From: Candidatus Latescibacterota bacterium
GTDB lineage: Bacteria; Latescibacterota; CBDEFO01
DNA length: 64,000 nucleotides
NCBI GenBank assembly: GCA_965237525.1
Contig: CBDEFO010000007.1
Coordinates: 736,001 to 800,000, forward strand
Direction of reading: 5' to 3'
The notes under the pieces were generated by a model that searched no databases, was not told where the DNA came from, and saw only the letters and a program-made list of their open reading frames with translations. A program made the translations under genes and the position numbers. Below, piece by piece: positions 1 to 64,000 of this stretch (its first letter is position 1; each line of letters starts with the position of its first letter).

Positions 1-1
1 T

Positions 2-1126
2 GCAGCAAGTGTGCCCGCCCCTCAAGTAGGAGATGACGACGGGGTTGGGAGGCTTGAAGGGGCCTATGTACATCGTTTGCCTGAGCCAGGCCCTGCTGAG
101 AATAGGTCGTACACCGAGGAATTCGGCTTCCCTGAGTATCTGATAGGACCGACCGATGAGCTGAAGATAAAATTGGCTTTTGGGACCCAAGAGACTGAGG
201 AGACCGTTGTCGTGCGACCGGATGGGAGGATCTCCTTTGAGTTGGTTCATGATCTGGAAGTGGCGGGTTTAACTCCAAGGGAAGTGGACGATCTCCTGAC
301 AGAGTCTCTAATTGTATATCTGAAAGTTCCAAAGGTGGATGTGTTAGTGGATAAATACAACAGCAGGAGGGTGGCTCTATTAGGCGCGATACAGACTACT
401 CAGCAGGCGGGAGACAATGGACCGGGCGTCTATTCACTAACTGGGAAAAAGACCGTGTTGGATATTATCCTGGAGGCAGGCGGACCTACGGACGATGCGC
501 AGTTGGACAGTATCAAGTTGACCAGGGGGAGTAAAGAATATATCATAAATCTTAATAGGATAAAGGACGCAAGTATCACTTTGGAGGGAGGAGACCTTGT
601 ACGAGTGCCCGGATTGTCGGTGGTGGATAGGAAGGTACTAGTGATAGGAGAGGTTAGATCTCAAGGGGTGTTCAGCTTCCCAAGCGACGTGAGTGTGATG
701 GAGGCTGTTATCAGGGCCGGCGGCTTCACGAATGACGCTGTAAGGGAGGATATAAAGATTATAAGAGGAGACGCGTCTAATCCTCAGATGTTTTCTGTGG
801 ATGCGGAAAGCATATTGGAGAACGCTGATCTGGCTCAGAATATTATACTTGAAAATAACGATATTCTTTATGTTCCGAGGTCATTCATATCGGATATAAA
901 TGTTGCCATAAACAAGATAAACCCGATATTGAGCCTAATTGTGTGGCCGAGCACCTATAGGGACCTGTACACGACAGGCGGCGGCTTGAGGATAGATACG
1001 GGACCTCCGGAGACAGGCACTACCACCCTGCGGACGCTCCCAATAGGTAAGCCCACAGCGGGAGCGAAGGCTGTGGCTGACAACGAGAAAGATTCCAAGG
1101 AAAAAAAGACCTCTCAAGATGAGTAG
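2..1126 (+). CDS. wza: Polysaccharide export outer-membrane protein (Wza/Poly_export + SLBB repeats), 5'-partial
   Basis: YLIGPTDEL..VRPDGRISF..AGLTP Poly_export motif, then SLBB repeats (VIGEVRSQG, AGGFT); frame open to the window edge. Confidence 0.9.
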   Translation, partial: AASVPAPQVGDDDGVGRLEGAYVHRLPEPGPAENRSYTEEFGFPEYLIGPTDELKIKLAFGTQETEETVVVRPDGRISFELVHDLEVAGLTPREVDDLLTESLIVYLKVPKVDVLVDKYNSRRVALLGAIQTTQQAGDNGPGVYSLTGKKTVLDIILEAGGPTDDAQLDSIKLTRGSKEYIINLNRIKDASITLEGGDLVRVPGLSVVDRKVLVIGEVRSQGVFSFPSDVSVMEAVIRAGGFTNDAVREDIKIIRGDASNPQMFSVDAESILENADLAQNIILENNDILYVPRSFISDINVAINKINPILSLIVWPSTYRDLYTTGGGLRIDTGPPETGTTTLRTLPIGKPTAGAKAVADNEKDSKEKKTSQDE

Positions 1127-1149
1127 ACAGGGAAGGACAGTGGTAAAGA

Positions 1150-4100
1150 ATGGCGTCTCAATATGAATTAAGCTTAAGAGACTACTGGCGGATACTGCGC
1201 AAGCGGAGGTTTCTCATTGCCTTCACTGCGTTGATGTTGGGGATATTCACCTTTATGGTGAGTTCTTTTTCAAGACCTGTCCCTAAATATAGCGCCTCTG
1301 CAAAGATACAGATTGAAAAGGAAACTTCACCGACCAGTCAATATACCGATGCACTATCGTCGTACTACGGAGGAGGAGGTGACCTGGAGACAAGAAAAGG
1401 TGTTATAAGAAGTCAGAAAGTTTTGTCTATCGCCTCCAAAAACTTAGGCATGATAGGAAAAGACATCAGTTTGACAGAAATAGCCGATACCCCTGAATAT
1501 ATTCGCAAGATCGAAAGCCTTGAGAAGAGCGTGAGTATTGAGCAGGAAGAACTTACCGATATTATAACCATCTCAGCCGTACACATCTATCCCGATACGG
1601 CGGCAAAGATTGCAAACGCTGTCGCAGAGGCATATAGGGATTACCACTGGGATCAGGTGACGAGCCAGCCCAAGGAAGCAATAAGACGCATAAAGGAGTT
1701 GACGGACGCTGAGAAAGATAGTCTGGCACAGGCCGAGATGAATTTGAAAAGGTACAGGGAGGAAAAGAATATCATCTCTTTGGTCGCTCAGACGAGCCTT
1801 GTGCTGAGCGAGAAGTCCATAACTCGAACATCGCATACGGAGGCAGAGTCAGCTTTAAATCAGATCAATGATGTTATTAAGCAGGTAGATAAGGTGGGAA
1901 CTATATCGGAGGAGGCGCTGGAGAGCCTCCCGAAAAGATCGCTACAGGTGTTTTCATGTCTTTGGCAACAAGCCTAACTAATCTAAGCAGCGAAAGGGAA
2001 GTCTTGCTTTTAGACTATAGTGTTAGGCACCCTCAGCTTCGGGCGACAGATATTAAGATTGCTAATGTCAAGAAGGATATGGTCGAGGAGCTAAGAGGGA
2101 TGCAAAAGGCGCTGGAGGTCGAGCAGAAAAAGTTCAAGGCGAGGCTGGACGCGCTATCGGCAGAAGAAAAGAGGATCCCTCAAAGGCGACTGGAACTTGA
2201 GAGGCTTATGGCAGATGTGGAAGGTAGACGTCAGATAGTTACGGCTTTGGAGGAACAGTACCATACAGCAAGGATACAAATGGAGAGCACCGGGGCCGAA
2301 CGGGTGGTGATAATTCAACACGCATTCGCATCCAGTGTACCCATAAATCCGACTAATCCTCTGTCTATAGCTGTTGTAGGATCTGCCATAGGCATGATAT
2401 TAGGGCTCCTTTTTGCATTTATTGCTGAGACTATGGACACTTCTATAGGGACGATCGAGGACGTCGAAGAGTATGTGGGGGCTTCTGTAGTGGGGCTGAT
2501 ACCTCACATAGATATTGAAGAGGTGAAAGCGTCTCTAATGGCCAAGGGAGTGGCTGATCAAGATGAAGCGGCTATAGAGCAGAAGGCGCGATTGGTAGCG
2601 CATTTTGATCCTCAGTCTAACATAGCAGAAAGCTACAGGGCCTTAAGGACGAACATCCAGTTTTTGACTGTTGAGAAGAACGCCAAAAGTGTTTTGGTCA
2701 CAAGCTCCACCCAGCAGGAGGGTAAGACGACGACGATGGTGAATTTTGCCATGACCATGGCTCAGGTGGGGGAAAAGACGCTCCTTATAGACACCGATTT
2801 GAGAAAACCTGTGGTCAATAAAGTATTCGGGTTGGAAAGAGAACCTGGTTTGTCGGACGTGATACTGGGCAATTACGACTACAAGGACGTTGTCAGGACT
2901 GTGGCGGACATAATGACAGGGGAAATGGGCATGGAGGATATTATGATGACCCCTGGGATGGATAATCTGAACATAATCACCAGCGGAACGATTCCCCCTA
3001 ACCCCACTGAAATATTGAGCTCACAGTCTATGAAGGATTTCATAAGGGAAGTGGAGGAGGACTACGATATAGTGCTCTTTGACTGCCCCCCCATACTCCA
3101 GGCCACCGACGCAGCCATCTTGGCCCGAGAAATAGATGGGGTGATCCTGGTATATAGGGTGGGTGAGGTTCCGAGAAATTCGTTGAAGCGGGCAAAGCTT
3201 CAGTTGGATCAAGTGGATGTTCAGACGCTGGGGATTGTGCTGAACGGCGCTCGCGCGGATATAAGCTCGGACTTCTACGATATGAGGTATTACTATTCGT
3301 CGTATTACTCTTACGGCAGTGAAAATAGAGAGGAATCGAAAGCCGGACTGCTGTCCAGGCTCGTGGATAACGCCAAATCTGTATTCGGCAGCAGTAATGG
3401 TAAAGATTCAGAAAAGGGCGAACGCTCCGCCGAAAGCAAAGACAGCGAAACAGGAAAAGGCAAAGTTGCAAGATTAGGGGTCAACGTTTTCTTGTCTGCG
3501 TTTGTGGCCGTAGGGTTCATGTGGCAGATGGGTCTGATATCGCTTGGAAAGCAGATAGATAGAAAACGTACAGAAAACACAGAAATTCCAATCGAGAGAG
3601 AATTGACAGAAACACCTAAAGGAATTCGGGAGGAAAAGGTAGATGCCCCTATTGACAAAGAGTCCAAAGTAAAAGGGGCGTATCAGAGCCAAACGGGGAC
3701 TCCGAAGAGTATTCAAGCATCTTTTGAGGAAAAAGGCGTTTCAAAGGAGACGAATGCAGATCCAGAACGAGATATTGTAGGGGCGTTGGACTCCTCCCAT
3801 GAAACCGATGGGTCCCAAAGCGTCGCCACAGCAGCGCTTGCGCCCGAAGAGAAAGATCCAGTTTACTTAAAGGATATAGCAGAACGTCTACAGGGAACCG
3901 AGAATCTTCCCATGGAGACAAACCATGATAGAAAGAGACCTTTCTCCGTACATGTAGGATCGTATAAGATGCTAGAAAATATGAACCTACAGATGGAACG
4001 ACTCAGGGCAAAGGGATACGAGGTGTTTGTCGTGGGTGCAAATGTGGGCGGTGACACCTTCCACAGGATTTTGGTAGGCGGGTTCGAAAACATCGTTGGA

Positions 4101-4391
4101 GCAAAGGTACAAGCTGATCATTTGAAAATGAGGGGCCATACAGATTATGCGGAGGCTATGGATTTGCCTTACGGCGTGCAGATAGGCACCTTTGACCTGA
4201 GGGAACTTGCCCAATATGAAGCTGATGAGTTAATAAAGGATGGCTATTATCCGTATATAACGGTTGCAGATGGACTGGACAGCGCAAGTTTCAGTTTAAT
4301 GTTAGGAGCGTTTAAGACAGAAAAGGAGGCCGAAGCGTTCTCCCAAGAGATGGGAGGAAAGGGAAAGTCTAATCAGGTCATCCTAAGATAG
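1150..4391 (+). CDS. wzc: Wzc/GumC-like polysaccharide co-polymerase BY-kinase with C-terminal TM + two SPOR domains; split by a 1-nt frameshift near 1930
   Basis: N-half ELSLRDYWRILRKRR (Wzz). C-half has Walker A SSTQQEGKTT, A' LIDTDLRKP, B LFDCPP, Tyr cluster YDMRYYYSSYYSY and SPOR-like FSVHVGSY / YGVQIGTF. ORFs 1150-1977 and 1956-4391 join if one C is added at ctcccg. Confidence 0.88.
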
Positions 4392-4526
4392 GAAGATGGC
4401 CCTCCTATCGAAAAGTTCATATGCCTAATCTTTCCTGGCCACTTGTGTCATTGCTTGCCTGGCTTTTTAATCAAAGATATTAAGTAGCTTGAAAACTTGT
4501 TGGATATATTAAGTCAGTAGACAGGT

Positions 4527-4649
4527 GAGATTCCTTCAGGTTTTGGGCCTCGCAATGACAAAAGTCTTTGCACTGTCATTGCCATCCGAAGTCCAGAGCC
4601 TTGGCTCAGAGCAAAGCAAAGGCTCTGCGAAGGGTCAGTGAGCAATCTC
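4527..4649. repeat. Composite REP-like palindromic element (copy 1)
   Basis: gagatt...ctcgcaatgac / tgtcattgc...gcaatctc inverted pair with internal cagagccttggct/agcaaaggctctg hairpin. Confidence 0.7.
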
Positions 4650-4760
4650 CGTTAGGTCGCCTTTTCCTCTTAAGACGTTTACTATCTTGGATCTCTATAG
4701 TCTTGGCCAGAATATTTTCACCCGACACTCAGTTGGCGTAGATTTCAGGTCGAAAGGAAG

Positions 4761-5072
4761 GTGATTTCAATGCCATATTCGAGCCATTCAAGGCGCTCAC
4801 GCCGTTCACGCCGTAGAAGAAGTGGACGATCTAATGTAAAGAGGGAGACCAAGCTATATCTGGCTATAACACTTGCGTGCTTTTTAGCTGCCGCTTTCAT
4901 AAGTTTTGTGACAGGCGCAGCCCCCGATCTCATAAGGGGCTTTATCAGTAATTATGTCCAAAAAACGATAAGCACTGAGATCAAAAAGGCTCAGGAGGAA
5001 ATATCCTCTGGGGGTGGTATGGACGTCGATAAGATGAAAGAGATGATGGGAAAATCAAAAAGGGGAAGATAG
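4761..5072 (+). CDS. Small membrane protein with Arg/Ser-rich N-terminus
   Basis: 103-aa ORF, purine-rich RBS-like sequence upstream, SRRSRRSRRRRSGR then one hydrophobic helix. Confidence 0.6.
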   Translation: MISMPYSSHSRRSRRSRRRRSGRSNVKRETKLYLAITLACFLAAAFISFVTGAAPDLIRGFISNYVQKTISTEIKKAQEEISSGGGMDVDKMKEMMGKSKRGR

Positions 5073-5127
5073 TTAGTATTTTATTGAGTTTTGAACGTGT
5101 GGTTTTAGAACATATAAGGCGTAATAT

Positions 5128-6545
5128 ATGAACTCTCGCTATAGAAACTCAAGTGTGCTTTCCTTGGGAGGAATAGTTGTCTTAACGCTGTTACTGTCCC
5201 TGGTAGTATCGAGGGTACCATACGAAATGAGCATTGCCCTCGTTATAGGTGTCTGTGTGCTTGTCGTCAGTTTTTTGTACGCAGAGGCAGTTTTTTGTAC
5301 GCAGAGGCAGCTATTTATATCCTTATCCTTTCAATGCTCCTTTCACCTGAGTTTGGAACCAGAGAGACAAGCGGAGAGGGAGCGACTATCCGACTGGAGG
5401 ATATACTTCTGGTGGTCGTAGGTTGCAGTTGGTTAGCGAGGATGGCTGTACATAAGGATCTGGGATTCTTTTTGAAGACGGAGTTCAACCGTCCGATTCG
5501 GAACTATGCAATGGCGTGTATCCTTGCCACAGGAGCAGGGATACTCTACGGAGACGTTAAATCTCCGATCACAGGCTTCTTTTTCGTCTTGAAATACATA
5601 GAGTACTTTGTGATGTTTTTTATGGTGGTAAATCATATCGAGAGCAGAAGACAGGTCAGATCGTTTCTGATAGTGGCTTTGATAACGTGTTCTATTGTAT
5701 GTTTTGCATCTTTGGCTCAGATACCGGCGGGAGGTAGGATAACTGCGCCCTTCGAAGGAGAAGGTGGCGAGCCGAATACGCTGGGGGGCTATCTGGTGCT
5801 CATGTTGTCTCTGGTGCTAGGACTCCTTTTTAATATGGATGATCGGGATTCAAAAACGTATAAGAGGGCGCTGTTAGGACTTTCGTTTCTGTGTGCAGTT
5901 CTGATTCTATTTACACAGTCGAGAGGGTCGTGGATGGCTGTGGGGGTTATGTACGTAACGCTGACTGTCTTAAGTAAGAGGAGACTATTGCTCATCCTGG
6001 GGCTCTTGGTAGTGATCCCTCTTTCTCCAGTTATCCTGCCAAAGGCTGTTAAGGAGAGGGTGTCGTACACGTTCAAAAAGGGCGAATCTGAGCAGTGGAG
6101 GAAAATGCAAAGGGATGTAGGCGGTGTTACTCTGGATACTTCGACTTCAGATAGATTGGGGGCTTGGGAGAACGCCTTAAAGGGATTTCTGCGCCATCCG
6201 ATACTGGGATATGGGATTACAGGTTGGAGATTCTTGGACGCTCAATTTATAAAGACGCTGGTCGAAACAGGACTTGTGGGTTTCACCGCCTTCATCGCCC
6301 TCTTGGTCAAGATCCTTCAGGTGGCGTGGAGAACTTACAAACAGACCGAAGATAGAATGTACAAAGGGATATGCATGGGATTTTTTGTCGGTACGGTCGC
6401 TATGATCGCACATGGACTCTTCGCGAATACGTTTATTATAGTCAGGATCATGGAGCCTTACTGGCTCCTCGGGGGACTAGTGGTGATAATTCCCATTCTG
6501 GAGGCAAAAGCAAATGAGGCATCCCTGGAGACTGTAGCTGCTTAG
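5128..6545 (+). pseudogene. O-antigen ligase/polymerase (Wzy_C) family protein, frameshifted by a 20-bp tandem duplication
   Basis: Multi-TM; EPNTLGGYL, FTQSRGSW, HPILGYG, VETGLVG motifs; ttttttgtacgcagaggcag duplicated at 5271-5310 splits ORFs 5128-5421 and 5295-6545. Confidence 0.8.
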
Positions 6546-6578
6546 GTCAGGCCGGGACATGCTCACACATCGGAAAAT

Positions 6579-7151
6579 ATGAAGAAACAAACTCAAATTA
6601 ACGGAATTCTGTCACCACTATTGCAAAATATGAGGATAAAGAATGCGTTAGCTTTTATACGTGGAAATCGCATACTTGATGTTGGGTGTTCAGCAGGAGA
6701 AATGATTCGATATCTTCCACATGATGTCGACTACATATGAATTGAAGGAAACGCTACTTATTTCAAAAATGCACAATTATTACATCCGGATCATACTTTT
6801 GTCAATCTGTATATTGACGGTGATAACTCCGCCAATTTAGATGTACCTGAGAGAGACACAATTATTATGCTTGCGATTTTGGAACATTTAAACCACCCGA
6901 TGGAGACCTTAAGAAACTTAAGAAGCTATTTATCCAAAGAGGGAATTATTATTATCACGACCCCAAGTAACTACGCAAGATATATTCTCCAGATAGGATC
7001 AAGATTTAGAATATTTTCTAGCGAGATGGATGAGCATAAGAATCACTTTTCCCAATCGGAGCTTATATCAATCTGTAGGGATGCAGGCTCAACAATTATC
7101 TGCTATTCCAGATTTGAGCTTGGGATGAATCATTTGATTGTGATAAAATAG
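6579..7151 (+). pseudogene. Class I SAM-dependent methyltransferase with in-frame TGA
   Basis: ATG 6579 reads ...RILDVGCSAGE...VDYI*IEG... in frame with ORF 6867-7151 (ILEHL, IITTP); stop at 6738-6740. Confidence 0.75.
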
Positions 7152-7209
7152 TGATCGATTAGGACGATGTGGCGTTTTTGGAAGGACAGTTTAAGAAGCA
7201 GGACTGGAT

Positions 7210-7968
7210 ATGCTAACGCATCAGCAGAGAGAAATAGAACTCCACAGGCGGCTTGCCGGAGAATACGATGTCAGGTACGGTTTCGGGTATTCAAGGATAT
7301 TTCAGGACTATTGGAATAGAGTAATAATAGACGAATTGCCAGATGGAAAGGTAGCTTTGGATATAGGTTGTGGAACAGGGGTGCTGTTAGATGAGTTAGT
7401 AAAGAAATGCGATTTTGCAGTAGGTTTAGATATATCCATAGAAATGCTGAGGAGGGACACAAGACAGGACAAGAACTTTAAAGGAACAACAGTAGGAGAT
7501 GGCATGAGTCTTCCTTACAAGTCAGGATCTTTCGAAGCTGTGGCATGTAGAGGATCCCTTCATCACATGCCGTCCTTGACATCGGTCCTGTGTGAGATCC
7601 ATAGGGTTTTGAAGGATAAAGGAGCGTTAGTGCTATCTGAGCCGAGCAATGACTCTCTTGTAGTTAGATTAGCCAGAAAGATAATGTATAAAAGGTCGAA
7701 TAAGTTTGACGAAGCCGACGTGGCGTTTTTGGAGGGACAGTTGAAGCGTACGTTGGAAGAATGCGGTTTTAGGGTAAAAAAAGCCAAAAGATTTGGATTT
7801 ACAGCATATGCGCTGGCGGGATTCCCTGATCATCTTCCTCTTTTGAAGTATGTTCCATTCAATGAAGCGGTGACAAGATTTCTGCTCCTATGGGATAGAT
7901 TCCTCGCTGTGATTCCGCTGATTAAAAGCCAGAGTTTACACGTGATTATGTGTGCACAGAAGATTTAG
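7210..7968 (+). CDS. Class I SAM-dependent methyltransferase
   Basis: ALDIGCGTG, GLDIS, LHH..EIHRVLK motifs. Confidence 0.9.
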   Translation: MLTHQQREIELHRRLAGEYDVRYGFGYSRIFQDYWNRVIIDELPDGKVALDIGCGTGVLLDELVKKCDFAVGLDISIEMLRRDTRQDKNFKGTTVGDGMSLPYKSGSFEAVACRGSLHHMPSLTSVLCEIHRVLKDKGALVLSEPSNDSLVVRLARKIMYKRSNKFDEADVAFLEGQLKRTLEECGFRVKKAKRFGFTAYALAGFPDHLPLLKYVPFNEAVTRFLLLWDRFLAVIPLIKSQSLHVIMCAQKI

Positions 7969-7976
7969 ACAAAGTT

Positions 7977-8285
7977 ATGAACCGAAGCGAGGACATAAAC
8001 GTGAGGAACGTCAAATCATCGGTTCAGTTGGAGTGTCCACAGCGACGTGAGGATCTGTTGTGTAGAGAAATAGACGACGAAGGTGTCGTCTACGACTGGA
8101 AGGGAAATTTAGTTCACTCTCTGAACCTGACAGCGGCTTTTGTCTTTAAGTTATGCGATGGAGAACACTCTGTAGAGGATATAACAAATAAGGTTGCGTC
8201 TAACTTCGACGTGAAACGGGAAAGGGCCCAAGAAGATGTAGAAAGGGTCATTGAAGAGTTAAAGGAACTGAGGCTTTTGGAATAA
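7977..8285 (+). CDS. PqqD family (RRE) peptide-binding protein
   Basis: EGVVYD..VHSLNLTAAFVFKLCDGEHSV..VERVIEELKELRLLE PqqD pattern. Confidence 0.85.
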   Translation: MNRSEDINVRNVKSSVQLECPQRREDLLCREIDDEGVVYDWKGNLVHSLNLTAAFVFKLCDGEHSVEDITNKVASNFDVKRERAQEDVERVIEELKELRLLE

Positions 8286-8360
8286 TACGGAGAATAGTGA
8301 CTGCAAGAACGACGTATAGTTGAAAATATCCCCTGGACGTATAAGGACGGGTTTAGGTTT

Positions 8361-9189
8361 GTGAGTTTCGGGGTGCTTTTCAGGACTAACTGGGAGGATT
8401 TGAGCAGAAAGGTTAAGAGTCTCTATCGTTATTTTTATTCTGAGGATGTAGAACAAGGGGATGCGATTTACTCTGTCGATGTCCAGAGCGTAGAAGCAAC
8501 AGATCAGAAGGTCTTTACGGTCTTTGAAAGGGGAGAAGTTCTGTGTCGAACGTATGATCTGGCACGGCTTCTCCCCTTTTTAGAAAACCGAATTACAGAT
8601 ACGGCTTTACGTGGGTTGGACAATTTCTTTCAGATCCACTCGGGGGTTGTAAGCGTAGGTGGAAAGGCTTTGCTCCTTCCGGGGCCTCCGGGCAGCGGGA
8701 AGACCACTTTGGCGCTCGGACTGGTTCTTTCAGGGTTCAAGTATTTGTCTGAAGGAAGTGGCTTTAATAGACCCCAGTTCACTGGATGTGGTTCCATTTC
8801 CGAGGAGCCTGTGCTTTAAGGAAAGGTCGTTTGATGCCCTGGCACAACTGATCTCTAAAACAGGGTCCAAGGACGCCGAGTGGGGAATAGATTGTGGAGG
8901 AGTCCATTATATAGATGTGACAGACATAGCGGCGGATCCTTACGGAGAACCTGCACCTGTGGGATATGTGATCTTTCCAACGTACAACCCAAACGGTAAG
9001 TCAGTCCTCTCAAAGATAAGTCGTGCTGAAGCCGCATCCCGGATTGCCCAGATGTCGCTCAACTTCTCCTCTTACGGCAAGAGCGGGGCAGATATTGCAG
9101 TAGAAATAGCAAGAAATGCAGAGTGCTGGGCTCTTTCTGTGGGTGATCCGGAGGAGTCCGTAAGCTTAATTTCAGAGGTGATAGGTTAG
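8361..9189 (+). CDS. HPr kinase-related kinase; 1-nt frameshift near 8752
   Basis: IHSGVV..LLLPGPPGSGKTT..YLS then (E)EVALID..VVPFPRSL in the next frame; ORFs 8361-8819 and 8659-9189. Confidence 0.8.
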
Positions 9190-9252
9190 TAATTAAATGA
9201 AGAGTGTACAAAAATGCTAGATAGGATAGAAGCTATATGAAGGTATTATGTA

Positions 9253-9513
9253 ATGAATAGAAAGGCTAGTATCCTTATTCTCAACTACAGCGGCAAAGAA
9301 CTATTAGAGGAATACCTTCCTTCTGTAATAGAAGCTCTGGAGTACGATGGCAATAAGCACGAAAGCGTCGTGGTAGATAATCTCAGCACAGATGACAGTG
9401 TTGAATTTGTGGAGAGGAACTTCCATGGGGTTGCTGTCAGGAGGATGGATTCAAACTATTGGGAATTGTCAGTTGGCTTACGTATTTTACAAGAGTATTT
9501 ACCACGCAGATAA
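9253..9513 (+). pseudogene. Truncated GT2 glycosyltransferase (N-terminal fragment)
   Basis: SILILNY..VVVDNLSTDDS GT2 start; similarity ends at about residue 68. Confidence 0.7.
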
Positions 9514-9567
9514 AATGTACAGTGGGGTGATGGGAGGCGGTGCCCTGCCTACTGCCTACTCATTATT

Positions 9568-10722
9568 ATGAATATCCTTGTGATCACAAACGATTTCCCG
9601 CCTTTAAAAGGTGGTGTGGCTTCGTTTCTGCACAATCTATGTGTTCAGTTGGAAAGGAACGGTCATAGCGTTCAGGTACTCACCTTTTCGGTGACTCCGA
9701 GGGATTGGAAGGAGGACAAAAGGGCTCCCTACAGGATATATAGGCTCAGAGACCCAAGGAGGTTTTCATCTGTCATCATGATTTATAAAAGCGTGCTACA
9801 TTGTCTCAAATATCGCATCGATGTTGTGCTCATAGGACATCTTATGACGACGCACGCATTGGGGGTCCTCTTCCTAAATATGTTGCTCTTCATACCATAT
9901 GTGATTTCGATTTACGGCTTGGATCTTATGACTTTTCTATCCAAGTCGAGGCTGGATGGTTTGATATCGCGGGCTCTTTTGAGGAGGGCCTCTACGCTGA
10001 TGGCCATCAGCCAGTTCACAAAGGATGAGATATTAAAAACTGGATATGAAAGGCCCGATAGGATATGCGTGGTGTACCCCGGAGTAGATATCCAGGAGTT
10101 CAGACCAGATATTGAATCAGAAAGAATCAAACTCAGATTTGGCCTTTCAAGCAAGAGGGTGTTACTGTCTATTGGAAGGCTAGTTAGAAGGAAAAATCAT
10201 GAAACTGTATTGAGAGCGCTGCCGGGGGTTATTGAAATGCTCCCTGACACTGTCTATCTTATAGTGGGAGAAGGGCGAGAGGAGGGTCATTTAAGAAGAA
10301 TTGTAAAGGAATTAGGACTTGAAGATCATGTGATATTCACAGGGTATATAGATCAGAAGGACCTGCCGAGTTGCTACTCTGCGTGCGATTTGTTTGTTAT
10401 GCCTTCGGATATAGTGGAGGGCAGCTTTGAGGGGTTCGGCATAGTGTTTCTGGAGGCGAACGCATGCGGCAAGCCAGTAATTGGGAGCAATATAAGCGGA
10501 GTAGCTGAGGCAGTGGAAGATGGCGTGACGGGATTGTTAGTGGATCCCAAAGATTACGATGGGATAAAAGACGCGATAATAAGGCTTCTTACAGATAAGG
10601 AATATTCTCGAAAGTTGGGGGAGAACGGAAGGAAGAGAGCTTCCCAAAAGTTCACTTGGGAGAGCGCAGGCAAGAAAGTGGATGCGCTTTTGAAGGATGC
10701 ACAGTTGGAAAAGCGTGCTTAA
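9568..10722 (+). CDS. GT4 glycosyltransferase (PimA/PimB-like)
   Basis: ITNDFPPLKGG, GRLVRRKN, EGFGIVFLEANACGKPV. Confidence 0.92.
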   Translation: MNILVITNDFPPLKGGVASFLHNLCVQLERNGHSVQVLTFSVTPRDWKEDKRAPYRIYRLRDPRRFSSVIMIYKSVLHCLKYRIDVVLIGHLMTTHALGVLFLNMLLFIPYVISIYGLDLMTFLSKSRLDGLISRALLRRASTLMAISQFTKDEILKTGYERPDRICVVYPGVDIQEFRPDIESERIKLRFGLSSKRVLLSIGRLVRRKNHETVLRALPGVIEMLPDTVYLIVGEGREEGHLRRIVKELGLEDHVIFTGYIDQKDLPSCYSACDLFVMPSDIVEGSFEGFGIVFLEANACGKPVIGSNISGVAEAVEDGVTGLLVDPKDYDGIKDAIIRLLTDKEYSRKLGENGRKRASQKFTWESAGKKVDALLKDAQLEKRA

Positions 10723-10737
10723 ATGGGTTAAGAACAG

Positions 10738-12207
10738 ATGACTAATGTCACGAAAAAGATAGCTTTGAACGCCTCTTTTCTTGCCATAGATGACATTGTC
10801 TTGAAGGCACTGTCGTTGGTATCGCTTCCGATTATGATGCGCTATCTGGGAGTCGATACCTTCGGGATGTACGTATTTGCACAGAGCTTTGCGTCCATTA
10901 TCCTGGTCGTATCGGACGTTGGGTTGAAGACGACCCTGGTAAGAGATGTTGCCAAGAATAAAGAGAGAGCGGGCGAATACGTCCACAACAGTATGATCTT
11001 GAAGTCTATCTTTTTTGTTATCGCGTTTATGATCACTCTCGGGATCGTAGATGGACTTGGGTATTTTTCAGAAAAGGCGTCCCTGATCTATCTGGTTATG
11101 GTGTCAGGGATAACGGCTTCTTTTACAGTTTTGCTGTCCTCCTTTTTTAAGGCCTTTGAGGTGATGCACACGAAAGCTTTGGTAGACATCGCTGGAGGCC
11201 TGATCAGCCTCATCGCAGTTATAGCTGTTTTGGTATTACTCAGAGGAGGAATATACGAGCTTCTGGCAGCGTTTGTGGTGGGAAATCTTCTGATAGCAGC
11301 CTGGAGCTACAGGCTTGTTAAAGCCAAGATCGCTGAAACGGCGTCCTGGCACCACAACTGGAAGGTGGATTGGGGAGCTATAAAATCTCTATTTATGCTA
11401 TCGATACCTGTGGGAATCTCAGGAATATTCGTGATGGTCTATAACTATTTCGATATTGTAATGTTAGAGTGGATGAGAGGAGACTATGAAGTGGGCGTCT
11501 ACGGAGCGGCGTATAAGCTGATCATAACACTGCACTTTATCCCTTATGCGATAGTTGGGGCTCTATTTCCCGTAATGTCTAGGCTTTCAAAGAGTTCTCC
11601 GATAGAGCTAAAGTTTATCTTTGAAAGGTCGTTCAAGTACTTAGCGCTATTGGGACTACCGATAGCTGTAGGGGTCACGTTTACGGCAGATGAGATTATG
11701 ATCCTTCTGGGAGGGGAAAACTGGGCTGAGGCCGGCACGGCACTCAAGATCTTGATCTGGGCGACGTTTATAGCGTTCTTGAACTATCCGATAGGGGCCC
11801 TTGTGATCACTTTAGATAGACAGAAGGTGGCGGCTTTCAACGCAGGGGTGTGTATGGTTGTCAACATAGGGTTGAATTTCCTGCTTATTCCATCGATGGG
11901 ATTTAAAGGCGCAAGTATCGCAACTGTGGCAACCGAGGCTTTATTGTTCATGATGGGCTATATAGCTCTTTCGCGGGCGTTATATTCTCCTCCAGTGTTG
12001 AGCCTTTCAGCAAAACCAACAGTCTGTGGAGTAGGCCTTGCAGTGGTTCTGTACCTTTTAGGGAACATCGGGCTCTTTTTGTCCGTTTTGGCCTCCATCG
12101 CTGCGTATACGGGATTTCTGCTATTGACGCGGATATTCGATGAAAGGGACAGGGACATGTTTTTGGATCTCCTTCCGGGTCAATTAGAATGGAGAGCAAG
12201 AAATTGA
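10738..12207 (+). CDS. wzx: Polysaccharide flippase (Wzx/RfbX, MATE-like)
   Basis: Multi-TM; RYLGVDTFG, DVGL, VGVYGAAYKL, LLIPSMGFKGASIAT. Confidence 0.9.
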   Translation: MTNVTKKIALNASFLAIDDIVLKALSLVSLPIMMRYLGVDTFGMYVFAQSFASIILVVSDVGLKTTLVRDVAKNKERAGEYVHNSMILKSIFFVIAFMITLGIVDGLGYFSEKASLIYLVMVSGITASFTVLLSSFFKAFEVMHTKALVDIAGGLISLIAVIAVLVLLRGGIYELLAAFVVGNLLIAAWSYRLVKAKIAETASWHHNWKVDWGAIKSLFMLSIPVGISGIFVMVYNYFDIVMLEWMRGDYEVGVYGAAYKLIITLHFIPYAIVGALFPVMSRLSKSSPIELKFIFERSFKYLALLGLPIAVGVTFTADEIMILLGGENWAEAGTALKILIWATFIAFLNYPIGALVITLDRQKVAAFNAGVCMVVNIGLNFLLIPSMGFKGASIATVATEALLFMMGYIALSRALYSPPVLSLSAKPTVCGVGLAVVLYLLGNIGLFLSVLASIAAYTGFLLLTRIFDERDRDMFLDLLPGQLEWRARN

Positions 12208-13391
12208 GAATCTTTTACGTATGCGATGTCTATCTGAGTCGTCAGATAGCATGGACAACGCATGTCAAAGAGATTACTGAGAATATGAAGATGCTGGGAC
12301 ACGAGGTGATCCTGTTCGCTCCGGCGTACGGTAAGCACAGAGAAGAGACATCCGTGGATGTGGTCTATGTCCCCACAACTAACATCAGGTTTTTCAGGGT
12401 CTTCGTCTTCTATCTTTTGGTGTTTTTGTATATTTTTCTATACCATCTGAAGAGGGGAAGACCCGATGTGGTCTATATACGGGAGATGTATATTTCAGCT
12501 ACGGCACAGCTAGCTGCAAAACTTCTGAGCGTTCCTGCCGTGTTAGAAGTGAATGGGATAAATCAGGAGGAAAGGAGTGATACCTCAGGATCGAGTCCCG
12601 AGGTGATATTGAGCGGATTCTTTCAGAATTGGGGCGTTAAGATGGCAGATATGGTGATCGCTATTACACCCAAATTGAGGGGGAAACTCGCAGAGAGGGC
12701 AAACGTCCATATTGAGAAGATATTTGTAGTGAGGAATGGGACGAATGTGGACATGTTTACGCCTATGGACGAGATGGAGGCTAAGGAGAGATTAGGGCTG
12801 AAGCGGGACAGAGATTACGTTTGCTTTGTAAGCAGTCTCTATCCGTTCCACGGTGCCCTGAATCTGGTAGAAAGTAGTCCTGATGTGCTTAAAGAGAGAG
12901 GAAATGTCAGCTTTTTGATTGTAGGAGATGGGTTTATGAAGGGTGAGTTAATAGAAAGAACGAGGGAGTTGGGCGTGTATAGAGATTTTGTGTTTACAGG
13001 TGAGGTCGGTTATGACTATGTGCCGCTCTACATCAACGCGTCGAAGTTGACTCTGTGTTTTATAAGGAATATAAGAGAAAGTGGGGAAGGCAGTCCGCTG
13101 AAGTTATTTGAGTATATGTCCTGTGGGAAAGCAATTCTGGCAAGCAAGGGCCCTGAGTGCGGTCAGTTTGTGGAGCAAGCGGAGGCTGGAAGATCTGTGG
13201 ACACTGAGGACAAGAAGGAAATCTCCCGGAGTATATTGGCGCTTTTGGAGGACGACCAAGAAAGGGAACGCATGGGCAAGAAGGGGAGAGATTATGCACT
13301 TCAAAATTGCAGTTGGAAGAAAGTTACCGAACGGGTGTTGGAACTTTCAAGCCAGAACGACGAAATACCAAAGGGGACGAGGACAGCTTGA
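12189..13391 (+). CDS. GT4 glycosyltransferase
   Basis: VLEVNG, IVGDG, SPLKLFEYMSCGK. Confidence 0.9.
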   Translation: MESKKLRIFYVCDVYLSRQIAWTTHVKEITENMKMLGHEVILFAPAYGKHREETSVDVVYVPTTNIRFFRVFVFYLLVFLYIFLYHLKRGRPDVVYIREMYISATAQLAAKLLSVPAVLEVNGINQEERSDTSGSSPEVILSGFFQNWGVKMADMVIAITPKLRGKLAERANVHIEKIFVVRNGTNVDMFTPMDEMEAKERLGLKRDRDYVCFVSSLYPFHGALNLVESSPDVLKERGNVSFLIVGDGFMKGELIERTRELGVYRDFVFTGEVGYDYVPLYINASKLTLCFIRNIRESGEGSPLKLFEYMSCGKAILASKGPECGQFVEQAEAGRSVDTEDKKEISRSILALLEDDQERERMGKKGRDYALQNCSWKKVTERVLELSSQNDEIPKGTRTA

Positions 13392-14653
13392 AGAGGAGGG
13401 AATCAGCATTAATCGCAGGGATCGCAATTGTGGCTCTGGCTATAAGATTAGGGGTCATCTATAACTTCACTGTTCCTGTGGAAAAGGATGCCCTGGAATA
13501 CGATAAGATAGCTGTGAGTCTGTCACAAGGGAGAGGCTTCGAAATCGATGGACATCCTACTTCGCAAAGGCCTCCGATGTACCCGCTCTTTCTGTCGCTT
13601 GTCTACGGTCTCTTCGGGCACAGCCATGAGGCGGCAACTGCTGGAAATGCCCTGTTGGGCGCCGCAGCATGTATCGCTGCATACTTAATTGGAAGAGAGA
13701 TCAAGGACTTGAGGACTGGCACTATAGCAGCGACGTTGACAGCCCTGCATCCGTCTTTTGAAGTAGCCACAAGGCTGTACTCTGAGAATCTATTCATTCC
13801 CCTTGTAGGGTTATCAACATTGGTCTGCATCAAGGTGGTCCGAGATAAGAGGCTATATCTATATATCTTAGCGGGATTCCTCATCGGGCTTTCGACGCTT
13901 ACAAGGCAGACTGCAGGGCTTTTGTTGTTCTTTATCGCACCGCTTATGTTATTAGGACAGAGAGATAAACAGAGAATTACTAAAGGAATCCTAGCGGCAG
14001 TTACGGCGTTTTTGATTGTCATCGTCCCGTGGCAGACAAGAAACTGGTTTATGAAAGACAGGGTAGTGAATCAGGACTTATTGAACTTCGCATTTGCTTT
14101 TGCTAATTACCCATTGTTCTCCGGAAGCAACTGGTGGACTGTCTTCGACATGGAGAAGTTTGAGATGGAGCGGGACCGAGGAGTCGAATTTGTCACGAGG
14201 AAGGCCCAAGAGCTGGGCGGACAGAATGAGGGATTGAGCAAGCTGAAACTGGTAGTATTTGATAAGATATGTGGAAATCCGAAAGGATTTATCAAATTGT
14301 GCACCAGCAGGATTGCTATCTTCTGGCTCTCTCCTCCTGTGGGAACTTATTTTATCAAAGAGAAAGGCAAAACATTAGCCGGTTGGTGGATGGGGATAAA
14401 CTACCTCTTATTGGGAACAGTTTTTTGGGGAGGATACCTGTCCCTGAGGGAGGGCAGGGTGGCCTGGATTGTTTTGGGGTTGCTTTTGTATTTCACTCTA
14501 TTTCACGGACTTACACATAGCATCAGAAGGTATAGCTACACAGTGGTCCCTGAGATGATGGTACTCTCTGCCGTGTCAATTTCAACTCTTTATAACCGCT
14601 GGAAGGGGCTATGGCTCAAAAAATCGAACGGCGATTGCGCGGTGTCAGTCTGA
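13388..14653 (+). CDS. GT-C/GT39 (ArnT/PMT-like) integral membrane glycosyltransferase
   Basis: DALEYD, RPPMYPLFLS, YSENLF, VPWQTRN, multi-TM; TTG start chosen because it overlaps the previous stop. Confidence 0.82.
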   Translation: MKRRESALIAGIAIVALAIRLGVIYNFTVPVEKDALEYDKIAVSLSQGRGFEIDGHPTSQRPPMYPLFLSLVYGLFGHSHEAATAGNALLGAAACIAAYLIGREIKDLRTGTIAATLTALHPSFEVATRLYSENLFIPLVGLSTLVCIKVVRDKRLYLYILAGFLIGLSTLTRQTAGLLLFFIAPLMLLGQRDKQRITKGILAAVTAFLIVIVPWQTRNWFMKDRVVNQDLLNFAFAFANYPLFSGSNWWTVFDMEKFEMERDRGVEFVTRKAQELGGQNEGLSKLKLVVFDKICGNPKGFIKLCTSRIAIFWLSPPVGTYFIKEKGKTLAGWWMGINYLLLGTVFWGGYLSLREGRVAWIVLGLLLYFTLFHGLTHSIRRYSYTVVPEMMVLSAVSISTLYNRWKGLWLKKSNGDCAVSV

Positions 14654-15498
14654 TAGTCCCGGCCTACAATGAGGAAAAGGGAATCGAAGGGGTGTTGAAG
14701 GGGCTAATTGACATTATGAACAATAATAAGACAGACTATGAGATTATCGTCGTGAACGACGGATCTACCGATAATACCGGCCAGATTTTAAAGGAGCTTT
14801 CAGATATAGTAGTTGTAGACCATTTTCAGAACAAGGGATACGGAGCAGCGTTGAAGTCTGGGATAAGGAAGTCTCGCTACGAAACTGTAGTCATTACAGA
14901 TGCGGACGGCACCTACCCAAACAGCCGCATACCTGAACTTGTAGAGGGGATCGAAGAATACGACATGGTAGTCGGTGCAAGAACCGGAGAAAACGTAAAG
15001 ATACCCTTAATAAGGAGACCTGCCAAGAGCTTCTTAAATATACTTGCTAATTATCTGTTGGAGACAAAGATACCAGATCTTAATTCGGGATTGAGGGCCT
15101 TTAGAAAGGACACTGTAATGTGGTATTTTAACATCTTGCCGGATAGCTTCTCTTTTACGACTACGATCACTCTGGCTATGTTAGGCGATGGATTCGCCGT
15201 CAATTATATCCCTATAGACTACGGAACAAGGAAAGGAAAATCCAAGATAAAGGCCAGGGATGCGTTCAATTTTCTGGTCCTGATAGTACGGACGATTATG
15301 TATTTTAACCCTTTACGGGTCTTTCTGCCCATAAGTTTGGGACTCCTGTCGGCGGCGCTTATAAGGTTAGGATACGATATTTTTGTGCTGAGCAACATAA
15401 CGGATTCTTCAACTATGTTTTTTATCGCCGCTCTTCAGGTTGGATTGATAGGGATGTTAGCCGATCTTGTGGCCAAAAAGAGACAGCCGAGAGCTTGA
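14611..15498 (+). CDS. GT2 glycosyltransferase (DPM1-like polyprenol-P sugar synthase)
   Basis: IVPAYNEE, VNDGSTD, ITDADGTY, DLNSGLRAFR, two C-terminal TMs. Confidence 0.92.
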   Translation: MAQKIERRLRGVSLIVPAYNEEKGIEGVLKGLIDIMNNNKTDYEIIVVNDGSTDNTGQILKELSDIVVVDHFQNKGYGAALKSGIRKSRYETVVITDADGTYPNSRIPELVEGIEEYDMVVGARTGENVKIPLIRRPAKSFLNILANYLLETKIPDLNSGLRAFRKDTVMWYFNILPDSFSFTTTITLAMLGDGFAVNYIPIDYGTRKGKSKIKARDAFNFLVLIVRTIMYFNPLRVFLPISLGLLSAALIRLGYDIFVLSNITDSSTMFFIAALQVGLIGMLADLVAKKRQPRA

Positions 15499-15534
15499 AT
15501 AAGTAGAGAAGGGCCACTTCTTCCCCATCCTTGG

Positions 15535-15733
15535 GGGTTGCTTCGTCAGACAGGAAGATCTACCCCAACAGAGGGCTAGGTAGACAGACATTTTTGTCTG
15601 TCCTGGAGGCAAGAGCAGGCAATGACTGAAGCTGGAGGCTGAACGGCGTCATTTAGAGCAGATTACAACGTCATTGCGACACTCCGATTGAATCCCCGAT
15701 TGATTCTATCGGGGATCGAAGCGAAGTAACCTC
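15535..15733. repeat. Composite REP-like palindromic element (copy 2)
   Basis: ggttgcttcg...gcaatgac / cgtcattgcga...gcgaagtaacctc with inner hairpins gacagaca/tgtctgtc and tccccgat/atcgggga. Confidence 0.7.
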
Positions 15734-15768
15734 ATCATAAAACGACTCCAGATCAGAGTCATAATTCC

Positions 15769-16728
15769 ATGCAAGAAGAAAATAGAAACAAAGAACTTAA
15801 GGCTTTGGAACTCCGGTGCCAGTTCGTGAGACATATGAACAGAGAGGACGAAGGGGCTGAGATAGAAGTTGTAGCGTACCAGGAAACAGGAGGAGACAGT
15901 CCGAAGATGTCGGTAATCGTTCCGACATCAGATGCCTACAGGGACGGGTATTTCCCGCAGCTTTTAGAGCAGTTGAGGGATCAGTCCTTCAAGGACTTTG
16001 AGGTCATCGTAGTCAAAGGGGATAAAAGACAGGGCAGAGCCATAAACACAGGTGCCGCAATGGCAAGGGGCGATATTTTAGTGACTTTAGACGACGATAC
16101 GAGGCTGGGGCACGCTGAGGTGTTAGAGAATCTCTATGGGGTTCTAAGTGATTATCCCGATATAGGCATGGCGGGAGTGGCGAATCTAGTGCCGGACGAC
16201 GTCCCCTGGCTCCAAAGGAGGACTATGGAGGAAGTTCCGAGGAGGAGCTCTGATGTGGTGGGGGTCATCACAGAGAGCGATATGGCAGAGCATCCGTGCT
16301 GTGCTATCCCCAAAAAGGTTTTCTGTGAAGTAGGCGGCGAGAATGAGATTATCCCGAGGGGCTTAGACCCTTATCTGAGAAGAGAGATAAGGAGGGCGGG
16401 ATACAGAGTAGTCGTGATCCCGAACACTTATATCTATCACCTTCCGCCCCGTAGGTTTAAGGCTCTGGTAAGACAGTTTTTCAGGAACGGTAGACAATCT
16501 GCGCTCTGCACGAAGGTATATCCGGAGTGGGTCGTAGAATTGACGGAGAAACATAGCGAGGATGTACCTGAGAACGCCACTTTGCTCAAGAGGTCGCTCA
16601 GGGCGGCTTCGAGGTTGATAAAGGCGCTGTTTTCTGGCAAGCTTATATGGTTGGTCACATCTTTGGCGTACCTCGCCGGCTTCGGGTGGGAGATGGTCAG
16701 ATTACGCCTTATGTCTGAAAGGGAATAG
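15769..16728 (+). CDS. GT2 glycosyltransferase
   Basis: SVIVPT, AINTGAAMARGDILVTLDDD; start uncertain. Confidence 0.85.
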   Translation: MQEENRNKELKALELRCQFVRHMNREDEGAEIEVVAYQETGGDSPKMSVIVPTSDAYRDGYFPQLLEQLRDQSFKDFEVIVVKGDKRQGRAINTGAAMARGDILVTLDDDTRLGHAEVLENLYGVLSDYPDIGMAGVANLVPDDVPWLQRRTMEEVPRRSSDVVGVITESDMAEHPCCAIPKKVFCEVGGENEIIPRGLDPYLRREIRRAGYRVVVIPNTYIYHLPPRRFKALVRQFFRNGRQSALCTKVYPEWVVELTEKHSEDVPENATLLKRSLRAASRLIKALFSGKLIWLVTSLAYLAGFGWEMVRLRLMSERE

Positions 16729-16732
16729 AGTC

Positions 16733-17917
16733 ATGGGGAAAACGATCTTGTGGGCGAACGACTTCCCGCCTGTGGTAAGTGGGATCGCCACGTTCTTCTA
16801 CAATTTATGGGTAGAACTACCCAAAGAAAGGACCGTTGTGATAGCTCCGAAGGCAAAGGGCTATCGGGAGTTCGATAGGCAGCGCGATGTTGTTGTGAAA
16901 AGGATATGGCTGCCATTAGGCGAGTCAATATGGGCCAAGGTCATCAAGACACTTTTAACTCTGATATGGAGCCTCTATCTATCACTCGTAGTGAGACCTC
17001 GAAAGTTTCACTGCGGTCAGGTGCTATCTTCGGGAATTGCAGGGCTTCTGTGCAAAAGGCTGTTCAAGATCGCGTACGTGGTCTATGTGTACGGATCTGA
17101 GACCTTCCGGCTGGGTAAAGGGAGAAGGGGAAAATGGCTGATGAGAAAGGTGTTAAACGAGAGCCAGACCGTAGTGTCGATCAGTGATTCCACTTCGAAG
17201 GAGCTTGAAGGGTTCGGCGTAAATAGAAAGAAAATAGTAAAGATATGTCCGGGGGTCGATTCGAGGCGCTTTTGCCCAAAGGCTAAGGATAAAGACTTGA
17301 CAGAGCGTCTGGGGCTGGACGGGATGAAGGTGATCTTGACTGTTGCAAGGCTCGACCAAAGGAAGGGACACGACATGGTGATGAAGGCTCTGTCAAGAAT
17401 AAGCAGAGAGAAAAAAACAAAGAGCGTGCAAGGAGAAGAGCTGAACCCTGTTTACTCCAAATATGTGATAGTGGGTAAGGGAATTGAAGAGGAAAGATTG
17501 AAGGAGCTATCTGGAAAGTTGGAGATCGAGGACACGGTCCTTTTTACAGGATATGTTCCCGATGACCAGATAGTGGATTATTACAATCTTTGCGACGTAT
17601 TTGTGATGCCGAACAGGGTAACAAAAGGGACGTCTTTAGAGGGCGATATACAGGGATTCGGGATTTCGTTTGTAGAAGCTGCAGCGTGTGAAAAGCCCGC
17701 AATAGCAGGGCGTTCAGGTGGCACAGCAGAAGCAGTGTTAGACGGTGTTACGGGTATTTTAGTAGAGCCAGAGTCCGAGAAGGAAATAGCAGATGCGATA
17801 AGGAGGCTTATAGAGGATGAGGAGTTGGCGCTGAAAATGGGCAGAGCAGGAAGGGAAAGAGCGAAAAAGGAATTCGATTGGCAAAAACTGGCAAAATCAG
17901 TGGAGGAGATACTGTGA
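16733..17917 (+). CDS. GT4 glycosyltransferase (PimB-like)
   Basis: ANDFPPVVSG, ARLDQRKG, GFGISFVEAAACEKP. Confidence 0.92.
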   Translation: MGKTILWANDFPPVVSGIATFFYNLWVELPKERTVVIAPKAKGYREFDRQRDVVVKRIWLPLGESIWAKVIKTLLTLIWSLYLSLVVRPRKFHCGQVLSSGIAGLLCKRLFKIAYVVYVYGSETFRLGKGRRGKWLMRKVLNESQTVVSISDSTSKELEGFGVNRKKIVKICPGVDSRRFCPKAKDKDLTERLGLDGMKVILTVARLDQRKGHDMVMKALSRISREKKTKSVQGEELNPVYSKYVIVGKGIEEERLKELSGKLEIEDTVLFTGYVPDDQIVDYYNLCDVFVMPNRVTKGTSLEGDIQGFGISFVEAAACEKPAIAGRSGGTAEAVLDGVTGILVEPESEKEIADAIRRLIEDEELALKMGRAGRERAKKEFDWQKLAKSVEEIL

Positions 17918-18594
17918 AGTGGAACACCCGCTGCAAAGAGTTGGATGTATCGGGGGTTAAAATGAAGCCTGCCTTCCTGGGGAAAGTGACATCGAAGGTA
18001 CGAGATCTGGCCGGCTTGTTGTGTATGGGCGGTCAAGGCATTATACTAGACGTGGGATGCGGAAACGGTCTGTTCCTTGCGTCCGTAGGCAGAGCGTCAG
18101 CTTCAAAGAATGAATTAGTCCTGGTTGGAGTGGACAGATCTATGCCGCTTTTGAAGGAGGCTAAGGGAATTTTCAAAGATAATTCTGTGGAGTGTGTAAG
18201 CCTCCTCCAGGGAAACGCTTTAGCAATGCCGTTCAAGCGTGGGTCTCTAGATTACGTTTTGATGATTAATACGCTTCTGAATATGCCGGATAGGACAGTA
18301 GTAGCAGCTATCCTTCGCGAGCTTATGTCTCTCTGCAAGATAGACGGAAAGATGGTTGTGGACATCCGCAACGGACATAATCCCTATATAAGGTTTAAAT
18401 ACTGGCTTCACAACAGAAGGGGGACATTCCCGACGAAGGCTTACAGATTAGATGAGATATGTCGTATATTTGAGAAAGCTGGGTTTGCCGTAGCCCGAAA
18501 GGTACCTGTCGGGATTCCTGCTTTATCTATGGCTTTTGCGTTTGTGTTGGAGGCAGTGAAAGTCCGAAAGGTGGATGAAGGGTGCAGTTATTGA
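17914..18594 (+). CDS. Class I SAM-dependent methyltransferase
   Basis: ILDVGCGNG, GVDRS, GNALAMPF. Confidence 0.85.
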   Translation: MKWNTRCKELDVSGVKMKPAFLGKVTSKVRDLAGLLCMGGQGIILDVGCGNGLFLASVGRASASKNELVLVGVDRSMPLLKEAKGIFKDNSVECVSLLQGNALAMPFKRGSLDYVLMINTLLNMPDRTVVAAILRELMSLCKIDGKMVVDIRNGHNPYIRFKYWLHNRRGTFPTKAYRLDEICRIFEKAGFAVARKVPVGIPALSMAFAFVLEAVKVRKVDEGCSY

Positions 18595-19766
18595 CGCCTT
18601 CTGCTGGCACGCCCCTGGGCTTGGGAGACCTTTTACAGGGAATCACCTCGTCCAACGGGAGCGTCAGGGGCCTTGAGGCGCAACTCTCAGATTACATTGA
18701 AGTCGGCTACTGTCACTTTGTAAATTCAGGGACGACAGCGCTCTACATAATTTTAGAGGTCTTAAAGGGATTATCGGACAAAAACAAAGTAGTGCTCCCG
18801 GCTTATACAGCGCCTTCTTTGATATTGCCGCTAGAAAGAGCTAGATTAAGAGCTGTTCTTTGCGATGTATCGCTCGATACGTTTAATCTGGATATAGAGC
18901 ATCTGGAGGAATCCGTGGGAAAAACTGCATTGTGCGTGGTTCCAGTCCATATGTTCGGAATTCCGATGGATATCGAAAGAGTCAAAGATGTTGTAGAGGA
19001 TAAGAACGTATTTATCATAGAGGACGCAGCTTCCTCCTTCGGCTCAAAGATAAAGGGCAGGATGACCGGGACGTTTGGTGACGTGGGCTTCTACAGTTTC
19101 AACAGAGGGAAGAATCTCTCGACCTTGACAGGGGGATGTGTGCTCACGGACTCGGAGGACATCTCTTCAAGGATTGTTGAAAAGATTTCGAAGCTGTCAG
19201 AGTTGAGCTTAAAGTCAAGGTTGATTATGGAGGCAAAAACGGCGGCGCTATCTATAGCTGTGCGACCATTCTTCTATACTGCCTTGTACAGTATCGTATC
19301 TAAATTCAAATATACCGAGCTTCACACCGATTTTGTGTCGTTTAAGTATACGGACTTTCAGGCGGGAGTGGGGAGGGAAGTCCTTAAAAGGGCTGAGGAT
19401 ATTTTCGCAAGGAGGCATCAAAATGGGATTTTTCTGTATGGGGAGCTTGAAGGTACAGAGAGAACCGTACTGCCCCGCATTCCAGAGAATTCTACTCCCG
19501 TCTTTAATCAGTTTCCAGTGCTGTTTGAGGATACAAAGACTAGAGATAGGATTCAAAGGGAAATTTTCAAAGGGGGCGTGGAGATAACGATCCTTTACCG
19601 TGATCCTATTCACAGGATACACGATCTGGGATACGATCTGGATAACGATCCCTTTCCAAATGCGACATACATATCTCAGAGATTGCTCTTAATCCCCACT
19701 CATCCTATTATTTCTCTTGATAAGTTGAGCAAAATTGTAGAGATTATAAAAAGAGAGGTTCGTTAA
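18582..19766 (+). CDS. DegT/DnrJ/EryC1/StrS family PLP aminotransferase
   Basis: NSGTTAL, VPVHMFG, IEDAA, YSFNRGKNL. Confidence 0.88.
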   Translation: MQLLTPSAGTPLGLGDLLQGITSSNGSVRGLEAQLSDYIEVGYCHFVNSGTTALYIILEVLKGLSDKNKVVLPAYTAPSLILPLERARLRAVLCDVSLDTFNLDIEHLEESVGKTALCVVPVHMFGIPMDIERVKDVVEDKNVFIIEDAASSFGSKIKGRMTGTFGDVGFYSFNRGKNLSTLTGGCVLTDSEDISSRIVEKISKLSELSLKSRLIMEAKTAALSIAVRPFFYTALYSIVSKFKYTELHTDFVSFKYTDFQAGVGREVLKRAEDIFARRHQNGIFLYGELEGTERTVLPRIPENSTPVFNQFPVLFEDTKTRDRIQREIFKGGVEITILYRDPIHRIHDLGYDLDNDPFPNATYISQRLLLIPTHPIISLDKLSKIVEIIKREVR

Positions 19767-19810
19767 GACAAGAAAACAGTAGGCAGCATATAGGGAGAGG
19801 CAGTCTGAGT

Positions 19811-19980
19811 GAGATTGTCTGGCTGATCTTCAGAGACCCTTGGCTTGGTTCTGTGCTAGGGGCTCTGGGCTTCCCCGACCCCCAATTGAATCCCCGATAG
19901 ACTCAATCGGGGACTCGCAACAGCTGAAGGTTGGAGCCAAAAATCGTCATTTCGAGGTATTAAAAACTCCGAAACAATCT
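19811..19980. repeat. Composite REP-like palindromic element (copy 3)
   Basis: gagattg...ctcgcaa / cgtcatttcgag...gaaacaatct with cagag..ctctg and tccccgat/atcgggga inner hairpins. Confidence 0.7.
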
Positions 19981-20021
19981 GATGAGAAAGGAGGAGGCGC
20001 CCCGACTGCTGTCTACTATTC

Positions 20022-21173
20022 ATGATTCTATTAATCATAACCCGTTTGGATGGGGGTGGTTCTGCTGAGGCTGTGATGCAGCTTGCCGAGGGTTTGAGAA
20101 AAGACGGCTACAGCGTCAAACTCACAACAGGGAGGACGCTGGAACCTTATGAGGATATTGAGAGCTTTAGCAAGCGGACAGATGTGCCACTGATTTTGGT
20201 GGATGAACTCAAGAGGTCAATAAATCCGTACTGGGATCTGAAAGCTCTGCTCAGGTTGAGGCATATTATCGGTAGCGAAAAGCCGGATATTGTCCACACC
20301 CACTCGTCGAAGGCGGGATTCTTAGGGAGATTAGCAGCCCGGTGGGCGGGCGCAACCACGATAATCCACTCTCCACACGGCCACGTTTTCTACGGTTATT
20401 TTGGGAAGCTGAGGACAGAGCTATATATCCTTTTAGAAAGGTTGACAACAAGGATTACAGATAGAGTGATCACGTTGACCGAAAGGGGCAAATGGGATCA
20501 CGTCAGCTTAAAGGTGGGACCATCTGAGAAGTTTGAGACGATATTTTGTGGGATAGATATAAGTAAATTCAAAGGGGCAGAGAGGGATAGAGAGTGGATC
20601 GAGACGGAATTTGGGATTCCGCGGGACTCATTATTGGCAGGATGGGTTGGTAGGCTGGTACCGATTAAAGGGTGTGAGCATTTTATCAGGGCGTGTAATT
20701 TGGCGGTTAAGCAGAGGCCGGACGTTCGCTTTCTGATCGTAGGAGATGGGACTTTAAGGGGAGAATTGGAAGATCTGATGGGAAGTCTGCGTATGGAGAA
20801 AAGGATGGTCTTTGCAGGGGACAGGCAGGATGTCCCTGATATCATGGCTTCGCTGGATCTCTTTGTATTATCTTCGCTGAACGAAGGCCTGGGGAGGGTG
20901 TTAATCGAGGCTATGGCGTGCGGTTTGCCGGTCGTGGCGACGGATGTTGGAGGGGTGGGAGATATTGTGGCAGACGGAGAAACGGGGCTGTTGGTTCCCC
21001 CCGCTGACGCAATTAGAATGTCTGAAGTTATGGTAAAGGTTCTGTCAGATTCCAGGTTGAGAGGAAGACTCGGAAGAGCAGGGGAGAAGAGGGCTGGAAT
21101 CTTTGAGTTGGAAAGAACTATCGAAAGGACGGAGGAACTCTATTGTCGGCTTATAGAGAAGAGATTACGATAG
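20022..21173 (+). CDS. GT4 glycosyltransferase
   Basis: HTHSSKAG, GRLVPIKG, EGLGRVLIEAMACGLPVVATDVGG. Confidence 0.93.
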   Translation: MILLIITRLDGGGSAEAVMQLAEGLRKDGYSVKLTTGRTLEPYEDIESFSKRTDVPLILVDELKRSINPYWDLKALLRLRHIIGSEKPDIVHTHSSKAGFLGRLAARWAGATTIIHSPHGHVFYGYFGKLRTELYILLERLTTRITDRVITLTERGKWDHVSLKVGPSEKFETIFCGIDISKFKGAERDREWIETEFGIPRDSLLAGWVGRLVPIKGCEHFIRACNLAVKQRPDVRFLIVGDGTLRGELEDLMGSLRMEKRMVFAGDRQDVPDIMASLDLFVLSSLNEGLGRVLIEAMACGLPVVATDVGGVGDIVADGETGLLVPPADAIRMSEVMVKVLSDSRLRGRLGRAGEKRAGIFELERTIERTEELYCRLIEKRLR

Positions 21174-22663
21174 TTGTAGTTGCGGCTGTGTCAGTGCTCA
21201 TTCCCATGTTAATCTGGGCCCAGGACGTTGGGAGGATTCCTTCGGTCGTTCACATAGATTCTGACGTTAGCGGCGGGGAGCTTTCTGTTCCTGAGCTTGT
21301 GGAGCTTATAGAGGAGAACGGACTTCAGGTGGCGATGTTCACAGATCACGATAATATTAGAGTGGAGTACGGCATTCGACCTTTTCGGAACATTTTAGGT
21401 TGGATAACCGGAACACTAACGGAGGAGGAATCTATCTTCACATATGGGACTCAAGAATATGTGGATATGTTTGAGGAACTGAACGCCCAGAATCCCGGAA
21501 CCGTGATAATCCACGGCATAGAGACTGTGCCGTTCTATTACTGGGAGGGGAGTATCTTTAAGGGCAATCTGCAGGCAAAGAACTGGCACGAACATCTTTT
21601 GGTGATAGGGCTGGAAAGTGCGGAGGACTACGATAATCTGCCGTCAATAGCCAAAGACTTTCCGGGACAGTACGATTTAGTCACCATAATAATAAGTCTG
21701 TGGCCCATTGCACTGATATTGCTGGCATATAATGTCTTTTTAAGGAGACCTCCAAAAGTATCGAAGAACGACTTTTTGAGGAGAAAACGGGGTTACAGGA
21801 GAGTGGTAGGGATATCGTTGGCAGTACTCGGAGCCTTGCTTCTAATTGAGAATTTTCCGTACCGTTATCCGATCTACGATCAGTACAGCGGCAACCTCGG
21901 GATCACCCCTTATCAAGACGTGATAGACTATGTTAACAGCAGGGGTGGGATGGTGTTCTGGGCTCATCCTGAGGTGAACCAGAAGCTGTCCAGGGAAGCT
22001 CCAATTGCAGGAAAGGTGGAGATAGTGACGGCGGCTTATCAGAATCATCTTTTGGAGGCGAGGGATTACGCGGGATTTGCTGCATTCTGGGAAGGAATGA
22101 AATTTACGGCTGTCCCGGGAGGTGTCTGGGATAAGGTCCTTCTTGAGTACTGCAGGGGGGAAAGAGAAAATCCTGTCTGGGCAATTGGTGAGTCGGACTT
22201 TGAGGGAGAGTTCGACCCCAAAGTGATAAGGGAGATTTCGACCGTGCTTTTGACGGATGAGGTGACCAGGGAGTCCGTTTTGGATGCTATGAGGAACGGG
22301 AGGATGTATGCCACGAGGAATTTTTTTGCGGATTATGTCATCATCGACGAGTTTTCCACTAAAGATAGCCAGAATAGAGACGTCGTCGGATATTCGAGCG
22401 AGACGATCCAAGTTAAGGGCTATCCTGAGGTAGTTTTAGCCATGACAGTGGTAGACAGGACTAAGCTGCGAAAGAAACTAAACGTAGAGCTGATAAGAGG
22501 GGGACAGGTCGTAAAGAGAGTCGTATGGGATTGGGATTCTCCCATCAAACTTGTGGACAAGGACGCCCCGCGCGGCGTCAAGACCTACTACCGAGCTTCG
22601 GTTCTGACAGCTGATTGGTCTGTTATGGTCACAAATCCGATATTTGTGGAGATTTCGGAGTGA
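21143..22663 (+). CDS. PHP-fold metallo-phosphoesterase-like membrane protein
   Basis: VHIDS, FTDHD, GIE, HLLVIG, WAHPE, GESDFE motifs; N-terminal hydrophobic signal and internal TM pair; start uncertain. Confidence 0.65.
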   Translation: MSAYREEITIVVVAAVSVLIPMLIWAQDVGRIPSVVHIDSDVSGGELSVPELVELIEENGLQVAMFTDHDNIRVEYGIRPFRNILGWITGTLTEEESIFTYGTQEYVDMFEELNAQNPGTVIIHGIETVPFYYWEGSIFKGNLQAKNWHEHLLVIGLESAEDYDNLPSIAKDFPGQYDLVTIIISLWPIALILLAYNVFLRRPPKVSKNDFLRRKRGYRRVVGISLAVLGALLLIENFPYRYPIYDQYSGNLGITPYQDVIDYVNSRGGMVFWAHPEVNQKLSREAPIAGKVEIVTAAYQNHLLEARDYAGFAAFWEGMKFTAVPGGVWDKVLLEYCRGERENPVWAIGESDFEGEFDPKVIREISTVLLTDEVTRESVLDAMRNGRMYATRNFFADYVIIDEFSTKDSQNRDVVGYSSETIQVKGYPEVVLAMTVVDRTKLRKKLNVELIRGGQVVKRVVWDWDSPIKLVDKDAPRGVKTYYRASVLTADWSVMVTNPIFVEISE

Positions 22664-23340
22664 TTGCAAGCGCGCATCAGCCTCAGTATCTCCCCTATCT
22701 GGGACATTTCGATAAGATAGATCGATCCGATCTATTTGTACTCTTGGATAACGTTCAATATAAGAAAAACGACTGGCAAAACAGGAACAGGATCAAGACG
22801 GCTGGTGGATGGCAGTGGCTGACGGTCCCCGTGCTTTACAAGTTTCCCGAAAAGATCAACCAGGTCAGGATAAATCATAGAGAGAAGTGGAGCAGGAAGC
22901 ATCTACAAGCTCTAATTTCCAACTATTCCAAGGCCCAGTTTTTTAAGGATCACATAGAATTTTGGGAGGAATTCTATTCGAGGGAATGGGAGATGCTTAC
23001 TGACGTAAATATAGAGGCGGTCAGGTATCTTTCAAGGGTGTTGGGGATTCAGACCGAAACTGTCATAGGGTCCCAAATGGATTTGGGCGATGATCAGACA
23101 GGCAGACTGGTTGATATGTGCCTCCAGTTGGGAGCGGACACCTACCTTGCAGGTGCCGGAGCAGTGGACTACATGGATGTAGGCAAATTTGAGGAAGCGG
23201 GGATAGAGGTCATCTTTCAGGATTTCAGGCATCCCCAATATAGACAGTTGTTCGGAGAGTTCGAGCCGTATATGTCTGCGGTGGACCTGATTTTCAATTG
23301 TGGGGATAAGAGTCTGGACATTATAAGGGAAGGACAATAA
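22660..23340 (+). CDS. WbqC family protein
   Basis: HQPQYLPYLGHFDKI, QNRNRIKT, WLTVPV, YSKA. Confidence 0.93.
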   Translation: MIASAHQPQYLPYLGHFDKIDRSDLFVLLDNVQYKKNDWQNRNRIKTAGGWQWLTVPVLYKFPEKINQVRINHREKWSRKHLQALISNYSKAQFFKDHIEFWEEFYSREWEMLTDVNIEAVRYLSRVLGIQTETVIGSQMDLGDDQTGRLVDMCLQLGADTYLAGAGAVDYMDVGKFEEAGIEVIFQDFRHPQYRQLFGEFEPYMSAVDLIFNCGDKSLDIIREGQ

Positions 23341-23384
23341 GATCAGGACTATTCAGTTTTCTTAAGAAGCGCCGAAAAGCCTTT

Positions 23385-23523
23385 GAGATTGCTTGGAGGT
23401 TCGGCACCTGGCCAATGACTAAGGCAAAAGTAAGAAACGTCATTGCGACCCCTCGATTGAATCCCCGATTGATTCTACCCCCGATTGAATCTATCAGGGG
23501 GGGATCGGGAGCGAAGCAATCTC
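23385..23523. repeat. Composite REP-like palindromic element (copy 4) with self-nested hairpin
   Basis: gagattgctt...caatgac / cgtcattgcga...gaagcaatctc; one ccccgattga unit inserted within another. Confidence 0.72.
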
Positions 23524-23575
23524 ATTGCAGGACATCCAAGCGTCCCGAAGCTTAGAGTAACGCTATGATCCTGCA

Positions 23576-23716
23576 GTGAACTACCCCCACGCAGAGCGTG
23601 GGGGCTTTGAAGACAAAAGAACCCAACCACCCGTGACTTGTGTGGGAAACTTAATGCTGGAATATTAAACTTATGTGCTCAAACTTACGATCCGCCACGT
23701 AGAACATGAGGGTATT
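23576..23716. mobile_element. Non-autonomous IS200/IS605-like remnant (two subterminal hairpins, no ORF)
   Basis: gtgaactac + perfect hairpin cccccacgc-aga-gcgtggggg + cttt; degenerate copy ccgccacgtagaacatgaggg-tatt about 110 nt downstream. Confidence 0.5.
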
Positions 23717-23764
23717 AACCGATAATAACACAGGAAACTCCGAGATCTATGAGGGGAAACATAA

Positions 23765-24406
23765 ATGAATATTCTGGCGATTGGAGCACATCCTGATGAC
23801 ATAGAGATAGGGTGCGGAGGTACACTGATAAAGTACAGTCAATGTGGCAACCATATCTATCTTTTGATTATGACGGACGGGGGCATGGCGGCAGATCCTG
23901 ATACAAGGCGCAAGGAACAGTCAGATTCCGCTCTGCTTATGGGAGCCAAGGATGTCTTCTTCGGCAACTATAAGGACACTGAGCTTGTCTGCGACAGAGA
24001 GTTGATAGAACGAATAGAAGAGACTGTAGTGGAGGTAATGCCAGATATGATATTCGTGCACTATCCTGAAGATACTCATCAGGATCATAGGAATCTGTCT
24101 CAGGCTACGGTTTCAGCGACCAGGTATATAGAAAACGTCCTCTTTTACGAAGGCCCGAGTACCGAGCAGAGCTTTATTCCGAGCGTATTTGTAAATGTTA
24201 AGAGTGTGTTGAATAAGAAGTTATCACTTTTAGAGGCCCACGTATCCCAGATGATGAGGGCCTCTGTGGGATGGTCATTAAGGGAGGACGCTAAGGAGAT
24301 GTCCATAATCGATGTTGCAAGGTCCTTAGCTCGCTTCAGAGGTTGGCAGGGCAAAACCGAGTTTGCCGAGGGATTTGCTCCGTCCAGATTGTTCTTGGAT
24401 ATCTGA
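23765..24406 (+). CDS. PIG-L family N-acetyl sugar deacetylase
   Basis: AHPDDIEIGCGG, HQDH. Confidence 0.92.
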   Translation: MNILAIGAHPDDIEIGCGGTLIKYSQCGNHIYLLIMTDGGMAADPDTRRKEQSDSALLMGAKDVFFGNYKDTELVCDRELIERIEETVVEVMPDMIFVHYPEDTHQDHRNLSQATVSATRYIENVLFYEGPSTEQSFIPSVFVNVKSVLNKKLSLLEAHVSQMMRASVGWSLREDAKEMSIIDVARSLARFRGWQGKTEFAEGFAPSRLFLDI

Positions 24407-24435
24407 CCGAGGAGGCGAAGCAACAGGAAAGCACG

Positions 24436-25119
24436 ATGGTTGACCGGGATAACTTGAAAACAATTGCAGGAGAAACAGGCGCAGAATACGTAACAGACGG
24501 TATGGTAGTGGGATTGGGCACCGGTTCGACAGTCTACTACACGCTGATCAAATTAGGTCGGATGATTCGTGAAGGTCTAAGTATTGTCGGAATCCCGACA
24601 TCTCTACAGACCGAGAGAATAGCCAAAGAGCAAAAGATAAGACTTTCGATGCTTGAAGAACATACCAGAATAGATGTCACAATAGACGGAGCAGATGAAG
24701 TAGATCCAAACTTAAACCTGATCAAGGGCTTGGGTGGAGCTTTAGTGAGAGAAAAGGTAGTAGCCAAATCTTCGGAGCGATTGATTATCGTGGTAGACGA
24801 TAGCAAATTAGTCGAAAAATTAGGCACAAAATCGTCCCTTCCTGTGGAAGTCGTGCCCTTCGCCTGGGCCTCTGTTCTTGAGCATCTCAACGATATATGC
24901 AGTTTCCCGAACCTGCGCAGAGAGCAAAACGACGATATTTTCCTCTCGGATAACGGAAACTATATCATAGACTGCGCCTTCGAAGGCATTGATAATCCAG
25001 AGGAAGTCGAAAGAGAGATTAAGAGTATAACAGGCGTTATAGACAGCGGACTCTTCATAGGCATAGCAAATACGGTGATCGTAGGCTCTGAAGGTGGAGT
25101 GAGAGTTTTGTGCCGATGA
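24436..25119 (+). CDS. rpiA: Ribose-5-phosphate isomerase A
   Basis: GLGTGST, DGADEVD, IKGLGGAL..REK, SDNGN. Confidence 0.95.
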   Translation: MVDRDNLKTIAGETGAEYVTDGMVVGLGTGSTVYYTLIKLGRMIREGLSIVGIPTSLQTERIAKEQKIRLSMLEEHTRIDVTIDGADEVDPNLNLIKGLGGALVREKVVAKSSERLIIVVDDSKLVEKLGTKSSLPVEVVPFAWASVLEHLNDICSFPNLRREQNDDIFLSDNGNYIIDCAFEGIDNPEEVEREIKSITGVIDSGLFIGIANTVIVGSEGGVRVLCR

Positions 25120-26168
25120 GTGAGATTATTGGGCATTCCAGACCGACTCTGGGTGTTGAAGAAGTTGAGGCCGTGCGCGATGTCCTCCTTTCAGGACAAA
25201 TTGCTCAAGGGATGTGTGTAGGAAGATTCGAAAGAAAGATGGCGGAGTTTGTGGGCAGGAGTGGTGGCGTTGCTACAAGTTCAGGGACCGCAGCTCTGCA
25301 CCTGGCTCTTCTGGCTTTGGGAACAGGAGAAGGACATGAGGTAATCATCCCGACTTATGTGTGTACTGCGCTGTTGAACGCTGTAAACTACGTGGGTGCA
25401 CACGCTGTAGTTGCAGATATTGACCCTCGCAGTTATAATATATGCCCTGATGACGTAAGAAAGAGAATTACAAGGAGGACAAAGGCGATAATTCTGCCGC
25501 ATATGTTTGGACTCCCTGCGGATGTAGATGAAATTCTAAAGATAGGGATCCCAGTTATAGAGGACTTTGCAGTGAGCGTGGGGGCCCTTTATAAGGGCAA
25601 GAGAGTCGGGGGGTTCGGAGCCATTTCGATCGTTTCTTTCTATGGCACAAAGATGTTGGGCACAGGGGAAGGAGGGATGGCCCTTTCAGACGATAAGGGT
25701 GCACTGAATAAAATGAAGGATTTGAGAGAGTACGATAATAAAGAGGACTATAAAGTCCGGTACAATTACAAAATGGCCGATATGGTGGGAGCTTTGGGGA
25801 TTGCTCAGTTGAAGAAGCTTCCGGAGTTCCTGCGAAGAAGAAAAGAAATAGCAAATAGATTCAACTGTGAATTTAAGGCTCTAACAAATGCCCTCCCAAT
25901 CAGTTATGAGGACAGAGATCATGTCTTCTATAGGTATGTGGTGGATATTGGCAGGAAATCTGGAGAATTCATAGAGGCTATGGGAAAAAGGAAGATTACG
26001 TGCGCCCGGCCTGTGCATCTGCCTATACACGGGTATCTGGGCTTGGTGGATTGTCCCAACGCGGATACGGCGTGGGATGGAGCTGTATCGCTCCCGATCT
26101 ATCCATCTATGTCTGAGGGCGAGGCGAACATTATTGTGGAGGCGGTAAGGGATTTGCTGGCACTGTAG
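25116..26168 (+). CDS. DegT/DnrJ/EryC1/StrS family aminotransferase
   Basis: SSGTAALHLAL, HMFG, SFYGTKMLGTGEGG, YNYKM. Confidence 0.92.
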   Translation: MSEIIGHSRPTLGVEEVEAVRDVLLSGQIAQGMCVGRFERKMAEFVGRSGGVATSSGTAALHLALLALGTGEGHEVIIPTYVCTALLNAVNYVGAHAVVADIDPRSYNICPDDVRKRITRRTKAIILPHMFGLPADVDEILKIGIPVIEDFAVSVGALYKGKRVGGFGAISIVSFYGTKMLGTGEGGMALSDDKGALNKMKDLREYDNKEDYKVRYNYKMADMVGALGIAQLKKLPEFLRRRKEIANRFNCEFKALTNALPISYEDRDHVFYRYVVDIGRKSGEFIEAMGKRKITCARPVHLPIHGYLGLVDCPNADTAWDGAVSLPIYPSMSEGEANIIVEAVRDLLAL

Positions 26169-26176
26169 CGTCCTGG

Positions 26177-27436
26177 TTGAATAGGATCCTTGTGGAATCA
26201 TACAAGATGCAGAGACAGAAAGAGAAATATCAAAAAGTAGGACACAAATCGATCTTTGTAGTGGTATTTTTCTTAGTGTTGATCCTACTTGCCATGTTTG
26301 TGTTGTCGCCAGGTATTAAAGGGATTTTCTTGGATCATGGTCTTAAATGGCTCTATATCCTTGCTTTCTCATTCTTCGTATCTTTCCTTGTGACTCCACT
26401 TGTGATACTCTCGGTTTTGAGGATCGGCGTGCTGGATAATCCCGATACACGGAAGATCCATACAGACCCTATCCCGCTTTTGGGAGGCATAGCGATATAT
26501 GTAGCTTTTACGGCTACTGTGGCTAACAATTTGGATTTTTCCGACAATCTCAAGGGAATCATCATAGGCGCGACGATGCTTATGTTGTGCGGCATGGCGG
26601 ACGATGTTGTAGGTGTTTCCGCGAAGTTGAAACTACTGGTTCAAATAACAGCTTCTCTCGTCATGTCGTGGTTCGGCATTAAGTTCGATTTCCTACCGAA
26701 CACGCTGATGGGGAACATAGGAGAAGTAGCGAGCACCGCCTTTTGGGTTGTGGGAATTACGAACGCCTTAAACTTTTTTGATGGAATGGACGGACTCGCA
26801 GTGGGCATCACCGCTATAATGGCATTTTTTATAGGGCTTTTTGCGATTCAGGCAGATGGACAGAGCCATCTGATGCTCCTGTCTTTATCGCTTATGGGAA
26901 GTTGCTTAGGATTCTTGCCGTACAATTTCAGGTTGCGAGGACCTGCAACGATATTTATAGGGGATACAGGGAGCATGTTTTTGGGGTTTTCCATAGCTGG
27001 GATGGCGGTGATGGGCGTGTGGGGAACTGTAATTGTAGATGGAGCGGAGAGAAATGACCCGGTCAAGGCCTTCAGCGTTCCCATTTTAATAATGGGGGTC
27101 TTGATCTTTGATATGATATATACGACTGTAGAGAGGATAGTAACAGAGAAGGTGTCTAATTTTAGAGAATGGATAGATTATACGGGGAAGGATCATCTGC
27201 ATCACAGACTGCACGCTTTGGGGTTGAGCAGAAGGCAAAGTGTTCTTTTCATCTACCTTATGTGTACAGGACTGGGACTTTCCGCAATAGCGTTGAAAAA
27301 CGGCAGACCGATAGATTCTCTGCTTTTGATCATTCAGGCTATAGTAGTCTCTTTAGCTATTGTGATACTTATGGTTAGAGGAGCAAAGAATCTTGAGGAA
27401 AAGGTGGAACGCCGAGAAAACAAGGTGAGGCTTTGA
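26177..27436 (+). CDS. wecA: Undecaprenyl-phosphate GlcNAc-1-phosphate transferase (WecA/TagO, MraY-like)
   Basis: RKIH..PLLGG, NALNFFDGMDGLA, IFIGDTGS, HLHHRL. Confidence 0.88.
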   Translation: MNRILVESYKMQRQKEKYQKVGHKSIFVVVFFLVLILLAMFVLSPGIKGIFLDHGLKWLYILAFSFFVSFLVTPLVILSVLRIGVLDNPDTRKIHTDPIPLLGGIAIYVAFTATVANNLDFSDNLKGIIIGATMLMLCGMADDVVGVSAKLKLLVQITASLVMSWFGIKFDFLPNTLMGNIGEVASTAFWVVGITNALNFFDGMDGLAVGITAIMAFFIGLFAIQADGQSHLMLLSLSLMGSCLGFLPYNFRLRGPATIFIGDTGSMFLGFSIAGMAVMGVWGTVIVDGAERNDPVKAFSVPILIMGVLIFDMIYTTVERIVTEKVSNFREWIDYTGKDHLHHRLHALGLSRRQSVLFIYLMCTGLGLSAIALKNGRPIDSLLLIIQAIVVSLAIVILMVRGAKNLEEKVERRENKVRL

Positions 27437-27735
27437 TGGAAGATGAAGAGATTCTAATGGGGGATGAAGGACGATACGAGTTTGTGGAAGTGGCAAGTTT
27501 CCCAAGCATGATATACGCGGAGATGGCAAAGGAGGTCCTGGGAAACAACGGGATTCCGTGTGCGATCCAGGGAGATGCTTTAAATACAGCTTACGGAATG
27601 AAAGGGACGGGAATAGGAGTACAGGCAGTTATAGTTGTCTCCCAATTAGATATGGAGGAGGCAAAGGATGTCCTAGGCGGAATTGTAGATAGCCAGGACG
27701 GTGACTATCTTTATGATGATGAGCAGTTTTCATAA
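27436..27735 (+). CDS. DUF2007-like small protein
   Basis: AEMAKEVLGNNGIPC..EEAKDVL pattern. Confidence 0.65.
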   Translation: MEDEEILMGDEGRYEFVEVASFPSMIYAEMAKEVLGNNGIPCAIQGDALNTAYGMKGTGIGVQAVIVVSQLDMEEAKDVLGGIVDSQDGDYLYDDEQFS

Positions 27736-27782
27736 ATATTGTAATGTGCCAGAAAAATATACGATTGCTAAAGAGAGAAAAT

Positions 27783-28553
27783 ATGGAAAGGAAAAAAAGC
27801 TATAATAGTCTTTTACGAAGAGGCTCCCCGTACTTATGTGTCTTTATGTGTCTCTTATTCGGCACAGATGCATACGGAGGCACATTCAACTATAACGCAT
27901 TTGAGAAGATCTTGAATGAATACGTAAAGGACGGAAGAGTCGATTATGAGAGGCTAAAAAAGAGCAATGTTATGGACATGTATATATCGCAGCTGGCGGA
28001 AGCCCATCTGGGAAGTTTGAAGACAAGAGCGCAGAAATTGACGTTCTGGATCAACGCTTACAACGCTCTGGCGATAAAGGGTGTCCTGGATAATTACCCC
28101 TTAAAGAGCGTGATGGACGTTGAAGGGTTCTTCGATAAGCTTAAATATGAGATCGCTGGCGTGGAGTACACGCTGAACGATATAGAGAACAGAGTTATAA
28201 GGCCGACTTTTGGAGATCCGAGGATCCATTTTGCATTGGTGTGCGCGTCTTTAAGTTGTCCAAACCTGGAGAGCAAGGCCTTTAAGCCGGAGGATCTGGA
28301 CAAGGAGTTAGATGAGGCCGGGCGTAAGTTTTTGCAGGACAGTGCTAAGAACAAGATAGATAAGAATAAGGGGATCGTCTATCTTTCCAAGATATTCGAG
28401 TGGTATGCACAAGATTTTATCAAATCTTCAGGATCGGTTCTGGAGTTTGTAAGGGACTATTTTTCGGATGAGGACAGGAAATACCTAAGAGGAAGAGATT
28501 TCAAGGTAGAGTTTTGGGAGTACGACTGGAATCTGAATGACAAGGTCAATTAA
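27783..28553 (+). CDS. DUF547 domain exported protein
   Basis: FWINAYNA, DPRIHFALVCASLSCP, LSKIFEWY..DF, YDWNLN. Confidence 0.9.
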   Translation: MERKKSYNSLLRRGSPYLCVFMCLLFGTDAYGGTFNYNAFEKILNEYVKDGRVDYERLKKSNVMDMYISQLAEAHLGSLKTRAQKLTFWINAYNALAIKGVLDNYPLKSVMDVEGFFDKLKYEIAGVEYTLNDIENRVIRPTFGDPRIHFALVCASLSCPNLESKAFKPEDLDKELDEAGRKFLQDSAKNKIDKNKGIVYLSKIFEWYAQDFIKSSGSVLEFVRDYFSDEDRKYLRGRDFKVEFWEYDWNLNDKVN

Positions 28554-28567
28554 AGAGGGAATTAGAT

Positions 28568-28756
28568 GTGACTAAACAGGAGCGTTTGAAGCAGCATCGT
28601 TTAAGACTGGCCCGGTATCAGAGCATGCTCAAGGATGTGGATAATCTGATCCAAAATCTGAGGCAGGACAGAGAGTTTTTACAAGAGCAGATCGAATCGG
28701 AAGAGGAGTCAATAGATAGGTTAGTTGAAGAACTCGTTCAGACGGCCAGCGGTTAG
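28568..28756 (+). CDS. Small coiled-coil hypothetical protein
   Basis: 62-aa heptad-rich ORF with upstream gaggga RBS. Confidence 0.55.
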   Translation: MTKQERLKQHRLRLARYQSMLKDVDNLIQNLRQDREFLQEQIESEEESIDRLVEELVQTASG

Positions 28757-28934
28757 CAGATCCGCCAATTGTTTATGCCATTTTGACTGATGTAGCTGTC
28801 GTATCAACAGCAAATATGTAATAATGGCAGTAACATCGCATTTCTGTGGTCTCCCTTCTCTGCTCTCTATGTCTTTACTTAAGATCAATATATACAGATA
28901 GTTATTAAAATAAAAATAACACCTCCTGTTCTTT

Positions 28935-28950
28935 TGGCACAGGACTTGCA
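28935..28950 (+). promoter_or_regulatory. Sigma54 (-24/-12) promoter of hsp20
   Basis: tggcac-aggac-ttgca, exact GG-N10-GC spacing, about 90 nt before the start. Confidence 0.78.
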
Positions 28951-29041
28951 TGTATAATAAAAGCACGGAAGCAGGTTAAGAAAGAAACTCGGAAGTTGAA
29001 ACGAACAACGGATTTGAGGTACTTAACAGGAGGTGTTAAAA

Positions 29042-29494
29042 ATGGCGTTAGTAAAGTGGCATCCTTTGAGCAGGTTGTCGGTCTTCGACAATCTCTTCAG
29101 AACCGATCTTGACGACTTCTTTAGCTTCAGGCTCCCATCAGTATGCAGAGACGGCTTCTCAGGGAGCTCGGAACCGAGGGTGGATATAAAAGAGACCAAT
29201 GATGAGATCACAATATCAGCCGAGCTTCCGGGGATTGACCGGAAGGACATAAGGGTCGAGGTTAAGGACAATGTCCTTTCGATAAGTGGAGAAAAGAAGG
29301 CCGAAAGCGAGGATAAAGGCGAGGGCTACTACCGCAGGGAGAGCAACTACGGAAAGTTCTACAGAGCATTCAGGATCCCTGAGGGGATAGATGTGGAGAA
29401 AGCTCAGTCCAAGTTCAAGGACGGCGTTTTGACAATCAGTCTGACCAAGCCTGAGGAAGTAAAGCCTAAGGCGATAGAGATCAAGGTTGAATAA
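29042..29494 (+). CDS. Hsp20/alpha-crystallin small heat-shock protein
   Basis: PRVDIKET, ELPG, YGKFYRAF, FKDGVLTI, IEIKVE; aggagg RBS. Confidence 0.95.
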   Translation: MALVKWHPLSRLSVFDNLFRTDLDDFFSFRLPSVCRDGFSGSSEPRVDIKETNDEITISAELPGIDRKDIRVEVKDNVLSISGEKKAESEDKGEGYYRRESNYGKFYRAFRIPEGIDVEKAQSKFKDGVLTISLTKPEEVKPKAIEIKVE

Positions 29495-29514
29495 CCCGTA
29501 AGCTGTAAGTTTAA

Positions 29515-29552
29515 GGCTCCTCTCCTGGGAAACCGGGAGGGGAGCTTTTTTA
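29515..29552 (+). terminator. Rho-independent terminator after hsp20
   Basis: ggctcctctcctgg-gaaa-ccgggaggggagct followed by a T-run. Confidence 0.85.
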
Positions 29553-29572
29553 TATGCAGCTTGTTGAGTATG

Positions 29573-30271
29573 TCAGCAGTTCTTTGCGCATCTGAAGCCG
29601 AAGTCGCTGAATCTATGGGAGGGATCTAAACTGCTGCGGGCGGCGCATCGGCTGATCTTTATTTCGTGGCGCCAGGAGCCTCCTTTGGCTACGCGCCGCA
29701 TTGCTGTATCAGGGCCTCTCGGGTTGCACTCTGGAGAATATTGGAAGTAGTGGGGATCGTACCAGTCGTAGCACCATTCGTGTACGCCGTCGTCCATGTT
29801 GTAGAGACCGTAGTTGTTAGGTTCTCCTGTTGCAACGGGCTTGAGCTCTTCCTGGCGCCCGAGGCCATAATAATCCTCATCCGAAGGTCTTCCATCTCCC
29901 CAGGGGTAATCTTTACCTTCCAGTCCGCCTCTTGAGGCCTTTTCTCTCTCGGTTTCTGTAGGCAATCTGTACTCGTCTCCTGTCAACTGGCTAAGCCATT
30001 GGCAGTAAGCGACAGCGTCGTACCAGCTCGGTCCGACCGCGGGCTGGTTGGGATTGCTGAATTTCTCCTCGTACCAGAAATCGGGTTCCTGATGTCCTGT
30101 GTCCTGTAGAAAGAAGGCATATTCTCTCCTGGTGACAGCATGTATCGCTATCCTGAAGTCATCTACCCAGACCCTGTGTACAGGTTTTTCATTGTCCCTT
30201 CCGTTGTGACTGCCCATCAGGAAATCGCCTTCGGGGATCACTACAGTTTTAGGAACTATGAATTCAGGCAT
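29573..30271 (-). CDS. Formylglycine-generating enzyme (SUMF1/FGE-sulfatase domain) family protein
   Basis: FLMGS..EKPVHRV, RLPTETE, PNNYGLYNM, EWCYDWY, KGGSW, GFRCA. Confidence 0.9.
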   Translation of the reverse strand: MPEFIVPKTVVIPEGDFLMGSHNGRDNEKPVHRVWVDDFRIAIHAVTRREYAFFLQDTGHQEPDFWYEEKFSNPNQPAVGPSWYDAVAYCQWLSQLTGDEYRLPTETEREKASRGGLEGKDYPWGDGRPSDEDYYGLGRQEELKPVATGEPNNYGLYNMDDGVHEWCYDWYDPHYFQYSPECNPRGPDTAMRRVAKGGSWRHEIKISRCAARSSLDPSHRFSDFGFRCAKNC

Positions 30272-30276
30272 GTAAT

Positions 30277-30907
30277 TCAGAGAGGGAATATGAGTCCAAA
30301 GCTTATTACAAGTGTGTTTTTATCGCCGTCGGGTCTTACGAAAATCCTACCTCTTGAGGGCAGAAAGCCTCCTATCTCTATGGATGATACGAAGTCTCTG
30401 ACCTCTGCTCGTATCCCGAAGTGACGAGAGATAAGGACGTTGATGCCGCCTCCGAAGTTGAACGACAGTTCCGCTTGTTGCATCGAGGTCTTCTATATCG
30501 GTGGTAGTCCCTCCTATGCCACCTGTGGTGAACGTGACGACGCGGCTGGACAAGATAAAATTGTAGATCGCGTTTACGTGGTAGAGAAAGACTGTGGCAT
30601 CAGCGTTGAGTTTTGAGACGGCCGTGTTTGTGGTCTCATTGATGACGGTTCCTGTGAAAGATGGACGGCTCAACGCGAATCCCGCTTCAAAGGAGTAGCG
30701 TCGAGTCACATAGTATCTGTAGACGGCTCCGAAGCTTCCAGAATCGTCAAAGCGTCTATCTTCGAACTGAAAAGTTCCGATAAGGGCGGAGACCTCCGAT
30801 CTTCCGGGAGTTATCTGTGCTGAGGTCATATTAAAGGACGTAAAAAGTGTCAAAATAGCGAAAATGGTAGAGAATATGTAGGTTTTGTTTTTCAATGTCA
30901 TATCCAA
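30277..30907 (-). CDS. Outer-membrane beta-barrel (OmpA-TM/porin family) protein; 1-nt frameshift near 30471
   Basis: Signal peptide and amphipathic strands; removing one G joins ...DATS to ELSFNFGGG...GIRAEVRDF...GLIFPL. Confidence 0.7.
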
Positions 30908-30973
30908 ATTTTAGGTAGTCTGAGGTCACCCAAGCACTTTGCCGTGCTAATGTCCCAATCTCTTTGCTTCTCA

Positions 30974-31002
30974 AAGATAGTCGTAGAACACTTCCTTGTC
31001 AA
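30974..31002 (-). promoter_or_regulatory. Sigma70-type promoter for the beta-barrel gene
   Basis: Minus strand TTGACA-17nt-TATCTT. Confidence 0.6.
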
Positions 31003-31043
31003 CGATTTTCAAGATCTTCCGAGATGAAGTGGATCATTTTCTA

Positions 31044-31072
31044 TTGACAACGGTTACAGGCAATAGTATAAT
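31044..31072 (+). promoter_or_regulatory. Perfect-consensus sigma70 promoter
   Basis: TTGACA-17nt-TATAAT. Confidence 0.85.
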
Positions 31073-31078
31073 ATGGTC

Positions 31079-31229
31079 AAGGACAATTGCTGATCCCAAA
31101 GATATGATGAAAATGTAAGGTGGAGTAGCTACAAACCTTGGGATATACTGTTATCATTATGTTCAGAGCAGTAGACTATGCCTTAAGATTCTGTTCCCGA
31201 CTTTCCTTGTCGTTGAAGGTCGGGATTTT
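31079..31229 (+). ncRNA. Candidate sRNA or attenuator leader (unclassified)
   Basis: Lies between a consensus promoter and a terminator-like hairpin; several complementary segments. Confidence 0.4.
31195..31229 (+). terminator. Terminator-like hairpin upstream of the ABC ATPase
   Basis: tcccgactttc...gaaggtcggga-tttt. Confidence 0.6.
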
Positions 31230-31299
31230 CCCTTATATAGGGATAAGTCGCCCTGTCATAACAGTGATTTGACGCCAGTCATTTGTCATTACAACTATT

Positions 31300-32136
31300 A
31301 TGGATGTCGTTCTTAAAGCCGAACGTATAAGATGCGGTTACGGGGATGCGGATGTGCTGAGGGGCATCGATTTGGACCTTGAGAGAGGAGACTTTATCGG
31401 AGTGATCGGTCCTAACGGTTCGGGGAAGAGTACGCTTTTGAAGGCTCTAAGCGCGGTTATAGGTTTGAAAGAGGGGAGTGTCTATCTGTTTGGAAGTAGG
31501 ATAGATGAGCTTTCCAGTAAAAAGATAGCTAGAAGGGTAGGGGTAATACCTCAGGATACGATTGTGAATTTTGCCTTTTCTGTGATGGATATTGTGCTTA
31601 TGGGGAGAACTCCCCATCTGAGAAGGTTCCAATCTGTGGGAAAGAAAGATTTGGATATGGTTTATGAGGCTATGGATTGGACGAGTACAATTCACCTGAA
31701 GGATAGACTCATAACGGAGCTTTCGGGGGGAGAAAGGCAGAGGGTGATCATAGCCAGAGCCTTAGCTCAAGAGACTGACATCCTGTTTTTGGACGAACCT
31801 ACCAGCCATCTGGACATTAATCATCAGGTGGAAATATTCGATCTCCTTCATAATCTAAACCGGGAGAAAAACTTAACAATTTTATGTGTGTCTCACGATC
31901 TGAATTTTTCAGCAGAGTACTGCAGGAGGATTATGCTTTTGAAAAACGGGGTAACGTTTAGGTACGGGACGCCCCAGGAGATTATCACGGCTGAGAATAT
32001 AAAGGAGGTATATGGAGCTGATGTCGTCGTTCAGCCGAGTCCCGTAGGCGGGGCGCCGCATATTGTGATAGTATCAAAGAAGAATAGACTTGAGAGAACA
32101 GTGGGAGATTCACGAACATTGACTTCGAAATTATAG
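31300..32136 (+). CDS. Iron-siderophore/cobalamin ABC transporter ATP-binding protein (FepC/BtuD-like)
   Basis: GPNGSGKST, LSGGERQR, LDEPTSHLD, SHDLN. Confidence 0.92.
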   Translation: MDVVLKAERIRCGYGDADVLRGIDLDLERGDFIGVIGPNGSGKSTLLKALSAVIGLKEGSVYLFGSRIDELSSKKIARRVGVIPQDTIVNFAFSVMDIVLMGRTPHLRRFQSVGKKDLDMVYEAMDWTSTIHLKDRLITELSGGERQRVIIARALAQETDILFLDEPTSHLDINHQVEIFDLLHNLNREKNLTILCVSHDLNFSAEYCRRIMLLKNGVTFRYGTPQEIITAENIKEVYGADVVVQPSPVGGAPHIVIVSKKNRLERTVGDSRTLTSKL

Positions 32137-32491
32137 AATGTGATAGAGATCACAGGAATAAGGCACGCATTTATATTTTCGATGTGCCTGTTGTGAATGT
32201 GCCGGGAGTGGCCAGGGCCGCATAGCCTTTTTTACCTTTGCTATGATGCTTGCAAGAGATCCTGATCTGATCTTTACAAGCTGTATGGTGAGGAATAGGA
32301 GTGAGAATCAAGAAAAGTAAAAGGCTGGACAGTTCTATCGGCTCTGATCCAAGGGAGCGTGTATTACATGCATATCTGGGTAGTTTAGCGGGCTGGGCAA
32401 AGGCTGGTATATGCCTTAGAACCTATGAGGGAATAAATCTGCTCCCAGATATTTGGGAGGTAAACCAGGGAAGCCGGTCTGCTTTGTAACT

Positions 32492-33535
32492 ATGATAATA
32501 TTCAAACAATTAAGGTTTATTCTCCCTATTTTAGTAGTTGCCTTATGCGGGTCTGCGCTCCTCTCGATAAGAGTAGGTGTTGTTGAAATATCTTTGAAGG
32601 ATGCAGTGGGCATAATCTTGAGTCAGACACCGCTTATAGGGAGCGTGTCTGCCGAATCGGTGTTTGATGAGACGAGCCTGACTATCATATCAAGGATCAG
32701 ACTTCCGAGGCTGATTTTGACCATGCTTGTAGGGGCTGCGCTTGCGATGTCGGGAACGGTTATGCAGGGCTTCTTTCAAAATCCTATGGCTGATCCGTAC
32801 ATCGTGGGTGTCTCTTCAGGGGCAGCTTTGGGCGCGACAACAGCGATGGCTCTGGGGATAGAACTTACGTTTGTGGGGCTAAGCTCAGTCCCTGTGATGG
32901 CATTTTCAGGGGCATTATGTGTGACGTTCCTGGTGTATGGGCTGAGTCTGAGAGGCGGAAAAGTGATGGCTTCTATTCTGCTTTTGACAGGGATCGCGAT
33001 AGGGGCTTTAGCATCTGCCCTAACGGCGTTTATTATGCTGATGAGCGATGAGAATTTACACACTATTTTCTTCTGGCTTATGGGAAGCTTCTCCGCAGGA
33101 TCGTGGAAGCATGTCCTGATGGTGTTTCCATATATTCTTACGGGGTCCGCGGTAATCCTGGTCTTCGCCAGGGACATGAATGTTATGCTCTTAGGCGAGG
33201 AATCGGCGCGTCACTTGGGGATAGAGGTGGAAAAGGTAAAGCGAATTCTTCTAGTTGTAGCGTCTCTTTTGGCTGCGTCGGCTGTGGCGGTGAGCGGGAT
33301 CATAGGTTTTGCGGGCTTGATGGTTCCCCACATTATGAGAATGGTGGTGGGACCTGATCACAGGAGACTCTTGCCAACTTCTCTTCTGTCGGGCGCAATA
33401 TTGATGGTACTGGCAGATACAGCAGCAAGGATCGTGGTAGCTCCATCGGAGATGCCGATAGGGATCATTACTGCGATCCTTGGCTGTCCGTTTTTTGTCT
33501 TCCTGCTATCAAGGAGAAAGGATATTAATATATAG
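32492..33535 (+). CDS. FecCD/BtuC family ABC permease
   Basis: IRLPR, QNPMADPYIVGVSSGA, GIIGFAGLMVPH, PIGIITAILGCPFF. Confidence 0.93.
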   Translation: MIIFKQLRFILPILVVALCGSALLSIRVGVVEISLKDAVGIILSQTPLIGSVSAESVFDETSLTIISRIRLPRLILTMLVGAALAMSGTVMQGFFQNPMADPYIVGVSSGAALGATTAMALGIELTFVGLSSVPVMAFSGALCVTFLVYGLSLRGGKVMASILLLTGIAIGALASALTAFIMLMSDENLHTIFFWLMGSFSAGSWKHVLMVFPYILTGSAVILVFARDMNVMLLGEESARHLGIEVEKVKRILLVVASLLAASAVAVSGIIGFAGLMVPHIMRMVVGPDHRRLLPTSLLSGAILMVLADTAARIVVAPSEMPIGIITAILGCPFFVFLLSRRKDINI

Positions 33536-33645
33536 GATTTACCTACTGAAACAGAGCAAATTGCTTGATAAATTGTCCGAATTATATTAGATTAAATTAT
33601 ATCGCTTTGTTCTTGAAGAACCTATCCTTCAAAGGGGAAGAGAAA

Positions 33646-34869
33646 GTGGATTATCCCAGGATTCGTAATATAGAAGCCTTCCCGACGGAAATGTCGGGTC
33701 AAAAGGTGGTCTGTCTGCGCGATCCGCTGCGGTTCACAGATAACATGCTTTTTGTGCCTTTTAACGTGTTCTATATTATTAACATGTTCGATGGACAGCA
33801 TTCTATCCTGGATATTCAGACGGCTTATTCCAGAAAGTATCGGGATCTCCTGTTCAGCGATCGTCTGAAAGAAATAATGGATCAGTTAGATTCCTATCTG
33901 TTTTTGGAAAGCGACAGGTTCAACCAAGCTAAGAGGAACATGGAACAGGAGTTTAAAGATAGCCAGATCAGGAAAGCGTCGCACGCAGGGAGCGCGTATC
34001 AGGAGGATCCTGAGGCCCTGAGATCGCAGCTAGGGAGCTTTTTCAGTTCTCCAGAGGGGCCGGGCCAGCCCGTAGTGGAGACTCCCTCAGGAGAGTTGAA
34101 GGGCGTTATCTCCCCGCACATAGATTTCAGCAGAGGAGGTGTGTGTTCTGCATGGGCTTGTAAAGAGGTGGCTGAGCGGTGCGATGCCGATGTCTTTGTG
34201 ATCTTCGGCACCGGGCATTTTGCTGTCAATATGTTTGCCGTAACATCCAAGGATTTTGGGACTCCGCTTGGGATTGTAAGATCGCATAGGGATTTTATAG
34301 GGCAATTGGGAGAATTATGCGAACAGGATATTTTTGAGGACGAGTTTGCGCATAGAACTGAACATTCTATCGAATTCCAAGTGCTCTTTCTCCAGTATCT
34401 TTTTGGAGGTAAGAAGGATATAAGGATAGTTCCAATTCTGTGCGGGTCCTTTAATCAGATGATGCTTGACGGTAGGATACCGTGCAAGGACGAACACTTT
34501 ACAGATTTTGTGGAAGCATTGAGGATTACTATAGATGAATGGGGGGAGAAAGTATGCTTCATCGCAGGGGTGGATCTTGCTCACATGGGTCAAAAGTTTG
34601 GAGATCAAGAGGCTTTGATTGCTGGGTTTGTGGAATGGGTGGAGGATGAGGATAAGAGGCTGTTAGATTTTGTGGGAAAGGTAGATATGGACGGATTCTT
34701 TCACTCTATTAGCAAGGATAATGACAGAAGGAGGATCTGTGGATTTTCGTCTATCTGCACTATGCTGAGCGTTATGAATGCAAAAGAAGGCAGGGTTTTG
34801 AAGTACGATAAGGCTGTTGACAACCTGACGCAGTCTGTTGTGAGCTTTACAAGTGTGGCTTTTTACTAA
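33646..34869 (+). CDS. amrB: MEMO1 family protein (AmmeMemoRadiSam protein B) with N-terminal extension
   Basis: HAGSAY, ISPHID, GTGH, TPLG, HRTEHSIEFQ, DLAH, ICG. Confidence 0.88.
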   Translation: MDYPRIRNIEAFPTEMSGQKVVCLRDPLRFTDNMLFVPFNVFYIINMFDGQHSILDIQTAYSRKYRDLLFSDRLKEIMDQLDSYLFLESDRFNQAKRNMEQEFKDSQIRKASHAGSAYQEDPEALRSQLGSFFSSPEGPGQPVVETPSGELKGVISPHIDFSRGGVCSAWACKEVAERCDADVFVIFGTGHFAVNMFAVTSKDFGTPLGIVRSHRDFIGQLGELCEQDIFEDEFAHRTEHSIEFQVLFLQYLFGGKKDIRIVPILCGSFNQMMLDGRIPCKDEHFTDFVEALRITIDEWGEKVCFIAGVDLAHMGQKFGDQEALIAGFVEWVEDEDKRLLDFVGKVDMDGFFHSISKDNDRRRICGFSSICTMLSVMNAKEGRVLKYDKAVDNLTQSVVSFTSVAFY

Positions 34870-34896
34870 TCTTGGCCTGCGGTTGTCTACCTTCAA

Positions 34897-35346
34897 ATGA
34901 CGGGGTCGGTAATAATGGCTGACACAGTGAGATGTGGAATCTCCATAACGTCTACACTTTTGGATAGGTTTGATAACTTGATAGAGAAGCAGGTATACTC
35001 AAACAGGTCTGAGGCAATAAGGGACCTTATCAGGGATAAGCTGGTGGAGACAGAATGGGAGGAGAAGGATCACGAGATTGTAGGGGCTATTACAATTATC
35101 TACAGCCATGAAACCAGGGAACTTTTAGGTAAGCTTTTGGATCTTCAGCATCACAATTTCAGTTCTATAATCTTCACTATACACGTTCATCTAAATGAGC
35201 AAAACTGCCTCGAAGTTATGGTCGCAAGGGGACGGGTGGGGGACGTTAAGGGGATAGCTTATAGGTTGATCAGCACTAAAGGTGTAAACCACGGCGAGCT
35301 TACAATGACTTCCCTGGGGGACAGCTATGGTAAAAAGGGAGGGTAA
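34897..35346 (+). CDS. nikR: Nickel-responsive regulator NikR
   Basis: RHH YSNRSEAIRDLIR plus QH..HVHL...CLEV metal site. Confidence 0.92.
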   Translation: MTGSVIMADTVRCGISITSTLLDRFDNLIEKQVYSNRSEAIRDLIRDKLVETEWEEKDHEIVGAITIIYSHETRELLGKLLDLQHHNFSSIIFTIHVHLNEQNCLEVMVARGRVGDVKGIAYRLISTKGVNHGELTMTSLGDSYGKKGG

Positions 35347-35715
35347 ATGAAGGGAGACGTTATCCGTGTGAAGAATATGAGGTTCTACGCCTATCATGGA
35401 GATCTCCCCGAGGAGGCTAAATTGGGTCAGGAATTTCAGGTAGATGTGGACGTGTGGACAGACTTTGCTAAGGCTGCAATGACAGATAATGTCAAAAATA
35501 CTATACACTATGGGACGATCTACAGGTTAACTGAGGAGTTAGTAACAGGCAAGAGATTCAATTTAGTTGAGAAGTTGGCCGAGGAGATAGCTGTGACAGT
35601 GAAGGACAGGTTGGATGTGGACGGGGTGCTTGTCAGAGTAAGGAAGCCTAATACTCCGATAGAGGGGCACTTCGATTGCATAGAGGTGGAGATAAAGAGG
35701 GAGTTTTGTAAATAG
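35347..35715 (+). CDS. folB: Dihydroneopterin aldolase
   Basis: FYAYHG..EE..GQEF, TIHYG, NLVE, VRKP. Confidence 0.93.
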   Translation: MKGDVIRVKNMRFYAYHGDLPEEAKLGQEFQVDVDVWTDFAKAAMTDNVKNTIHYGTIYRLTEELVTGKRFNLVEKLAEEIAVTVKDRLDVDGVLVRVRKPNTPIEGHFDCIEVEIKREFCK

Positions 35716-36216
35716 ATGACAACGGCTTACATCGCTATGGGATCCAATTGGGGAGATCGAATGGGATTCTTAAGTTCGGCTGTGGTGGCCCTTTCTGAGT
35801 CTGAAGGGATAAATTTAACGGCCTGGTCGTCAGTATATGAGACTGAGCCTATGGAGGTAGAGAATCAGCCGTTTTTCTTGAATATGGTTGTGGAGGCAAA
35901 GATGGATCTAGGGCCGAGTCAACTCCTGGATAGGTTGAAAGAAATCGAAAGGAGCCTGGGAAGAAAGAATAAAAGTAAATTGGAGCCGAGGACTATAGAT
36001 CTGGACATGCTACTGTATGGGGATTTAGTTCTGAACGAAGATTCCTTGATCATCCCTCATCCAAGGATGGAAAGTAGAGCTTTTGTGTTAGTTCCCCTCG
36101 CGGAGCTGACTCCTGATCTGATGCATCCTGTCTCTAAGACGAAAGTATCCGATCTACTTGAAAATTGCAGGCATGGGAAGGTTGATTTCCTGGGCAGCTT
36201 GGATAATTCAGGATAA
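35716..36216 (+). CDS. folK: 2-amino-4-hydroxy-6-hydroxymethyldihydropteridine diphosphokinase
   Basis: MGSN, YETEP, FLN, PRTIDLDML, PHPRM..RAFVLVPL. Confidence 0.95.
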   Translation: MTTAYIAMGSNWGDRMGFLSSAVVALSESEGINLTAWSSVYETEPMEVENQPFFLNMVVEAKMDLGPSQLLDRLKEIERSLGRKNKSKLEPRTIDLDMLLYGDLVLNEDSLIIPHPRMESRAFVLVPLAELTPDLMHPVSKTKVSDLLENCRHGKVDFLGSLDNSG

Positions 36217-36252
36217 TCACTATTCAAAATCTATAACAATAATAGTTTCATT

Positions 36253-36909
36253 TTGCCCATACGAGTGACCTTGAATCATCCGAAGTACATAGCTGTCGAG
36301 GGTATGATAGGTGTAGGGAAGACGACTCTTGCAAAGATATTGGCAGAGAAATTAGAGATGAAACTTATGCTTGAAGAAGTGGAGAATCCCTTCCTGCCGA
36401 AGTTTTACGAAGATCCCACAAGATACGCTTTCCAAACACAGATGTTTTTCCTGTTGAGCAGGTATAGACAGCAGCAGAGGCTCATCCAACCAGATCTCTT
36501 CGAAAGCTCGATTGTGAGCGACTATCTTTTTGCCAAGGACAGGATATTTGCCCATGTGAATCTGGGCGATGAGGAATTGGCTCTGTACGAGAGATTGGCG
36601 ACTTTACTTGAGAAAGATATTCCGAAGCCGGATTTGGTGATATATCTTCAATCGAATATCGAAAAACTGACGGAAACGATAAATCAAAGGGCAAGGGACA
36701 ATGAAAGGGAGATAGACTCCGAGTATCTGCAGAATCTGAACGATGCGTATAATCACTTTTTCTTCCACTATGATGAAACTACACTTTTAGTGGTAAGGGC
36801 ATCTGACATAGATTTTTTGAAGGATACTGAAGGTTTGATATCCCAGATTGAAAACCCTTTTGTGGGAACAAAATACTACGTTCCCATGGGATCCCAACGA
36901 ATGCTATGA
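36253..36909 (+). CDS. Deoxynucleoside kinase
   Basis: IAVEGMIGVGKTT, NPFLPKFY, FLLSR, KDRIFA, PDLVIYL. Confidence 0.92.
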   Translation: MPIRVTLNHPKYIAVEGMIGVGKTTLAKILAEKLEMKLMLEEVENPFLPKFYEDPTRYAFQTQMFFLLSRYRQQQRLIQPDLFESSIVSDYLFAKDRIFAHVNLGDEELALYERLATLLEKDIPKPDLVIYLQSNIEKLTETINQRARDNEREIDSEYLQNLNDAYNHFFFHYDETTLLVVRASDIDFLKDTEGLISQIENPFVGTKYYVPMGSQRML

Positions 36910-37712
36910 AAAAAGATAAAGTCACCGCGGTAAGACTCCTGGAGATGAAGGCAAAGGGCGAAAAGATCGCTGCATTGACGGCTTACGAGACGATATTCGC
37001 CTCCATTCTGGATGAGATAGGAGTAGATCTTGTTTTAGTCGGGGATACCTTGGGACAGACCTTTGCAGGCTACGATACTACTCTCCCTGTGACGGTAGAT
37101 CAGATGGTTTACCACACTTGTATAGTGTCCAGATGTGTTGAGAGAGCGCTGGTAGTAGGAGATATGCCTTTTATGTCCTTCCAGGTGAGCCCTGAGGAGG
37201 CCTTAAAGAATGTAGGTAGAATTATAAAAGAAGGTGGTGCAGAGGCGGTAAAGCTCGAAGGCGGATCCCTGATAGTGGATACTGTAGACAAGATTGTGAA
37301 CGCCGGGATCCCTGTTATGGGACACATCGGTCTGACCCCTCAGTCTGTGCATAAAGTGGGTGGATTCAAGGTCCAGGGAAGGGAAGAAAAGGAAAGCGCG
37401 AAGCTTATTCAGGACGCTAAGGCGCTTGAGGAAGCTGGAGTCTTCAGTCTAGTACTGGAAGCGATGCCTTACGATCTGGCCAAGGATATAACTGCACGCC
37501 TCAAGGTTCCAACTATAGGGATAGGCGCGGGACCATACTGCGACGGACAGATACTGGTAACTCAGGATCTGTTGGGACTCTTTGAAAGATTTCTGCCTAA
37601 GTACGTCAGAAAGTACGCAGAGATGGCAAAGGAGACAAGGCAGGCGTGTAAATCTTATATCGAAGATGTAAAAGCGCAGAAGTTTCCGTCTCTAGATGAA
37701 AGCTATGGATGA
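36906..37712 (+). CDS. panB: 3-methyl-2-oxobutanoate hydroxymethyltransferase
   Basis: LVGDT, DMPF, VKLEGG, GHIGLTPQS, IGIGAG..DGQ. Confidence 0.96.
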   Translation: MKKDKVTAVRLLEMKAKGEKIAALTAYETIFASILDEIGVDLVLVGDTLGQTFAGYDTTLPVTVDQMVYHTCIVSRCVERALVVGDMPFMSFQVSPEEALKNVGRIIKEGGAEAVKLEGGSLIVDTVDKIVNAGIPVMGHIGLTPQSVHKVGGFKVQGREEKESAKLIQDAKALEEAGVFSLVLEAMPYDLAKDITARLKVPTIGIGAGPYCDGQILVTQDLLGLFERFLPKYVRKYAEMAKETRQACKSYIEDVKAQKFPSLDESYG

Positions 37713-37757
37713 CAACGGACCGGAATTGCGCATAGTAATGAGTCCGCAAAGATTCAA

Positions 37758-38612
37758 ATGTCGATTAAAACAATTATAGATGCTGTCGACCAAATGCATA
37801 CTTGGGCAGACGAGGCAAGGTCTACAAAGATGAAAATAGGCTTAGTGCCTACTATGGGTTTTCTGCATCAAGGGCATCTGAGTCTAGTAAAAAAGGCAAG
37901 AGATAAGGCAGATCAAGTTGTGGTGAGTATATTTGTGAATCCGGGTCAGTTTGAACCGAACGAAGACTTTGAGGACTATCCGAGAGATTTCGAAAGAGAT
38001 GTGACTCTGGTAGGAAAGGCTGGTGGTGATGTGATCTTCGCTCCCTCTGTGGAGGAGATGTACCCTGAGGGTTTTAATACTTACGTGAAAGTAGAGAAAT
38101 TAACTGAAGGTCTTTGTGGGGCATCACGTCCCTCTCACTTCCAGGGAGTGACTATTGCTGTGACCAAGCTGCTCTGCTGTGTGAAGCCGCACTTTGCGGT
38201 GTTCGGTCAAAAGGATGCTCAGCAGGCGTTCGTTATAGAAAGGGTGGTCCAGGATCTAAACATGGATGTGGAGATAGTAGTGTGTCCTACAGTCCGGGAG
38301 GAGGACGGCATCGCTATGAGTTCGCGGAATATGTATCTCTCTTGTCAGGAGAGGAAAGATGCTACGATTCTGTTCAAGTCTCTTCAAAGGGCAAGAAAGA
38401 TGATAGGAGAGGGACAAAGGGAAGCTGATAAAATAATCAAGCTCATAAAGGATATGATAGAGGCACAGAGGACGGCCAGGGTAGATTATGTGTCAATTGT
38501 AGATACCTTAAATCTAAAAGAGATAGATACGATTGAAGGGGAGGTGCTGATAGCTCTTGCAGTATGGTTTGGGAGCGCAAGATTGATAGATAATGCGATA
38601 GTATCAGTCTAA
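37758..38612 (+). CDS. panC: Pantoate--beta-alanine ligase
   Basis: VPTMGFLHQGH, SIFVNP, FGQKDAQQ, MSSRN, RLIDN. Confidence 0.96.
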   Translation: MSIKTIIDAVDQMHTWADEARSTKMKIGLVPTMGFLHQGHLSLVKKARDKADQVVVSIFVNPGQFEPNEDFEDYPRDFERDVTLVGKAGGDVIFAPSVEEMYPEGFNTYVKVEKLTEGLCGASRPSHFQGVTIAVTKLLCCVKPHFAVFGQKDAQQAFVIERVVQDLNMDVEIVVCPTVREEDGIAMSSRNMYLSCQERKDATILFKSLQRARKMIGEGQREADKIIKLIKDMIEAQRTARVDYVSIVDTLNLKEIDTIEGEVLIALAVWFGSARLIDNAIVSV

Positions 38613-38694
38613 GACGGATCTAGCGGTTAGGTATAAATTGAAGTGCCGGAGGACTTCGGTTGCATCAAATTGCATTTGGTAAATTCACTATCCA

Positions 38695-39325
38695 ATGAAA
38701 CATCTTAACTTAGGTGTTCTCGCCTCCGGCGGGGGCACGAATCTTCAGGCAATAATTGACAATTGCCAAAAGGGTGCAATTGATGCGGATGTGGGGGTTG
38801 TCATAAGTAATAGTAGCAGCTCCGGAGCCTTAGAAAGGTCGCGCAAACACGGTATTCCCGCTCTTCATATAAGCGGAACTAAGTTGGATTCAGACGATGT
38901 GGTAGATGAGACTATACTGCATGCCCTTGGCAGACCACAATGTAGATTTGGTGGTATTAGCAGGATATATGAAGCTTATAGGAACAAAGGTTTTAGGTGC
39001 CTATAGAAACAGGATATTGAATATACATCCTGCTCTCCTTCCATCGTTCGGCGGGAAGGGCCTGTACGGCCGTAGAGTGCATGAGGAGGTAATAGAAAGC
39101 GGCGTGAAGGTCTCCGGGGTTACAGTTCATATTGTGGACGAGGAGTACGATCACGGTCCGATAGTTGCTCAAAGGCCGGTTCCGGTATTGGATGAGGATT
39201 CACCCGATGATCTTGGAGAGAGGGTGTTAAACGAGGAGCATAAGTTGTACTCTAAAGTGATTCAGTTGTTTGCCGAAGGGAGAATAAGAGTTCAAGGGAG
39301 AAAAGTAAAGATAACGGAGCGCTAG
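38695..39325 (+). CDS. purN: Phosphoribosylglycinamide formyltransferase; 1-nt frameshift near 38924
   Basis: SGGGTNLQA in ORF 38695-39006; LAGYM, NIHPALLP, GVTVH, DHGP in ORF 38906-39325. Confidence 0.92.
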
Positions 39326-39327
39326 AA

Positions 39328-39972
39328 ATGGGCGATCTATGTGTGAAGGATGGGGAAACCTTTCTCTTTATCGGAGACAGCATCACAGACTGTGGAAGAC
39401 AGGAAGACAAAGCTCCTTTTGGGGACGGATACGTCAGTCTCTTCATCGATATTGCGACCAGCCAGTGCCCTGATCGGAATATCACCTTTATCAACAAAGG
39501 GATCGGTGGCAATAGTGTAACGAGCTTGAAGGATCGCTGGGAAGCTGATGTGATTGTCGAAAACCCGGACTGGCTCTCTGTAAAGATAGGGATCAACGAC
39601 ATTCACTGCCACGTTCGCGGTGCGGACAATGCAGTCTCTCCTTCTCTATTCCGCCAGACGTACGACTATATCCTCGGCCAGGCAGTGGAAAAAACAAGTG
39701 CTCAGCTTGTCCTTATAGATCCATTTTATATCAGCGCGGATCGTTCGGACCAGACGTTCGCGAGTAGTGTGATGGAGATTATTCCAGAGTATTTAAGGGT
39801 TGTCCACGATATGAGCCAACAATACAAAACCCGACTCGTTAAGACTCATGATGTATTTCAGAAACACCTCAAATACAGGGCCCCGGAGACCTTCTGCCCC
39901 GAGCCTGTACATCCCAATCGTACAGGGCATGTAGTCATTGCAATGGAGTTGATGGATGTGCTGACATATTGA
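39328..39972 (+). CDS. SGNH/GDSL hydrolase
   Basis: GDSIT, NKGIGG, GIND, VHPN. Confidence 0.9.
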   Translation: MGDLCVKDGETFLFIGDSITDCGRQEDKAPFGDGYVSLFIDIATSQCPDRNITFINKGIGGNSVTSLKDRWEADVIVENPDWLSVKIGINDIHCHVRGADNAVSPSLFRQTYDYILGQAVEKTSAQLVLIDPFYISADRSDQTFASSVMEIIPEYLRVVHDMSQQYKTRLVKTHDVFQKHLKYRAPETFCPEPVHPNRTGHVVIAMELMDVLTY

Positions 39973-39990
39973 TACAGATACAAGTACAAC

Positions 39991-40518
39991 TTGGACAAGG
40001 AGAAGGAAATCTCAGATAAGTTTGAGGTGATCAAGTTTTGTCCCAGATGCGGAGGGCATCTGGAAAAGCGCATCTTAGATGGAATGGAAAGACCGGTGTG
40101 CAAGGACTGTGATTTTGTATTTTATCTGAATCCTACTCCTGCGGCTGCGGTCGTGATACTGAATGATACTAAGGTTTTGTTTGTAAAGAGGGCGTTTGAG
40201 CCTCGAAAAGGGGCATGGTCTCTCCCGGCGGGGTTTGAGGAATACTTTGAGTCACCGGAAGAGTGCGCAATCAGGGAAGTAAAGGAGGAAACAGGGCTTG
40301 ACGTGGAAAATCTGGAACTTTTGGGCGTATATTCAGGTAGTGAAGACCCGAGGACCAGAGTGGTGTTAATCGTGTATATTACCGACACGTGGCAGGGCGA
40401 GGTCACCCCGGGGGACGATGCAAGTGAAGCTAGGTGGTTCGACCTGGATAGTCCTCCGAAAGATATAGCTTTCCGTAATCATCAAAGGGCCGTGGATGCA
40501 GCAAGGATCAGAATTTAG
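39991..40518 (+). CDS. NUDIX hydrolase with N-terminal zinc ribbon
   Basis: FCPRCG..CKDC; Nudix box GFEEYFESPEECAIREVKEETG. Confidence 0.9.
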   Translation: MDKEKEISDKFEVIKFCPRCGGHLEKRILDGMERPVCKDCDFVFYLNPTPAAAVVILNDTKVLFVKRAFEPRKGAWSLPAGFEEYFESPEECAIREVKEETGLDVENLELLGVYSGSEDPRTRVVLIVYITDTWQGEVTPGDDASEARWFDLDSPPKDIAFRNHQRAVDAARIRI

Positions 40519-40972
40519 AGCACACCAGTCAAAAGGAAGGATACTGGGCATAGACTATGGTGAAAGGAGGATAGGCATCGCAATAAGCGATGCCTTGGGG
40601 ATAACAGCTCAGGGGCTGGACACACTTGTCATAAGATCCAGAGATGAGGCCTTGGAAAAAGTCGCCAGGATCGCAGAGGAAACAGAGGCTGTGAAGATAG
40701 TAGTCGGTATGCCTCTTAATATGAACGGGAGTATAGGAATAAAAGGTGAGGAAGTAAAAGGATTCGTGGAGGCTTTAAAGGAGAAAACGGGGTTAAAGAT
40801 CGATGTATGGGACGAACGGATGACAACTATAGCAGCTCAAAGAGCGATGGGAGAGATGGGAATAAAGCTCAAAGGCAGGAAGAAAGACCTGGACAGGATA
40901 TCAGCAACAATGATTCTTCAGGGATATTTAGATAGGCTTTCGCGGAGTTCGGGTGACGATGAGGAGGAATAA
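40496..40972 (+). CDS. ruvX: YqgF/RuvX pre-16S rRNA nuclease
   Basis: LGIDYGERRIGIAISD, VVGMP, WDERMTT, ILQGYLD. Confidence 0.93.
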   Translation: MQQGSEFRAHQSKGRILGIDYGERRIGIAISDALGITAQGLDTLVIRSRDEALEKVARIAEETEAVKIVVGMPLNMNGSIGIKGEEVKGFVEALKEKTGLKIDVWDERMTTIAAQRAMGEMGIKLKGRKKDLDRISATMILQGYLDRLSRSSGDDEEE

Positions 40973-42122
40973 AAGTGATATCCTGTTGCGGGCTGCAGAC
41001 TTGGGGATCTTATCTTTGTCCGCAGTTGCAGTGCTAACTGCAACTTGGGCACTAGTTCTCGCTTCTTCTATGTACTATGCATTAACAGCGCCATTTAGGT
41101 TAGCGTTTTTGCTCGGCCGCGGTCGAGCAGGACTGGTGTTAGGTGTATCCTTAATCCTGACCTTAACTCTGACGATGGTCTTAGCCTTCCTTTTGAACCT
41201 ACCTGTAGGAAAAGGGTTAAACAAGGAGGTTATAATCAGGAAGGGTTTGACATCAAAAGAAATAGGGAAAGCTTTAGAAAGCAAGAATTTGATCAGAAGT
41301 TCCCTATTTTTCCTCTTAGCCGTGAAGATTTTAGGAACAGAGGAGAGGATAAGGGCTGGGAGATATAGGCTGCCAGATTCGGAATCTACACTTTCGATAA
41401 TAGACAGGCTGATTGAGGGCGGCTACATAACTCAGAACGTGACAATCCCTGAGGGACTGACAAGGAGCGCTATAGCTGATATTCTGGAAGATAAGTTAGA
41501 TTTGGACAAAGAAAGGTTCTTGAAGCTTTCAGACGATTCTACGTTTTGCAGTAGCTTAGGGATAGAGGCTCAGAATCTGGAAGGCTATCTGTTTCCAGAC
41601 ACGTATAATTTCGACTCGCACTCGGATGAAGAAGCTGTGTTGAGGAGGATGGTGGGAAGATTCAAAGATGTGTTTGTAGATTCTCTTAAGGACAGAGCAA
41701 GGGAGTTAGGATTTTCCACACACCAGATAGTAACTCTGGCATCTACAATTGAAAGAGAGGCGGCAGTTTCCCAAGAAAGAGCGATTATCTCTGCAGTATT
41801 TCACAGCAGATTGAGATTGAAGATGCGTCTGGACGCCGACGTGACTTTGGAGTATGTGCTGGGCAGGAGAATGACGACACAAGACAAGAAGTTAAGATCT
41901 CCTTATAATACCTATAAATACAGGGGGCTCTCTCCAGGGCCGATAGCGAATCCGGGTAAAGGTCCTATCCTGGCAGCTTTATATCCTGAGGACGTGGACT
42001 ACCTCTATTTCGTGGCAAGAGGCGACGGCACTCACGTCTTCAGCAGGACGAACAGGGAGCACATAAACGCCAAGAACAGAATTAAGCGGGCACGGCGCGG
42101 GAGAGTTTCAAATCGTCAGTGA
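40953..42122 (+). CDS. mltG: Endolytic transglycosylase MltG
   Basis: TIPEG, LEGYLFPDTY, LASTIERE, SPYNTY..GL.PGPIANPG, YLYFVA. Confidence 0.93.
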   Translation: MTMRRNKSDILLRAADLGILSLSAVAVLTATWALVLASSMYYALTAPFRLAFLLGRGRAGLVLGVSLILTLTLTMVLAFLLNLPVGKGLNKEVIIRKGLTSKEIGKALESKNLIRSSLFFLLAVKILGTEERIRAGRYRLPDSESTLSIIDRLIEGGYITQNVTIPEGLTRSAIADILEDKLDLDKERFLKLSDDSTFCSSLGIEAQNLEGYLFPDTYNFDSHSDEEAVLRRMVGRFKDVFVDSLKDRARELGFSTHQIVTLASTIEREAAVSQERAIISAVFHSRLRLKMRLDADVTLEYVLGRRMTTQDKKLRSPYNTYKYRGLSPGPIANPGKGPILAALYPEDVDYLYFVARGDGTHVFSRTNREHINAKNRIKRARRGRVSNRQ

Positions 42123-42156
42123 GCAGAGATCATGTCTCTGCATAAAGTCAGGGGTG

Positions 42157-42810
42157 ATGATGATGGCAAAGGATACCAGAGAGATATAGGAAGAAACCAT
42201 GGACAGATTGGTTCTACTCAGTAGATCCCGTGGAACAATATATCAGATCATAGACTCTTCAATTCTGCTGTTCATTGTCGTACTAGTGCTGATTTTCTGA
42301 GTGAACAAAGCCGATTCTATTTCGCTCAGTTTTATTCTTATCGGTTTCATATTGGTTTCTGGCCTCGCCTCAAGTGTGTTACTTCTCGTCCATCGTTTAT
42401 TTACGAAGAGGACGGTCACATTTGACAAAGGACGCGGAATACTGGAAGTGAAGAAAAGTCTTCTGGTTCCCGCTAAAGTCACAGTATTGTCATTACCTGG
42501 ATTGATAGGAGTATGTTATGTAGGGACCTCTATATCTATACAGCATGGATTATTGGGAGAAGAAAAGATTAAGGTACGGAAGTTGGTCATGTTGACGAGG
42601 AACGATGGGAGTTATGAGAGTACTGTGCTTTACACCATACGTGGGCTTTTGGATCATCAGGACATGGCTATAGCCAGAGAGGTTGGTGAATTTCTGGAGA
42701 CAAAAGCCATTGTCAAGGGCACAGTGTCGAGCGATGCGGAAGCGTCTCGGGGTTTTTCAGGCAAAGACTTGGGTCCGGAGATCAAGGTGGAAGATTTCTC
42801 CAAAGCATAG
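42157..42810 (+). pseudogene. Hypothetical membrane protein with in-frame stops
   Basis: The frame of ORF 42301-42810 extends upstream through TGA 42298 and TAG 42187 to an ATG run at 42157; a hydrophobic segment precedes the TGA. Confidence 0.45.
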
Positions 42811-42823
42811 TTGGGAGATCCTG

Positions 42824-45016
42824 ATGAAATCTGTCTCAATTTTAGATAGTCTAAATCCGATGCAGCGTGAAGCTGCACAGATTGTAGATGGACCTATTTT
42901 GATACTGGCAGGCGCGGGGAGCGGTAAGACGGGGTGCCTTACCCACAGGATAGCCTATCTGATGGGTGAGGGGGGTGTAGACCCGAAGAACATCCTTGCG
43001 GTGACGTTCACAAATAAGGCTGCAAATGAGATGAAGGAAAGGGTGGAAGGGCTGATAGGGATAGCGGTGAAGGATATGTGGATAGGGACTTTTCACTCTA
43101 TGTGCGCCAGGATATTGAGGATTGAGGCGGAACATGTAGGTTATACTAGAAACTTTACGATATACGATTCTGACGATCAGCTCTCCTTAGTCAAGAAGGT
43201 TATGAGGAATCTTGGGGTTCCGGAGAGTCAGGTTCATCCTTCTGCTGCAAGGGGAAGAATAAGCAGGCTGAAGAATTCTATGATCGAAGCAGAGGACTTT
43301 GAGTCCTCTGCAACGACTTACGCTGATGAGATCATAGCAAAGATATATAGGCAGTATCAGGTTTCCCTGAGGGGGAACGGGGCTTTCGATTTCGACGACC
43401 TACTTTTGGAGCCTGTTAGGATATTCAGTGAGTATCCCGATATTTTGAGTAAATATCAAAGAAAATTCAGATATATACTGGTAGATGAGTACCAGGATAC
43501 GAATAGACCCCAATACGTGTTAACAAAGATATTAGTGCAGAAGCACAGAAATATATGCGTTGTAGGAGACGACGATCAGTCTATCTATTCGTTTCGCGGA
43601 GCAGATCTCAATAATATTCTTGACTTCGAGAAGGACTACCAGGACGTTAGAGTCATAAGGCTTGAACAAAACTACCGTTCAACGGAAAATATACTGGCCC
43701 TGGGCAATGCAGTTGTAAGCAATAATAAGGGTAGGAGAGGTAAAGAGCTTTGGACAGATAAAGGAAAGGGCGAGAGAGTAGGCTTCCTAAATTGTGAGGA
43801 TGAGAGGGATGAGGGGAGAAGGATAACAGGGGTTATAGGTGATGAATTATCAAAAAATGGGCGATCATTAGCAGACTTTGCGCTTTTGTACAGGACTAAC
43901 GCTCAATCCAGAGCTCTGGAGGATGCGTTCAGGTCTGCCGGGATTCCGTATGTGATAGTAGGTGGAGTAAAGTTCTACGAGCGAAAGGAAATCAAGGATG
44001 CACTGGCTTACTTAAGGGTCATAGCAAATCCGAGAGATTCTGTGAACTTAAGGCGCATCATCAATGTTCCCAAAAGGGGTATAGGCGATACCACTGTCGA
44101 GAGAGTAGAGACATTCGCTTTAAGAAATGGATTGTCTCTCTTTGAGGTTTTAGGGAGGCTGGATGAGATTGAGGAACTGACCTCAGCAGCAAGGAAGAGG
44201 ATTACTGACTTTAAGAGCATGATAGAGGAGTTTATTGCCCGGAAAGAACAGGTAGAGATGGATATTTTGGTGAGGGATGTGGTGTCAAAGACAGGCTATT
44301 TAGATGAGCTGAGGTCTGAAGGGACAATTGAGGCGGAGTCGAGAACAGAAAATGTTGAGGAGTTGCTGTCCGCTGTTGTGAATTTTTCTGAGAGGCGAGA
44401 TGACGCGTCTTTGGAGGCATTTTTGGAGGAGGTGTCGCTGATCACTGATATTGACAGGTGGGACGATCAAAAGGATGCAGTAACGATGATGACGCTGCAC
44501 AGTGCAAAAGGTCTGGAATTTCCAGTTGTGTTCATAACCGGATTGGAGGACGGGCTCTTTCCGCTGTCGAGGAACATAGAGCAGGGGAACGATCTGGAAG
44601 AGGAAAGGAGATTGTTCTACGTGGGGATCACGAGGGCAAAGGAGCGTCTATTGTTATCTGCCGCAAGCCGGCGTTCAAGGTTCGGCAATACGCTGTGGAG
44701 CGAGCCATCTCGTTTTTTGGGTGAGATTCCGCCGGATTTGATTGAAGGAACTGTGAGAATTGGCAAGGGAGAGTATCTCTTGGAGGACGACGTGAATTTT
44801 AAGGAGTACAGATCCAGTGATGACGTATATACTGACCTGTACGATACATCATGGCTGGATGTGGGCAAACGGGTGATACATCCAGATTGGGGCAATGGCA
44901 AGGTGTTAAAGATGAGCGGCAGGGGAGAGGATATGAAGTTGGTTGTCAAGTTTAAGAGTGCAGAGAAGAGGCTGTTGGTCAAATATGCCAAGTTGAGACC
45001 GGGAGAGGCAGTCTAA
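42824..45016 (+). CDS. pcrA: ATP-dependent DNA helicase PcrA/UvrD
   Basis: AGAGSGKT, TFTNKAA, DEYQD, VGDDDQSIY, LEQNYRS, HSAKGLEF, EERRLFYVG.TRA. Confidence 0.96.
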   Translation: MKSVSILDSLNPMQREAAQIVDGPILILAGAGSGKTGCLTHRIAYLMGEGGVDPKNILAVTFTNKAANEMKERVEGLIGIAVKDMWIGTFHSMCARILRIEAEHVGYTRNFTIYDSDDQLSLVKKVMRNLGVPESQVHPSAARGRISRLKNSMIEAEDFESSATTYADEIIAKIYRQYQVSLRGNGAFDFDDLLLEPVRIFSEYPDILSKYQRKFRYILVDEYQDTNRPQYVLTKILVQKHRNICVVGDDDQSIYSFRGADLNNILDFEKDYQDVRVIRLEQNYRSTENILALGNAVVSNNKGRRGKELWTDKGKGERVGFLNCEDERDEGRRITGVIGDELSKNGRSLADFALLYRTNAQSRALEDAFRSAGIPYVIVGGVKFYERKEIKDALAYLRVIANPRDSVNLRRIINVPKRGIGDTTVERVETFALRNGLSLFEVLGRLDEIEELTSAARKRITDFKSMIEEFIARKEQVEMDILVRDVVSKTGYLDELRSEGTIEAESRTENVEELLSAVVNFSERRDDASLEAFLEEVSLITDIDRWDDQKDAVTMMTLHSAKGLEFPVVFITGLEDGLFPLSRNIEQGNDLEEERRLFYVGITRAKERLLLSAASRRSRFGNTLWSEPSRFLGEIPPDLIEGTVRIGKGEYLLEDDVNFKEYRSSDDVYTDLYDTSWLDVGKRVIHPDWGNGKVLKMSGRGEDMKLVVKFKSAEKRLLVKYAKLRPGEAV

Positions 45017-45019
45017 GTC

Positions 45020-45050
45020 AGATTGCCTGCGCTTAAGCTCGCAATGACGG
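45020..45050. repeat. Single minimal REP-like unit (copy 5)
   Basis: agattgc...ctcgcaatgac. Confidence 0.55.
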
Positions 45051-45112
45051 CTTAGTGAGAAGATATACACCCTGTTTACTTATTTAGAGCGCCACAAGAA
45101 GGAGTATGAGCT

Positions 45113-45400
45113 ATGCCCGTTACGTTGGATGACGTTGACAAGGTAGCGTCCCTGTCAAGGTTATCATTTTCAGATGATGAGAGACGAAGGTTAGTGGATG
45201 ACCTGAACAGAATCCTTGAGTATATGGATCAGTTGAACGAGCTGGACACTGAGAATGTCGAGCCTACAGCTCACGTTCTTTTGATGAGCAACGTGTTTCG
45301 GGAGGATGCAGAGAAGCCTTCTATGCCGAAGGAGAAGTTGTTGGCGAACGCTCCGAGTCAGGAGAAGGGCTACTTTAAGGTGCCGCAGGTGATCGAGTAA
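45113..45400 (+). CDS. gatC: Asp/Glu-tRNA amidotransferase subunit C
   Basis: VASLSRL, LNELDTENVEPT, NVFRED, NAP..YFKVP. Confidence 0.93.
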   Translation: MPVTLDDVDKVASLSRLSFSDDERRRLVDDLNRILEYMDQLNELDTENVEPTAHVLLMSNVFREDAEKPSMPKEKLLANAPSQEKGYFKVPQVIE

Positions 45401-46161
45401 TGGGACGGACGGCTGTGATAATTCCCGCACGATACGAGTCGAAAAGACTCCAAGGAAAGGTCCTTTTGAGAATTGCGGGTAAGCCGATGATAGAACATGT
45501 TTACAAGAGGGCGTGCAAGGCTTGTGTGGCATCTGATGTCATCGTAGCTGCGGATGATATGAGGATAAAGGAGGCAGTTGAGGGTTTCGGTGGGATAGCG
45601 GTTATGACTTCTTCTGAGCACAAGAGTGGTACGGACAGGATAGCTGAGGTTGTGGAGTCGTTGAAGGATGTAGAAATAGTTGTAAATGTTCAAGGAGATG
45701 AACCGCTAATTGATCCGAGTGTGATAGATCTTGTGGCCCATCCACTTATCAGGGATAGAAATATAGTAATGGGAACAGCAGCGTACAAGATCAGATCTTT
45801 AGAGGAACTATTAAGCACAAATTTAATTAAGGTGGTCGTTGATAGAGAGGGCTTCGCCCTTTACTTCTCAAGAGCACCGATTCCTTTCATTAGAGATATT
45901 GAAGATAGACCTCACGTGATGGACGAATATTGCTTCCTGGGACACATAGGTATATATTCTTATAGGAGACGATTTTTGTTAGAGTTTGCTCGTATGGAAC
46001 CTGCACCTTTAGAAGAGATCGAAAGGTTAGAACAGTTGAGAGCGTTGGAGAATGGATATAAAATATATGTGTCCAGGACAGAGTTCAGGTCTGTGGGTGT
46101 GGATACAATGGAGGATTTAGAGAGGGTAAGGAGGAAGATGAGTCGTTGTGACACAAGCTAA
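45400..46161 (+). CDS. kdsB: 3-deoxy-manno-octulosonate cytidylyltransferase
   Basis: IIPARY.SKR..GK, SGTDR, NVQGDEP, ALYFSR, HIGIY, LEQLRALE. Confidence 0.95.
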   Translation: MGRTAVIIPARYESKRLQGKVLLRIAGKPMIEHVYKRACKACVASDVIVAADDMRIKEAVEGFGGIAVMTSSEHKSGTDRIAEVVESLKDVEIVVNVQGDEPLIDPSVIDLVAHPLIRDRNIVMGTAAYKIRSLEELLSTNLIKVVVDREGFALYFSRAPIPFIRDIEDRPHVMDEYCFLGHIGIYSYRRRFLLEFARMEPAPLEEIERLEQLRALENGYKIYVSRTEFRSVGVDTMEDLERVRRKMSRCDTS

Positions 46162-46190
46162 GGAATCGATATGAGACGATTGGAAATCCA

Positions 46191-46874
46191 GTGTTAGAAG
46201 GAGATGTAGTGGAACTCTATCTTATTAGACACGGTCAAGCAAGGTATTTTGGGGATGACGGGAAGATGCAGAACAGTCAGGGCTTTCTGACTGAATTAGG
46301 TCATCGTCAAGCAGAGAGGGTAGGGGAGCGTTGCAGGAATCTTGAGGTGGATTATCTCTACAGCAGCCCCTTGAAGAGAGTTCAGGAGACTGTGAGCTAT
46401 CTGTCTCGAGCTCTGGGAAAGTCCCCGGAGTTTCTTGAATGGTTGAGGGAAATCAGCGTGGGCGATTTTGATGGATGGGCGGAGCCTATGGTTCGAAAGC
46501 ATCTTGAGGAGGTAGCACTAAGGCCGCTTGCAGCCTGGTGGGACGGGTACCCGAGGGGGGAGACCTTTAGGGAGTTCCACAAGAGGGTGACAAGAGGGTT
46601 AGATTATCTTCTGAAAAGCCACAGCGTGGAGAAAGATGGAGATTCTTATAGAATTGTGGGAGAGCAGGATCAGCGTCTGTGTCTGGTTTGTCATGCGGGG
46701 ACGATTTCCGTTATTGTTAGCTATCTTCTGGAGTTGCAGCCTGTGCCTTGGGAATGGCACAGATTCTCCTCAGAGAACACCGGGGTATCCTGCATTCAAT
46801 TCGGGAGAGTTGGAGACGCACTTAAGCCCTCTTTGATCTTTTTTAATTCCATTTCTCATCTGAACGGCATTTAG
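46191..46874 (+). CDS. Histidine phosphatase family protein
   Basis: LIRHG, SSPLKR, LRE, VCHAG. Confidence 0.9.
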   Translation: MLEGDVVELYLIRHGQARYFGDDGKMQNSQGFLTELGHRQAERVGERCRNLEVDYLYSSPLKRVQETVSYLSRALGKSPEFLEWLREISVGDFDGWAEPMVRKHLEEVALRPLAAWWDGYPRGETFREFHKRVTRGLDYLLKSHSVEKDGDSYRIVGEQDQRLCLVCHAGTISVIVSYLLELQPVPWEWHRFSSENTGVSCIQFGRVGDALKPSLIFFNSISHLNGI

Positions 46875-46908
46875 GTCGTTTAAAGCGTGATGTACAGGAG
46901 GAAGGAAA

Positions 46909-48699
46909 TTGAACCCTAAATATGAGGGCCCAAGATTAATCGTAGTAGCAGGCGGGGTTATTAGTGGTGTGGGCAAGGGAACCGCTACGGCTTCGATCGG
47001 GAAGATATTGCAGCAGTACGGCTACAGCGCAACTGCAATCAAAATTGACCCATACATAAATTACGATGCAGGGACGCTGAGGCCTACAGAGCACGGTGAG
47101 GTGTGGGTGACAGATGACGGCGGAGAGATAGACCAGGATCTGGGGAATTACGAGAGACTATTGGGGATTGACATCCCGAAGCGGAATAATCTGACAACAG
47201 GACAGATATACCGGACGGTGATAAATAGGGAAAGGGGTGGGGAGTATCTGGGACAGACGGTTCGACCTATTCCCCATATTACAGATGAGATTAAAAGGAG
47301 AGTCTTAGAATCGGCTGTGGGATTTGATATAGCTCTGGTGGAAGTAGGTGGGACAGTAGGAGACGACGAGAACGAGCCTTTTTTATTTGCGATGAAGGGT
47401 CTGGAAAGAGAAATAGGGGAGCTGAACGTCATCTATATCCTCGTTACCTACCTTCCAGTGCCGTCTCATATTGGGGAGATGAAGACGAAGCCGACTCAAC
47501 AGGCAATTAAGCTTCTAAGTGAGCATGGCATCTTTCCCGATTTTGTCCTGTGTCGGGCAAATGAGCCTTTAGATGAGGTAAGGAAGAAAAAGATAGAGAT
47601 TTCCGCGAATATAGCGGCCGATTCTGTGATTTCAGCCCCAGATATCCAGACCCTGTACGATATTCCACTGAATCTGGAGAAGGACGGTATTGGTAGGAAA
47701 ATCCTGGAAAAGTTCGGCCTGGAGCCGAGAAAGTCGCCGGATTGGACGAACTGGCAAAGTCTGGTAAGGAGAATAAGAAATCCTTCTAAGACTCTGTGTG
47801 TGGCGATGGTAGGGAAGTACGTGGATATAGGGGACTATAGTCTAATGGATTCTTACATATCTATAAACCAGTCTTTAGAGCATGCGGGAGCGGCGTTCGA
47901 TGTGGGGATCGATATCGATTGGATAGACTCTAAAGGGATAGAAGAAGACGATAAGGGGACTGAGAATCTGAGGGAATTCGACGGAATTATAGTTCCAGGG
48001 GGGTTCGGAGGAAGAGGTGTGGAGGGTAAGATAGAGGCTATCAAGTTTGTGCGGGAGAACAACATACCGTTTTTGGGTTTGTGTTATGGGCTTCAGCTTG
48101 CTGTGGTGGAGTTCGCAAGGAACGTCTGCGGGATGAACGGGGCCCACACCGCAGAAATAGATCCCTCGACAGAGTACGCCGTTATAGATACTCAGCCGGG
48201 TCAAAGGGAAGTTATAGAAAAGCGTGAATATGGAGGGACCATGAGGCTTGGGGCGTACGCGGCTGTGTTGAAGAGGGGGAGTCTGGTCTATGAACTCTAT
48301 AGGAAGTCCAGCCGTCTGGAGGAGGACTCAGAGAAAATTGAAACCATGAAAAAAGATAAGGATCAGGTGTTCAGACTGGGCTTGCTTCACAAGTGGGAGG
48401 ATGCAGTTTTAGAAAGACACAGACACCGGTACGAGGTCTCTCCACTTTTTATTGAGCTTTTTGAGGATTACGGATTGGTGTTTTCCGGATATTACAAAGG
48501 GCTGGACGGCGCCAAGTTGATGGAGTTCGTAGAACTTCCAAAACACAGATTTTTCGTGGCAACTCAGGCACATCCTGAGTTTAAGTCGAGGCTGGAAAAA
48601 CCAGCCCCACTCTTTTTGGGATTCGTGGAGGCAATGCTAAAGTGCCAGGCCGAATATGAGGTAAAAGATGAGTTACATTCTACACTAAACACAAGGTAA
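46909..48699 (+). CDS. pyrG: CTP synthase
   Basis: GGVISGVGKG, KIDPYIN, KTKPTQ, PGGFG, GLCYG, RHRHRYE, QAHPEF. Confidence 0.96.
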   Translation: MNPKYEGPRLIVVAGGVISGVGKGTATASIGKILQQYGYSATAIKIDPYINYDAGTLRPTEHGEVWVTDDGGEIDQDLGNYERLLGIDIPKRNNLTTGQIYRTVINRERGGEYLGQTVRPIPHITDEIKRRVLESAVGFDIALVEVGGTVGDDENEPFLFAMKGLEREIGELNVIYILVTYLPVPSHIGEMKTKPTQQAIKLLSEHGIFPDFVLCRANEPLDEVRKKKIEISANIAADSVISAPDIQTLYDIPLNLEKDGIGRKILEKFGLEPRKSPDWTNWQSLVRRIRNPSKTLCVAMVGKYVDIGDYSLMDSYISINQSLEHAGAAFDVGIDIDWIDSKGIEEDDKGTENLREFDGIIVPGGFGGRGVEGKIEAIKFVRENNIPFLGLCYGLQLAVVEFARNVCGMNGAHTAEIDPSTEYAVIDTQPGQREVIEKREYGGTMRLGAYAAVLKRGSLVYELYRKSSRLEEDSEKIETMKKDKDQVFRLGLLHKWEDAVLERHRHRYEVSPLFIELFEDYGLVFSGYYKGLDGAKLMEFVELPKHRFFVATQAHPEFKSRLEKPAPLFLGFVEAMLKCQAEYEVKDELHSTLNTR

Positions 48700-48707
48700 G
48701 TTTATAG

Positions 48708-49529
48708 ATGAAAAGCTTTGATGTAGGCAAAATCCGAATCAGCAGTGATAGTCTGATCCTTATAGCTGGACCCTGTGTAATTGAATCCCGGGAGCTGGTG
48801 ATGAGGACAGCAGAGGCACTAAGGAATATATGTCAACGTGCAGGGTTTCCAGTCATCTTCAAGTCATCTTATGCTAAGATGAACAGGACAAGCATAGATT
48901 CGTTTTCAGGATTGGGGATAGATAGGGGCTTGAAAATCCTGGAGAGTGTAAAGAGCGAATTAGGAATGCCTGTGACGACGGATTTTCATTCTGCAGGAGA
49001 GGCAGATGTAGCAGCACAGGTAGTGGATATGCTCCAGGTTCCCGCGTTTTTAGTAAGACAGACGGATATCTTGCTTGCAGCAGGAAAGACAGGAAAGCCG
49101 GTGAATGTGAAAAAGGGTCAGTTCTTAGCTCCTGAAGATATGACTTATGTAGTGGAGAAAATAGAGTCTACAGGAAACAGACAGGTTATGCTAACTGAGA
49201 GAGGAACTGCTTTCGGGTATCATGATCTGGTGGTGGACATGAGGTCTTTAGTTGTAATGAAAGCCGCAGGATATCCTGTGGCTTTCGATGCAACTCATGC
49301 AGTAGTCTCTCTAAACCCGAGTAAGAATGAGAACAAGGAGTGTATAGAAGCTCTCTCCAGGGCGGCCGTGGCAGTAGGCGTAGATGTAGTATTTATTGAG
49401 ACACATCCCGATCCACCTCGGGCTCTGTCAGATGGAGCAAGGATGCTACCTTTAGATAGATTAGCGGAGTTATTGGAGGTGCTGAAGAGAGTAAACGAGG
49501 CTGTAAGAGACAAGACGAAAAAACATTAA
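48708..49529 (+). CDS. kdsA: 3-deoxy-8-phosphooctulonate synthase
   Basis: IAGPCVIES, QVPAFLVRQTD, NVKKGQF, TERG, DATH, ETHPDP..ALSDG. Confidence 0.92.
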   Translation: MKSFDVGKIRISSDSLILIAGPCVIESRELVMRTAEALRNICQRAGFPVIFKSSYAKMNRTSIDSFSGLGIDRGLKILESVKSELGMPVTTDFHSAGEADVAAQVVDMLQVPAFLVRQTDILLAAGKTGKPVNVKKGQFLAPEDMTYVVEKIESTGNRQVMLTERGTAFGYHDLVVDMRSLVVMKAAGYPVAFDATHAVVSLNPSKNENKECIEALSRAAVAVGVDVVFIETHPDPPRALSDGARMLPLDRLAELLEVLKRVNEAVRDKTKKH

Positions 49530-49610
49530 ACCTCCTACAGTGTTGTGTGTCCAAGACAGTAGAGGAAGGAATGGGACACTTCCAATCTAAACTTTAGGAG
49601 CTGAAAAACC

Positions 49611-49706
49611 GTGAAATTGCGGATGCTGGGAGAACAGATCACTTTGATTGCGTTTGTCGCAGTGTTTGCGCTGTATGTCTTCTCAAACTTCGCCCTACTG
49701 TTCTGA
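49611..49706 (+). CDS. Putative 31-aa single-TM small protein
   Basis: aggag RBS, then GTG: MKLRMLGEQITLIAFVAVFALYVFSNFALLF. Confidence 0.4.
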   Translation: MKLRMLGEQITLIAFVAVFALYVFSNFALLF

Positions 49707-49731
49707 GCATTTGTTACCTCTTGAGAGTATT

Positions 49732-50290
49732 ATGTCAGAGCAGGGCGATGAAATATCACTTGTGAAGCAGTTTAAAGAGGGAGATGAGAGAGCATTTAAC
49801 CGAAATTGTCAGAACTTACCAAGAGAGGCTCTATTATCTTGCTTTGAAGCTTCTGGGGGACAGAGAAGATGCACAGGATATCTCGCAAGAGGCATTTGTA
49901 AAGGCCTATTACGGTTTAAATAAGTTTAAGGAGGATTCATCTTTATATACGTGGCTCTACAGGATTGTGCTGAATCTGTGTATGAATCGCCGACGGAGGG
50001 ACAAATTAGTAGAATTTGTTTCATTGGACGTTTTAAGTGAGATTACAGCGTCTAAGAGTGCTAATCCAGATAAAAAAGCGGAAAATTCCGAACTTAATGC
50101 TGCTATTAAAGAGGCAGTAGATAGCCTTCCAGAGAAACAGAGGGCTATATTTATATTAAGACAGTACGAGGAACTCTCTCACAACGAGATTGCAGAAATA
50201 GTAGGTAGAAGCGTTGGTGCAGTAAAGTCTAACTATTTTCAGGCAGTTAAAAAGCTTCAAAAGTCGCTGGTTAAGCATAGAGATGTATAG
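49732..50290 (+). CDS. ECF sigma-70 factor (RpoE/SigW-like); 1-nt frameshift near 49800
   Basis: GDERAF | EIVRTYQ, DAQDISQEAF, TWLYRI, LPEKQR, EIAEI..GAVKS. Confidence 0.88.
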
Positions 50291-50314
50291 ATTTAACTTT
50301 CAGGCGAAATAGAA

Positions 50315-51019
50315 ATGAATTGCAATAATATAAATGACCGTCTTATAGATTTTATCGAGGGGCAGTTGGAGGAGGAGGAGAAATTGGCTGTTAAGAGACA
50401 CATAGATTCGTGTGAGGATTGTCTCCAAGATTTGGAAAGTTTGAGACCTCTTCTGGAAGATGTAGGTTCTTTCGGAAAAAGTTATAATGAAGAGGAGAAC
50501 ATTCTCTGGGCTAATTATCTTCCTCAGGTAAGGGAAAGGATAAATAGAAAAAAAGAGAAGAAGCTGTGGATAAGGGCAGCTGTTCCGGCTATAGGGATTT
50601 TGAGTATAGCTATTTTGCTATTTTTTCTAAACGGCGGTGGCAAACCCGATTCCCGTATGGGAGAAGAATGGACACCCGTGACTGGTGCTGAGGAATGGTA
50701 CATTGGAGAGCTTGTAGACTTTGTAGTAGACTCATCGGATGTAGAAAAGATCATTATCAGTAGGCTGATCAGTCCTGGAATGATTGAAGATATAGCTGCT
50801 TTAGAGGAGTCCGAAGGATTTGGCTATGATAATACTGATGTGGATGTCAGTAGCCAGGAGTATGGCTACGTAGTCTATGAGGCTCAGGAACTCGGCACCG
50901 CCGCGCTGGACTATATAATTGAAAGGTCGGATTTGGACACTCTTCTTGAAGATCTTGATCAAGAGAGTCAGGAGGAGCTGCTCCAGAGGCTAGAAGCAAT
51001 CTCCTTATCGATGGGGTAG
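50315..51019 (+). CDS. Anti-sigma factor (zf-HC2) with TM and acidic periplasmic domain
   Basis: MNC...HIDSCEDC zinc motif, central TM, directly after the ECF sigma. Confidence 0.85.
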   Translation: MNCNNINDRLIDFIEGQLEEEEKLAVKRHIDSCEDCLQDLESLRPLLEDVGSFGKSYNEEENILWANYLPQVRERINRKKEKKLWIRAAVPAIGILSIAILLFFLNGGGKPDSRMGEEWTPVTGAEEWYIGELVDFVVDSSDVEKIIISRLISPGMIEDIAALEESEGFGYDNTDVDVSSQEYGYVVYEAQELGTAALDYIIERSDLDTLLEDLDQESQEELLQRLEAISLSMG

Positions 51020-51191
51020 TGGACTGTCAAGTATATTCTCTTGAATGACAATAACAACCGACGGTCACAGAAGCAGATTGGCAGAATCTCAAAGTTGAGG
51101 ACAGAAGGAACGCGGACAGGGAAGCCATTGCCGATGAGTGCAGGTAGTGTAAGGATTTATGGATTAGTGGTCTCTTAAGGAGGCATGAAAA

Positions 51192-51815
51192 ATGAAAAGT
51201 GTTTATGTTGTATTTATATTGGTCTTGGGAGGACTTATCGCTGGATTAGATAGTAGAGCTATGTCACAACCTAGGCCATTTAACTTCCCGGCAAGAGGGG
51301 AGAAAATGAGGGAGAGGATAAGGACTATTCGTACCTGGAAGATGGTTGAACTGATGGATCTGACTGAGGAGCAGTCGCAGAGGTTTTTCCCTATTATGAA
51401 TCGGCGCGAAGATAGGGAAAGAGAGCGGAATGAGAAGAGACATGAGATTATGCGGGAACTGCGAGAGCTTGTCGAGAATAAGGATACGTCGGATGATGAG
51501 TTGAAAAAGAAGATTGAGGAAGTAAGGAAAAATAACGTTGAACACCAGGAGAACAGCGAAAAGTTTCATAAGGCTGTAGAGAAGGTGTTATCCGTGCGGC
51601 AACAGGCAAAGTTGATGTTCTTCGAGCCGCGCTTTGAAAGAGAATTAAGAGACATTGTGAGAGACTTTAGACATCGAAGAATGGGGGAGCTTTGGCAAGA
51701 AGGACAATCGAGGGAACAGACGCAGAAGTTGGAGGAGTGGCAAGAGGAAATGAGAAGGCATCAGCAGGAAATTAGAGAATTGCAGGAGAAGATGCAGGAA
51801 GAAATAAAGAAGTAG
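51192..51815 (+). CDS. Exported Spy/CpxP-like helical protein
   Basis: Signal peptide, LTEEQ and VLSVRQQAK motifs, coiled coil; aggagg RBS. Confidence 0.7.
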   Translation: MKSVYVVFILVLGGLIAGLDSRAMSQPRPFNFPARGEKMRERIRTIRTWKMVELMDLTEEQSQRFFPIMNRREDRERERNEKRHEIMRELRELVENKDTSDDELKKKIEEVRKNNVEHQENSEKFHKAVEKVLSVRQQAKLMFFEPRFERELRDIVRDFRHRRMGELWQEGQSREQTQKLEEWQEEMRRHQQEIRELQEKMQEEIKK

Positions 51816-51879
51816 GGGAAGGAACAAACGGGGGAGAGTAGCAAAAAGATGGAAAGGCCGTAGACGATTTGCCTTTTGC

Positions 51880-52074
51880 AGTAGGAATATTAAGATAGCC
51901 CGTGGGTCTTCCGTTCTCTCCCTCGAAGTCACTGGGATACGGGGCGAGTAGGTCGGGAAGCTTAGGATGTGCTCGAAAGGAAGCAGGTAGCACGCAATGT
52001 TTGAATGGGACACGGTCTGGCCCTGTAATCTCTTTCCCAGCGATGACGCGTTCCCTGGATGTCATTTGAATCAT
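51880..52074 (-). pseudogene. N-terminal fragment of a uroporphyrinogen decarboxylase/MtaA-CmuA family protein
   Basis: MTSRERV...PDRVP N-terminal signature, then truncated. Confidence 0.5.
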
Positions 52075-52552
52075 TTTCTGCCTTCAGAACTCTTCACATA
52101 AATTATGGGAGAATGCCGCCACACCTAAGTGACTGCTGAATGACATCTGGGGATTACACAAGATGGTACACAAGGGCGGGCTATGACACCCAGTTTCTGC
52201 TCCTCTTCCTCAGGCGAAAGGCAATCTGTCAGCGGAACCGTTCCGCGAAGTCAGGCACTTGTTTTCCCCGTCTCTAGACGCTGTTCCTAACGGGCACAAG
52301 ATACGCCAGGGGGTCATTCAGATCCGCATAGTTCGGCGCTTCCGTCATCCCGGGGCCCATGCACGTTTCGGTCTTTCCCCATTGACTGCCAATTATCTGC
52401 TCGTGTTAGGACATCGATCCCAGGAAATGCCACCAAGGGTAGAAATACCGCTGGCACCCAACCCCCAACAAACGTTGTCCTGGTTAAGCTTCCTGTCATC
52501 TACCTGCCGCACCAGAATTCCAGACATCCCAGATTGTTTGGATCTATTTTTT

Positions 52553-52580
52553 AGTTCCTATAATGTATATTATGTAAACT
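52553..52580 (+). other. dif: dif site (XerC/XerD chromosome dimer resolution site); replication terminus
   Basis: agttcctataa-tgtata-ttatgtaaact closely matches known dif consensus and coincides with the switch in gene strand and G/C skew. Confidence 0.9.
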
Positions 52581-52623
52581 TACACTAATATTCACTTTAT
52601 TTCTAGTACTTTTTATAACATGA

Positions 52624-53031
52624 CTACTTCCTCTTTCTTCCAGATATTTTGAACCATAATCCCTTACTCCTCCTGTCTTCCTCCAATCTGTTCTGCAACT
52701 TTTCTACTTTATCTTCTAATTTCTCTTTTGCTGACTTATATTCCCACAAAAGCTCCTCTGTGGCTTTCAACTTGCCAATCTGTCTTAAGATTCCTTCATA
52801 ATGCTCTCTATCTACTATTACATTTTTCTCCAGAAGATTGCTAATATCTCCTATTATTTCTATATTGTTTCTAATTCTTGAACTAGATATCTTCCTAATA
52901 CTTTCTATATCTATTATCCATCTTCCATTGACCTTACTAGCATCTAATATCCTATTTGCTATATAGTTATAGATTGTCTTTGTGGACATTTGGAGTGCTA
53001 CACTTGCGTCCTTAATACTATAACCATCCAT
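52624..53031 (-). CDS. MerR/excisionase-type HTH protein with coiled coil and C-terminal amphipathic tail
   Basis: YSIKDAS..STKTIYNYI..ASKVNGRWII; coiled coil; ends KGLWFKISGRKRK. Confidence 0.7.
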   Translation of the reverse strand: MDGYSIKDASVALQMSTKTIYNYIANRILDASKVNGRWIIDIESIRKISSSRIRNNIEIIGDISNLLEKNVIVDREHYEGILRQIGKLKATEELLWEYKSAKEKLEDKVEKLQNRLEEDRRSKGLWFKISGRKRK

Positions 53032-53172
53032 TGGAAGTCCTTCTAAAATAGTTCTATTATATTAAATGATCAAGTTTATCGTAGACTTGATAGGGATCTT
53101 GCAAAATTAAATTAACAACCCAAAAAAATGCTCACATGGGGATGTAAACGTCTGAAGTCAGAGACAGACTCA

Positions 53173-55650
53173 CTACACCACAATATTCACAAGTTTCGAT
53201 CGCGCCTGTTGAACCACAATAATCCTACGTACTTCACCCTTACCTATATGACGCTGGACATTAGCATCTACAAGGGCCAGTTCCTTCAATTCTTCGTCAG
53301 AAATGTCGGGAGTAACCAGAAACCTGCCTCGCACTTTTCCATTCACCTGCACAGCGGTGGTAACCTTATCTGCCTTTGCGAGTTCAGGATCGTAGTTGGG
53401 CCACTCTAGATCCATGATGCTGCCTTCGTGGCCGGTCATTGACCACAACTCTTGAGCTATATGTGGAGCAAATGGAAAAAGGAGGATAAGGAAGGCATCC
53501 CGGCTCTCTTTATCCAGTTTCCCATTGCCTGCGTCCGGAGAATAGACGTAATTTACAAACTCCATAAATCTACTGATGGTAGTGTTCAGCTTGAAGGCTT
53601 CAAGGCCTTGTGTTACCTGTTCTATTAGAGCATGCTGCCTCTTGAGCATGGAATCAGAAGGGTTCTCATGGTTATCCAGATTTGAAACTACCAGGTGCCA
53701 TACTCTACTCAAAAAGCGAAAGGTGCCCTCTATTCCCCTATCGTTCCATTCAGAATCCTGGTCAGGTGGACCAATGAAGAGCTCGTATAATCTAAGGGAA
53801 TCAGAGCCGTACTTTTCAACTAGTTCATCTGGGCCCACCACATTTCTCCTGGATTTGCTCATCTTGTCTCCCAGCCTATAGACCATTCCGTTATTAAAAA
53901 GATGGGTAAATGGCTCATCGAAGCCTATGTGTCCTAAATCGTACAAGACTTTCGTAAAAAACCTGGCGTAGAGCAGATGAAGTATGGCGTGTTCCACCCC
54001 GCCGATATACATATCTACCGGAAGCCACCTGTCTGCAATCTCTCTATCAAAAGGAGCTTTATCCTCATTCGGACTTGTGTACCTCAAAAAATACCAGCAA
54101 CTCCCAGCCCACTGAGGCATGGTGTCTGTATCTCGTTTTGCCTCTCCGCCGCACTCTGGACAAAAAGTATTAACAAATTCCGGTATGGCAGCCAAGGGTG
54201 ACTTCCCCGTACCTGACGGCTCGTATTTCTCTACGTCAGGAAGGAGCACAGGAAGGTCTTCCTCCGGCAGCGGTACCTCACCGCACCTTTCACAATATAC
54301 TATTGGAATCGGCTCTCCCCAATAACGTTGTCTTGAGAAGACCCAGTCTCTCATTCTGTAGTTGACGGCTTCTTGGCCGAGACCCTGCCCTCTGATCCAC
54401 GCTGTTATACTATCCCTGCCTTTTTGCCCTTCCAGTCCATCAAACATCCCGGAGTTCACCATAATCCCCTCCGCCACGAAGGCCTCAGTAAGTTTTCCCT
54501 GATCGTCTTTAGTGCTCTGTTTGCTGTGTATCACTTCCACAATTGGAAGGTTGAACTTGGCTGCGAACTCAAAATCTCTTTGATCGTGGGCAGGGACAGC
54601 CATAATGGCTCCCGTCCCGTAAGACATAAGCACGTAATCGGAGATCCAAATCGGTATCTTCTGTCCATTAACGGGATTTAGAGCGTACGATCCCGTAAAG
54701 ACACCCGTCTTCTCGTCTGAGGCCGCCGTGCGGTCAATCTCAGAGGTCTTGCACGCCTTCTCCACGTACTCGGATATCTCCTCTTTACGATCATCCGTTG
54801 ATAGTACTGACACTAAGGGTTGCTCTGGCGCCAGTACCATATACGTAGCTCCAAACAAGGTGTCGGGCCTCGTAGTAAACACGGGAATTTGATGCTCCGA
54901 ACCATCCGGAGCAAGACCCTTGAATATCACACGGGCTCCCTGGCTGCGACCGATCCAGTTGGCCTGCATGACCTTCACCTTTTCGGGCCACTTTAGCCTT
55001 TCCATATCGTACAGAAGGCGATCTGCGTACGCAGTTATTTTGAGCATCCATTGTTCCATATCCCTCTTTTCCACTTCACTTCCACACCTCTCACAGCGCC
55101 CCCCTACCGCCTCCTCATTGGCCAATCCGGTCTTACAGCTTGGACACCAATTGATAGGAGCCGTAGCTTTATACGCCAATCCCTTTTTGTACATCTGAAG
55201 GAATATCCACTGGGTCCATTTATAATACTCAGGCGAACTGGTGTTTATCTCCAGATCCCAGTCGTACATCGTACCCATCTCTTCAAGCTGACGCTTCATA
55301 TTGCCGATATTTTTGGCTGTGCTCTTCTTTGGATGAATTCCTCTTGATATAGCGTCATTCTCCGCCGGAAGACCGAAAGAATCCCATCCTACCGGGTGAA
55401 GGACGTTATAACCACAAAGAGCCTTATACCTGCTCCACACATCGGATATTACATATGGTCTCCAATGGCCCACATGCAGAGCGCTCCCCGAGGGATAAGG
55501 AAACATATCCAGGCAATAGTAGTTCTTATCCTCGGAATCCAGATTGGTCTTATATCTCCCTGTCTCCTTCCATATCCTGTGCCACTTTGGTTCTATCTCT
55601 CTAAAATTGTAAGGGATTCTCTCCCCAATTTTTCTCGTTGCCCCATTCAT
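53173..55650 (-). CDS. leuS: Leucine--tRNA ligase
   Basis: MFPYPSG.LHVGH, FTTRPDT, SRQRYWG, KMSKS. Confidence 0.97.
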   Translation of the reverse strand: MNGATRKIGERIPYNFREIEPKWHRIWKETGRYKTNLDSEDKNYYCLDMFPYPSGSALHVGHWRPYVISDVWSRYKALCGYNVLHPVGWDSFGLPAENDAISRGIHPKKSTAKNIGNMKRQLEEMGTMYDWDLEINTSSPEYYKWTQWIFLQMYKKGLAYKATAPINWCPSCKTGLANEEAVGGRCERCGSEVEKRDMEQWMLKITAYADRLLYDMERLKWPEKVKVMQANWIGRSQGARVIFKGLAPDGSEHQIPVFTTRPDTLFGATYMVLAPEQPLVSVLSTDDRKEEISEYVEKACKTSEIDRTAASDEKTGVFTGSYALNPVNGQKIPIWISDYVLMSYGTGAIMAVPAHDQRDFEFAAKFNLPIVEVIHSKQSTKDDQGKLTEAFVAEGIMVNSGMFDGLEGQKGRDSITAWIRGQGLGQEAVNYRMRDWVFSRQRYWGEPIPIVYCERCGEVPLPEEDLPVLLPDVEKYEPSGTGKSPLAAIPEFVNTFCPECGGEAKRDTDTMPQWAGSCWYFLRYTSPNEDKAPFDREIADRWLPVDMYIGGVEHAILHLLYARFFTKVLYDLGHIGFDEPFTHLFNNGMVYRLGDKMSKSRRNVVGPDELVEKYGSDSLRLYELFIGPPDQDSEWNDRGIEGTFRFLSRVWHLVVSNLDNHENPSDSMLKRQHALIEQVTQGLEAFKLNTTISRFMEFVNYVYSPDAGNGKLDKESRDAFLILLFPFAPHIAQELWSMTGHEGSIMDLEWPNYDPELAKADKVTTAVQVNGKVRGRFLVTPDISDEELKELALVDANVQRHIGKGEVRRIIVVQQARSKLVNIVV

Positions 55651-55744
55651 CTTTCTATAATCATCCTCCGTACAAGCTACTTAGTTCCAAGTCTGCAATA
55701 CTTTCGCCAATACGCTGCGATCTCAGATTCTGCTGAAAAACATT

Positions 55745-55782
55745 AAAAAAGACTACCGGAAATTGCGATCCGATAGCCTTTT
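55745..55782 (-). terminator. Rho-independent terminator after pnp
   Basis: Minus strand aggctatcgga...tccggtagtct-ttttt. Confidence 0.75.
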
Positions 55783-55801
55783 AATGCTGCAATTAGAACG
55801 C

Positions 55802-57961
55802 TTAGTTTGACGGCTTTGTAGGCTGCCTTCCTTGATACCAGCGGGGTTTATCGGATCTCCCGTCACCGCTCCCTGTGTCCTTCCTGTCCATAGTTGCTTT
55901 TCTACTCAGCTTGATCTTCCCCTGACCATCTATTCCTATTACCTTGACTGTGACGTTGTCTCCCAGGTTGAGGACATCTTCTACCTTATCCACTCTGTGG
56001 TGCTCCAGCTCAGATATGTGCACCAACCCATCCTTTCCCGGAATTATCTCCACAAAAGCACCAAAATCCATAATCCTTTTGACTTTGCCATCATATACCT
56101 TGCCGACCTCTGCCTCCTCGACCAATTTCTCCACCATCTGCACTGCCTTTTCTCCCATCGCTTTATCCACAGAGGCTATAACTACTCTTCCATCGTCTTC
56201 AACGGTTATCTTAGCCCCTGTAACTTCCTCCATCTCTCGTATAGTACTCCCTTTTGGTCCTATTATGATCCCTATCTGAGATGGTTTTATGTCTACTGTC
56301 GAGATCAGCGGAGCGTAAGGCGACAGATCGGGACGAGCTTGTGAGAGGCTTGCATCCATAATATCGAGTACCTTATGAAGGTCCTGCCCTGCCCTTTCCA
56401 ATGCCTCCTGCACAATATCAAAGCTTATGCCTTCTATCTTGATATCCATCTGTATGGCTGTGATCCCGTCCCTAGTTCCTGCCACTTTCAAATCCATGTC
56501 TCCCCAGTGATCTTCAGCTCCCATAATGTCAGAAAGAATGCAGGCTCTGTCCCCCTCCTTTATCGAACCGATCCCTACACCTGCCACAGCTCCCCTCACA
56601 GGCACTCCCGCATCCATAAGAGACAAGCTTCCCGCACATACAGTAGCCATAGACGACGAACTGTTCGACTCTAAAATCTCTGAAACTACCCTTATAGTAT
56701 AAATGAAATCTTCCTGAGGCGGTATCATAGGCTCGATCGACTTCTCAGCCAAGGCCCCGTGCCCTATGTCCCTCCTGCTGGGTCCCAGTATCCGCTTAAC
56801 TTCTCCAGTGCAGAATGGCGGGAAGTTGTAATCGAGCATATACCTTTTAAACGATTTTCCCTCTAAATCATCCACCATGCGTTCATCCATCTTCGTGCCC
56901 AGTGTCGTCACAGCCAGACTCTGAGTCTGACCCCTTGTAAAGAGGGCAGATCCGTGAACCCTTGGTAGGACGCCTACTTCGCAGGTTATGGGTCTTATCT
57001 CATCAGAGGCCCTCCCATCAATTCTCTTGCCATCAGATATGACCATCTGTCTCATATCCGCCCTTTCAATTTCCTCAAGGACCTCAGCTATCTCTTTTTC
57101 CTTTTCGGGGAATCTCTCGGACAACTTCTCCATAACATCAGTCTCTAGCTGTCCCAGCGCCGCACTCCTGTCTTCTTTATCAACGCCTCTATTAGCTTCC
57201 TTGATCCTGATTGCAGCAAGTTCCTCAACAGCGTCTTTAAGACCTGGGATCTCATCCTTTGGCCGAATCTCTCTCTTTGGGACGTTGGGCGCCGCTGCTA
57301 TAAGCCTTTCTTGGAGTTCTATAATCTCCTTTATGGCCTCGTGCCCGAACTTCAGGGCCTCCAACATGTCCTTATCAGAAATTTCCAGCGCAGAACCTTC
57401 CACACTCATAATGGTATCCTTTTTGCCCCCGACTACCAGATCTATGTCGCTGTCGTCCAGCTGAGACAGCGTCGGATTGATTATGAGTTGGCCGTCCACT
57501 CTTCCGACTCTGACTGCTCCGCTGGGACCCATAAACGGTATACCAGATATACATAGAGCTGCAGAAGCCCCTATCATTCCCAATACATCCGCCTCGTTTT
57601 CCTTATCGAAGGACAGAACCATTACTATAATTTGAGTTTCACATTTGAACTCCCCCGGAAAAAGCGGGCGTATCTGATGGTCTATTTGTCTGGCGCTTAG
57701 TATCTCGTGGTCCAGAGGGCGCGCTTCTCTCCTTCCTATATTGCCCGGTATCATACCCGTCGAATACTTCTTCTCTCTGTACTCCACCTGAAGAGGAAAA
57801 AAGTCCTTTTCCAGCTCTTCTTCTTTAGAAGCCACGGCGGTAGCCAATATTACAGTGTCTCCGTATCCTACTATCACAGCTCCATCGGCCTGTTTAGCCA
57901 CTCTCCCGGTCTCTATATATAGATTTCGCCCGCCCAGCGTCATCTCCACCTTTTCTATCAT
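55802..57961 (-). CDS. pnp: Polyribonucleotide nucleotidyltransferase
   Basis: FFPLQVEY, RIDGR, HGSALFTRGQTQ, GDMDLKVAGT, KH and S1 domains. Confidence 0.97.
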   Translation of the reverse strand: MIEKVEMTLGGRNLYIETGRVAKQADGAVIVGYGDTVILATAVASKEEELEKDFFPLQVEYREKKYSTGMIPGNIGRREARPLDHEILSARQIDHQIRPLFPGEFKCETQIIVMVLSFDKENEADVLGMIGASAALCISGIPFMGPSGAVRVGRVDGQLIINPTLSQLDDSDIDLVVGGKKDTIMSVEGSALEISDKDMLEALKFGHEAIKEIIELQERLIAAAPNVPKREIRPKDEIPGLKDAVEELAAIRIKEANRGVDKEDRSAALGQLETDVMEKLSERFPEKEKEIAEVLEEIERADMRQMVISDGKRIDGRASDEIRPITCEVGVLPRVHGSALFTRGQTQSLAVTTLGTKMDERMVDDLEGKSFKRYMLDYNFPPFCTGEVKRILGPSRRDIGHGALAEKSIEPMIPPQEDFIYTIRVVSEILESNSSSSMATVCAGSLSLMDAGVPVRGAVAGVGIGSIKEGDRACILSDIMGAEDHWGDMDLKVAGTRDGITAIQMDIKIEGISFDIVQEALERAGQDLHKVLDIMDASLSQARPDLSPYAPLISTVDIKPSQIGIIIGPKGSTIREMEEVTGAKITVEDDGRVVIASVDKAMGEKAVQMVEKLVEEAEVGKVYDGKVKRIMDFGAFVEIIPGKDGLVHISELEHHRVDKVEDVLNLGDNVTVKVIGIDGQGKIKLSRKATMDRKDTGSGDGRSDKPRWYQGRQPTKPSN

Positions 57962-58015
57962 TATTCTTACCTCCCTTAAAGCCTTACTTTTGGAGTCGAT
58001 TCTTTCTATCTTCGC

Positions 58016-58285
58016 TTATCGCCGCAGCCCTAACTCCTTAATTAGATCCCTGTATCTGCCCACCTCTTTCTTATCTAGATACCTCAGCAATCTCCTTCTT
58101 TTGCCCACCATCTTTAGTAGACCTAAACGCGAGTGATGGTCTTTCTTGTGGGTCTGCAGGTGCTCCGTCATATATGCTATCCTATCTGTCAGCAAGGCAA
58201 TCTGCACCTCAGGCGAACCTGTATCGCCTTCGCCTCTTCCGAATTTTCTTACCAGCTTCTCTTTTCTCTCACCGGTTAATGCCAA
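58016..58285 (-). CDS. rpsO: 30S ribosomal protein S15
   Basis: [27 protein letters not shown] start with aaggagg RBS. Confidence 0.97.
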
Positions 58286-58315
58286 AGCTGTACCTCCTTA
58301 TTTGACAAGTAGACA

Positions 58316-59627
58316 TTAGGGGTTATTTATCAAATGAAATCGGTGCACTTCTCTTTCGATCTTTGATTGATCTTGAATGATAGGTTTTCGACAATCTTTG
58401 GTTTCTGTTCTTTTTCAAAATGGATGTATAATTGTTCTTCTTTTAGGTTCCATTCAGCCAGGACAAAGTAGTTGGTGTAAGAGGAGGGAAGAGATACTTT
58501 CTCATTTAGGACATCGATAAAGGCTTTATCTGTCTGTTCTGTGTCCTGTTTGACTTGTCTGATAAAATAGGTCTTGGGAATGAAATCTTTCTCGTTTGAC
58601 TTCTCTTGCTTAGGTGGACGGTAGCCGGTGTATCTCTGTGATGAAAGATTAAACCATTCTAACTTCTGATCAACTTCTTGTAAGCTTTTGAACTGAATTC
58701 TGTTCCAGAACTTCCTTGAAAATACAGAATTGTTGCCTTCTATAGATGCTTGAGAAAAGGGCCTTCTGGGAACGGCAAATATCGGAATCACTTGATTTTT
58801 CAAGAGAAACTGCATTGCTTTGCTGACATTCCTTTCACCTGAAACACTGCCAATAGTCGCCGAGCAATTGTCCACCTTAACGAAATCTGGTTTTTCAAAC
58901 CTGTCAAAGAAAGACTGACACTTCTCGATAAAGTTAGTTGCTGTTTGACCGTCAACCCGCCGAAAATACCTTAACTTAGGCTCTTTCTTAAAGGAAAATC
59001 CAACGAAGTTGACCGGCTCAGTTCTGCCGGTAAGATACTTTTTACCAATAAAGTCTGATTCTAGGACTCTGCCTCCTAAAAGATAGTAAATGGTATACTC
59101 TGGATAACAAAGATAACGAGATGCACCCTTGTTTTTACCTTTCTTCCTTCTCTGGGAAAGTCCTAAATCTGAAAGCATTCTGCCGATAGTCGGCAACGAC
59201 GGAGGAGGGGTGCTAGAATATCGATTCCTCCATTCTTGTTCAATAACAGTGGCTCCTGAATAGAACTGATAAGGATCGTCCTCTAAGCTATGGTAAATCT
59301 CTTTGATTCTCTGTTCGTCAACTTTAGCCAATTTTTGCCTTTTTCCTTTTGGCCAACCCCGATTATCCATGGCAAAATCCTGATCCGGAGATTTAGTCCA
59401 AGCTGTAACGAAATCATTGGAAACTCTCGCTTGTTTGATAACTTCTCGCTTTGACATTTCTTTCTTAAAATACATCTCGTTGACTTCTTGTCTTAATACG
59501 GCCAATCTCTCTTTGTCCATAGGACTCCGTAGATTAAAGTTAAGACAATCAACTCAACTTAATCTACTAATACTCTAAACAAAGATCAAATTAGGTGCAC
59601 CGATTTTATTTGATATTCAACCACTAG
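58316..59627 (-). mobile_element. Insertion sequence with terminal inverted repeats
   Basis: IR core tatcaaat(g/a)aaatcggtgcac at 58328-58348 and inverted at 59595-59615; flanking agtagaca direct repeat. Confidence 0.85.
58330..59520 (-). CDS. DDE transposase (rve integrase core, IS481/ISNCY-like)
   Basis: N-terminal HTH, PSLPTIGRML, ESDF, KVDN, IEGNN. Confidence 0.8.
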   Translation of the reverse strand: MDKERLAVLRQEVNEMYFKKEMSKREVIKQARVSNDFVTAWTKSPDQDFAMDNRGWPKGKRQKLAKVDEQRIKEIYHSLEDDPYQFYSGATVIEQEWRNRYSSTPPPSLPTIGRMLSDLGLSQRRKKGKNKGASRYLCYPEYTIYYLLGGRVLESDFIGKKYLTGRTEPVNFVGFSFKKEPKLRYFRRVDGQTATNFIEKCQSFFDRFEKPDFVKVDNCSATIGSVSGERNVSKAMQFLLKNQVIPIFAVPRRPFSQASIEGNNSVFSRKFWNRIQFKSLQEVDQKLEWFNLSSQRYTGYRPPKQEKSNEKDFIPKTYFIRQVKQDTEQTDKAFIDVLNEKVSLPSSYTNYFVLAEWNLKEEQLYIHFEKEQKPKIVENLSFKINQRSKEKCTDFI

Positions 59628-60589
59628 TCAGTAGACAGGAAATCCCTGCCTCTCCACTGGTCTACATTTAGAATCTCCTCTCCTTTTTCTTTATCTTTTT
59701 CGATCTGCTTTGCAAGTTGATCTGCCGAACCGAATTTCATCTCATCTCTTATCTTTTCCAGAACCTCCACTTTCAATGTCCGGCCATAAAGATCGCTTTC
59801 AAATCCGATAATATGTACCTCCACCACGTGTTCCTTACCTCCGAAACTCGGTCTGTATCCTACATTCATCACTCCCTTATATCGGCGGCCCGACACTTCC
59901 GTCCAAACCGCGTAGACGCCGTCCGGAGGAATTAGCTTCCAAGGATCACCTATACGTATATTGGCTGTTGGAAATCCCAATTGTTTGCCCCTGCTCTCAC
60001 CTTTAACCACTTCTCCGCTAAAACTGTAGTTGCGCCCCAAAAAATTAGCGGCTAACCTCATATTTCCCGATGAGATTAGCTTTCGAATCCTTGTGCTGCT
60101 TATCCTGTCACCATCTACTATTTGGGGGGGGACGACCTCTACCTCAAACCCTAATTCCTGGCCTAACTGTTCCAGCATATCTATATCGCCTGATCTTCCC
60201 CTTCCGAATCCGTGATCATGACCGATAATGAATCTACCCACACCTAATCTGCTCAACAGTATCCTTTCTACAAAGTCCTTCGGACTAAGAAGAGAGAAAT
60301 CTCGAGTAAAGGAAAGGATCACGAAAGTATGTATGCCGATCTTTTCTATAATTTCGAGTTTTTCCTCCTTCGTAGTCAGAATGGGCGAGGCCGTCTTGGG
60401 ATTCAGGACAGTCTGAGGATGCGGTTCAAAAGAAAGCGCTATACTTTCCCTCTTCAACTCTTGTGCCCTCGTCTGCACGGTGGACAGTACGGACATGTGG
60501 CCCCTGTGAACACCATCAAACGTCCCGACTGTCACTACAGGCCGCGACAACTTGTGGCAAAATTCCTCTATATCTTCAATTATTTTCAT
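59624..60589 (-). CDS. ribF: Bifunctional riboflavin kinase/FAD synthetase
   Basis: GTFDGVHRGH, FEPHP, ISSTRIR, LGFPTAN, EVHI. Confidence 0.96.
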   Translation of the reverse strand: MKIIEDIEEFCHKLSRPVVTVGTFDGVHRGHMSVLSTVQTRAQELKRESIALSFEPHPQTVLNPKTASPILTTKEEKLEIIEKIGIHTFVILSFTRDFSLLSPKDFVERILLSRLGVGRFIIGHDHGFGRGRSGDIDMLEQLGQELGFEVEVVPPQIVDGDRISSTRIRKLISSGNMRLAANFLGRNYSFSGEVVKGESRGKQLGFPTANIRIGDPWKLIPPDGVYAVWTEVSGRRYKGVMNVGYRPSFGGKEHVVEVHIIGFESDLYGRTLKVEVLEKIRDEMKFGSADQLAKQIEKDKEKGEEILNVDQWRGRDFLSTD

Positions 60590-60592
60590 CTA

Positions 60593-61534
60593 CTACGCCC
60601 TTAACGCTGGGCCTAATACTGATTCCTCCCTTCGGCTGTAGAGAACCTTAATCGGTTTGAGAGAGTCCGAATCTCTATCGAAAGCGCCTATTCCGATAAG
60701 TTTTCCACGCCTATCTTCCACTCTTATTCTTTCCAGATTCGTATTTTTCTGCGAATATGTCACGGGAACTCCATTGCAGAAGCGGAAGACATCTTCCACT
60801 GCAAGCGTCAGGACCGGCATATGCTGTAAGGCTCCGCTTATACTTATGATCCGCTCTCCAATCCTACCTTTCTTTGCGTATTCCTCGATCTGTTCCATCC
60901 TCATTGCGTCCTTTAAGTGGAAGGGGCCTGACCTGATCCTCTTTAAAGATGCTACGTAGGCGCCAGTTCCCAATTCTTCGCCTATATCGTTTACAAGCGA
61001 CCTTATGTAAGTCCCCCTAGAACATACAACATTCAAGGTCAAATGTGGTGGTTCGTAGCTCTCGGTGTGGATCGAATCGATCCTGACTCTCCTTACTTGT
61101 GCTTCTACCTTTTCTCCTCTCCTTGCCGACTTGTAGAGCCTTTCACCCTTCACCTTAAGGGCCGAAAATGCGGGAGGAACCTGCTCTATATCACCCTTGA
61201 ATTTCCTACAAACTTTTTCTATATCCTGCAAGTCCACCCGTATATGCTGAATACTATCTATTATCTTGCCCTCTGAGTCAAACGTGTCAGTGGATTTGCC
61301 TATCACAGCGACTACTGAGTATTCCTTATTTTCCTCCGGGAGAAACTGGATTATCTTAGTGGCTTTTCCGAGGCATACAACCAAAACGCCGGTAGCTATA
61401 GGGTCTAAAGTTCCCGTGTGTCCTACCTTCCTGATTTTAAAGATATCCCTTATCTGATCTACGACGTCGTGCGAAGTTGGACCGGCCATTTTGTGTACTA
61501 TTAATATTCCATCAATGCTTTCCTCCAAAATCAT
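60593..61534 (-). CDS. truB: tRNA pseudouridine(55) synthase
   Basis: TSHDVV, KVGHTGTLDPIATGVL, QVPPAFSA, CSRGTYIRSL. Confidence 0.96.
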   Translation of the reverse strand: MILEESIDGILIVHKMAGPTSHDVVDQIRDIFKIRKVGHTGTLDPIATGVLVVCLGKATKIIQFLPEENKEYSVVAVIGKSTDTFDSEGKIIDSIQHIRVDLQDIEKVCRKFKGDIEQVPPAFSALKVKGERLYKSARRGEKVEAQVRRVRIDSIHTESYEPPHLTLNVVCSRGTYIRSLVNDIGEELGTGAYVASLKRIRSGPFHLKDAMRMEQIEEYAKKGRIGERIISISGALQHMPVLTLAVEDVFRFCNGVPVTYSQKNTNLERIRVEDRRGKLIGIGAFDRDSDSLKPIKVLYSRREESVLGPALRA

Positions 61535-61549
61535 ATCTCCCGCAAAAAT

Positions 61550-61662
61550 GGTAGACAGCAGCCCTTAGCTGGAATACAGGGCTGACTCCTAAGCGGCCAA
61601 TTGTGAACGGCAAGCAACACCCATTAACAGTGCGGGAACGGATGCTCTGGCTACCGTCTACT
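61550..61662 (-). ncRNA. Candidate multi-stem structured RNA between rbfA and truB (unclassified)
   Basis: Closing stem gtagacggtagcc/ggctgctgtctac plus three inner hairpins; G-U pairs work on the minus strand. Confidence 0.5.
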
Positions 61663-61670
61663 GAATTTTG

Positions 61671-62006
61671 TCATATCTCTCTCAGAATCTTATCTATCCT
61701 TGTCCCGCTTTCTATTGAGATGTCATGATGGAACGTAAGTTCCGGAACGTGCCTTAGCCTTATCCTCCCGCCCAGTTCTGCCCTGATAAAGCCCGATGCC
61801 TTTTTCAATATGCTCAGATGCTCATCTATATCCTTGCCGTCCATGAGGCTTATATAGATCTTAGCCTGACTCAGATCGTTCGAGACCTTGACATCTGTCA
61901 CAGTTATGAACCCTATTCTCGGGTCCTTCAACTTGTTGAGTATTATATCGCTAAGTTCTCTCAAAAGAGCAGCGTTAATAGTGTCACGTCTGTAATTCAC
62001 TTTCAC
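61671..62006 (-). CDS. rbfA: Ribosome-binding factor A
   Basis: KDPRIGFITVTDV..DL..AKIY, LRHVPELTF. Confidence 0.95.
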   Translation of the reverse strand: MKVNYRRDTINAALLRELSDIILNKLKDPRIGFITVTDVKVSNDLSQAKIYISLMDGKDIDEHLSILKKASGFIRAELGGRIRLRHVPELTFHHDISIESGTRIDKILREI

Positions 62007-62293
62007 TTCACCTCAAAGTTATAATCTAAAAACTCCACCTGGGTCTCCCTTTCAATATCCCTTATCACCTTGGAGAGGACCTCGTTCGCATTGTTAGTCT
62101 CGTTAGCTGCCACAGCAAAGCCTACAACAGATCTTTGCCAGAGATCGTGCCCATCCATCGCGGCAACAGTTATGTTAAACTTGTTTCTAAGTCTAGTTGT
62201 CAGACTCTTCAGAAGATGTCTTTTAGTTTTGCGCGAGCTGCTCTCCGGGAAAAATATATCTGCTGTGCACGAAACTATTGTCATGGATCCCAA
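62003..62293 (-). CDS. DUF503 (YlxP) family protein
   Basis: KTKRHLLKSL..RLRNKFN..DLWQR; conserved position between infB and rbfA. Confidence 0.85.
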   Translation of the reverse strand: MGSMTIVSCTADIFFPESSSRKTKRHLLKSLTTRLRNKFNITVAAMDGHDLWQRSVVGFAVAANETNNANEVLSKVIRDIERETQVEFLDYNFEVK

Positions 62294-62295
62294 GC

Positions 62296-64000
62296 CTATA
62301 GGCTCCTTGCAACCTCCACTACCTCATAGGCCTCTATAACATCGCCTGCCTTTATATCGTTGTAGCCCTCTATCGCCATGCCGCACTCGTAACCTGACGC
62401 CACCTCTCTGGCGTCGTCCTTAAACCTCTTGAGAGAGCTAAGCTTGCTTTCATATACCGTGACACCATCCCTTATTAACCGCACGGCAGAGCCCCTTTTG
62501 ATCGTTCCTGAACTTACGAAGCAGCCGGCTATCGTCCCTACTTTAGATACGTTGAAGATCTGGCGCACCTCTGCTGCCCCTATTATCTCCTCAGTCAAGT
62601 CGGGCGATAGGAGCCCCAGCAAAGCTGCTTTGACATCTTCTAACGCCTCGTAGATAACTCTGTAGGACCTTATGTCCACCTTCTCCTGTGCTGCAAGTTC
62701 CCTGGCTCTGGGCTCTGGCCTGACGTGAAAACCGATAATTATGGCCTCAGACGCAGAGGCTAAAAGAGTGTCCGACTCCGTTATCGCTCCTACGCCCTTA
62801 TGTATAATATTCACCCTTACTTCCTCTTGTCCATCCTTATCCCCCCCTAATTGCACCAGAGATTCACATAGAGCCTCCACTGAACCATCTACGTCCCCTT
62901 TGACGATAAGGTTCAGATCTTTGACCTGTCCCTCCTGGATCCGTCCGTGTATATCACCCAGGCCTATTTTCCTGATTTTCCTGTAATCCTGCTCCCTCTT
63001 AAGTTGCTGTCGCTTCCGGCTTATTTCTCTGGTTTCTCTTTCGGAGGAGAGCACCGCAAAGGAGTCGCCTGCCTGGGGCATTCCATCTACCCTGAAGATT
63101 TGAACGGGCACAGATGGTCCGGCCTTTTCGACTCGGCGCCCACGTTCATCCATCATCGCCCTTACGGATCCGCTGTAAATACCTGTTACAAATGTATCTC
63201 CAACGTCCAGTATCCCAGACTGGACGAGTACAGTAGCAACAGGTCCCTTTCCCGGGTCCAATTTGGATTCGATTATCGTCCCTTTAGCTTTCTTATCAGG
63301 ATCAGCCGTAAGTTCCAGTACTTCAGCCTCCAGCACAAGGGTTTCCAAGAGCTTATCCACATTCTCTCCCGTTTTGGCTGAAATCTGGATGCAGCTTATC
63401 TTCCCACCCCAGTCTTCGACTAACACCCCGTGCTCGGATAGTTGTCTCTTTATCTTTTCAGGGTCGGCCTGCGGGCGGTCAATCTTGTTTATGGCCACTA
63501 CAATTGGAACTTCAGCTGCTCTTGCGTGGTCTATAGCTTCTATCGTCTGAGGCATCACGTCATCGTCGGCTGCCACTACAAGTACTACGATGTCTGTTAT
63601 CTTTGCGCCTCGTGCCCTCATTGCCGTGAAGGCCTCGTGCCCCGGTGTATCCAGAAATGTTACCTTGTTTCCATCTTCTAATTCCACCTCGTGCGCACCA
63701 ATGTGCTGAGTTATACCTCCTACTTCACCCGCTATTACATTACTCTTTCTTATATTGTCCAGAAGTGAGGTTTTGCCGTGATCTACGTGTCCCATAATAG
63801 TCACAACCGGCGGTCTGGGAGCTAATCTCTCTTCCTCCTCTATTTCCTCTTCTAATATATCTTCTCCATATTCTGATAGAGGCTCGACCTCAAAATCGAA
63901 CTCGTCCGCTAACATTACTATAGTGTCCATATCCAAACGCTGATTTATGGTCACCATTAACCCCATGCTCAAGGATTTGGATATAACGTCCGTCGGCTTT
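62296..64000 (-). CDS. infB: Translation initiation factor IF-2, 5'-partial
   Basis: [37 protein letters not shown]. Confidence 0.97.

Follow-up and report, generated by a model that had tools for sequence, protein, structure and literature searches.

The window is a stretch of 64,000 nucleotides from a genome of Candidatus Latescibacterota (G000), and it begins within a polysaccharide locus in which the genes run in the order wza, wzc, a small trans-membrane (TM) protein and a Wzy_C polymerase. The coordinates below refer to the window, and G001 is a genome of the same genus.

1..1126, + strand: 3' part of wza, an OPX export gene that begins upstream of the window and is open from there (Pfam PF02563 and PF10531, Poly_export and SLBB).
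1150..1977, + strand: 5' half of wzc, with TM1, Wzz and the start of the coiled coil (Pfam Wzz, 39.9 bits).
1928..1929, + strand: loss of 1 bp compared to G001, dividing wzc in two (pairwise alignment; contigs of runs X1, X2, X4 and X8).
1956..2366, + strand: rest of the periplasmic coiled coil/GNVR region (Pfam GNVR, 22.7 bits, below cut-off; alignment A1).
2367..2423, + strand: TM2, residues 138-156 (Kyte-Doolittle 2.56).
2628..3272, + strand: BY-kinase domain (TIGR01007 and motif positions: ExxRxxR 2628, EGKT 2718, DTDLR 2790, IVLFD 3069).
3273..3314, + strand: Tyr cluster of 7 Tyr, internal and not C-terminal (sequence; columns conserved in alignment A3).
3315..3464, + strand: cytoplasmic linker of ~50 aa between the Tyr cluster and TM3 (mostly low pLDDT).
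3465..3533, + strand: TM3, residues 504-522, ending in the family motif G-x-x-W-Q-x-G (Kyte-Doolittle 1.83).
3534..3932, + strand: predicted disordered periplasmic spacer of 133 aa, residues 527-659 (pLDDT <50 over most of it).
3933..4166, + strand: SPOR1, with His666 at the canonical Gln position and Ser669 and Arg704 kept (Pfam, 34.0 bits; fit to RlpA 6I0N; DedD alignment).
4167..4391, + strand: SPOR2, with Gln742 kept, Ser at the Arg position and a net acidic composition, ending in stop codon TAG (Pfam, 33.8 bits; composition; column profile).
4761..5072, + strand: small single-TM protein with a basic N-terminus and no family (no Pfam/NCBIfam match).
5128..6545, + strand: cognate Wzy/O-antigen-ligase-like polymerase (Pfam Wzy_C), split by a 20-bp duplication at 5268-5287.

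Beyond the polymerase lie genes for a methyltransferase, PqqD- and HprK-like proteins, GT4/GT2 glycosyltransferases, a flippase (Polysacc_synt) and a WecA/MraY-like transferase. A Wzx/Wzy locus with an OPX gene, one of the traits of PCP-2a co-polymerases, is therefore present. ORFs like 4761-5072 also follow wzc in G001, G010, L025 and L026 (synteny by eye). The 20-bp duplication within wzy is an assembly error; it is missing from G001 and from all six runs that cover the site. The genome holds FtsZ, four Amidase_3 matches and two other SPOR proteins. No match to a low-molecular-weight tyrosine phosphatase (LMW-PTP, Wzb) was found in G000, which is 96.6% complete, and a CpsB-type PHP phosphatase is encoded ~120 kb from the locus. 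A link to PEP-CTERM/exosortase systems was considered and rejected: XrtA-like neighbors scored below cut-off, and G000 has no exosortase match. No RNA holder was listed.

The ORF at 1956-4391 on the + strand is one open frame of 811 aa (ORF list and translation). Its kinase matches TIGR01007 with 196.5 bits (NCBIfam, cut-off 108) and carries all of Walker A, A', B and ExxRxxR, with EGKT at residue 255, DTDLR at 279 and IVLFD at 372. The Tyr cluster, seven Tyr within residues 440-453, is followed in frame by 358 more amino acids, in good agreement with the extension of about 350 aa claimed by the sequence-only reading, and the layout runs from the Wzc kinase through the Tyr cluster, TM3 and a spacer to two SPOR domains. 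That reading had described the kinase, helix, linker and SPOR pair correctly. It had missed a frameshift upstream and the internal nature of ATG 1956, which aligns with Met270 of the intact G001 protein.

E. coli Wzc provides the best PDB matches (7NHR, 9R62, 9EXQ and 3LA6; profile E 5e-93), also by fold, and the kinase of the G001 model aligns with the CapAB/Wzc kinase at Z 33 in structure comparison. Shared with E. coli Wzc are TM1, the Wzz/coiled-coil region, TM2, a kinase with Walker A/A'/B and ExxRxxR, the Tyr cluster, and a neighborhood of wza, wzy, wzx and glycosyltransferases. In the G001 protein, TM helices 22-40 and 408-426 flank the Pfam Wzz domain, as is typical of PCP-2a; in the window, the two helices are divided between two ORFs. 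In the cited sections of papers on Wzc the Tyr tail is C-terminal (PMC12220298, PMC11986026, PMC12881504, PMC13469938), and the protein as described there has two TM helices and leaves this tail free. In contrast to E. coli Wzc, the Tyr cluster of the ORF is internal and leads into TM3, the spacer and the SPOR pair. This is a variant feature relative to PCP-2a Wzc, in which the Tyr cluster is the free C-terminus and the TM helices are two only. None of the solved Wzc constructs listed exceeds 738 aa, compared to 1080 aa for the G001 protein.

The upstream ORF, 1150-1977, is collinear with residues 1-260 of the G001 protein, leaves the frame after ~1928 and stops at a TAA at 1975-1977. G001 differs from the window by 101 mismatches over 5412 aligned bases and has one extra base at ~1928, and its wzc encodes a single intact protein. 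Contigs of runs X1, X2, X4 and X8, which come from four studies, have the same length as the window across ~1928, so the extra base is absent from them and the deletion is shared; X1 is possibly the source of the assembly, in which case the independent studies with the deletion number three. Because the deletion is found in contigs of several studies, the split looks real. Since it parts TM1 and Wzz from the remainder of the protein, this copy of wzc is probably non-functional or decaying in the lineage of this genome, and the biology therefore has to be read from intact relatives. Co-polymerase and kinase form one polypeptide in G001, G010, G013 and G023 and are broken apart in the window allele.

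AlphaFold2 modelling of the G001 protein with a 101-row alignment gave a mean pLDDT of 80.9 and a pTM of 0.45, with disordered linkers. TM3 corresponds to helix 771-793 of this model, which together with its hydropathy bears out the third membrane pass proposed earlier. The four positions of its terminal motif are occupied by Gly in 72, Trp in 73, Gln in 56 and Gly in 55 of the 101 rows. Across the family, the linker between the Tyr cluster and TM3 measures 13-123 aa (median 52). The spacer is acidic in the window (28 D/E and 19 K/R over residues 527-659), and in the family its length spans 11-297 aa, a spread that no fixed geometry accounts for. With a cytoplasmic kinase followed by one TM helix, the SPOR pair likely sits in the periplasm, as had been suggested. 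Of 88 tails, 56 have more Lys and Arg ahead of TM3 than behind it, 17 have equal numbers on the two sides and 15 have fewer ahead of it, a bias consistent with this placement. In the window's own protein both flanks of TM3 are basic, and its topology is for that reason drawn mainly from the cytoplasmic kinase and the single helix.

The identity of the tail domains is clear. Pfam SPOR (PF05036), the family to which they had been assigned by eye, matches the whole ORF 1956-4391 at E 1.4e-14, and each unit alone scores above the cut-off of 21 bits. Both units of the model form an antiparallel sheet with two helices, an RNP-like fold, and the G001 SPOR pair is modelled confidently (10-residue pLDDT blocks of 90-97, one at 75). 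Given the single sequence, AlphaFold2 modelled the pair poorly (mean pLDDT 46.7), and that model was left unused. The SPOR1 model fits the RlpA SPOR domain from a SPOR-glycan complex (6I0N; Z 10.3, rmsd 2.3, 76 of 77 residues aligned), and the match listed for SPOR2 is 6OZD, a putative exported protein (Z 11.9). A Foldseek search with the full model returned only Wzc and kinase matches among the rows listed. In the ESM Atlas nothing was found at >=0.9 and the nearest clusters were kinase-only or SPOR-only, which is uninformative on novelty.

The tail also matches DedD (6ZTG, profile E 4e-6), in addition to the RlpA SPOR domain by fold, and it resembles DedD, DamX and FtsN in having a TM helix, a low-complexity spacer and a C-terminal SPOR domain. 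It differs from these proteins and from RlpA in that its SPOR domains are in tandem, often lack the canonical Gln, are fused to a kinase and are encoded in a polysaccharide locus. Membership in the FtsN or DedD families was rejected: the G010 tail scores 32.5/107.65 for TIGR02223 and 16.4/150 for DedD, and the G001 tail has no NCBIfam match.

In the cited sections of PMC6895207, Gln270 and a basic patch are the key contacts of SPOR with glycan. We mapped the contact positions (Q270 of RlpA or Q251 of FtsN; R309 or R285) through the DedD alignment and that paper. Neither unit in the window combines the beta-1 Gln with the basic patch, as SPOR1 has His and Arg at the two positions and SPOR2 has Gln and Ser. 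Two SPOR units are present in 62 of 89 tails in the family. In SPOR1, the Gln is kept in 20 of 78 rows and replaced in 58 (His in 23, Arg in 17), the glycan-contact Ser is kept in 60 of 78 and the Arg in 75 of 84. For SPOR2, the Gln is present in 6 of 67 rows and the Arg in 33 of 59. Since few units keep the Gln, binding may be weak or altered.

Related genomes were searched for the Wzz-GNVR-kinase-TM-SPOR architecture, a check proposed by the sequence-only reading, and the architecture recurs. Among 41 genomes, full fusions were found in G001, G010, G013 and G023, and G018 holds one truncated at a contig end. With the G010 protein as query, 56 of the 168 genomes of the phylum gave a match at E <= 1e-60; the best 30 loci, which leave the other 26 matching genomes outside the count, have TM3 and SPOR in frame in 24 cases by our own profile, and the other six comprise one with TPR, two cut by the contig end after TM3 and three with the tail off-frame or after a stop. 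Pfam SPOR matched 16 of the 21 phylum tails tested, 13 of them above cut-off, and confirmed SPOR in 20 of 22 database tails tested. Among 147 representatives with a whole kinase (best 150; 50% identity clusters), 59 have TM3 and SPOR, 11 have TM3 and another long tail, 14 have TM3 and a short end (some probably cut), two have long tails lacking a clear TM helix, and 61 have no TM3 (some probably partial). The fusion is also present in records titled Methylomirabilota and Neomarinimicrobiota, and clusters of two tailed proteins have members from Tectomicrobia (by our own profile only) and Spirochaetes.

A FastTree computed from the core only places 88 of the 89 SPOR-labelled rows in one branch of 170 rows (support 96) that also holds 49 tail-less rows; the rows of the tree and of the counts are related and include near-duplicates, and the 'SPOR' label of P0043 was set by eye. 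The SPOR-tailed rows keep Walker A in 89 of 89 cases and ExxRxxR in 85 of 89, and the median number of Tyr is 5 (88 tailed rows). The TM3 and SPOR layout marks a broad clade of Wzc, across which it is conserved, and is also present in other uncultured phyla. Four complete tail-less relatives from the same phylum, L007-L010, end normally, and together with the 61 representatives that lack TM3 they indicate that part of the clade can do without the tail. Tail-less L007 and L009 may represent losses (p 0.65); the quick tree search was suboptimal by ~25 log units, compared to 310 for the test on SH3 proteins given below. An independent origin of the P0129 tail, considered on two trees, was rejected, the tree with P0129 inside the clade being likelier (AU p 0.85). 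GC and GC3 of tail and core give no clear sign of recent acquisition (GC 0.469 vs 0.486).

The terminal module is exchangeable. Four proteins carry a bacterial SH3 domain instead of SPOR, one has a Cds6_C NTF2 domain plus SPOR, the tail of G015 is a YbgF/CpoB-like TPR (87.2 bits, cut-off 90.1), and a few relatives have acidic or Lys-rich tails lacking a wall-binding domain. SH3b is itself a wall-binding fold. A single clade of SH3 rows is rejected (AU p 6e-88, for a group picked after the first tree), and the starred branches force at least three changes. Judged from these trees and domain matches, SH3b has taken the place of SPOR on at least three occasions and a YbgF/CpoB-like TPR on one, and the predicted constant element is TM3 with a periplasmic appendage, most often of a wall-binding fold.

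Taken as a whole, this domain order suggests to us, with about even chances of being right, that the tail leashes the Wza-Wzc export machine to the cell wall, with a SPOR pair that is likely periplasmic and peptidoglycan-binding. The chain of this Wzc-type co-polymerase/tyrosine kinase runs past its Tyr cluster, through TM3 and the spacer, to the SPOR pair. The octamer would cycle by Tyr phosphorylation, as in E. coli Wzc, here with up to eight flexible arms, and these arms could keep the envelope-spanning channel on the wall, probably at stem-less glycan that amidases produce. These sites may or may not coincide with the septum. The predicted SPOR binding has to be set against a spacer of 11-297 aa and against the tail-less relatives.

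A narrower proposal, the main rival and the one put forward by the sequence-only reading, is that the SPOR pair binds amidase-made denuded glycan at the division site specifically, and thereby brings Wzc, with polysaccharide synthesis and export, to the septum and the new poles. This we hold to be a tentative possibility, somewhat improbable as it stands. According to the cited sections of PMC6895207, known SPOR proteins have roles in division or morphogenesis and bind denuded glycan, and the Ser and Arg contacts are kept in SPOR1. The amidases and FtsZ of G000 would supply the setting, and the TPR that replaces SPOR in G015 resembles a division protein. There is also a precedent in S. pneumoniae CpsC/CpsD (PCP-2b), a BY-kinase system that fixes the site of polysaccharide synthesis: CpsC sets where capsule is made, and moving CpsC moves synthesis (PMC10233549). 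CpsC and CpsD, unlike the fusion, are two proteins of a monoderm that are recruited via divisome-associated proteins, and the cited sections of that paper mention no wall-binding domain; in the three-pass Wzc, a fused wall-binding module would do the positioning. Targeting to the septum would then parallel the recruitment of CpsCD in pneumococcus, but in a diderm and by way of a fusion.

However, about three quarters of SPOR1 units lack the Gln, including that of the window with its His666, the ORFs of window positions 1-27,400 include no recognised division gene, and SH3b replaced SPOR on at least three separate branches. We know of no septal preference for SH3b. The Gln loss and the SH3b swaps weaken septal targeting as a family-wide rule, and a general wall tether fits them better than strict septal targeting does. 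A stronger version is more doubtful still. In it, these proteins form a three-pass Wzc class, common in Latescibacterota and other uncultured diderm phyla, that has a peptidoglycan sensor built in; as many as eight SPOR arms would steer export to amidase-opened septal wall and, via TM3 at the end of the Tyr tail, could make the kinase cycle depend on the state of the wall.

It is unlikely, in our judgment, that TM3 and the tail serve mainly as a regulatory arm that tunes the kinase cycle or docks a partner. On such an account, octamer assembly could shift when the tail binds the wall or when TM3 packs on Wzy or on TM1/TM2. The Tyr tail of E. coli Wzc ratchets through the neighboring active site, and here the far end of this tail is tied to TM3. 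The ratchet model of the Tyr tail (PMC11986026, cited sections) would accommodate this, as would the conserved G-x-x-W-Q-x-G at the end of TM3 and the persistence of TM3 in relatives without SPOR. Additionally, of the 31 tailed loci that have 450 or more bases of sequence beyond the gene, 26 continue with one Wzy subfamily, compared to none of four tail-less loci (by eye). However, the strict form W/Y-Q-x-G near TM3 occurs in only 41 of 89 SPOR-tailed rows, and the linkers on either side of TM3 are long, variable and predicted to be disordered, so they would be poor transmitters of force.

For the window allele itself, it could be argued that the gene, although split, remains functional in the form of two polypeptides, made through re-initiation at ATG 1956 or a -1 slip close to 1928. 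An AGGTG lies 5 nt ahead of that ATG, ORFs 1150-1977 and 1956-4391 overlap by 22 nt, and the deletion recurs across four studies. Still, the second product would have to export 137 aa ahead of TM2 with no signal, and no standard slippery heptamer was seen. A second frameshift, C7 to C6 at 3086 within the kinase, is present in contigs of runs X2, X6 and X12 from three studies, two of these contigs having a depth of 2, and X2 carries the deletions at ~1928 and 3086 on one contig. The second wzc paralogue of G000 is broken as well, and we consider a working split gene quite improbable.

The last alternative is that wzc and a distinct SPOR gene were fused by an assembly or sequencing error that deleted a stop. 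It could draw on the nearby duplication at 5268 and on the three of 30 loci whose tail lies off-frame or beyond a stop. It is refuted, and its chance is negligible, because the same in-frame fusion recurs: G001 has it, and so do 24 of 30 phylum loci, 59 representatives at 30-65% identity and contigs of three runs. Those contigs, of runs X1, X2 and X4, each span the whole tail in one piece and, like G001, contain no difference that alters the frame from the Tyr cluster to the stop, which upholds the earlier view that the fusion is genuine.

Judged by titles and the beginnings of abstracts, with the main SPOR review and supplements outside that scope, we found no description of a Wzc-SPOR fusion. 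The words 'peptidoglycan' and 'septum' are absent from the main text of two 2026 papers on Wza-Wzc structures, and placement of the channel in a diderm wall is thus unaddressed there. For the Wzc family, the layout means that a Tyr cluster can also lie inside the chain. With ~150 aa, the SPOR pair is a domain that is open to expression, glycan-binding tests, localisation and grafting onto E. coli Wzc. Should the doubtful septal-sensor proposal prove true, it would provide a direct, single-protein link from division to the secretion of capsule or EPS in Gram-negative bacteria. A natural Wzc with an exchangeable, putatively wall-binding arm would offer a direct handle on where the export channel is placed.

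The polymerase gene wzy is broken into ORFs of 97 aa and 416 aa by a 20-bp tandem duplication (window 5268-5287). The duplication is missing from the 465-aa wzy of G001, a genome of the same genus, and from all six sequencing runs with contigs covering the site, and therefore it is an assembly error. The HprK-related gene of the same locus is split by one added A at window 8752 into ORFs at 8361-8819 and 8659-9189. Because the added A is seen in runs X1 and X6 and is missing from run X9 and from G001, where the gene product is 275 aa long, this is probably a real polymorphic frameshift. In the kinase gene, the run of seven C at window 3086 reads as six C in contigs of runs X2, X6 and X12; either the population carries this as a second, segregating frameshift, or the run is a site of strand slippage. 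The tail-less second wzc paralogue of the genome (G000, contig C7, 210205-212800) is likewise broken in the assembled sequence, where it runs into a stop near 211351 and shifts frame near 212030; its counterpart in G001 is an open frame of 868 aa.

The SPOR-tailed wzc is followed by a small ORF, to which no family was assigned:

Window 4761-5072: small protein with one TM helix, its N-terminus rich in Arg and Ser.

Similar ORFs come after the tailed wzc in genomes G001 and G010 and in the compared loci L025 and L026; in genomes G013, G018 and G023 the tailed wzc is followed by a different hydrophobic ORF of 70 aa. Other kinds of tail occur within the Wzc clade (P0009, P0010, P0106, P0108 and P0118), with either long acidic stretches after a pair of TM helices or a Lys-rich, histone-H1-like stretch (Pfam HC2).

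Upstream of the window, where some gene labels were assigned by eye, contig C7 carries a stretch that is missing from G001:

C7, about 730000-731400: transposase-like ORF of about 476 aa.

The genes right after it, leading into wza, are response-regulator/GGDEF, ExeA-like ATPase, HD-GYP-like and nucleotidyltransferase-like. Separately, a 396-aa ORF between pnp and ribF (window 58330-59520) is integrase- or transposase-like by eye.

Besides the tailed Wzc, the remaining SPOR proteins of G000 are the following two, labeled by eye:

Contig C8, near 297300 (L131): TPR-like repeats and SPOR in a 357-aa frame.
C7, near 302500 (L132): probable lipoprotein with two SPOR units, adjoining a lytic transglycosylase-like gene (also labeled by eye).

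No match to a Wzb-type LMW-PTP was found in G000. The genome encodes a phosphatase of another type, about 120 kb from the wzc locus:

C7, 859954-860652: CpsB/CapC-type PHP phosphatase.

This phosphatase is the likely partner of the Wzc kinase.
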